Source: Escherichia coli
Lineage (GTDB): Bacteria; Pseudomonadota; Gammaproteobacteria; Enterobacterales; Enterobacteriaceae
Length of the DNA stretch: 64,000 nt
Strand: one strand, 5' to 3'
NCBI RefSeq assembly: GCF_024223415.1
Contig: NZ_CP100500.1
Part shown: positions 1 through 64,000 of the stretch, in pieces
How the letters are laid out: each line of letters opens with the position of its first letter
How positions within the stretch are numbered: position 1 is the first letter of the stretch
Notes under the pieces: generated by a model
The model's database searches: none
The model's input: only the letters and a program-made list of their open reading frames with translations
Told to the model about the DNA's origin: nothing
Translations under genes and position numbers: made by a program

Positions 1-22375: not shown

Positions 22376-23397
22376 AGTTTATTCAGAACAACCGTGAAAT
22401 CACGGCACTGCTGGCGGTGGTGCTGCTGTTTGTATTACCCGGTTTTCTCGACCGCCAGTATTTAAGTGTGCAAACGCTGACCATGGTTTATAGCAGCGCG
22501 CAAATCCTGATCCTGCTGGCAATGGGCGCGACGCTGGTAATGCTTACGCGCAATATTGATGTTTCAGTGGGTTCGATTACCGGAATGTGCGCGGTGCTGT
22601 TGGGGATGTTACTGAACGCGGGGTATTCACTACCTGTTGCTTGTGTCGCGACTTTACTGCTTGGTTTGCTCGCGGGATTTTTCAACGGTGTCCTGGTCGC
22701 GTGGCTAAAGATCCCTGCCATTGTTGCCACCCTTGGCACGTTAGGGTTGTACAGAGGCATCATGTTGCTGTGGACTGGCGGTAAATGGATTGAAGGGTTA
22801 CCCGCCGAACTGAAACAGCTCTCCGCCCCGCTGCTGCTTGGCGTTTCAGCAATTGGTTGGTTAACGATAATTCTGGTGGCATTTATGGCCTGGCTGCTGG
22901 CGAAGACAGCGTTTGGACGCAGTTTTTATGCCACGGGCGATAATTTACAGGGAGCTCGTCAACTGGGCGTTCGTACGGAAGCCATTCGCATTGTGGCATT
23001 TTCGTTGAACGGCTGCATGGCGGCACTGGCGGGAATTGTGTTTGCTTCGCAGATTGGTTTTATCCCCAACCAGACCGGTACCGGGCTGGAGATGAAAGCA
23101 ATTGCAGCCTGCGTGCTGGGCGGCATTAGTTTGCTCGGCGGTTCCGGTGCGATCATCGGTGCGGTACTCGGCGCATGGTTCCTGACGCAGATCGATAGCG
23201 TACTGGTGCTGTTGCGCATTCCGGCATGGTGGAATGATTTTATCGCGGGTCTGGTTCTGCTGGCGGTGCTGGTGTTTGATGGACGCCTGCGTTGTGCGCT
23301 GGAACGTAATCTGCGGCGGCAAAAATATGCCCGCTTTATGACGCCACCGCCATCCGTTAAACCCGCTTCGTCAGGTAAAAAACGGGAGGCTGCATAA
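22369..23397 (+). CDS. lsrC: AI-2 ABC transporter permease (342 aa)
   Basis: Polytopic membrane protein; overlaps lsrA stop. Confidence 0.95.
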
Positions 23398-24389
23398 TGC
23401 GTATTCGCTACGGTTGGGAACTGGCTCTTGCCGCACTGCTTGTTATTGAGATTGTCTCATTTGGTGCAATTAACCCGCGGATGTTAGATCTCAATATGTT
23501 GCTGTTCAGCACCAGTGACTTTATCTGCATTGGCATTGTCGCCCTACCGCTGACGATGGTGATTGTCAGTGGCGGGATCGATATTTCGTTTGGTTCGACC
23601 ATCGGCCTCTGCGCCATTGCATTGGGCGTACTGTTTCAAAGTGGTGTGCCGATGCCGCTGGCGATTCTCCTGACCTTACTGCTCGGCGCATTGTGCGGGC
23701 TGATCAACGCCGGATTAATTATCTATACCAAAGTTAACCCGCTGGTGATTACGCTTGGCACGCTGTATCTGTTTGCCGGAAGCGCCCTGCTGCTTTCCGG
23801 GATGGCCGGGGCGACGGGGTACGAAGGTATTGGTGGATTCCCGATGGCGTTTACAGATTTCGCTAACCTGGATGTGTTGGGGCTCCCCGTTCCGCTGATT
23901 ATCTTCCTGATATGTCTCCTCGTTTTCTGGCTCTGGCTGCATAAAACCCATGCCGGACGTAACGTGTTTTTGATTGGGCAAAGCCCGCGCGTGGCGCTTT
24001 ATAGCGCGATTCCAGTTAACCGTACCTTATGTGCGCTCTATGCCATGACGGGGCTGGCGTCTGCGGTCGCCGCTGTGCTGCTGGTGTCGTATTTTGGTTC
24101 AGCACGTTCCGATCTCGGTGCGTCGTTTCTGATGCCCGCCATCACCGCCGTGGTGCTTGGCGGTGCCAATATTTATGGTGGTTCCGGTTCCATTATCGGC
24201 ACCGCCATTGCGGTTTTATTAGTGGGATATTTGCAACAAGGTTTGCAAATGGCAGGAGTGCCAAATCAGGTGTCCAGCGCCCTTTCCGGTGCGCTACTTA
24301 TCGTCGTTGTCGTAGGTCGTTCCGTTAGCCTGCATCGCCAGCAAATTAAAGAGTGGCTGGCGCGTCGGGCCAATAACCCATTGCCATAA
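23397..24389 (+). CDS. lsrD: AI-2 ABC transporter permease (330 aa)
   Basis: Polytopic membrane protein; overlapping start/stop with lsrC. Confidence 0.95.
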
Positions 24390-24400
24390 AGGATATCTTC

Positions 24401-25423
24401 ATGACACTTTATCGCTTTAAGAAAATCGCCTTACTTAGCGCTCTTGGCATTGCCGCAATCTCTATGAATGTGCAGGCCGCAGAGCGTATTGCATTTATTC
24501 CCAAACTGGTTGGCGTGGGATTTTTTACCAGCGGTGGCAACGGCGCACAACAAGCGGGTAAAGAGCTGGGCGTTGATGTGACCTACGACGGGCCGACAGA
24601 ACCCAGTGTTTCTGGTCAGGTACAGTTGATTAATAACTTCGTCAATCAAGGTTATAACGCCATTATCGTTTCTGCGGTTTCGCCTGATGGCTTGTGTCCG
24701 GCACTGAAACGCGCCATGCAACGTGGTGTGAGAGTGCTGACCTGGGACTCTGATACTAAACCGGAGTGCCGCTCTTACTACATTAATCAGGGAACTCCCG
24801 CCCAGTTGGGAGGTATGTTGGTGGATATGGCGGCGCGTCAGGTGAATAAAGACAAAGCCAAAGTCGCGTTTTTCTACTCAAGCCCCACCGTTACGGACCA
24901 AAACCAGTGGGTGAAAGAAGCGAAAGCGAAAATCGCCAAAGAGCATCCTGGCTGGGAAATTGTCACTACGCAGTTTGGCTATAACGATGCCACTAAATCA
25001 TTACAAACCGCAGAAGGAATATTAAAAGCGTATAGCGATCTCGACGCCATTATCGCCCCCGATGCCAATGCCCTGCCCGCTGCCGCACAAGCCGCAGAAA
25101 ACCTGAAAAATGACAAAGTTGCGATTGTCGGATTCAGTACGCCAAACGTGATGCGTCCATATGTGGAACGCGGCACGGTGAAAGAATTTGGCCTGTGGGA
25201 TGTGGTTCAGCAAGGCAAAATTTCAGTTTATGTCGCGGATGCATTATTGAAAAAAGGATCAATGAAAACGGGCGACAAGCTGGATATTCAGGGCGTAGGT
25301 CAGGTGGAAGTCTCGCCAAACAGCGTCCAGGGCTATGACTACGAAGCGGATGGTAATGGCATCGTACTGTTACCGGAGCGCGTGATATTCAACAAAGAGA
25401 ATATCGGCAAATACGATTTCTGA
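24401..25423 (+). CDS. lsrB: periplasmic AI-2 binding protein (340 aa)
   Basis: Signal peptide plus periplasmic-binding-protein fold size; operon context. Confidence 0.95.
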
Positions 25424-25449
25424 TGTGCATTACTTAACCGGAGTAAGTT

Positions 25450-26325
25450 ATGGCAGATTTAGACGATATTAAAGATGGTAAAGATTTTCGTACCGATCAA
25501 CCGCAAAAAAATATCCCTTTTACCCTGAAAGGTTGCGGTGCGCTGGATTGGGGAATGCAGTCACGCTTATCGCGGATATTTAATCCGAAAACGGGTAAAA
25601 CCGTGATGCTGGCTTTTGACCATGGTTATTTTCAGGGACCAACTACCGGACTTGAACGCATTGATATAAATATCGCCCCGCTGTTTGAACATGCCGATGT
25701 ATTAATGTGTACGCGCGGGATTTTGCGCAGCGTAGTTCCCCCGGCGACCAATAAGCCGGTGGTACTGCGGGCGTCAGGTGCGAACTCTATCCTGGCGGAA
25801 TTAAGCAATGAAGCCGTGGCGTTATCGATGGATGACGCCGTGCGCCTGAACAGTTGCGCGGTGGCGGCGCAGGTTTATATCGGCAGCGAATATGAACATC
25901 AGTCGATCAAAAATATTATTCAGCTGGTCGATGCCGGAATGAAAGTGGGAATGCCGACCATGGCCGTGACTGGCGTGGGCAAAGACATGGTGCGCGATCA
26001 GCGTTATTTCTCGCTCGCGACTCGAATCGCCGCTGAAATGGGGGCGCAAATTATCAAAACCTATTATGTCGAAAAAGGTTTTGAACGGATTGTTGCCGGA
26101 TGTCCGGTACCCATTGTTATTGCTGGCGGTAAAAAATTACCGGAGCGCGAGGCGCTGGAAATGTGCTGGCAGGCTATCGATCAGGGCGCTTCTGGTGTGG
26201 ATATGGGGCGTAATATTTTCCAGTCTGACCATCCGGTGGCGATGATGAAAGCCGTACAGGCGGTGGTTCACCATAACGAAACGGCTGATCGGGCATATGA
26301 ACTCTATCTGAGTGAAAAACAGTAA
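25450..26325 (+). CDS. lsrF: 3-hydroxy-5-phosphonooxypentane-2,4-dione thiolase, aldolase-like (291 aa)
   Basis: 291-aa class I aldolase-like ORF; operon context. Confidence 0.95.
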
Positions 26326-26348
26326 CTGCGGATTTAAGGAGAAGAATT

Positions 26349-26639
26349 ATGCACGTCACACTGGTTGAAATTAACGTTCATGAAGACAAGGTTGACGAGT
26401 TTATCGAAGTTTTTCGCCAGAACCACCTGGGCTCTGTACAGGAAGAAGGCAATTTGCGCTTCGATGTCTTACAGGACCCGGAAGTGAATTCGCGCTTTTA
26501 TATCTACGAAGCCTATAAAGATGAAGACGCAGTGGCGTTCCATAAAACCACGCCCCACTACAAAACCTGTGTCGCGAAACTGGAATCTTTAATGACCGGG
26601 CCGCGTAAAAAACGTCTGTTCAATGGGTTGATGCCGTGA
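26349..26639 (+). CDS. lsrG: phospho-AI-2 isomerase (96 aa)
   Basis: 96-aa ABM-monooxygenase-like ORF; last gene of operon. Confidence 0.95.
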
Positions 26640-26695
26640 GGCGAATTTATCAGTTTTATCTACAATTGGGGTAACGCGCTGACGGGAGTAAAAAA

Positions 26696-27454
26696 ATGTC
26701 TGACTGGAACCCCTCTTTATATCTGCACTTTGCCGCTGAACGATCGCGTCCGGCGGTGGAGCTGCTTGCCAGAGTGCCGCTGGAGAATGTCGAATATGTA
26801 GCCGATCTTGGCTGTGGCCCAGGTAACAGCACCGCCCTTCTACAACAACGTTGGCCTGCTGCCAGGATAACGGGCATCGACTCGTCTCCGGCGATGGTTG
26901 CCGAAGCACGCAGTGCTTTGCCGGACTGCCAGTTTGTGGAAGCAGATATCCGCAATTGGCAACCGGAACAGACACTCGATCTGATTTTTGCTAATGCCTC
27001 ACTGCAATGGCTGCCCGACCACTACGAATTGTTTCCTCATCTGGTTTCGTTACTTAATCCGCAGGGCGTGCTGGCAGTACAGATGCCAGATAACTGGCTG
27101 GAGCCGACCCATGTGCTCATGCGCGAAGTTGCCTGGGAACAAAACTACCCGGATCGCGGGCGTGAGCCGCTGGCAGGCGTTCATGCTTACTACGATATTT
27201 TGAGCGAAGCCGGATGTAAGGTCGATATCTGGCGAACCACTTACTATCATCAGATGCCGTCGCACCAGGCGATTATCGATTGGGTGACTGCCACTGGATT
27301 ACGTCCGTGGTTACAGGATCTGACCGAGAGCGAACAGCAGCATTTTCTTACGCGCTACCATCAGATGTTGGAAGAGCAGTATCCACTGCAAGAGAACGGA
27401 CAGATACTGCTGGCATTTCCGCGTCTGTTTATTGTTGCCCGGCGTACGGAGTAA
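26696..27454 (+). CDS. tam: trans-aconitate 2-methyltransferase (252 aa)
   Basis: SAM-binding motif DLGCGPGN; 252 aa. Confidence 0.9.
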
Positions 27455-27457
27455 GTA

Positions 27458-28372
27458 TCACGTCAGCTGGTAATGACGATCGGGAAGAATTTTTGCTGGA
27501 ATTTCGGCTTCATCGTTCATCTGTAAGAGGTCAATTTCAATAGCGTTACAGATGGCATCCAGTGGTAAATCATTGTTTTCAATACCGAACGGATCTTCCA
27601 GTTCTTCCGCCAGACAATCCAGCGAAATAAAAGTGTAGGAAATCAGCACAGAAATAAAAGGCGTCATGTAATGCAGGTCCACGACCAGCGCGAACGGCAG
27701 CATGATACAAAACAGATAAACGGTACGATGCAAAATCAGGGTATAGGCAAAGGGAATTGGCGTGTAGGCAATGCGCTCGCAGCCTGCCAGAACCGCTGAA
27801 ATATCGTTAAGCCGATCGTTGAGGCTAATAAACAGGATATCTGAAAGCTGTCCATTGCGGCGCTGAACCGCCAACCATTCTCCCATTATTAACAAGATAC
27901 GGTTAGCTGGAGAGTTCGAAGCCAGTACACGCTGAAGATCTTCAGTCTTGAGATAATGAGCCAGCACTTCCGCCTGTGGCTGTTTGCGTAATGTCATGCG
28001 TAAACAGTGGGCGAAGGCGATTTGCAGCCGGGCAAACTCCCTTACACTTGCCGAATCCGGCAATGTCGTTTTTACTTCGCCCAGTAACGACCGCGAGGCA
28101 ATCATCAACTGCCCCCAAAGTTTGCGCGCTTCAACGTAACGGGCGTACCCGGCATTATTACGAAAACCAAGAAAAATGGCGATGGCGACACCGAGAATGC
28201 TGAACGGTGCGAGGGTGAATTTGATGCCCAAATGCGTGTACCAGGGCAGCATGAAAATAACAGCGATAGAAAAGAGAAAATTGAGTAGTAAGCGCGAGGA
28301 TATCTTGGATAATACTGAGCCATGCCAGACAAAAATACGGCGCAGCCAGTGTTGTTGTGGACGAACGATCAT
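27458..28372 (-). CDS. yneE: bestrophin-family membrane protein (304 aa)
   Basis: Start placed at internal ATG 28372 (MIVRPQQHWLRRIF…); hydrophobic helices. Confidence 0.85.
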   Translation of the reverse strand: MIVRPQQHWLRRIFVWHGSVLSKISSRLLLNFLFSIAVIFMLPWYTHLGIKFTLAPFSILGVAIAIFLGFRNNAGYARYVEARKLWGQLMIASRSLLGEVKTTLPDSASVREFARLQIAFAHCLRMTLRKQPQAEVLAHYLKTEDLQRVLASNSPANRILLIMGEWLAVQRRNGQLSDILFISLNDRLNDISAVLAGCERIAYTPIPFAYTLILHRTVYLFCIMLPFALVVDLHYMTPFISVLISYTFISLDCLAEELEDPFGIENNDLPLDAICNAIEIDLLQMNDEAEIPAKILPDRHYQLT

Positions 28373-28530
28373 GGTTATCTTCAGGCGTGGAAAAGTCGCC
28401 CTATTAAACGTGATTACGATCACATTCTCAAGACATGACTTACAAATTACCTACAAGCTTACAACATTAACAGGTGCTGCATGTGGCACCTGTTAATGAT
28501 AAAGGCATATAGGATGTTGTAACTAATATA

Positions 28531-28561
28531 GTGAAATGAGAAACCCGGTCGAAACCGGGTT
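28531..28561 (-). terminator. putative terminator downstream of uxaB
   Basis: Hairpin aacccggt-cgaa-accgggtt 8 nt past the uxaB stop. Confidence 0.4.
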
Positions 28562-28568
28562 CAGAGTA

Positions 28569-30020
28569 TTAGCACAACGGACGTACAGCTTCGCGCATCC
28601 CTTTTTCAAGAATCGCATCCAGGTCATTAGCAACCTGCTCGACCAGACCAGGCACTTGCGTCAGGTCCTGCTCCCAGTGGTCTTTTTCTGCCAACACAAT
28701 CGCTACCAGTTCCTGGGTACCGATAACACGGTCACGATGCTGGCTCCAGAGTTGCTGATAACGTTCCAGCCAGTGTGCATCGTCCTGTACCGGATATGTT
28801 TCTCCGTTACGCTCACCGCGATAGAACGCAATCAATGCCGCTAATGCGAAAGTAAGGCGCGCCGGAAGTGTGCCGTTTGCCTTCTGCCCTGCCAGCAGCT
28901 GCGGCAGGATGCGGGTACGGAACTTGGTCATACCGTTGAGCGCGATAGACAGCAGCTGATGCTTAATGTACGGGTTACGGAAACGCCCGGTAACTGCACT
29001 GGCGAAAGATTCCAGTTCATCGCGTGGCAAATCCAGTACCGGAATAATTTCTTCGTAGATGGCTTTTTCAACGAATGCGCAAATTTCAGCATCGTTCATC
29101 GCTTCACCTACGGTATCCAGCCCTGCCTGGAACGCCACCGGCACCAACGCGGTGTGTGCACCGTTGAGTATTGCCACTTTGCGTTCTTTATACGGTTTAA
29201 TATCGTCAACAATCAGCACGTTGAGCGGATATTTGTCCAGACGCAGTTCAGTCGCTAAGGATTTCGGTCCCTGAATCACAAACAGGTAAAAGTGTTCAGC
29301 GGTGTCGAGGAAACCATCGTGATAACCCAGTTCTTCTTCCAGTTTAGCCACTTCATCACGCGGATAGCCGGTAACGATACGGTCCACCAGCGTAGAACAG
29401 AAGCTGTTAGCCTGATCCAGCCATTGAATAAATGCTTCTGGCAGTGCCCACTCTTGCGCATAGCGCAGCACCAGTTCACGCAACGCGTCGCCATTGTAGT
29501 CGATCAACTCACACGGGATGATGATCCAACCTTTATCCAGCGCACCGTTGAAATGGCTAAAACGTTCGAACAGCAGACGGGTCAGTTTTGCCGGATAACT
29601 TACCGCTGGCGCGTCATCGAATTTATCGCCCGCATGGTAGCTGATACCCGCTTCGGTGGTGTTAGAGAAAACAAAGCGCATTTCCGGGTTGTGCGCCAGT
29701 TTCAGGAATTCATCGTATTCACTGTAGACGCTGATTTCACGATTAACCGAGCGAATCAGACGCGCGTCGCTGACCGCTTCCCCCTTCTCATTCAGGCCAC
29801 GGATAATGGTGGTGTACAGACCATCCTGCGTGCTCAGTGACGGCGGGAATGAAGTTTCAATCGGACGAACAACGACCACACCAGAATTCAGATCGGTGTG
29901 CTCATTCAGGAGATCGATTTGCCAGTCAACAAAGGCGCGCAGGAAGTTACCTTCACCAAACTGAATGATACGTTCTGGATACTGCGCACCGGGAAAATCG
30001 CGACGATTTAGTGTTTTCAC
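28569..30020 (-). CDS. uxaB: altronate oxidoreductase / tagaturonate reductase (483 aa)
   Basis: 483-aa mannitol-dehydrogenase-family ORF. Confidence 0.95.
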
Positions 30021-30047
30021 AATGGGTTCCCTTCTGATTAGTCATAC

Positions 30048-30074
30048 AACCTGTTTGAATTGGTACGACAGGTT
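30048..30074. promoter_or_regulatory. palindromic operator candidate upstream of uxaB (ExuR-type)
   Basis: AACCTGT-N13-ACAGGTT inverted repeat 28 to 54 bp upstream of the uxaB start. Confidence 0.35.
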
Positions 30075-30246
30075 AGCAAACTTTAATACGACGAACCCCT
30101 GTTTTGATCAACTCCTGATGATTAATGAGCAGTTTTATGAGAAAAGTGTGGCGCGGATCATGGTTTAATCGAGGAAAAACGCCTTTTCCTGGATCATAAA
30201 GTGGTAGAACACATTGCATTTAAATCGCTCTGAATGAACAAAGATG

Positions 30247-31665
30247 TCAGACAACTTCCTCACCGTAACGCATAGTGCTGGTACGGTTGCGCCCATCTTT
30301 CTTCGAGCGATACAGACACGTATCGGCTTCGACCATCAATTTATTAAAGTCATCGGTCAGCGTTCGGTACGATGCGCGACCACTACCGACGCCAATACTT
30401 ACCGTGAGATAAAGCGTTTTTTGTTGCCAGGTGAATGGTTGCAGTTCAACGCCTTTACGGATTTTTTCCGCCATTAGCAGACCATCGACAGGATTCACCG
30501 ACGGCACTGCAACAGCAAATTCTTCGCCGCCCATGCGCGCCACCAGCCCCTTATCACCGACAATCTTCTGAATATGCCGGGCAAACACGCTTAACACTTT
30601 ATCGCCACATTCATGTCCATAGTTATCGTTAATACTTTTGAAATAGTCGATATCAAGCAGCATGACAGTCAGATGTTGTGTCTGTTTCAGCGATGGACTT
30701 TTCAGCGCCTCATAAAGACCGGACCGTGAGTAAACCTGAGTCAGAAAATCAAAGTCGGCTCGCAGCGCAACTTGCTTCATTAGCGAATTGATCGCTGCCA
30801 CGCTAAAAGAAACCATAATTGGGCATATCGCCATCGTGGCAATACCGAGACGTGCGGAGAACATTTCCGGAATGGAGAACGGCGAACCGACCGAGATATC
30901 AATCACCGAATTAGCCACCAGTACGATTTCCACCGCACCGGTGACAAAGGTCAACAGACATGTTACCTGCGGCGTATAGCGCACTGCACACCAGATTAAT
31001 GCAGGCAGCGGGAACGCCAGACTCCCCGCTCCGCCAATGACTACCGAGGCAATAACCGACACAATAAGCGCGATGGCGGGCATCATCTGTTCTGCTTTAA
31101 AGCGCGGCAGCACTCCAGGAATAGCCAACGTCAGCATACAAGGCACGATCAACACGCCCGTTGAGAATTGCTCACTGAACCAGTCCGCAAGCAAAGGCCA
31201 GAAATCCAGACTATCAATACTGACCGAACCAATCGCCCCGACAATAGCGCATAATAATGCGGCAATCAGACAGTAATTAAATAGCCGTAAGGCACTTACT
31301 GGCTCATACTTATTTTTCCCCAGACGCTTATCCCGCACGACCAGTAAGGCGACGGTAACAATAAACATCATATTGGAGAAATTGATAGCCAGTGAAACCA
31401 GTCCCCATTCGGTGGTTATGGCATCATAAACCAGCATCGCCACATAACTGATCGCGTAGTAATGCAGTCGATTAAGCCAGACATAGCGGGCAAACACCCC
31501 CGCCATTACGCCATTCAGCGGCCAGAAAAGAGAAAGTTCGTGAACCAGCCGTAACTCTGCACCAATAAAATAGAACAGCGTGGTTAGCGCAAAAATAGCG
31601 ATGCTATTACGTAGCAGATGACCTTCCTGGAACAAACGGAAAGTTGAAATGGGGTGTACATGCAT
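30247..31665 (-). CDS. dgcF: membrane-anchored diguanylate cyclase (472 aa)
   Basis: Multiple N-terminal TM helices and C-terminal GGDEF domain with GGEEF motif (ARMGGEEFAVAV). Confidence 0.9.
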   Translation of the reverse strand: MHVHPISTFRLFQEGHLLRNSIAIFALTTLFYFIGAELRLVHELSLFWPLNGVMAGVFARYVWLNRLHYYAISYVAMLVYDAITTEWGLVSLAINFSNMMFIVTVALLVVRDKRLGKNKYEPVSALRLFNYCLIAALLCAIVGAIGSVSIDSLDFWPLLADWFSEQFSTGVLIVPCMLTLAIPGVLPRFKAEQMMPAIALIVSVIASVVIGGAGSLAFPLPALIWCAVRYTPQVTCLLTFVTGAVEIVLVANSVIDISVGSPFSIPEMFSARLGIATMAICPIMVSFSVAAINSLMKQVALRADFDFLTQVYSRSGLYEALKSPSLKQTQHLTVMLLDIDYFKSINDNYGHECGDKVLSVFARHIQKIVGDKGLVARMGGEEFAVAVPSVNPVDGLLMAEKIRKGVELQPFTWQQKTLYLTVSIGVGSGRASYRTLTDDFNKLMVEADTCLYRSKKDGRNRTSTMRYGEEVV

Positions 31666-31803
31666 TAATTATCTGTCCATACAATTGCGGGTGGCAATTA
31701 TCTCAACGTAATAAGTAAATTCTCATAAAGGATAGCATGTTCGCTGACAGCGGCGGCAAATAAAGGTACCCTGGGAATGCTATTTTATCGTTTTCCGCAA
31801 TTC

Positions 31804-32163
31804 TCATGGCTGATTCATCTGTACAACCAGCCAGTGATAGATTACCGCCACGATATAACGTTGTTGTTCTTCGCTTAACGAAACACCCTGCGGAATGTTA
31901 TGCCACTTAGCCAGACAACCGCGACAGCAGGTCGCGGTGGCGTGCTGAGCGATAAACACCGGATGCCCGCGCATGGGGGTTTGCTTACCGTCATTAGCCG
32001 GTAATGCCGGAGCAAGACGTTTAGCGACAAAATCCGCCGCATGTTGTTCGATGACTGGCGCGCCTTTCTCCAGACAATACTGACGCTCTTTCATGCCCAA
32101 ACGAAAGCGAGATCGAAATTTTGAACGGGATAAACGCGCGAAGAGTGGATCGAGAGACTGCAT
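31804..32163 (-). CDS. yneG: DUF4186-family protein (119 aa)
   Basis: 119-aa ORF; stop/start overlap with glsB. Confidence 0.85.
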   Translation of the reverse strand: MQSLDPLFARLSRSKFRSRFRLGMKERQYCLEKGAPVIEQHAADFVAKRLAPALPANDGKQTPMRGHPVFIAQHATATCCRGCLAKWHNIPQGVSLSEEQQRYIVAVIYHWLVVQMNQP

Positions 32164-33089
32164 TAATAAACCGAACGCCCTAACTGTTTCGTCAATTGTT
32201 CAAGGACGGCAATGCCCGCAAGCGAGTTACCTGCATCATCCAGTTCCGGACTCCAGACTGCGATGGCCATTTCATGCGGAACAATCGCCACAATACCGCC
32301 CCCAACGCCAGATTTCGCCGGTAGTCCCACCCGCCAGGCAAACTCCCCCGCGTTCTGGTACATACCACTGGTCGCCATCAGCGCGTTAATTTGCCGCGCC
32401 TGCATTGGCGTCACCACTGGTTCATCAATATGAATAGCTTTCCCCTGATTAGCCAGAAAGACAAACGTCCGGGCCAGCTCTACACAGCTCATTTTCAGAG
32501 CGCAGTAATGAAAGTAGTTTTGCAGAACGGTTGTCACGTCATGATGGAAATTGCCAAACGACTTCATCAGCCAGGCGATAGCCGCATTTCGCGCGGAATG
32601 TTCAAATTCGGAACGCGCTACCACCGTATCGTAGGAAATATCAGACACACCGCTTAAGCCGCGCACGACTTCCAGCATACGTTGCCGTGGTGCGCTTAAT
32701 CGCCCTTGCAACATATCGCAGACCACCAGCGCACCGGCATTAATAAACGGATTACGCGGAATACCCTGCTCCATTTCCAGTTGCACTAAAGAATTGAACG
32801 GTGATCCAGACGGATCTTTGCCGACGCGTTGCCAGATTTCCTCTTCGGAGTAATGACGCATGGCGACAACGAGACTCAGCACTTTAGAAATAGACTGAAT
32901 GGAAAAACGTTCTTGCGCGTCTCCGGCCTGAAAAAGCTGTCCGTCAACGGTACAGATAGCAATGCCCAATCGGGAACCGTCTACCGTAGCCAGCGCTGGG
33001 ATATAATCCGCGACTTTACCCTGACCAATGAGCGGCCGGACTTGCCGCAAGATGTTTTCTAAAATTGCATTATCCATGGCGACTGCCAC
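32163..33089 (-). CDS. glsB: glutaminase 2 (308 aa)
   Basis: 308-aa serine-dependent glutaminase-family ORF. Confidence 0.9.
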
Positions 33090-33152
33090 TTTCTACTCCT
33101 GGACCGCAGGTCTGAAAAGACCTGCGAGTATATCAGAGCTGAATATGTCGCG

Positions 33153-34541
33153 TCAGATCCGGTCTTTCCACACCGTCTGGATATTACAGAATTCGTGTAA
33201 GCCGAAATGGGAAAGCTCACGACCAAAGCCACTCTTTTTCACGCCACCAAAGGCCACTCGCGCGTCGCTGGCACAATAACCATTGATAAACACCCCACCG
33301 CATTCCAGACGTGCCGCCATCTGTCTGGCCTGTGTTTCGTCGGTGGTAAAAATGGTCGCTGAAAGGCCGAACTCACTATCATTAGCCAGTTCCAGCGCAT
33401 GTTCTGCATCTTTCGCAATGGTGATTGCCGCAACGGGGCCAAACATTTCTTCCCGAAACGCGGTCATTTCTGGGGTAACATTCGCCAGAACCGTTGGCGG
33501 ATAGTAGTTACCTGCCCCAGCCATCTTTTCCCCGCCCAGTAACAAACGCGCACCTTGCGCCAGGGTTTTCTCCACCTGATGATGCAGCTCATCACGTAAA
33601 TCGAAACGAGCCATTGGTCCGAGAGCGTTATCTTCGTCACGGGGATCGCCCATTTTCAAGGCTGCCGCAGCTGCCACAAAACGTTCGGTAAATGCCGAAG
33701 CAATTCCCTCTTCGATAATAAAGCGTTTTGCCGCTGCACAAACCTGTCCGGTATTCTGATAACGTCCGGCTACCGCCGCTTTAACCGCCAGTTCCAGATC
33801 GGCATCGTTAAGCACAATAAATGGATCCGAACCGCCCAGTTCCAGTACGCATTTTTTCAGTGCCGCTCCAGCCTGTGCACCAATAGCCGCTCCCGCACGA
33901 ACACTTCCGGTCACCGTGACAGCAGCAATGCGCGAGTCTTTAATCATCTGACTGACACCGTCGTTGTGGGCATTCAGCCAGCCATATACGCCTTGTGGGA
34001 TTCCCGCATCTTTAAACACCTGGGCAATGAGCTGAGCACAGCCCATCACATTCGGCGCATGTTTAAGTAAGTAACCGTTACCAGCAAGAATGATGGGAAC
34101 AGCGCCACGCATCACCTGCCATAACGGAAAATTCCACGGCATAATCGCCAGAATCGTCCCCAACGGTCGATACTCAATAACTGCCTGCTGATTTTCCACC
34201 AGCGTAGGTTCCGCCTTCAGCATTGCCGGACCATGTTCTGCATACCAGTCACACAAATTCGCCGATTTCGCCACTTCAGCGCGCGCCTGGTTGATTGGTT
34301 TGCCCATTTCGCGGGTGATCATTTGCGCCATTTCTTCGCTACGGGCGCGCAGAGCCTTACCGATATCACGCAGTTTTTCAGCACGATAATCTATATTTGT
34401 CTCGCGCCAGTCACGAAAGCCTGCTGCCGCCAGCTGAAGTGTGTTTTCGATATCATCAGCGCCAGCCCACGGCAGCACAGAAAGTTGTTCACCCGTGGCA
34501 GGATTTATCGAAATTGCATGAGTTGCCGGAGTAATGGTCAT
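33153..34541 (-). CDS. sad: NAD-dependent succinate-semialdehyde dehydrogenase (462 aa)
   Basis: Start placed at internal ATG 34541 ([20 protein letters not shown]…); aldehyde dehydrogenase family. Confidence 0.9.
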
Positions 34542-34641
34542 CGGGGTATCTCCTTTATGAGTCATGGTATGAAGATACGCAGATTTACTCTTGCTTTAAA
34601 ATGAATAATATTAAGCCACTTATTCACGAATCGAGAATATT

Positions 34642-35523
34642 ATGGATCTGACCCAACTGGAGATGTTCAACGCGGTTGCCGAAGCTGGCAGCATTACGCA
34701 GGCTGCAGCAATAGTGCATCGCGTGCCGTCGAATCTCACTACCCGTCTACGCCAGCTGGAAACAGAACTGGGGGTAGATCTGTTTATTCGCGAGAATCAG
34801 CGTTTACGTCTATCTCCTGCCGGGCATAACTTTTTACGCTATAGCCAACAAATTCTCGCGTTAGTGGATGAAGCGCGGAGCGTTGTCGCTGGCGATGAGC
34901 CGCAAGGTTTATTTTCTCTGGGTTCGCTGGAAAGCACCGCAGCAGTTCGCATTCCGGCCACGCTGGCGGAATTCAACCGTCGTTATCCCAAAATTCAGTT
35001 TTCACTTTCCACCGGCCCTTCCGGCACTATGCTGGAAGGTGTGCTGGAGGGAAAACTTAATGCGGCGTTTATTGATGGACCCATTAACCATACTGCCATT
35101 GACGGGATACCGGTATACCGCGAGGAGCTGATGATCGTCACGCCACAAGGTCATGCGCCAGTAATCCGTGCCAGTCAGGTTAATGGCAGTAACATTTATG
35201 CCTTCCGTGCCAATTGTTCGTATCGTCGCCACTTCGAGAGCTGGTTTCATGCTGACGGTGCCGCTCCGGGAACTATCCATGAGATGGAGTCTTATCACGG
35301 AATGTTGGCCTGTGTAGTCGCAGGAGCAGGCATTGCGCTTATTCCGCGCTCTATGCTGGAAAGTATGCCGGGGCATCACCAGGTTGAAGCGTGGCCGTTA
35401 GCTGAGCAATGGCGTTGGTTAACAACCTGGCTGGTCTGGCGTCGTGGTGCGAAAACGCGTCCGCTCGAGGCATTTATTCAACTGCTGGATGTGCCTGACT
35501 CGACAAAACAGGGTTACCAATGA
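34642..35523 (+). CDS. yneJ: LysR-family transcriptional regulator (293 aa)
   Basis: N-terminal LysR HTH; divergent from sad. Confidence 0.9.
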
Positions 35524-35600
35524 GCTATTTTTGATAGTTCTTGCGGCTAATATGCTCTATATAGTGATGTTCCGATGACTTATGACTATATGGGGCAAAT

Positions 35601-45200: not shown

Positions 45201-47246
45201 TTATATGTTCAAGCCACGATGTTGCAGCATCGGCATAATCTGAGGTGCCTTACCGCGCCATTGTCGATACAGGCGTTCCAGATCTTCGCTGTTACCTCTG
45301 GAAAGGATCGCCTCGCGAAAACGCAGCCCATTTTCACGCGTTAATCCGCCCTGCTCAACAAACCACTGATAACCATCATCGGCCAACATTTGCGTCCACA
45401 GATAAGCGTAATAACCTGCGGCATATCCGCCACCAAAAATATGGGCGAAATAACTGCTGCGATAGCGTGGCGGTATAGCAGGAAGATCCATATTTTCCGC
45501 CACCAGCGCCCGCAATTCGAAATCATCGACATCCTGCATTGCTTCGTTTTCTTCCAGGCAATGCCAGCGCATATCGAGAAGTGCGGCGCTAAGCAGTTCG
45601 CTCATCTCATACCCTTTGTTGAACAGGCTGGCATTACGCATTTTCTGTTGCAGTTCGTCAGGCATTGCTGCCCCGCTCTGATAATGCCGGGCGTAGCGAG
45701 CGAATACCTGCGGATGCGTTGCCCAGTGTTCGTTGATTTGCGACGGAAATTCGACAAAATCACGCGGCGTGTTGGTGCCGGAGAGCGTGGCATAACGCTG
45801 GCGGGCAAAAAGGCCGTGCAGCGTATGACCAAATTCATGGAATAAGGTTATGACATCATCCCAGAGTAACAACGCAGGCTCACCGGCAGCGGGTTTCTGA
45901 TAATTGCAGACGTTATAAATTACCGGATGCGTTTCATTAAGCGTTGATTGCTCAACAAAATTGCCCATCCATGCACCGCCGCTTTTTGAATCACGGGCGA
46001 AGAAATCACCGTAAAATAACGCCAGTCCCACGCCATTATGATCAAAAATCTCCCACACACGAACGTCAGGATGGTAGACAGGAATATCAAAACGTTCGAC
46101 AAACTTAATACCGAAGAGCTGATTCGCGGTCCAGAATACACCTTCATTCAACACCGTGTTTAATTCAAAATATGGCTTGAGCTGCGCCTCATCAAGATCA
46201 AATTTCTCTCGCCGGACCTGTTCGGCATAAAATGCCCAGTCCCACGGCTGCGCGCTAAACCCGCCCTGCTGCTTATCGATAACCGCCTGTATGGAGGCTA
46301 ATTCATCGCTCGCACGTTGACGCGCCGCTGGAACAATTTCCCGCATAAAGTTAAGTGCTGCTTCAGGTGTTTTTGCCATCTGATCGGCGATTTTCCATGC
46401 GGCATAATGAGGAAAACCAAGTAGTGTTGCCTGTTGTGCACGGATCTCCACAAGACGTTGAATGATAGCGCGGGTATCATTGGCATCATTTTTTTCCGCT
46501 CGCGTCCAGCCCGCAATAAACAGTTTTTCACGCGTCGCACGATCGCGCATTTCGGCAAGCGCCGGTTGTTGGGTGGTATTCAGCAGCGGAATCAGCCATT
46601 TGTTATCCAAACCTTTCTCGCGAGCCGCCTCTGCCGCCAGCGCAATCTCTTGCTCACTCATTCCCGCCAGCTGCGCGATATCGTTCACAACCAGACCGCC
46701 GGATTTATTTGCTGCCAGTAACCGCTGGTTAAACTGACTGGTCAGTGTCGCAGCTTCTGTATTCAGTACTTTTAATTTTGCTTTATCAGCTTGTGCAAGT
46801 TTGGCTCCGGCTAGGACAAAACGTTGATGAATCACCTCCACCAGGCGGATGGATTCACTATCAAGCCCCAGAGATTCACGGCGTTGCCAGACAGCATCTA
46901 CCCGCGCGAATAATTCACTGTTCAGATAGATATCATTAGCCAGTTCCGCCAGTTCAGCGGAAAACTGTTCATCAAGACGCTGTAATTCATCATTGGTATG
47001 CGCCGCAGTCATCGCAAAAAAGACGCTGGTAACGCGGGTAAGTAATTCTCCGCTTTGTTCCAGTGCCAGAATAGTATTGTTGAAATCAGGTGTTTGCGGG
47101 TTAAGCGCGATGGCAGCAATTTCTGCCCGCTTTTGCTGTATTCCCTCATCGAATGCCGGGCGATAGTGATGATTGGCAATTTGATCAAAATGAGGAGCCA
47201 GATACGGCAGTGTGCTTTGCACAAGGAAAGGATTCATTGTTGTCAT
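45201..47246 (-). CDS. dcp: dipeptidyl carboxypeptidase II, M3 metallopeptidase (681 aa)
   Basis: Start placed at internal ATG 47246 (MTTMNPFLVQSTLPY…); zinc-binding HEFGH motif (FHEFGHTLH). Confidence 0.95.
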   Translation of the reverse strand: MTTMNPFLVQSTLPYLAPHFDQIANHHYRPAFDEGIQQKRAEIAAIALNPQTPDFNNTILALEQSGELLTRVTSVFFAMTAAHTNDELQRLDEQFSAELAELANDIYLNSELFARVDAVWQRRESLGLDSESIRLVEVIHQRFVLAGAKLAQADKAKLKVLNTEAATLTSQFNQRLLAANKSGGLVVNDIAQLAGMSEQEIALAAEAAREKGLDNKWLIPLLNTTQQPALAEMRDRATREKLFIAGWTRAEKNDANDTRAIIQRLVEIRAQQATLLGFPHYAAWKIADQMAKTPEAALNFMREIVPAARQRASDELASIQAVIDKQQGGFSAQPWDWAFYAEQVRREKFDLDEAQLKPYFELNTVLNEGVFWTANQLFGIKFVERFDIPVYHPDVRVWEIFDHNGVGLALFYGDFFARDSKSGGAWMGNFVEQSTLNETHPVIYNVCNYQKPAAGEPALLLWDDVITLFHEFGHTLHGLFARQRYATLSGTNTPRDFVEFPSQINEHWATHPQVFARYARHYQSGAAMPDELQQKMRNASLFNKGYEMSELLSAALLDMRWHCLEENEAMQDVDDFELRALVAENMDLPAIPPRYRSSYFAHIFGGGYAAGYYAYLWTQMLADDGYQWFVEQGGLTRENGLRFREAILSRGNSEDLERLYRQWRGKAPQIMPMLQHRGLNI

Positions 47247-47382
47247 TTTCTTCTCCTGAACGCGAGGTGTTCCATAGCGTAGGCTTACTGATAACGGAGT
47301 GCAATCTTGCAAACCAGTATTACCCGCTCTTAAGCATCCCGTGCTATGTTATTGACACACAAAAGCGTTGAGGAACAGTGAG

Positions 47383-48129
47383 ATGATCGTTTTAGTAACT
47401 GGAGCAACGGCAGGTTTTGGTGAATGCATTACTCGTCGTTTTATTCAACAAGGGCATAAAGTTATCGCCACTGGCCGTCGCCAGGAACGGTTGCAGGAGT
47501 TAAAAGACGAACTGGGAGATAATCTGTATATCGCCCAACTGGACGTTCGCAACCGTGCCGCTATTGAAGAGATGCTGGCATCGCTCCCTGCCGAGTGGAG
47601 CAATATTGATATCCTGGTAAATAATGCCGGCCTGGCGTTGGGCATGGAGCCTGCGCATAAAGCCAGCGTTGAAGACTGGGAAACGATGATTGATACCAAC
47701 AATAAAGGCCTGGTATATATGACGCGCGCCGTCTTACCGGGTATGGTTGAACGTAATCATGGTCATATTATTAACATTGGCTCAACGGCAGGCAGCTGGC
47801 CGTATGCCGGTGGTAACGTTTACGGTGCGACGAAAGCCTTTGTTCGTCAGTTTAGCCTGAATCTGCGTACGGACCTGCATGGTACGGCGGTGCGCGTCAC
47901 CGACATCGAACCGGGTCTGGTGGGTGGCACCGAGTTTTCCAATGTCCGCTTTAAAGGCGATGACGGTAAAGCGGAAAAAACCTATCAAAATACCGTTGCA
48001 TTAACGCCAGAAGATGTCAGCGAAGCCGTCTGGTGGGTGTCAACGCTGCCTGCTCACGTCAATATCAATACCCTGGAAATGATGCCGGTTACCCAAAGCT
48101 ATGCCGGGCTGAATGTCCACCGTCAGTAA
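47383..48129 (+). CDS. ydfG: NADP-dependent 3-hydroxy acid dehydrogenase, SDR family (248 aa)
   Basis: Start at 47383 (MIVLVTGATAGFG…), Rossmann TGxxxGxG motif. Confidence 0.9.
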   Translation: MIVLVTGATAGFGECITRRFIQQGHKVIATGRRQERLQELKDELGDNLYIAQLDVRNRAAIEEMLASLPAEWSNIDILVNNAGLALGMEPAHKASVEDWETMIDTNNKGLVYMTRAVLPGMVERNHGHIINIGSTAGSWPYAGGNVYGATKAFVRQFSLNLRTDLHGTAVRVTDIEPGLVGGTEFSNVRFKGDDGKAEKTYQNTVALTPEDVSEAVWWVSTLPAHVNINTLEMMPVTQSYAGLNVHRQ

Positions 48130-48217
48130 TTTTTATACCCGGCGTAACTGCCGGGTTATTGCTTGTCATAAAAAAGTGGTAGACTCATGCAGTTAACTCA
48201 CTCACAAGCAAGAACGA

Positions 48218-48904
48218 ATGACCGTCGAAACGCAACTTAATCCCACACAGCCTGTCAATCAGCAGATTTATCGTATCCTTCGTCGCGACATTGTCCATTG
48301 CCTGATTGCCCCAGGCACACCGTTGTCGGAAAAAGAAGTTTCTGTTCGTTTCAATGTGTCTCGCCAGCCGGTTCGTGAAGCCTTTATTAAACTGGCGGAA
48401 AACGGCCTGATTCAAATTCGTCCGCAGCGTGGCAGCTACGTCAACAAAATTTCCATGTCCCAGGTGCGCAACGGCAGTTTTATCCGTCAGGCCATTGAGT
48501 GCGCGGTGGCGCGTCGGGCGGCGAGCATGATTACCGAAAGCCAGTGCTACCAACTGGAACAAAATCTTCACCAGCAACGCATTGCCATTGAGCGCAAGCA
48601 ACTGGATGATTTTTTTGAACTTGATGACAACTTCCATCAACTCCTGACGCAGATTGCCGACTGTCAACTGGCGTGGGATACCATTGAGAACCTGAAAGCG
48701 ACCGTTGATCGCGTGCGCTATATGAGTTTCGACCACGTTTCTCCACCAGAAATGCTGTTACGCCAGCATCTTGATATTTTCTCTGCCCTGCAAAAACGTG
48801 ATGGCGATGCGGTAGAACGTGCAATGACGCAACATTTGCAGGAAATCAGCGAATCCGTGCGCCAGATCCGCCAGGAAAACAGCGACTGGTTTAGCGAAGA
48901 GTAA
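48218..48904 (+). CDS. ydfH: GntR-family transcriptional regulator (228 aa)
   Basis: N-terminal GntR HTH plus FCD domain; 228 aa. Confidence 0.9.
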
Positions 48905-48911
48905 TTCATTT

Positions 48912-48942
48912 ACTCTCATCCCATTCGGGATGAGAGTCTTTT
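48912..48942 (+). terminator. intrinsic terminator downstream of ydfH
   Basis: Stem actctcatccc / gggatgagagt followed by cttttccccc. Confidence 0.5.
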
Positions 48943-48985
48943 CCCCCGCCTTATGGCTCATGCATGCATCAAAAAAGATGTGAGA

Positions 48986-48999
48986 TTGATCAAAAACAA
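48986..48999. promoter_or_regulatory. FNR-like half-palindrome upstream of ydfZ
   Basis: TTGAT-caaa-AACAA, one mismatch from recalled TTGAT-N4-ATCAA, about 85 bp upstream of the ydfZ start. Confidence 0.4.
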
Positions 49000-49080
49000 A
49001 AAATATTTCACTCGACAGGAGTATTTATATTGCGCCCGTTACGTGGGCTTCGACTGTAAATCAGAAAGGAGAAAACACCT

Positions 49081-49284
49081 ATGACGACCTACGATCGTAA
49101 CCGTAACGCAATCACCACTGGCAGCCGTGTTATGGTTAGCGGCACCGGTCACACTGGCAAGATCCTGTCGATTGATACTGAAGGTCTGACCGCTGAGCAA
49201 ATCCGCCGCGGAAAAACCGTAGTTGTTGAAGGTTGTGAAGAGAAACTGGCACCTCTGGACCTGATTCGTCTCGGCATGAACTAA
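49081..49284 (+). CDS. ydfZ: small protein YdfZ (67 aa)
   Basis: 67-aa ORF with good SD (aaggag) upstream; matches recalled YdfZ. Confidence 0.85.
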
Positions 49285-49291
49285 GCGTGTG

Positions 49292-49321
49292 AATGCCGCC
49301 GATGGCGGCATTGCTTTTTTT
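49292..49321. terminator. bidirectional terminator between ydfZ and ydfI
   Basis: aatgccgcc-gat-ggcggcatt followed by tgcttttttt. Confidence 0.6.
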
Positions 49322-50780
49322 ACTTCACGGAATATTTCGCCACGGTCGCTTTCGCGCCATGCGCTAATAAAGACAAGTACGCTTCCGTCACTTTTGCAGT
49401 AAACAAGCTATTGTCTGGCAAATCATCACCAAAGATTGCCTTAATCGCCAGCAATGACTGGACGCGCGCTTTCCCTTCGGCACTACTTTGTACAGCCTTC
49501 TGAATAACAGGTAACAGTGGGTCACTGATTTCTATCGGATTTCCCTGTTCATCAACACCACCGACATAACGCATCCAACCCGCGACGCCCAGCGCCAGCA
49601 GATCGAACTTGCTGTCATGCGCCAGATGCCAGCGAACAGAATCCAACATCCGCTGTGGCAATTTCTGGCTGCCATCCATCGCAATCTGCCAGGTTCGATG
49701 ACGTAACGCCGGGTTGCTATAGCGTTCAATTAATCGGTTAGCGTAATCTTGCAAATCAACGCCCTGCACTTTCAGCGTCGGCGCTTGTTCCTGCAACATC
49801 AAGCCATACGCCGCATAACGATAATGTTCATCTTCCATACAGTCATTAATGTGCTGATATCCGGCAAGATAACCCAAATACGCCAGGAATGAATGACTGC
49901 CGTTGAGCATGCGCAACTTCATCTCTTCATAAGGCAGCACATCACTAACCAGTTCGGCTCCCGCTTTTTCCCATTCCGGACGTCCGGCAACAAAGTTATC
50001 TTCGATTACCCACTGGCGGAAAGGTTCACAGGCAACGCCCGCAGGATCGCGCACACCGGTAAGTTGTTCGATTTTCGCCAGCGTATCCTCTGTCACTGCG
50101 GGCACAATACGGTCCACCATTGTTGATGGGAAAGTCACGTTATCTTCGATCCATTGTGCCAGTTTTACATCAACGGCTTGCGCGTAGGAAGTGACAACGT
50201 CACGCATAACATGACCGTTTTCTGGCATGTTGTCACATGACATGACGGTAAATGCGGGAAGTCCTGCCGCTTTACGGCGAGCCAGCGCCTCAACAATCAC
50301 CCCTGTTGCTGTTTTCGGCTGGTGGGGATTTTGCACGTCGGCAACGACCATCGGGTGATCGAGCATTAACTGTCCGGTCGCCGGAGAGTGGAAATACCCT
50401 TTTTCGGTGATTGTCAGAGAGACAATCGCGATTTGTGGTTCACACATCGCAGCCAACACGGTTTCTAAGCCATCCATCTGTACGTGCAAGGCTTTTTTAA
50501 CGACGCCAACGACGCGAGCCGTCCACGCATCGGCCGACATTTCCGCAACGGTATAAAGATTATCTTGCTGTTGTAAATCGGCAATTTGCTGTTCGCCACC
50601 GATTAAGTTGACCTCATAATATCCCCAGTCACTGAAATGTTCTGTAGCAAGAATATCGGCATACACGCCCTGATGCGCACGGTGAAATGCACCAAAGCCT
50701 AAATGAACAATCCTTGGGGCCAGGTTATTACGATTATAAACAGGGAGTGTCGCTTTTGCTGATAACAAATTATTTCCCAT
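49320..50780 (-). CDS. ydfI: mannitol-dehydrogenase-family oxidoreductase (486 aa)
   Basis: 486-aa ORF, mannitol/mannonate dehydrogenase family. Confidence 0.9.
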
Positions 50781-50868
50781 AACAATTCCTTAAATATAAA
50801 TATGGCAAGCTACATGTTTTGTTATATGAAGAAAAATCCCCTCTCCGGTAAGAGAAGGGATTGAGGAT

Positions 50869-52152
50869 TTACAGACTTCTGGAAGGTTGCGCAGCTCTTA
50901 CAACACGCGGTTGATCTTCCGCAGCGTCTTCCAGCGCACTTAAATCACGGTCTTTCACTTCTGGCATTTTCAGCGCAGAGATTAAACCAATCACTGAATA
51001 TGCCATGATCATAATGGCGATCGGATACCAGGATTCCGTCATGGTGCAGAAAATACCCGCCAGGATAGGACCAAAACCGGAAGCGATAAGACCACCAATT
51101 TCTTTAGAAATAGCCATCCGGGTAAAACGGTTTTTACAACCGAACATTTCTGCCATGGTAATGTTTTCCAGAGCAAATAATCCCAGCACCGCACAGTTAT
51201 GAATCACAATCAGTGCAACCATAATGGTGCTCGGGGCATAGCTTTTATCTACGATGATAGAAAGCATTGGCCATGCCAGCACAATCGCAGAGGTATTCAT
51301 AATAATATACGGGATCCGGCGACCAATTTTATCGGATAACCAACCAAGGAACGGAATGGTCATAAAGCCGAGAATCGAACTGATCATCAATGCATCTGTT
51401 GGAATTGCTTTGTTAAACAATAACGTCTGTACTAAATAGCCTGCAAGGAAAGTCTGAATTAACCCGGAGTTACCTGCCTGACCAAAACGCAGTCCTGTTG
51501 CCAGCCAGAAGGATTTGCTCTGGAACATGCTACCAGCAGGTGCAGGTTTTGCTGTCGGTTGGTTGCTGTCGTTAACCTTCTCAAAGACCGGGCTTTCTTT
51601 CAGATTCATACGCAACCAGATAGCAAAGACCATCACGACAACGCTCGCCAGGAACGGTATACGCCATCCCCACGCCAGCAGTTCCTCTTTACTGAGAATG
51701 AAGAACATAAAGGCCCAGATTGCCGTTGCGCTCAAGGTTCCGCAGTTAGTTCCCATAGCTACAAATGAGGAGATAATTCCGCGCTTACCTTTTGGCGCAT
51801 ATTCCGCCAGCATCGTACCGGCACCGGAAATTTCCGCACCTGCACCCAACCCCTGAATAATACGCAGCGTCACCAGCAAGATGGGTGCAAAAACACCAAT
51901 CTGTGCATAGGTCGGTAACACACCAATTAAGGTGGTACAGATCCCCATCATGGTGATGGTAATAAAGAGCACTTTTTTACGCCCTATTCTGTCGCCCATT
52001 TTGCCGAAAATAAATGCTCCGACAATACGCGCCACATAACCTGCACCGTAGGTTCCCATTGCCAGAATTAACGCCATTGCCGTTGATGATTCAGGAAAAA
52101 ATATTTCATGAAACACTAACGCTGCGCCGAGCGAATATAACTGGAAATCCAT
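50869..52152 (-). CDS. ydfJ: MFS transporter (ProP-like), N-terminally truncated at the prophage junction (427 aa)
   Basis: 427-aa ORF begins directly in a TM helix and lacks the roughly 30-residue N-terminus seen in ProP-family proteins; prophage DNA starts immediately upstream. Confidence 0.85.
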   Translation of the reverse strand: MDFQLYSLGAALVFHEIFFPESSTAMALILAMGTYGAGYVARIVGAFIFGKMGDRIGRKKVLFITITMMGICTTLIGVLPTYAQIGVFAPILLVTLRIIQGLGAGAEISGAGTMLAEYAPKGKRGIISSFVAMGTNCGTLSATAIWAFMFFILSKEELLAWGWRIPFLASVVVMVFAIWLRMNLKESPVFEKVNDSNQPTAKPAPAGSMFQSKSFWLATGLRFGQAGNSGLIQTFLAGYLVQTLLFNKAIPTDALMISSILGFMTIPFLGWLSDKIGRRIPYIIMNTSAIVLAWPMLSIIVDKSYAPSTIMVALIVIHNCAVLGLFALENITMAEMFGCKNRFTRMAISKEIGGLIASGFGPILAGIFCTMTESWYPIAIMIMAYSVIGLISALKMPEVKDRDLSALEDAAEDQPRVVRAAQPSRSL

Positions 52153-52753
52153 AATTCACAGGTGTTTTTTCCCATCCTGTGGTTTCCTTGGCGTTTTCTA
52201 GGTTTTTTCAGATAGTTGCATTTTTTTAAAAGCATCCTAAGTTCGATCTCAGTGTCTATCTGGGGCCTATTTCTGTCCCATATATGCCCCAAAAAACTCC
52301 CCAACAGATAAGTAGTTTTTTCATGGATTTACGCGTAAAATCAATAACGGCTGGAAATCATTCAATACTCGCACTATCGAAAAATTTACCAGCCAACCGC
52401 AGCACGTTCTTGCATAAGGTGTGTCTGCGGTTTTTCAACTATTCAGATACATCACTCCCATCACATTCATTCCTCCACATCAAAGGCATATAGGCTATAT
52501 CACCTTGATATTTTTCTTCTTCAGATAAAAACTGTTATCTATGTATACTTTTAAACCCAATCCGTGTAGAGTCTCTGCATAAGATAGTTTGCAGTTGCCA
52601 CTTCAGATTGCGCCATAAACCGCCTGATTTTTGCCGCCACCTGTTAGCATTCCTGTATACCTGAAACGACAATGTTTATCTACGAACTTTAAGAACACCC
52701 AAGATAAAATTGTCAACTATATCATATATAACACATTACTAATTCGAGGCTAT

Positions 52754-52867
52754 ATGAACAGCATACTGATAATCACTTCTCTCCTTATCATATTCAGCAT
52801 TTTTAGTCATGCCCTAATAAAATTAGGGATTGGCATATCCAATAACCCAGACAAAACCGATGTATAA
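52754..52867 (+). CDS. hypothetical 37-aa hydrophobic peptide (candidate small membrane protein)
   Basis: ATG 52754 preceded by [41 protein letters not shown]; no homology claim. Confidence 0.25.
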
Positions 52868-52935
52868 GTCAACATATCCTGAATCAGACATACAATATCG
52901 CAATGAAAATCAATAATATTTTAAGGAATATCTTC

Positions 52936-53169
52936 ATGAAATCAAAAGACACCCTAAAGTGGTTCCCTGCGCAGCTTCCTGAAGTAAGAATTATCCTAGG
53001 GGATGCTGTAGTGGAAGTAGCAAAACAGGGAAGACCTATCAATACCAGAACATTGCTTGATTACATTGAAGGAAACATAAAGAAAAAATCATGGCTGGAT
53101 AACAAAGAATTATTACAAACAGCGATATCAGTTCTTAAAGACAACCAAAATTTAAATGGTAAAATGTAA
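52936..53169 (+). CDS. ydfK: prophage cold-shock-associated protein YdfK (77 aa)
   Basis: Start at ATG 52936 (MKSKDTLKWFPAQLPEV…); matches recalled YdfK/YnaE family. Confidence 0.85.
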   Translation: MKSKDTLKWFPAQLPEVRIILGDAVVEVAKQGRPINTRTLLDYIEGNIKKKSWLDNKELLQTAISVLKDNQNLNGKM

Positions 53170-53485
53170 TATAATAAACTTACTTTTTTATCATTTTTCC
53201 ACTTTAACAACATTTTGCTCCACTTTTCCACGACCAAACAACTTGAAATCTGGTTAAAATAACACGCAACACTATTCTTCTTCCTTGAGTCCGCCCGGAA
53301 CTCGAAAAACAAACCGAGTTAAAGCCATTTTTCACAAAATCGATTTTGGGTCTCACCAAAGTTACGGGGTTGCATACGCATTCGTTTATTTTCGAACGTG
53401 TACATACAAATATGCACAAAAATAATCAAAATTATTTTCTGAGATGCATTATGATATGAACACCAATTTCGTATAGAGTCTCACT

Positions 53486-54076
53486 ATGTCTCGAATTTTT
53501 GCTTACTGTCGGATATCAACGCTGGATCAGACCACCGAAAATCAACGCCGGGAAATCGAAAGTGCAGGTTTTAAAATCAAACCTCAGCAAATAATCGAAG
53601 AACACATTAGCGGCTCAGCAGCAACCAGTGAGCGTCCTGGTTTTAACCGGTTGCTTGCTCGCCTGAAATGTGGTGATCAATTGATTGTGACAAAACTGGA
53701 TCGCCTTGGTTGTAATGCAATGGATATCAGGAAAACAGTGGAACAACTGACCGAAACAGGTATCAGAGTGCATTGCTTAGCATTGGGGGGCATTGACCTG
53801 ACCAGTCCAACAGGAAAAATGATGATGCACGTAATTTCAGCAGTCGCTGAATTTGAACGAGACCTTTTACTTGAACGAACTCATTCCGGGATAGTAAGAG
53901 CCCGCGGCGCAGGGAAACGTTTTGGTCGACCACCTGTGTTAAATGAAGAACAGAAACAGGTGGTATTCGAACGAATTAAGTCAGGTGTAAGTATAAGTGC
54001 CATTGCCCGGGAATTCAAAACCTCGCGGCAAACCATTTTAAGAGCCAAAGCAAAACTTCAGACACCTGACATATAA
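53486..54076 (+). CDS. pinQ: serine-recombinase DNA invertase Pin (196 aa)
   Basis: [20 protein letters not shown]… resolvase/invertase catalytic domain plus C-terminal HTH. Confidence 0.95.
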
Positions 54077-54173
54077 AAAATAATCTCGGTGTGAGATGCT
54101 TTACGTCTTCCAAGCCCCCTTCCTTGCCGTAAATGGAAAGATACATCTAATTATAGAATTTATATGTTTTACC

Positions 54174-54749
54174 CTACGGCAGTGCTGGCCATTCAATATC
54201 CTGTGCAGTTGACGTATCAACACGGTTCAGCAACACCCGATACTTTTTCCAGGCTTCCAGCAATGAGGTTTCTTCCTCCGTTGCGATTTCCAGATCTACA
54301 GCATCCTGAAGTGGCGCAATATGCTCACTGGCTACCTGCATCAGGCTGTTTTTTGTTTCTTCCGCCTCCCGGATCCGGAACAGTTTTTCTGCTTCTGCAT
54401 CTTTCACCCAGGCTGTGCCGTTCCACTTCTGAAACTCCCCTTCCGGCGATAACCAGGTAACATTTTCCGGTAACGGACCGAGTTCAGAAATAAATAACGC
54501 GTCCCCTGACGCTACGTCATAAACCGTTTTACCCCGATGGTCTTCATCGAGATGCCACGATGCCTTATCACTGTTGAAAACAGCCACAAAGCCAGCAGGA
54601 ATATCTGGTGGTGCAATATCGGTACTGTTTGCTGGCAGACCTGTATGAGGCGGAATATATGCGTCACCTTCACCAATAAATTCATTAGTTCCGGCCAGCA
54701 GATTATAAATTTTTATGGTCCGTGGTTGTTCACTCATTCTGAATGCCAT
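54174..54749 (-). CDS. tfaQ: tail fibre assembly protein (191 aa)
   Basis: 191-aa Tfa-like ORF; start overlaps stf stop (TAATG). Confidence 0.9.

Positions 54750-64000: not shown

What the first reader, a model, noticed from the sequence alone, without database searches (positions are those of the whole stretch)
52116..52200. ydfJ is 5'-truncated exactly at the prophage boundary
The 427-aa ydfJ product begins MDFQLYSLGAALVFHEIFFPE…, which aligns to ProP-family transporters about 30 to 40 residues in. The sequence upstream (52153 onward) is unrelated AT-rich DNA. This marks the phage attachment point inside the 5' end of ydfJ and implies the transporter is either inactive or expressed from a phage-side promoter.
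Basis: partly seen in the sequence, partly recalled or inferred. Interest (0 to 1): 0.3.

Follow-up and report, generated by a model that had tools for sequence, protein, structure and literature searches.

The report
Qin-type prophage junction truncating ydfJ
A lambda-like prophage sits at its usual attachment site inside the start of the E. coli transporter gene ydfJ, cutting off the first 28 codons; this junction is real, but it is already published and is common in E. coli genomes.

Summary
The 427-codon ydfJ ORF (window 50869-52152, minus strand) lacks the first 28 codons of the 455-aa gene found in prophage-free strains. Identity to the uninterrupted locus stops at 52154, two bases beyond the ATG. 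A four-way comparison (empty site, free-phage attP, both prophage ends in close relatives) shows a standard site-specific integration with an exact 11-bp core, TTATGGATTTC (window 52144-52154). The window side is attP arm plus ydfJ. The other end, in relatives, is rspB, then the 84-nt ydfJ 5' piece, the core and the integrase. That end lies about 44-46 kb away in relatives and is outside this window.

An in-frame TGA two codons upstream of the ATG means the phage supplies no replacement N-terminus. No Shine-Dalgarno sequence or nearby promoter-like site is present. The lost segment contains 16 residues that are invariant across genera, so the copy is probably inactive, but this is not proven.

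Among 5,426 complete E. coli genomes, 2,007 have the intact site and 3,000 carry this same junction. Ramisetty and Sudhakari 2019 (PMC6379469) describe exactly this for Qin in K-12: promoter loss and 28 codons missing. NCBI's annotation of close relatives marks ydfJ as a pseudogene. The finding is already known and of low interest.

The parts
50869..52152 (-). ydfJ', the 5'-truncated MHS-family MFS transporter gene (427 codons plus stop). It corresponds to codons 29-455 of intact ydfJ.
   Evidence: ORF list; alignment to intact ydfJ of strain H105; TIGR00883 score 453.5 bits starting at model position 7; annotated 'missing N-terminus' pseudogene in NCTC10444, K-12 GM4792, ST866 and seven other sampled genomes.
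52144..52154 (-). Exact 11-bp att core TTATGGATTTC, read on the minus strand. It is shared by attB, attP and both prophage ends. It contains the ATG (52150-52152) that now opens the truncated ORF.
   Evidence: Four-way att alignment; single occurrence in the window; the match to free phages ends exactly at 52144.
52155..52158 (-). Imperfect extension of the core: TGAATT in the phage against TGAATTT in attB, a 1-nt indel. The in-frame TGA at 52156-52158 closes the reading frame two codons upstream of the ATG.
   Evidence: megablast matches to intact genomes end at 52158.
52155..52753 (.). AT-rich, apparently non-coding prophage arm derived from attP, 98% identical to free phages HannyBb, PhiR42_1, Tritos and mEp460_ev081.
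   Evidence: match over window 52900..52144; in those phages the arm abuts the integrase gene; G+C 0.32-0.40.
52754..52867 (+). ynfT, a small YnaM/YnfT-family prophage gene.
   Evidence: Coordinates carried over from the NCTC10444 annotation, which is 100% identical across 50869-52700; the ORF is contained in 52631..52867.
52936..53169 (+). ydfK, a prophage gene annotated as a cold shock protein.
   Evidence: Annotation in relatives; ORF; no Pfam match.
53486..54076 (+). pinQ-type serine DNA invertase.
   Evidence: Pfam Resolvase 3.6e-36 plus HTH_7; annotation in relatives.
54174..54749 (-). tfaQ, tail fibre assembly gene.
   Evidence: ORF; annotation in relatives.
54749..57253 (-). Side tail fibre gene, about 456 nt shorter than in relatives but in frame.
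   Evidence: ORF; 2961 nt in NCTC10444 and ST866; two-piece matches; 132-nt tandem repeat.
57312..64000 (-). Further lambdoid late genes (lom-like, J, and tail assembly I/K/L homologues) that run off the window. The integrase end of the prophage is outside the window.
   Evidence: ORFs; annotation of the collinear prophages in NCTC10444 and ST866; 97.7-98.3% identity over 52155-64000.
50835..50862 (-). Terminator-like hairpin (12-bp stem followed by a T run) immediately after the ydfJ stop codon and before ydfI.
   Evidence: the same hairpin is in the uninterrupted locus.

Best explanation
This is one end of a Qin-type lambdoid prophage. It integrated by tyrosine-integrase site-specific recombination at its normal bacterial attachment site, which lies inside codons 27-32 of ydfJ. 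Strand exchange within the shared core TTATGGATTTC joined the phage attP arm to codon 29 onward of ydfJ; that junction is in this window. The first 28 codons, the 57-bp rspB-ydfJ spacer and the rspA-rspB genes were left at the other prophage end, next to int and xis. That end is outside the window and about 44-46 kb away in close relatives. The phage arm supplies no substitute N-terminus, ribosome-binding site or recognisable promoter. The remaining 427-codon ORF is therefore most likely a silent or non-functional remnant that looks intact only because the insertion is evolutionarily recent and reversible. What is shown: the junction, the core, the hybrid structure, the 28-codon loss and the population frequency. 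What is inferred: loss of expression and function, and that the window's own prophage has the same far end as its relatives.
For: 1. Intact ydfJ is 455 aa and lies directly after rspB in prophage-free strains.
2. Identity between the window and the intact locus ends at 52154.
3. The four att sites are as follows. attB: GCGCTTGAATTTATGGATTTCCAGTTATATTCG. attP of free phages HannyBb and mEp460_ev081: ACACCTGTGAATTATGGATTTCAAGAGTCATGCG. The window is the attP left arm plus the attB right arm. The integrase side in ST866 and NCTC10444 is the attB left arm plus the attP right arm.
4. In free phages the same arm abuts int-xis-exo. The prophage integrase is 99% identical to the HannyBb integrase and has an arm-binding domain plus the Phage_integrase catalytic domain.
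5. The collinear 44-46 kb prophages in ST866 and NCTC10444 run rspB | 5' ydfJ piece | int ... tail genes ... pinQ-ydfK-ynfT | ydfJ'. The window's prophage part is 97.7-98.3% identical to them.
6. The same split point is used species-wide: 2,007 of 5,426 genomes have the intact junction, and nearly all others break at the same 12-19 nt. 3,000 genomes carry this phage arm next to ydfJ'.
7. Against residual function: a TGA lies two codons upstream and there is no Shine-Dalgarno sequence. No promoter-like site lies on the minus strand closer than 52945, and the count is below the shuffle mean. Residues 8-28 include 16 positions invariant in 22 orthologues from several genera. All orthologues are 455-467 aa.
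8. Published: Qin integrates at the 5' end of ydfJ with promoter loss and 28 codons missing (PMC6379469). ydfJ is listed as the Qin insertion site in E. coli W, K-12, B and Crooks (PMC3032704).
Against: The window's own far end and integrase cannot be seen. Its exact source genome is not among the 5,426 complete genomes (best match 98.3%), so the full structure is inferred from relatives. Inactivity is not demonstrated. All 10 sampled truncated alleles keep an open 427-codon frame with pN/pS 0.039, against 0.032 for intact alleles. No terminator-like site on the minus strand separates the phage late genes from ydfJ', so read-through transcription is possible. A preprint lists ydfJ among genes whose RNA level changes on DicC induction in K-12, so some transcript exists. 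Both structure predictions failed (pLDDT 40-41), so the amount of the first transmembrane helix that is lost is not established structurally.
Confidence: 0.93

Rival explanations
1. The truncated ydfJ is still expressed from phage-side transcription (read-through from the late tail operon or an unrecognised promoter). It would then work as a shortened transporter starting at Met29.
For: The ORF is intact in all 10 truncated alleles sampled, with low pN/pS of 0.039. No terminator-like site lies on the minus strand between tfaQ and ydfJ'. ydfJ RNA is reported as differentially expressed on DicC induction in K-12. The truncated product still scores above the TIGR00883 cut-off, 453.5 against 443.45 bits.
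Against: Sequence conservation carries no information here, because truncated and intact alleles are interleaved. The K-12 truncated allele has 0 of 1284 differences from an intact allele, and the window allele has 6 of 1284 differences from another intact allele. The polymorphism therefore predates the insertions. There is no Shine-Dalgarno sequence, a TGA lies immediately upstream, and no nearby promoter-like site was found. Sixteen invariant residues are lost, including the conserved GWLGTALEF stretch just before Met29. No natural orthologue starts at this Met.
Confidence: 0.08
2. The prophage acts as a reversible switch. Precise excision by Int and Xis rejoins the retained 84-nt 5' piece to ydfJ' and restores an rspA-rspB-ydfJ unit, so cells alternate between transporter-off and transporter-on states.
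For: Both halves and the core are retained. Relatives carry full-length int and xis genes. Identical or near-identical ydfJ alleles occur in both states, so the state changes on very short time scales. Intact and occupied sites are both common, 37% and at least 55% of genomes.
Against: Frequent gain and loss is expected for any active temperate phage and needs no regulatory role. Nothing in the sequence ties excision to a host signal. In K-12 the Qin integrase is reported to be mutated in most copies (PMC6379469). Excision without loss of the phage was not examined.
Confidence: 0.05
3. ydfJ naturally has a short form starting at this Met, and the upstream difference is ordinary strain variation or a choice of annotated start.
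For: A 427-aa cluster with 3,723 member sequences exists in protein databases (P0003).
Against: That cluster is the E. coli truncated form. All orthologues outside E. coli are 455-467 aa. Residues upstream of Met29 are invariant across genera. The upstream DNA in the window is 98% identical to free phage genomes.
Confidence: 0.01

Closest known systems
Qin (Kim) cryptic prophage of E. coli K-12, integrated in ydfJ
   Same: The same attachment site, the same 28-codon truncation and the same junction sequence: K-12 matches window 50869-52700 at 98.7% over the full length (H4). The adjacent genes are also the same (ynfT, ydfK, pinQ, tfaQ). The case is described in PMC6379469 and PMC3032704.
   Different: K-12 Qin is a decayed remnant of about 20 kb with a truncated tail fibre gene and a mutated integrase (PMC6379469). 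The window element carries full-length late genes (J, lom-like, an 834-aa tail fibre). It resembles the 44-46 kb apparently complete prophages of ST866 and NCTC10444.
Free temperate phages HannyBb (PP925841), PhiR42_1 (PV340562), Tritos (OV696610) and mEp460_ev081 (LR597641)
   Same: They carry the attP from which the window junction derives, 98% identical over window 52900..52144 and ending exactly at the core. They have the same gene order tail fibre-tfa-invertase-ydfK-attP-int-xis-exo. The HannyBb integrase is 99% identical to that of the related prophages.
   Different: In the free phages attP is uninterrupted. Here it is split by integration, and only the tail-gene side is in the window.
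Prophages that integrate into a gene but rebuild its end (e14 in icd, Rac in ttcA, tRNA-gene att sites)
   Same: Site-specific integration inside a host gene, with a short duplicated core.
   Different: Those phages carry a substitute gene end, so the host gene stays functional; PMC6379469 describes this for icd and ttcA. Here the phage arm has an in-frame TGA two codons upstream of the junction ATG and encodes no N-terminus, so the gene is truly truncated.
MHS family of MFS transporters (ProP, ShiA, KgtP; TIGR00883)
   Same: YdfJ is a clear member: TIGR00883 gives 462.9 bits for the intact form and 453.5 bits for the truncated form.
   Different: The window copy lacks the N-terminal cytoplasmic segment and the start of the first conserved helix, which is model positions 1-6 of TIGR00883 and positions 22-39 of the ProP model.

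Membership tests
Site-specifically integrated lambdoid prophage (Qin type) at the ydfJ attB | The junction is a hybrid of an attP arm and an attB arm that share a common core | tested here: met
   Four-way alignment of attB, attP from two free phages, the window junction and the integrase-side junction from two relatives. The exact core is TTATGGATTTC at window 52144-52154.
Site-specifically integrated lambdoid prophage (Qin type) at the ydfJ attB | The second junction carries the displaced host fragment and the same core | tested here: inconclusive
   It is absent from the window, which ends about 12 kb into the prophage. It is present in ST866 and NCTC10444, whose prophages are 97.7-98.3% identical to the window part. 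The window's own genome is not in the collection.
Site-specifically integrated lambdoid prophage (Qin type) at the ydfJ attB | A tyrosine integrase and an excisionase lie next to one att site | tested here: inconclusive
   Not in the window. In relatives there is a 426-aa integrase with Arm-DNA-bind_2 and Phage_integrase domains, plus a DUF1233 excisionase.
Site-specifically integrated lambdoid prophage (Qin type) at the ydfJ attB | Lambdoid structural gene content next to the junction | tested here: met
   ORFs for tfa, tail fibre, lom-like, J and tail assembly genes at 54174-63447, collinear with annotated prophages and free phages.
Site-specifically integrated lambdoid prophage (Qin type) at the ydfJ attB | An empty site exists in other strains of the species | tested here: met
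   2,007 of 5,426 complete genomes have the uninterrupted rspB-ydfJ junction. Seven such loci (H105 and six others) were inspected, and all have a 455-aa ydfJ.
Functional MHS-family MFS transporter | Sequence match to the subfamily model above its curated cut-off | tested here: met
   TIGR00883 scores 453.5 bits against a cut-off of 443.45.
Functional MHS-family MFS transporter | Complete N-terminal domain, including the whole first helix as conserved in orthologues | tested here: not met
   28 residues are missing. Sixteen of residues 8-28 are invariant in 22 orthologues. The model match starts at position 7 of TIGR00883 and position 33 of Pfam MFS_1, against positions 1 and 2 for the intact protein.
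Functional MHS-family MFS transporter | Expression signals: a promoter or operon context and a ribosome-binding site | tested here: not met
   The gene is separated from rspA-rspB. There is no Shine-Dalgarno sequence and a TGA lies two codons upstream. No promoter-like site lies within about 760 nt on the correct strand. Consensus scans are weak evidence.
Gene-end-replacing prophage integration (icd/e14 or ttcA/Rac type) | The phage arm continues the host reading frame with a substitute end | tested here: not met
   The ORF cannot extend beyond 52152, because an in-frame TGA lies at 52156-52158.
Prophage as reversible regulatory switch (active lysogeny) | Regulated precise excision restores the interrupted gene without killing the host | not testable with these tools
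   Only the preconditions are visible: both gene halves and the core are retained, int and xis are intact in relatives, and identical alleles occur in both states.

The most novel reading that the evidence does not exclude
Qin-type phages with an intact int and xis could act as a reversible on/off switch for the rspA-rspB-ydfJ sugar-acid utilisation unit. Precise excision would rejoin the retained 84-nt 5' piece and the upstream operon to ydfJ'. The fact that identical ydfJ alleles occur in both the occupied and the empty state shows that the flip happens on very short evolutionary time scales.
Probability: 0.05. Interest if true: 0.4.

Novelty: already known. Interest (0 to 1): 0.08.

Why it matters
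It matters little beyond correct annotation. The 427-aa 'YdfJ' of K-12-like strains is a prophage-truncated remnant cut off from rspA-rspB, so it should not be treated as the native transporter in functional or metabolic-model work. Strains with the empty site (37% of complete genomes) carry the real 455-aa gene. The 11-bp core and four-way att comparison given here give a simple marker for scoring occupancy of this integration hotspot.

Tried and rejected
1. NCTC10444 as the window's source. It is 100% identical over 50869-52700, but its tail genes differ (about 93% identity and an offset; 97.7% overall). No complete genome in the collection is the source.
2. AlphaFold2 models of intact YdfJ, one from the single sequence and one from a 22-sequence alignment. 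Both were unusable (mean pLDDT 41.0 and 40.4), so no structural statement about the first transmembrane helix is made.
3. Kyte-Doolittle hydropathy did not resolve the first helix either; it is amphipathic and contains E27 and D30.
4. A sequence search of solved structures found only distant MFS relatives with E about 1e-5.
5. A pN/pS comparison of 10 truncated and 7 intact alleles gave 0.039 against 0.032. It was rejected as a test of function because the two classes are interleaved, down to identical alleles.
6. Literature searches for the rspAB/ydfJ L-gulonate pathway found nothing usable in the held library. The link between this gene cluster and L-gulonate catabolism (Wichelecki et al. 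2014, Biochemistry) rests on my own recollection and is not used as evidence.
7. A search for the displaced 5' fragment in the window found nothing.
8. A scan for inverted repeats around pinQ found only weak pairs.

Full report
**Observation.** The minus-strand ORF at window 50869..52152 encodes 427 aa beginning MDFQLYSLGAALVFHEIFFPE. A megablast of 50869-52700 against 5,426 complete E. coli genomes found ydfJ in 5,408 of them. There were two main patterns: matches across the whole query, and matches that stop at query base 1290, which is window 52158. I inspected seven loci of the second kind. All have an uninterrupted 1368-nt ydfJ (455 aa) lying directly after rspB, in the order rspA-rspB-ydfJ-ydfI on one strand. 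The intact protein starts MTIEKHERSTKDLVKAAVSGWLGTALEF and then continues MDFQLY.... The window copy therefore lacks exactly 28 codons. The window and the intact locus are identical up to 52154 and unrelated after that. G+C falls from 0.43-0.51 to 0.30-0.40 across the junction. The truncated product enters the ProP model at position 40, the ShiA model at 37 and the MHS subfamily model TIGR00883 at 7. The intact protein enters at 22, 12 and 1 respectively.

**What it is.** The DNA beyond the junction carries ynfT, ydfK, a pin-type serine invertase, tfa, a side tail fibre, a lom-like gene, J and tail assembly genes. This is the late end of a lambdoid prophage.
- The window's exact source genome is not in the collection. 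The best matches to 52155-64000 are ST866 (98.3%) and NCTC10444 (97.7%).
- In both relatives the prophage is 44-46 kb. It runs rspB, the 84-nt ydfJ 5' piece, integrase, excisionase, exo, dicB ... terminase, head and tail genes ... pinQ, ydfK, ynfT, then ydfJ' and ydfI.
- The 5' piece and the second copy of the core are not in the window. They would lie roughly 32-34 kb past its right edge.

**Attachment sites.** Four sequenced free phages (HannyBb, PhiR42_1, Tritos, mEp460_ev081) match window 52900..52144 at 98%. The match ends exactly at the end of the core, and in those phages the next gene is the integrase. The four sites align as follows:
- attB: GCGCTTGAATTTATGGATTTCCAGTTATATTCG
- attP: ACACCTGTGAATTATGGATTTCAAGAGTCATGCG
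- Window junction: the attP left arm plus the attB right arm.
- Integrase-side junction in ST866 and NCTC10444: the attB left arm plus the attP right arm.

The exact common core is TTATGGATTTC, at window 52144-52154. It is flanked by near-identity: TGAATT against TGAATTT on one side, and C/A followed by AG on the other. The exchange must have occurred between the T indel and the C/A mismatch. The integrase of the related prophages is a 426-aa tyrosine recombinase with an arm-binding domain and is 99% identical to the HannyBb integrase. This is ordinary lambda-style integration.

**Consequences for ydfJ.**
- The ATG of codon 29 lies inside the core, which is why a clean ORF starts 'exactly' at the boundary.
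- The phage arm reads ...CAC CTG TGA ATT ATG. An in-frame stop therefore sits two codons upstream and there is no Shine-Dalgarno sequence, so no substitute N-terminus is provided. This differs from e14 in icd or Rac in ttcA.
- On the correct strand, the nearest promoter-like match is at 52945-52918, about 770 nt away. The number of matches in the region is below the shuffle mean.
- In the intact locus there is no promoter-like or terminator-like site in the 57-bp rspB-ydfJ spacer. A strong terminator-like hairpin follows ydfJ (window 50862-50835). ydfJ is therefore probably the last gene of an rspA-rspB-ydfJ unit, and the insertion cuts it off from its transcription. This is an inference from consensus scans.
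- Orthologues in at least six other genera are all 455-467 aa. Sixteen of residues 8-28 are invariant in a 22-sequence alignment.
- NCBI's pipeline marks the gene 'incomplete; missing N-terminus' in every occupied genome inspected.

I conclude that the remnant is probably inactive. This is not proven. No terminator-like site separates the phage late operon from ydfJ', and one preprint lists ydfJ among the transcripts that change on DicC induction.

**Is conservation of the remnant informative?** I compared the shared 1284 nt of 10 truncated and 7 intact alleles. All are open. pN/pS is 0.039 for truncated alleles and 0.032 for intact ones. However, the two classes are interleaved. The K-12 truncated allele is identical to the intact allele of strain TUM2805, the ST866 allele differs by 4 nt from an intact allele, and the window allele differs by 6 nt from another. 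Occupancy therefore changes faster than the gene accumulates substitutions, and the low ratio says nothing about function in the truncated state.

**Frequency.** The uninterrupted junction is present in 2,007 of 5,426 genomes. In nearly all others the two halves of the query break at the same point and overlap by 12-19 nt. In 3,000 genomes, at least about 180 nt of this same phage arm adjoins ydfJ'. O157:H7 and other lineages share only the first 260 nt or so of the arm and then carry a DinI-like gene. Several lambdoid phage types therefore use this site.

[quoted passage not shown] They found Qin at this locus in 48% of 638 strains. The E. coli W genome paper lists ydfJ as the Qin insertion site in W, K-12, B and Crooks (PMC3032704). 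The SE11 genome paper lists a 46.8-kb lambda-like prophage 'between ydfJ and rspB' (PMC2608844). The finding is already known. The present work adds only the explicit four-way att comparison with free-phage attP, updated frequencies, and the observation that identical alleles occur in both states.

**Verdict.** The feature is an ordinary, published prophage junction. Interest is low.

Noticed in passing
window 54749-57253 (-): The side tail fibre gene is 2505 nt here but 2961 nt in NCTC10444 and ST866. All top matches to 52155-64000 need two pieces spanning about 12.3 kb for the 11.85-kb query. The difference is an in-frame shortening of about 456 nt in a repetitive region; a 132-nt tandem repeat lies at 56013-56311 with 2.3 copies.
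   Followed up: partly
window 54208-54406 (-): A full-length match to Rfam family IS009 (RF02111; 226.8 bits against a gathering score of 117) lies inside the tfaQ coding region.
   Followed up: no
window 50835-50862 (-): A strong terminator-like hairpin (12-bp stem plus T run) sits between the ydfJ stop codon and ydfI. It is also present in the uninterrupted locus. This suggests ydfI is not simply co-transcribed with ydfJ.
   Followed up: partly
alignment A5 (ydfJ alleles from L001, L004, L005, L008-L020 and the window): Truncated and intact ydfJ alleles are interleaved. K-12 (truncated) has 0 of 1284 differences from TUM2805 (intact). The window allele differs by 6 nt from intact strain 1504D004. 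Site occupancy flips on very short time scales.
   Followed up: yes
window 52155-52185 (-) compared with L001 5287-5316: The phage arm next to the core loosely resembles the displaced ydfJ segment: AGGATGG...CCTGTGAATT against GGGATGG...GCTTGAATTT. This could be extended att homology, integrase core-type binding sites, or chance.
   Followed up: no
window 50869-64000 compared with NZ_LR134092.1: The ydfJ flank and the first 550 nt of the prophage arm are 100% identical to NCTC10444, but the tail genes are only about 93-98% identical. The prophage is therefore mosaic relative to its nearest sequenced relatives, and the window's source genome is absent from the 5,426 complete RefSeq genomes.
   Followed up: partly
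L014 (O157:H7 DEC4E) 1585-2353, and hits H12-H17: Other E. coli lineages have different lambdoid prophages at the same ydfJ site. They share only about 260 nt of the attP arm and then carry a DinI-like gene instead of ynfT and ydfK.
   Followed up: no
window 53486-54749: A pin-type invertase lies next to tfa and the tail fibre, but no convincing inverted repeats of 20 nt or more flank a candidate invertible segment at the thresholds used.
   Followed up: no

Follow-up and report, generated by a model that had tools for sequence, protein, structure and literature searches.

Why does a gene labelled as a DNA invertase lie beside the tail-fibre genes of an Escherichia coli prophage in which no invertible cassette can be seen? 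The 'DNA invertase' label, carried in thousands of E. coli and several phage genomes, leads one to look for a tail-fibre switch that is absent. The case considered here is a pin gene in a 64,000-nucleotide stretch of E. coli DNA (hereafter the window), which a first-pass annotation had read as a Pin/Gin/Cin-type tail-fibre invertase lacking its cassette, either an orphan able to act in trans or one whose crossover sites are too diverged to spot.

The pinQ locus and the search for an invertible segment

The window pin can be identified as pinQ, already known from E. coli prophages and here belonging to the lambdoid prophage at the Qin site: 3 of the 196 residues of its product depart from K-12 PinQ, and the 320 bp preceding the gene have 2 base differences from K-12. 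Both Pfam domains of a small serine recombinase were recovered (PF00239, Resolvase, E = 3.6e-36; PF02796, HTH_7, E = 3.8e-11), PHROGs assigned the label 'DNA invertase' at the level of a generic family only, and no family-specific NCBIfam model reached its cut-off. The layout of open reading frames agrees with the earlier description of one tfa and one stf after pin, both on the minus strand and with no second inverted set, and lom and then J follow beyond stf on the same strand (Table 1). A promoter and terminator scan returned weak consensus matches only and no terminator. The same stf-tfa/pin-ydfK layout is found in the sequenced 45-49 kb lambdoid phages 2H10, mEp460, Tritos and Turner; nearly all relatives on viral contigs are near-identical copies in the same layout and so add no new context. 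The region upstream of pin is present in 2,800 of 5,426 complete E. coli genomes. A homologue in an Erwinia phage is 61% identical and has a good three-box site of its own in an unrelated gene neighbourhood.

Table 1 Features of the pinQ locus, in window coordinates
Feature	Coordinates	Strand	Remarks
ynfT, small ORF	52754..52867	+	Prophage-end context; name from near-identical strain ST866 and K-12
ydfK, cold-shock protein gene	52936..53169	+	Same strand as pin; matches PHROG 2718
AACTCG-N10-CGAGTT palindrome	53299..53320		Outside the res remnant; chance-level
res box I remnant	53373..53398		CATACGCATTCGTTTATTTTCGAACG; putative crossover site; dyad symmetry lost
res box II remnant	53413..53444		TGCACAAAAATAATCAAAATTATTTTCTGAGA; 22/32 consensus matches
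TATGAT hexamer	53450..53455	+	Putative -10 of the pin promoter; aligns with TATAAT of most relatives
res box III remnant	53457..53474		TGAACACCAATTTCGTAT; 14/18 matches to consensus CGTACACCCATTTCGTAC
pinQ	53486..54076	+	196-aa small serine recombinase; Resolvase N-terminal domain and HTH_7
Cys76 codon (TGT)	53711..53713	+	Equivalent to catalytic Arg R71 of gamma-delta/Tn3 resolvase
39 bp after the pin stop	54077..54115	+	Still homologous to IncF plasmid copies; putative 3' boundary of the captured DNA
tfa	54174..54749	-	Sole tail-fibre assembly gene; convergent with pin; Caudo_TAP (Pfam)
stf	54749..57253	-	Sole side tail-fibre gene; 834 aa; tail-fibre domains (Pfam)
TGTAAACC inside stf	55643..55650		Isolated half-site-like word without a partner; background level

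Reading by eye had found no gix- or hix-like crossover pair, and searches with shuffle-controlled 26-mers, with the invertase core and for inverted repeats bear this out. The best inverted 26-mer match between the non-coding DNA flanking pin and tfa/stf was 17/26, a score reached by 96 of 100 and 63 of 100 shuffles. The gix/hix/pix core AAACCNNGGTTT, with at most 2 mismatches, had no match downstream of 52865 (pin, tfa, stf and beyond), and its 31 matches in the whole window compare with 33.5 expected. Inverted repeats, the check that the first-pass annotation had itself proposed, were sought over 52000-58500 and the pin flanks, with nothing above chance: the longest in 52000-58500 are 17-28 nt and 70-86% complementary, and no candidate pair of crossover sites is among them. 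The two isolated words singled out earlier are real and equally unremarkable. The palindrome upstream of pin lies one base from where it had been placed, both its arms score as background with a half-site matrix derived from the res sites of PinQ's own relatives, one arm is altered to AGTTCG in phage 2H10, and the 316-bp region upstream of pin holds 7 nested perfect inverted repeats with 6-bp arms against 2.4 expected (P = 0.056); the stf-internal word is present without an inverted partner and is not above chance. A whole-window scan for a second copy of resolvase-family dyads gave 9 against 12.2 expected, none of them near the prophage genes.

The same picture was obtained across the population of 5,426 complete E. 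coli genomes. The collinear order ynfT-ydfK-pin-tfa-stf was found in 1,885 of them at no less than 80% query coverage, and synthetic queries representing tfa-stf inverted relative to pin, or ydfK-pin inverted between its flanks, matched 0 of 5,426 in either case. With no local invertible segment in the window and no orientation polymorphism among these genomes, pin is an orphan here, as had been proposed; the orphan status of PinQ is already known.

A transposon-type resolvase and its worn res site

PinQ is 38% identical to PinE and 77-85% identical to resolvases of plasmids and Tn3-family transposons, which contradicts its reading as a tail-fibre invertase that merely lacks a cassette. Homologues at the 77-85% level occur in 1,763 plasmid records and in several genera. 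At a Shewanella locus (L033) the 77%-identical gene has a Tn3-family transposase divergently upstream (DDE_Tnp_Tn3, E = 1e-148), and remnants or distant homologues of tnpA lie upstream in the Yersinia pYV plasmid (by arsHRBC), in Photorhabdus and in an Oxalobacteraceae genome (found at loci L009, L034 and L035); the Yersinia pYV context agrees with what has been published on Tn2502, a transposon with tnpR-tnpA and a res site (PMC3316555). The L033 transposase, used as a tblastn query, found no Tn3-family transposase in the window. PinQ combines a Resolvase catalytic domain with a C-terminal HTH_7, is orthologous to resolvases that stand divergent from a Tn3-family transposase, and evidently descends from the resolvase (TnpR) of a Tn3-family transposon or plasmid. 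The features of an invertase were missing throughout: close relationship to that group, an inverted crossover pair, a segment with alternative fibres, and both orientations among isolates. In the literature searched we found no description of PinQ or PinR as TnpR-derived, nor of Cys76, although papers beyond it may hold one.

Relatives from Enterobacterales to Alphaproteobacteria share a conserved three-box res site upstream of the gene. Its counterpart in the window, which occupies 53373-53474 directly upstream of pin and had gone unnoticed, is homologous and degraded, with remnants in place of an intact three-subsite res. Box I has 13/26 matches to the consensus TGTCCGAAACCGACCGGTTTCGTACA, compared with 19-25/26 in transposon and plasmid copies. 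With the half-site matrix, for which just 8 relatives supplied the sites, the half-sites of the box I remnant score -0.9 and 4.0 bits and those of the box II remnant 2.1 and 1.0 bits; the corresponding half-sites of the relatives average 16.2 bits. Tn3-type res sites in general comprise three subsites, with box III adjoining the gene and a promoter inside the array (PMC12217951); the PinQ-family array has the same organization, by analogy with which the TATGAT hexamer would be the -10 element of the pin promoter. Homology to the plasmid copies extends past the pin stop codon, and plasmid blastn matches end at query position 1016, equivalent to window position 54115. Since one res site per replicon suffices for a gene of the resolvase type, neither an inverted partner nor an alternative fibre cassette is to be expected at this locus, and none exists.

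Active site, selection and the role of PinQ

The catalytic constellation of gamma-delta resolvase (Y6, R8, S10, R68 and R71) is represented in PinQ by Tyr7, Arg9, Ser11 and Arg73, and is left incomplete by Cys76. At position 76, Arg is found in 110 of 110 non-phage relatives and Cys in all the phage-type sequences examined, namely those from the window and K-12, from clusters P0001, P0002, P0004, P0009 and P0088, and from loci L025 and L003. The accessory-site synaptic complex depends on inter-dimer (2-3') contacts made by gamma-delta residues R2, R32, K54 and E56. Arg, Arg, Arg and Glu occupy these positions in 106-110 of the 110 relatives, and Arg3, Gln35, Arg59 and Lys61 in the window, so that the contact set is broken at Gln35 and Lys61. 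Position 35 is Arg in all 110 relatives, and position 61, Glu in all 110, is Lys in the window and in two of three phage-type cluster representatives and Glu in the third. Lys61 corresponds to the substitution E56K and Gln3 of K-12 PinQ falls at the R2 position; the engineered 'NM' resolvase, which is independent of accessory sites, is mutated at both, so these changes could be deregulating rather than degenerative. The phage-type recognition helix also differs at two positions from the relatives in the half-site matrix, so binding specificity may have shifted. Tn3 resolvase with R71A or R71K still binds its site but does not recombine, and its cleavage falls about 1000-fold; R71 mutants are described as 'not inert' (PMC2794168), by which token some activity of PinQ despite Cys76 is possible.

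These residues bear directly on the suggestion that an orphan Pin acts in trans, which has published experimental support for the near-identical K-12 protein, on the e14 P segment (PMC12529663). Kirigo et al. (2025) reported that overproduction of K-12 PinQ lifts P-segment inversion from about 30% to 88% and that deletion of pinQ lowers both inversion and T2 resistance, and they concluded that PinQ is an active recombinase that drives the inversion in trans (PMC12529663). PinQ would then be a fully competent trans-acting invertase with the 26-bp pix pair of e14 as its substrate and StfE/StfP switching as an anti-phage defence. The claim was made in vivo for a protein three residues from that of the window; Lys61 and K-12 Gln3 lie at positions whose mutation helps to free Tn3 resolvase from accessory or directly repeated sites, the 26 bp of the family box I equal the length of an invertase crossover site, and PinQ scores better by HMMER against Gin (E = 2e-30) than it does against gamma-delta resolvase (E = 3e-22). 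We nevertheless consider full competence unlikely, because PinQ has Cys in place of the Arg whose loss abolishes recombination by Tn3 resolvase, because its identity to PinE is low, and because the pix half-sites score -7.5 to -17 bits on the family matrix, in the background range (5th-30th percentile of window 12-mers) and far from the 16.2-bit average of cognate half-sites. Moreover, deletion of pinE alone locks the P segment though pinQ and pinR are intact (PMC12529663), and term searches of that paper found neither an in vitro recombination assay nor a catalytic mutant.

Rates of change speak to the opposite extreme, in which pin would have no function, as a piece of transposon in neutral decay that persists in the accessory region of the phage through linkage alone. 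The decayed crossover box and the loss of the catalytic Arg and of inter-dimer contact residues fit such a history, as does a dN/dS roughly seven-fold higher between the two phage sub-lineages (0.36) than among transposon-type genes (0.04-0.05), along with strongly accelerated amino-acid change on the phage branch (16-28 unique changes, compared with 0-5 for the IncF plasmid branch; P between 0.012 and 1.5e-8). We find neutral decay improbable, however, because 0.36 is far below 1, with a tally from the same rates of about 32 non-synonymous to 25 synonymous changes where about 43 to 13 would be expected under neutrality, and because the two sub-lineages, which differ at about 15% of residues, both retain the intact 196-codon frame, Cys76, the remaining catalytic residues, the helix-turn-helix and the pin-tfa layout. 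About half of the complete E. coli genomes have the upstream region, which here stands in for the module, the gene occurs in sequenced phages, and deletion phenotypes have been published for pinQ and pinR (PMC12529663; preprint 10.1101/2022.03.29.486199). The phage-type pin lineage evolves faster, with purifying selection still acting on it. As for a local segment whose crossover sites are simply too diverged for recognition, the general association of 'Pin'-labelled genes with tail-fibre genes is its sole support, and its probability is close to nil given the site, repeat and dyad searches, the single tfa and stf on one strand, the absence of both inverted arrangements from the genomes, and a pin gene convergent with tfa whereas the 5' end of e14 pinE adjoins its segment.

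We therefore favour, with a probability of roughly 0.6, the reading that the window PinQ is a captured resolvase module whose recombination system has decayed and which has kept DNA binding, with little or no local strand exchange. An ancestor of the Rac/Qin-type phages would have captured a fragment of about 0.75 kb (approximately 53373-54115) consisting of a res site and its resolvase gene, which came to sit with ydfK in the accessory region just past tfa, its transcription opposing the late operon. After capture, the box I crossover site would have lost its dyad symmetry, the R71-equivalent Arg would have become Cys76 and the R32 and E56 equivalents Gln35 and Lys61, while purifying selection, though weaker, maintained an open frame, the helix-turn-helix for DNA binding and the rest of the catalytic residues. 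PinQ probably still binds DNA, its likeliest targets being the residual boxes II and III over its own promoter, through which it may autoregulate, and it is predicted to exchange strands poorly or not at all on local substrates. Whatever recombination it influences would take place elsewhere in the genome, and the published effect on the e14 P segment would come either from modulation of PinE or from catalysis, weak and residual or else deregulated, brought out by overexpression. On this reading PinQ has no tail-fibre flip-switch because the gene is a worn-down copy of a transposon resolvase.

A more far-reaching version, which we offer tentatively, is that PinQ and PinR are natural 'pseudo-recombinases', transposon resolvases which lambdoid phages exapted and which, with the catalytic Arg and their crossover site lost, act only through DNA binding or pairing with other recombinases. 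Were this true, PinQ might, for example, shift the balance of P-segment inversion by PinE in e14 or act as a repressor of host genes, and PinQ itself would not be the catalyst of the recombinase-activated phage defence that has been reported.

Descent from a resolvase, with or without this extension, would explain the missing cassette and locate PinQ's own site array. It also raises a concrete and testable doubt about the 2025 claim of PinQ-catalysed e14 inversion, on the grounds of the Cys, the dissimilarity of pix and the lock imposed by pinE deletion, and it would make a neat case of the capture of a transposon module by a phage, with the protein outliving the decayed recombination system.

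Comparison with known systems

The closest counterparts of the window gene are PinQ of Qin and PinR of Rac in K-12, which represent the same gene and locus, with ydfI, ydfJ, ynfT, ydfK, pinQ, tfaQ and stfQ around pinQ, and which have Cys76 in common with the window. In K-12, stfQ is truncated and followed by nohA, whereas the window prophage has a full-length stf, lom and J. TnpR proteins of the Tn2502/Tn2503 type, along with copies of them that occur on their own in plasmids (IncF, IncR and others), equal PinQ in length and in Resolvase plus HTH_7 architecture, and both the three-box region upstream of their genes and about 39 bp downstream are homologous to the window. They differ in having Arg, Arg and Glu where the window has Cys76, Gln35 and Lys61; the window copy, for its part, is without tnpA, has a decayed box I, lies in a tail-fibre neighbourhood and has evolved several-fold faster.

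The Fis-dependent invertases Gin, Cin, Hin and PinE are likewise small serine recombinases with HTH_7, and they share with PinQ the name and the tail-fibre neighbourhood; their sites (gix, hix and pix) are 26 bp, the length of the PinQ-family box I. PinQ is distant from them in sequence, with 38% identity to PinE and a weak match to Gin that is on a par with the one to gamma-delta resolvase. Hin and Gin require a Fis-bound recombinational enhancer that lies in the 5' part of the invertase gene. Unlike PinQ, these proteins have the catalytic Arg, an inverted pair of sites and alternative Sv/U cassettes, and the 5' end of their gene lies at the border of the segment, whereas the gene for PinQ is convergent with tfa. 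In e14, stfP and tfaP on the plus strand face tfaE and stfE on the minus strand beside pinE, whereas the window holds a single set.

The resolvase of SGI1 offers the nearest parallel in outcome, as a Tn3-type gene that likewise persists in a mobile element with its own res non-functional, in that case through the insertion of In104 (PMC12217951). The SGI1 protein, however, is intact and becomes active once res is restored, whereas in PinQ both the site and the active site have changed (PMC12217951 for SGI1).

Gene layout and the search for an invertible segment

The window passes from Escherichia coli chromosome to a lambdoid prophage that occupies the Qin site, and the order of open reading frames, together with Pfam domain calls, upheld the gene layout of the first-pass annotation, with pin and tfa convergent. 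Compared with K-12, the 196-residue pin product has 3 substitutions relative to PinQ, and 2 bases differ in the 320 bp 5′ of pin. ydfJ abuts the prophage end, and its annotation in the near-identical strain ST866 as a gene truncated at the N-terminus would fit prophage integration into ydfJ. Within stf, a unit of ~44 residues occurs in three tandem copies (55950-56330; three Phage_fiber_2 repeats in Pfam), and the G+C-rich, terminator-stem-like hairpin AAAGCCCGCCTGAACCGGCGGGCTGT between stf and lom (57261-57286) is the strongest self-complementary 26-mer in 52900-57300.

Features around pin in the window; consensus sequences are those of the PinQ family, and fractions are matches to consensus
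Feature	Position	Strand	Pfam domains or family consensus	Window (relatives)
ydfI	49320-50780	-		
ydfJ	50869-52152	-		
ynfT	52754-52867	+		
ydfK	52936-53169	+		
Box I	53373-53398		TGTCCGAAACCGACCGGTTTCGTACA (26-bp dyad)	13/26 (19-25/26)
Box II	53413-53444		TGTCCGAAA-N14-TTTCGGACA (32 bp)	22/32 (17-30/32)
Hexamer	53450-53455		TATAAT	TATGAT (TATAAT in most)
Box III	53457-53474		CGTACACCCATTTCGTAC	14/18 (14-17/18)
pin	53486-54076	+	Resolvase N-terminal domain, HTH_7	
tfa	54174-54749	-	Caudo_TAP	
stf	54749-57253	-	Tail-fibre domains	
lom	57312-57911	-		
J	57982-61395	-		

The tail-fibre cassette reported missing in the first-pass annotation is truly missing, and the suggestion that local crossover sites are merely too diverged to spot is not supported. 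Between tfa/stf and the non-coding flanks of pin, inverted 26-mers matched at 17/26 at best, a score reached by 96 of 100 and 63 of 100 shuffles, and the invertase crossover core AAACCNNGGTTT (≤2 mismatches) occurred 31 times in the whole window against 33.5 expected, with zero matches downstream of 52865. The collinear 3-kb arrangement was found in 1,885 of 5,426 complete E. coli genomes, while synthetic queries with tfa-stf inverted relative to pin, or with ydfK-pin inverted between its own flanks, each matched 0 of 5,426, a test whose detection range is inverted segments up to ~3 kb. With no site pair above chance and no inverted genome, a local invertible segment is absent, both in the window and as a polymorphism among the 5,426 genomes.

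Two words flagged earlier lie at 53299-53320 (the AACTCG-N10-CGAGTT palindrome) and 55643-55650 (TGTAAACC). Perfect inverted repeats with 6-bp arms number 7, all nested, in the pin upstream region against 2.4 expected (P = 0.056), and the arms of the palindrome score at background level under the half-site matrix of the PinQ family, built from 8 loci. Between this palindrome and box I, a further perfect palindrome, CAAAATCGATTTTG (53335-53348), is lengthened in phage 2H10 by a paired change (C to A in one arm, G to T in the other), which hints at a candidate protein-binding site in a footprinting comparison limited to two diverged phage-type lineages.

Kinship with Tn3-family resolvases

The premise that PinQ is a tail-fibre invertase did not survive comparison with its relatives, since it is 38% identical to PinE versus 77-85% to plasmid and Tn3-associated homologues. 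In HMMER searches PinQ scores only somewhat better against Gin (E = 2e-30) than against gamma-delta resolvase (E = 3e-22). Close relatives occur in 1,763 plasmid records and on chromosomes of Erwinia, Shewanella, Photorhabdus, Budvicia and others. The Shewanella homologue (L033) is divergent from a 1,033-codon reading frame with a Tn3 transposase DDE domain (E = 1e-148), and transposase remnants or distant homologues are similarly placed in Yersinia pYV (adjoining arsHRBC), Photorhabdus and an Oxalobacteraceae genome; the pYV context matches the published arsenic transposons Tn2502/Tn2503 (PMC3316555), in which tnpR-tnpA is accompanied by a res site. The window itself contains no transposase remnant. 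In Erwinia oleae (L032, 1268-2652), two divergent resolvase genes are separated by additional GTACGAAA-type dyads besides the usual three boxes, and may represent two res-tnpR modules back to back.

These affinities point to pinQ being a Tn3-family resolvase module that was captured, not a tail-fibre invertase, which would explain the missing cassette. Its single decayed res site appears to lie directly upstream of pinQ. Tn3-type res generally comprises three subsites, with box III gene-proximal, box I distal and the promoter within res (PMC12217951); boxes I-III of the PinQ family share this organization and, given also their conservation, we infer that they are putative res subsites, with consensus box I and II centres ~43 bp apart. 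The window copy is homologous to that of the relatives but degraded: its box I and II half-sites score from -0.9 to 4.0 bits, whereas the corresponding half-sites of relatives average 16.2 bits. Homology to IncF plasmid DNA extends 39 bp beyond the pin stop codon, to 54115, and further family-type dyads across the whole window number 9 against 12.2 expected.

Active-site change, descent and distribution

Alignment shows gamma-delta Y6, R8, S10, Q14, Q19, R45, D67 and R68 to be kept in the window as Tyr7, Arg9, Ser11, Gln15, Gln20, Arg50, Asp72 and Arg73 (the gamma-delta sequence used for numbering is consistent with the PDB alignment). At the R71 position stands Cys76 (TGT, 53711-53713), and the PinQ active site thereby lacks a key arginine. 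All phage-type sequences examined have Cys76 (the window, K-12 PinQ, cluster representatives P0001, P0002, P0004, P0009 and P0088, and loci L025 and L003), versus Arg in 110/110 other cluster representatives. In gamma-delta resolvase, the 2-3′ inter-dimer contact on which the accessory-site complex depends involves R2, R32, K54 and E56. All 110 relatives have Arg at the R32 position and Glu at the E56 position; the former is Gln35 in the phage type and the latter Lys61 in the window, and K-12 PinQ has Gln at the R2 position. R2A and E56K are two of six mutations in 'NM', a resolvase engineered to be independent of accessory sites, so these changes may reflect either decay or deregulation. The R71A and R71K mutants of Tn3 resolvase yield no recombination products and cleave ~1000-fold more slowly, retain site I binding, and are called "not inert" by the authors (PMC2794168).

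By synonymous distance, the phage type falls inside transposon-type diversity, near the IncF copy (dS = 0.56, against 1.4-2.5 among transposon types), so Arg is ancestral and Cys derived. Transposon-type genes compared with one another give a dN/dS of 0.04-0.05; the value rises to 0.15 for the window against the IncF copy and to 0.36 for the two phage sub-lineages. With four outgroups, unique amino-acid changes number 16-28 on the phage branch versus 0-5 on the IncF branch (P = 0.012 to 1.5e-8). Some constraint nevertheless persists, since both sub-lineages keep an intact frame, Cys76 and the pin-tfa layout.

The stf-tfa/pin arrangement is normal for phages of this kind: the order J-lom-stf-tfa/pin-ydfK-dinI-int recurs in genomes of 45-49 kb that were deposited as phages, 2H10, mEp460, Tritos, Turner, HannyBb and Kati among them, and the pin upstream region is found in 2,800 of 5,426 E. 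coli genomes. In strain MY1-8 (L001, 3920-6638), the ynfT-ydfK-pin-tfa-stf module lies in a prophage at another site, adjoining ompT, with a partial tfa and a SAM-dependent methyltransferase gene upstream of ynfT. The tfa 3′ end (54184-54284) is a shared mosaic joint: in other genomes, pin modules joined to different tfa genes lose their match near 54284 and tfa-stf modules without pin begin to match near 54184, so the last ~35 tfa codons act as a recombination linker. A natural pin chimera (L044, 3670-4591; chromosome of E. coli GCA_910593615.1, in a prophage with dinI, ynaE, pin and tfa) has 2H10-type upstream DNA through box I, IncF-plasmid-type sequence with Arg76 from mid box II to about residue 155, and a phage-type C-terminus; homologous recombination thus swaps sequence between plasmid and prophage pin copies.

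Reported action in trans and comparison with e14

The orphan status and trans effect of pinQ are already known, and the proposal that pin acts in trans is backed by a study reporting that PinQ overproduction raises inversion of the e14 P segment from ~30% to 88% (Kirigo et al., Nucleic Acids Res 2025, PMC12529663), blocking phage T2 adsorption via a chimeric StfE2 protein. We caution against the interpretation that PinQ is established as the direct catalyst: the P segment of a pinE single mutant is locked in one orientation in the same study, a term search of its text found neither an in vitro recombination assay nor a catalytic mutant, and e14 pix half-sites (from K-12) score -7.5 to -17 bits under the PinQ family matrix, within background. 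Given Cys76, direct catalysis of P inversion seems doubtful, although possible under overexpression. A preprint claim that PinR represses host genes (10.1101/2022.03.29.486199) would fit a binding-only role. PMC12529663 places PinQ in prophage Qin in some passages and in rac in others, and lists liver fluke among PinQ-carrying organisms, probably through bacterial contamination of the assembly.

No prior description of the resolvase origin, res remnant or Cys76 substitution was found in the literature searched, and all three are directly testable by experiment. In contrast to the window, the 5′ end of pinE in e14 adjoins the P segment itself, in which stfP and tfaP on the plus strand face tfaE and stfE on the minus strand.
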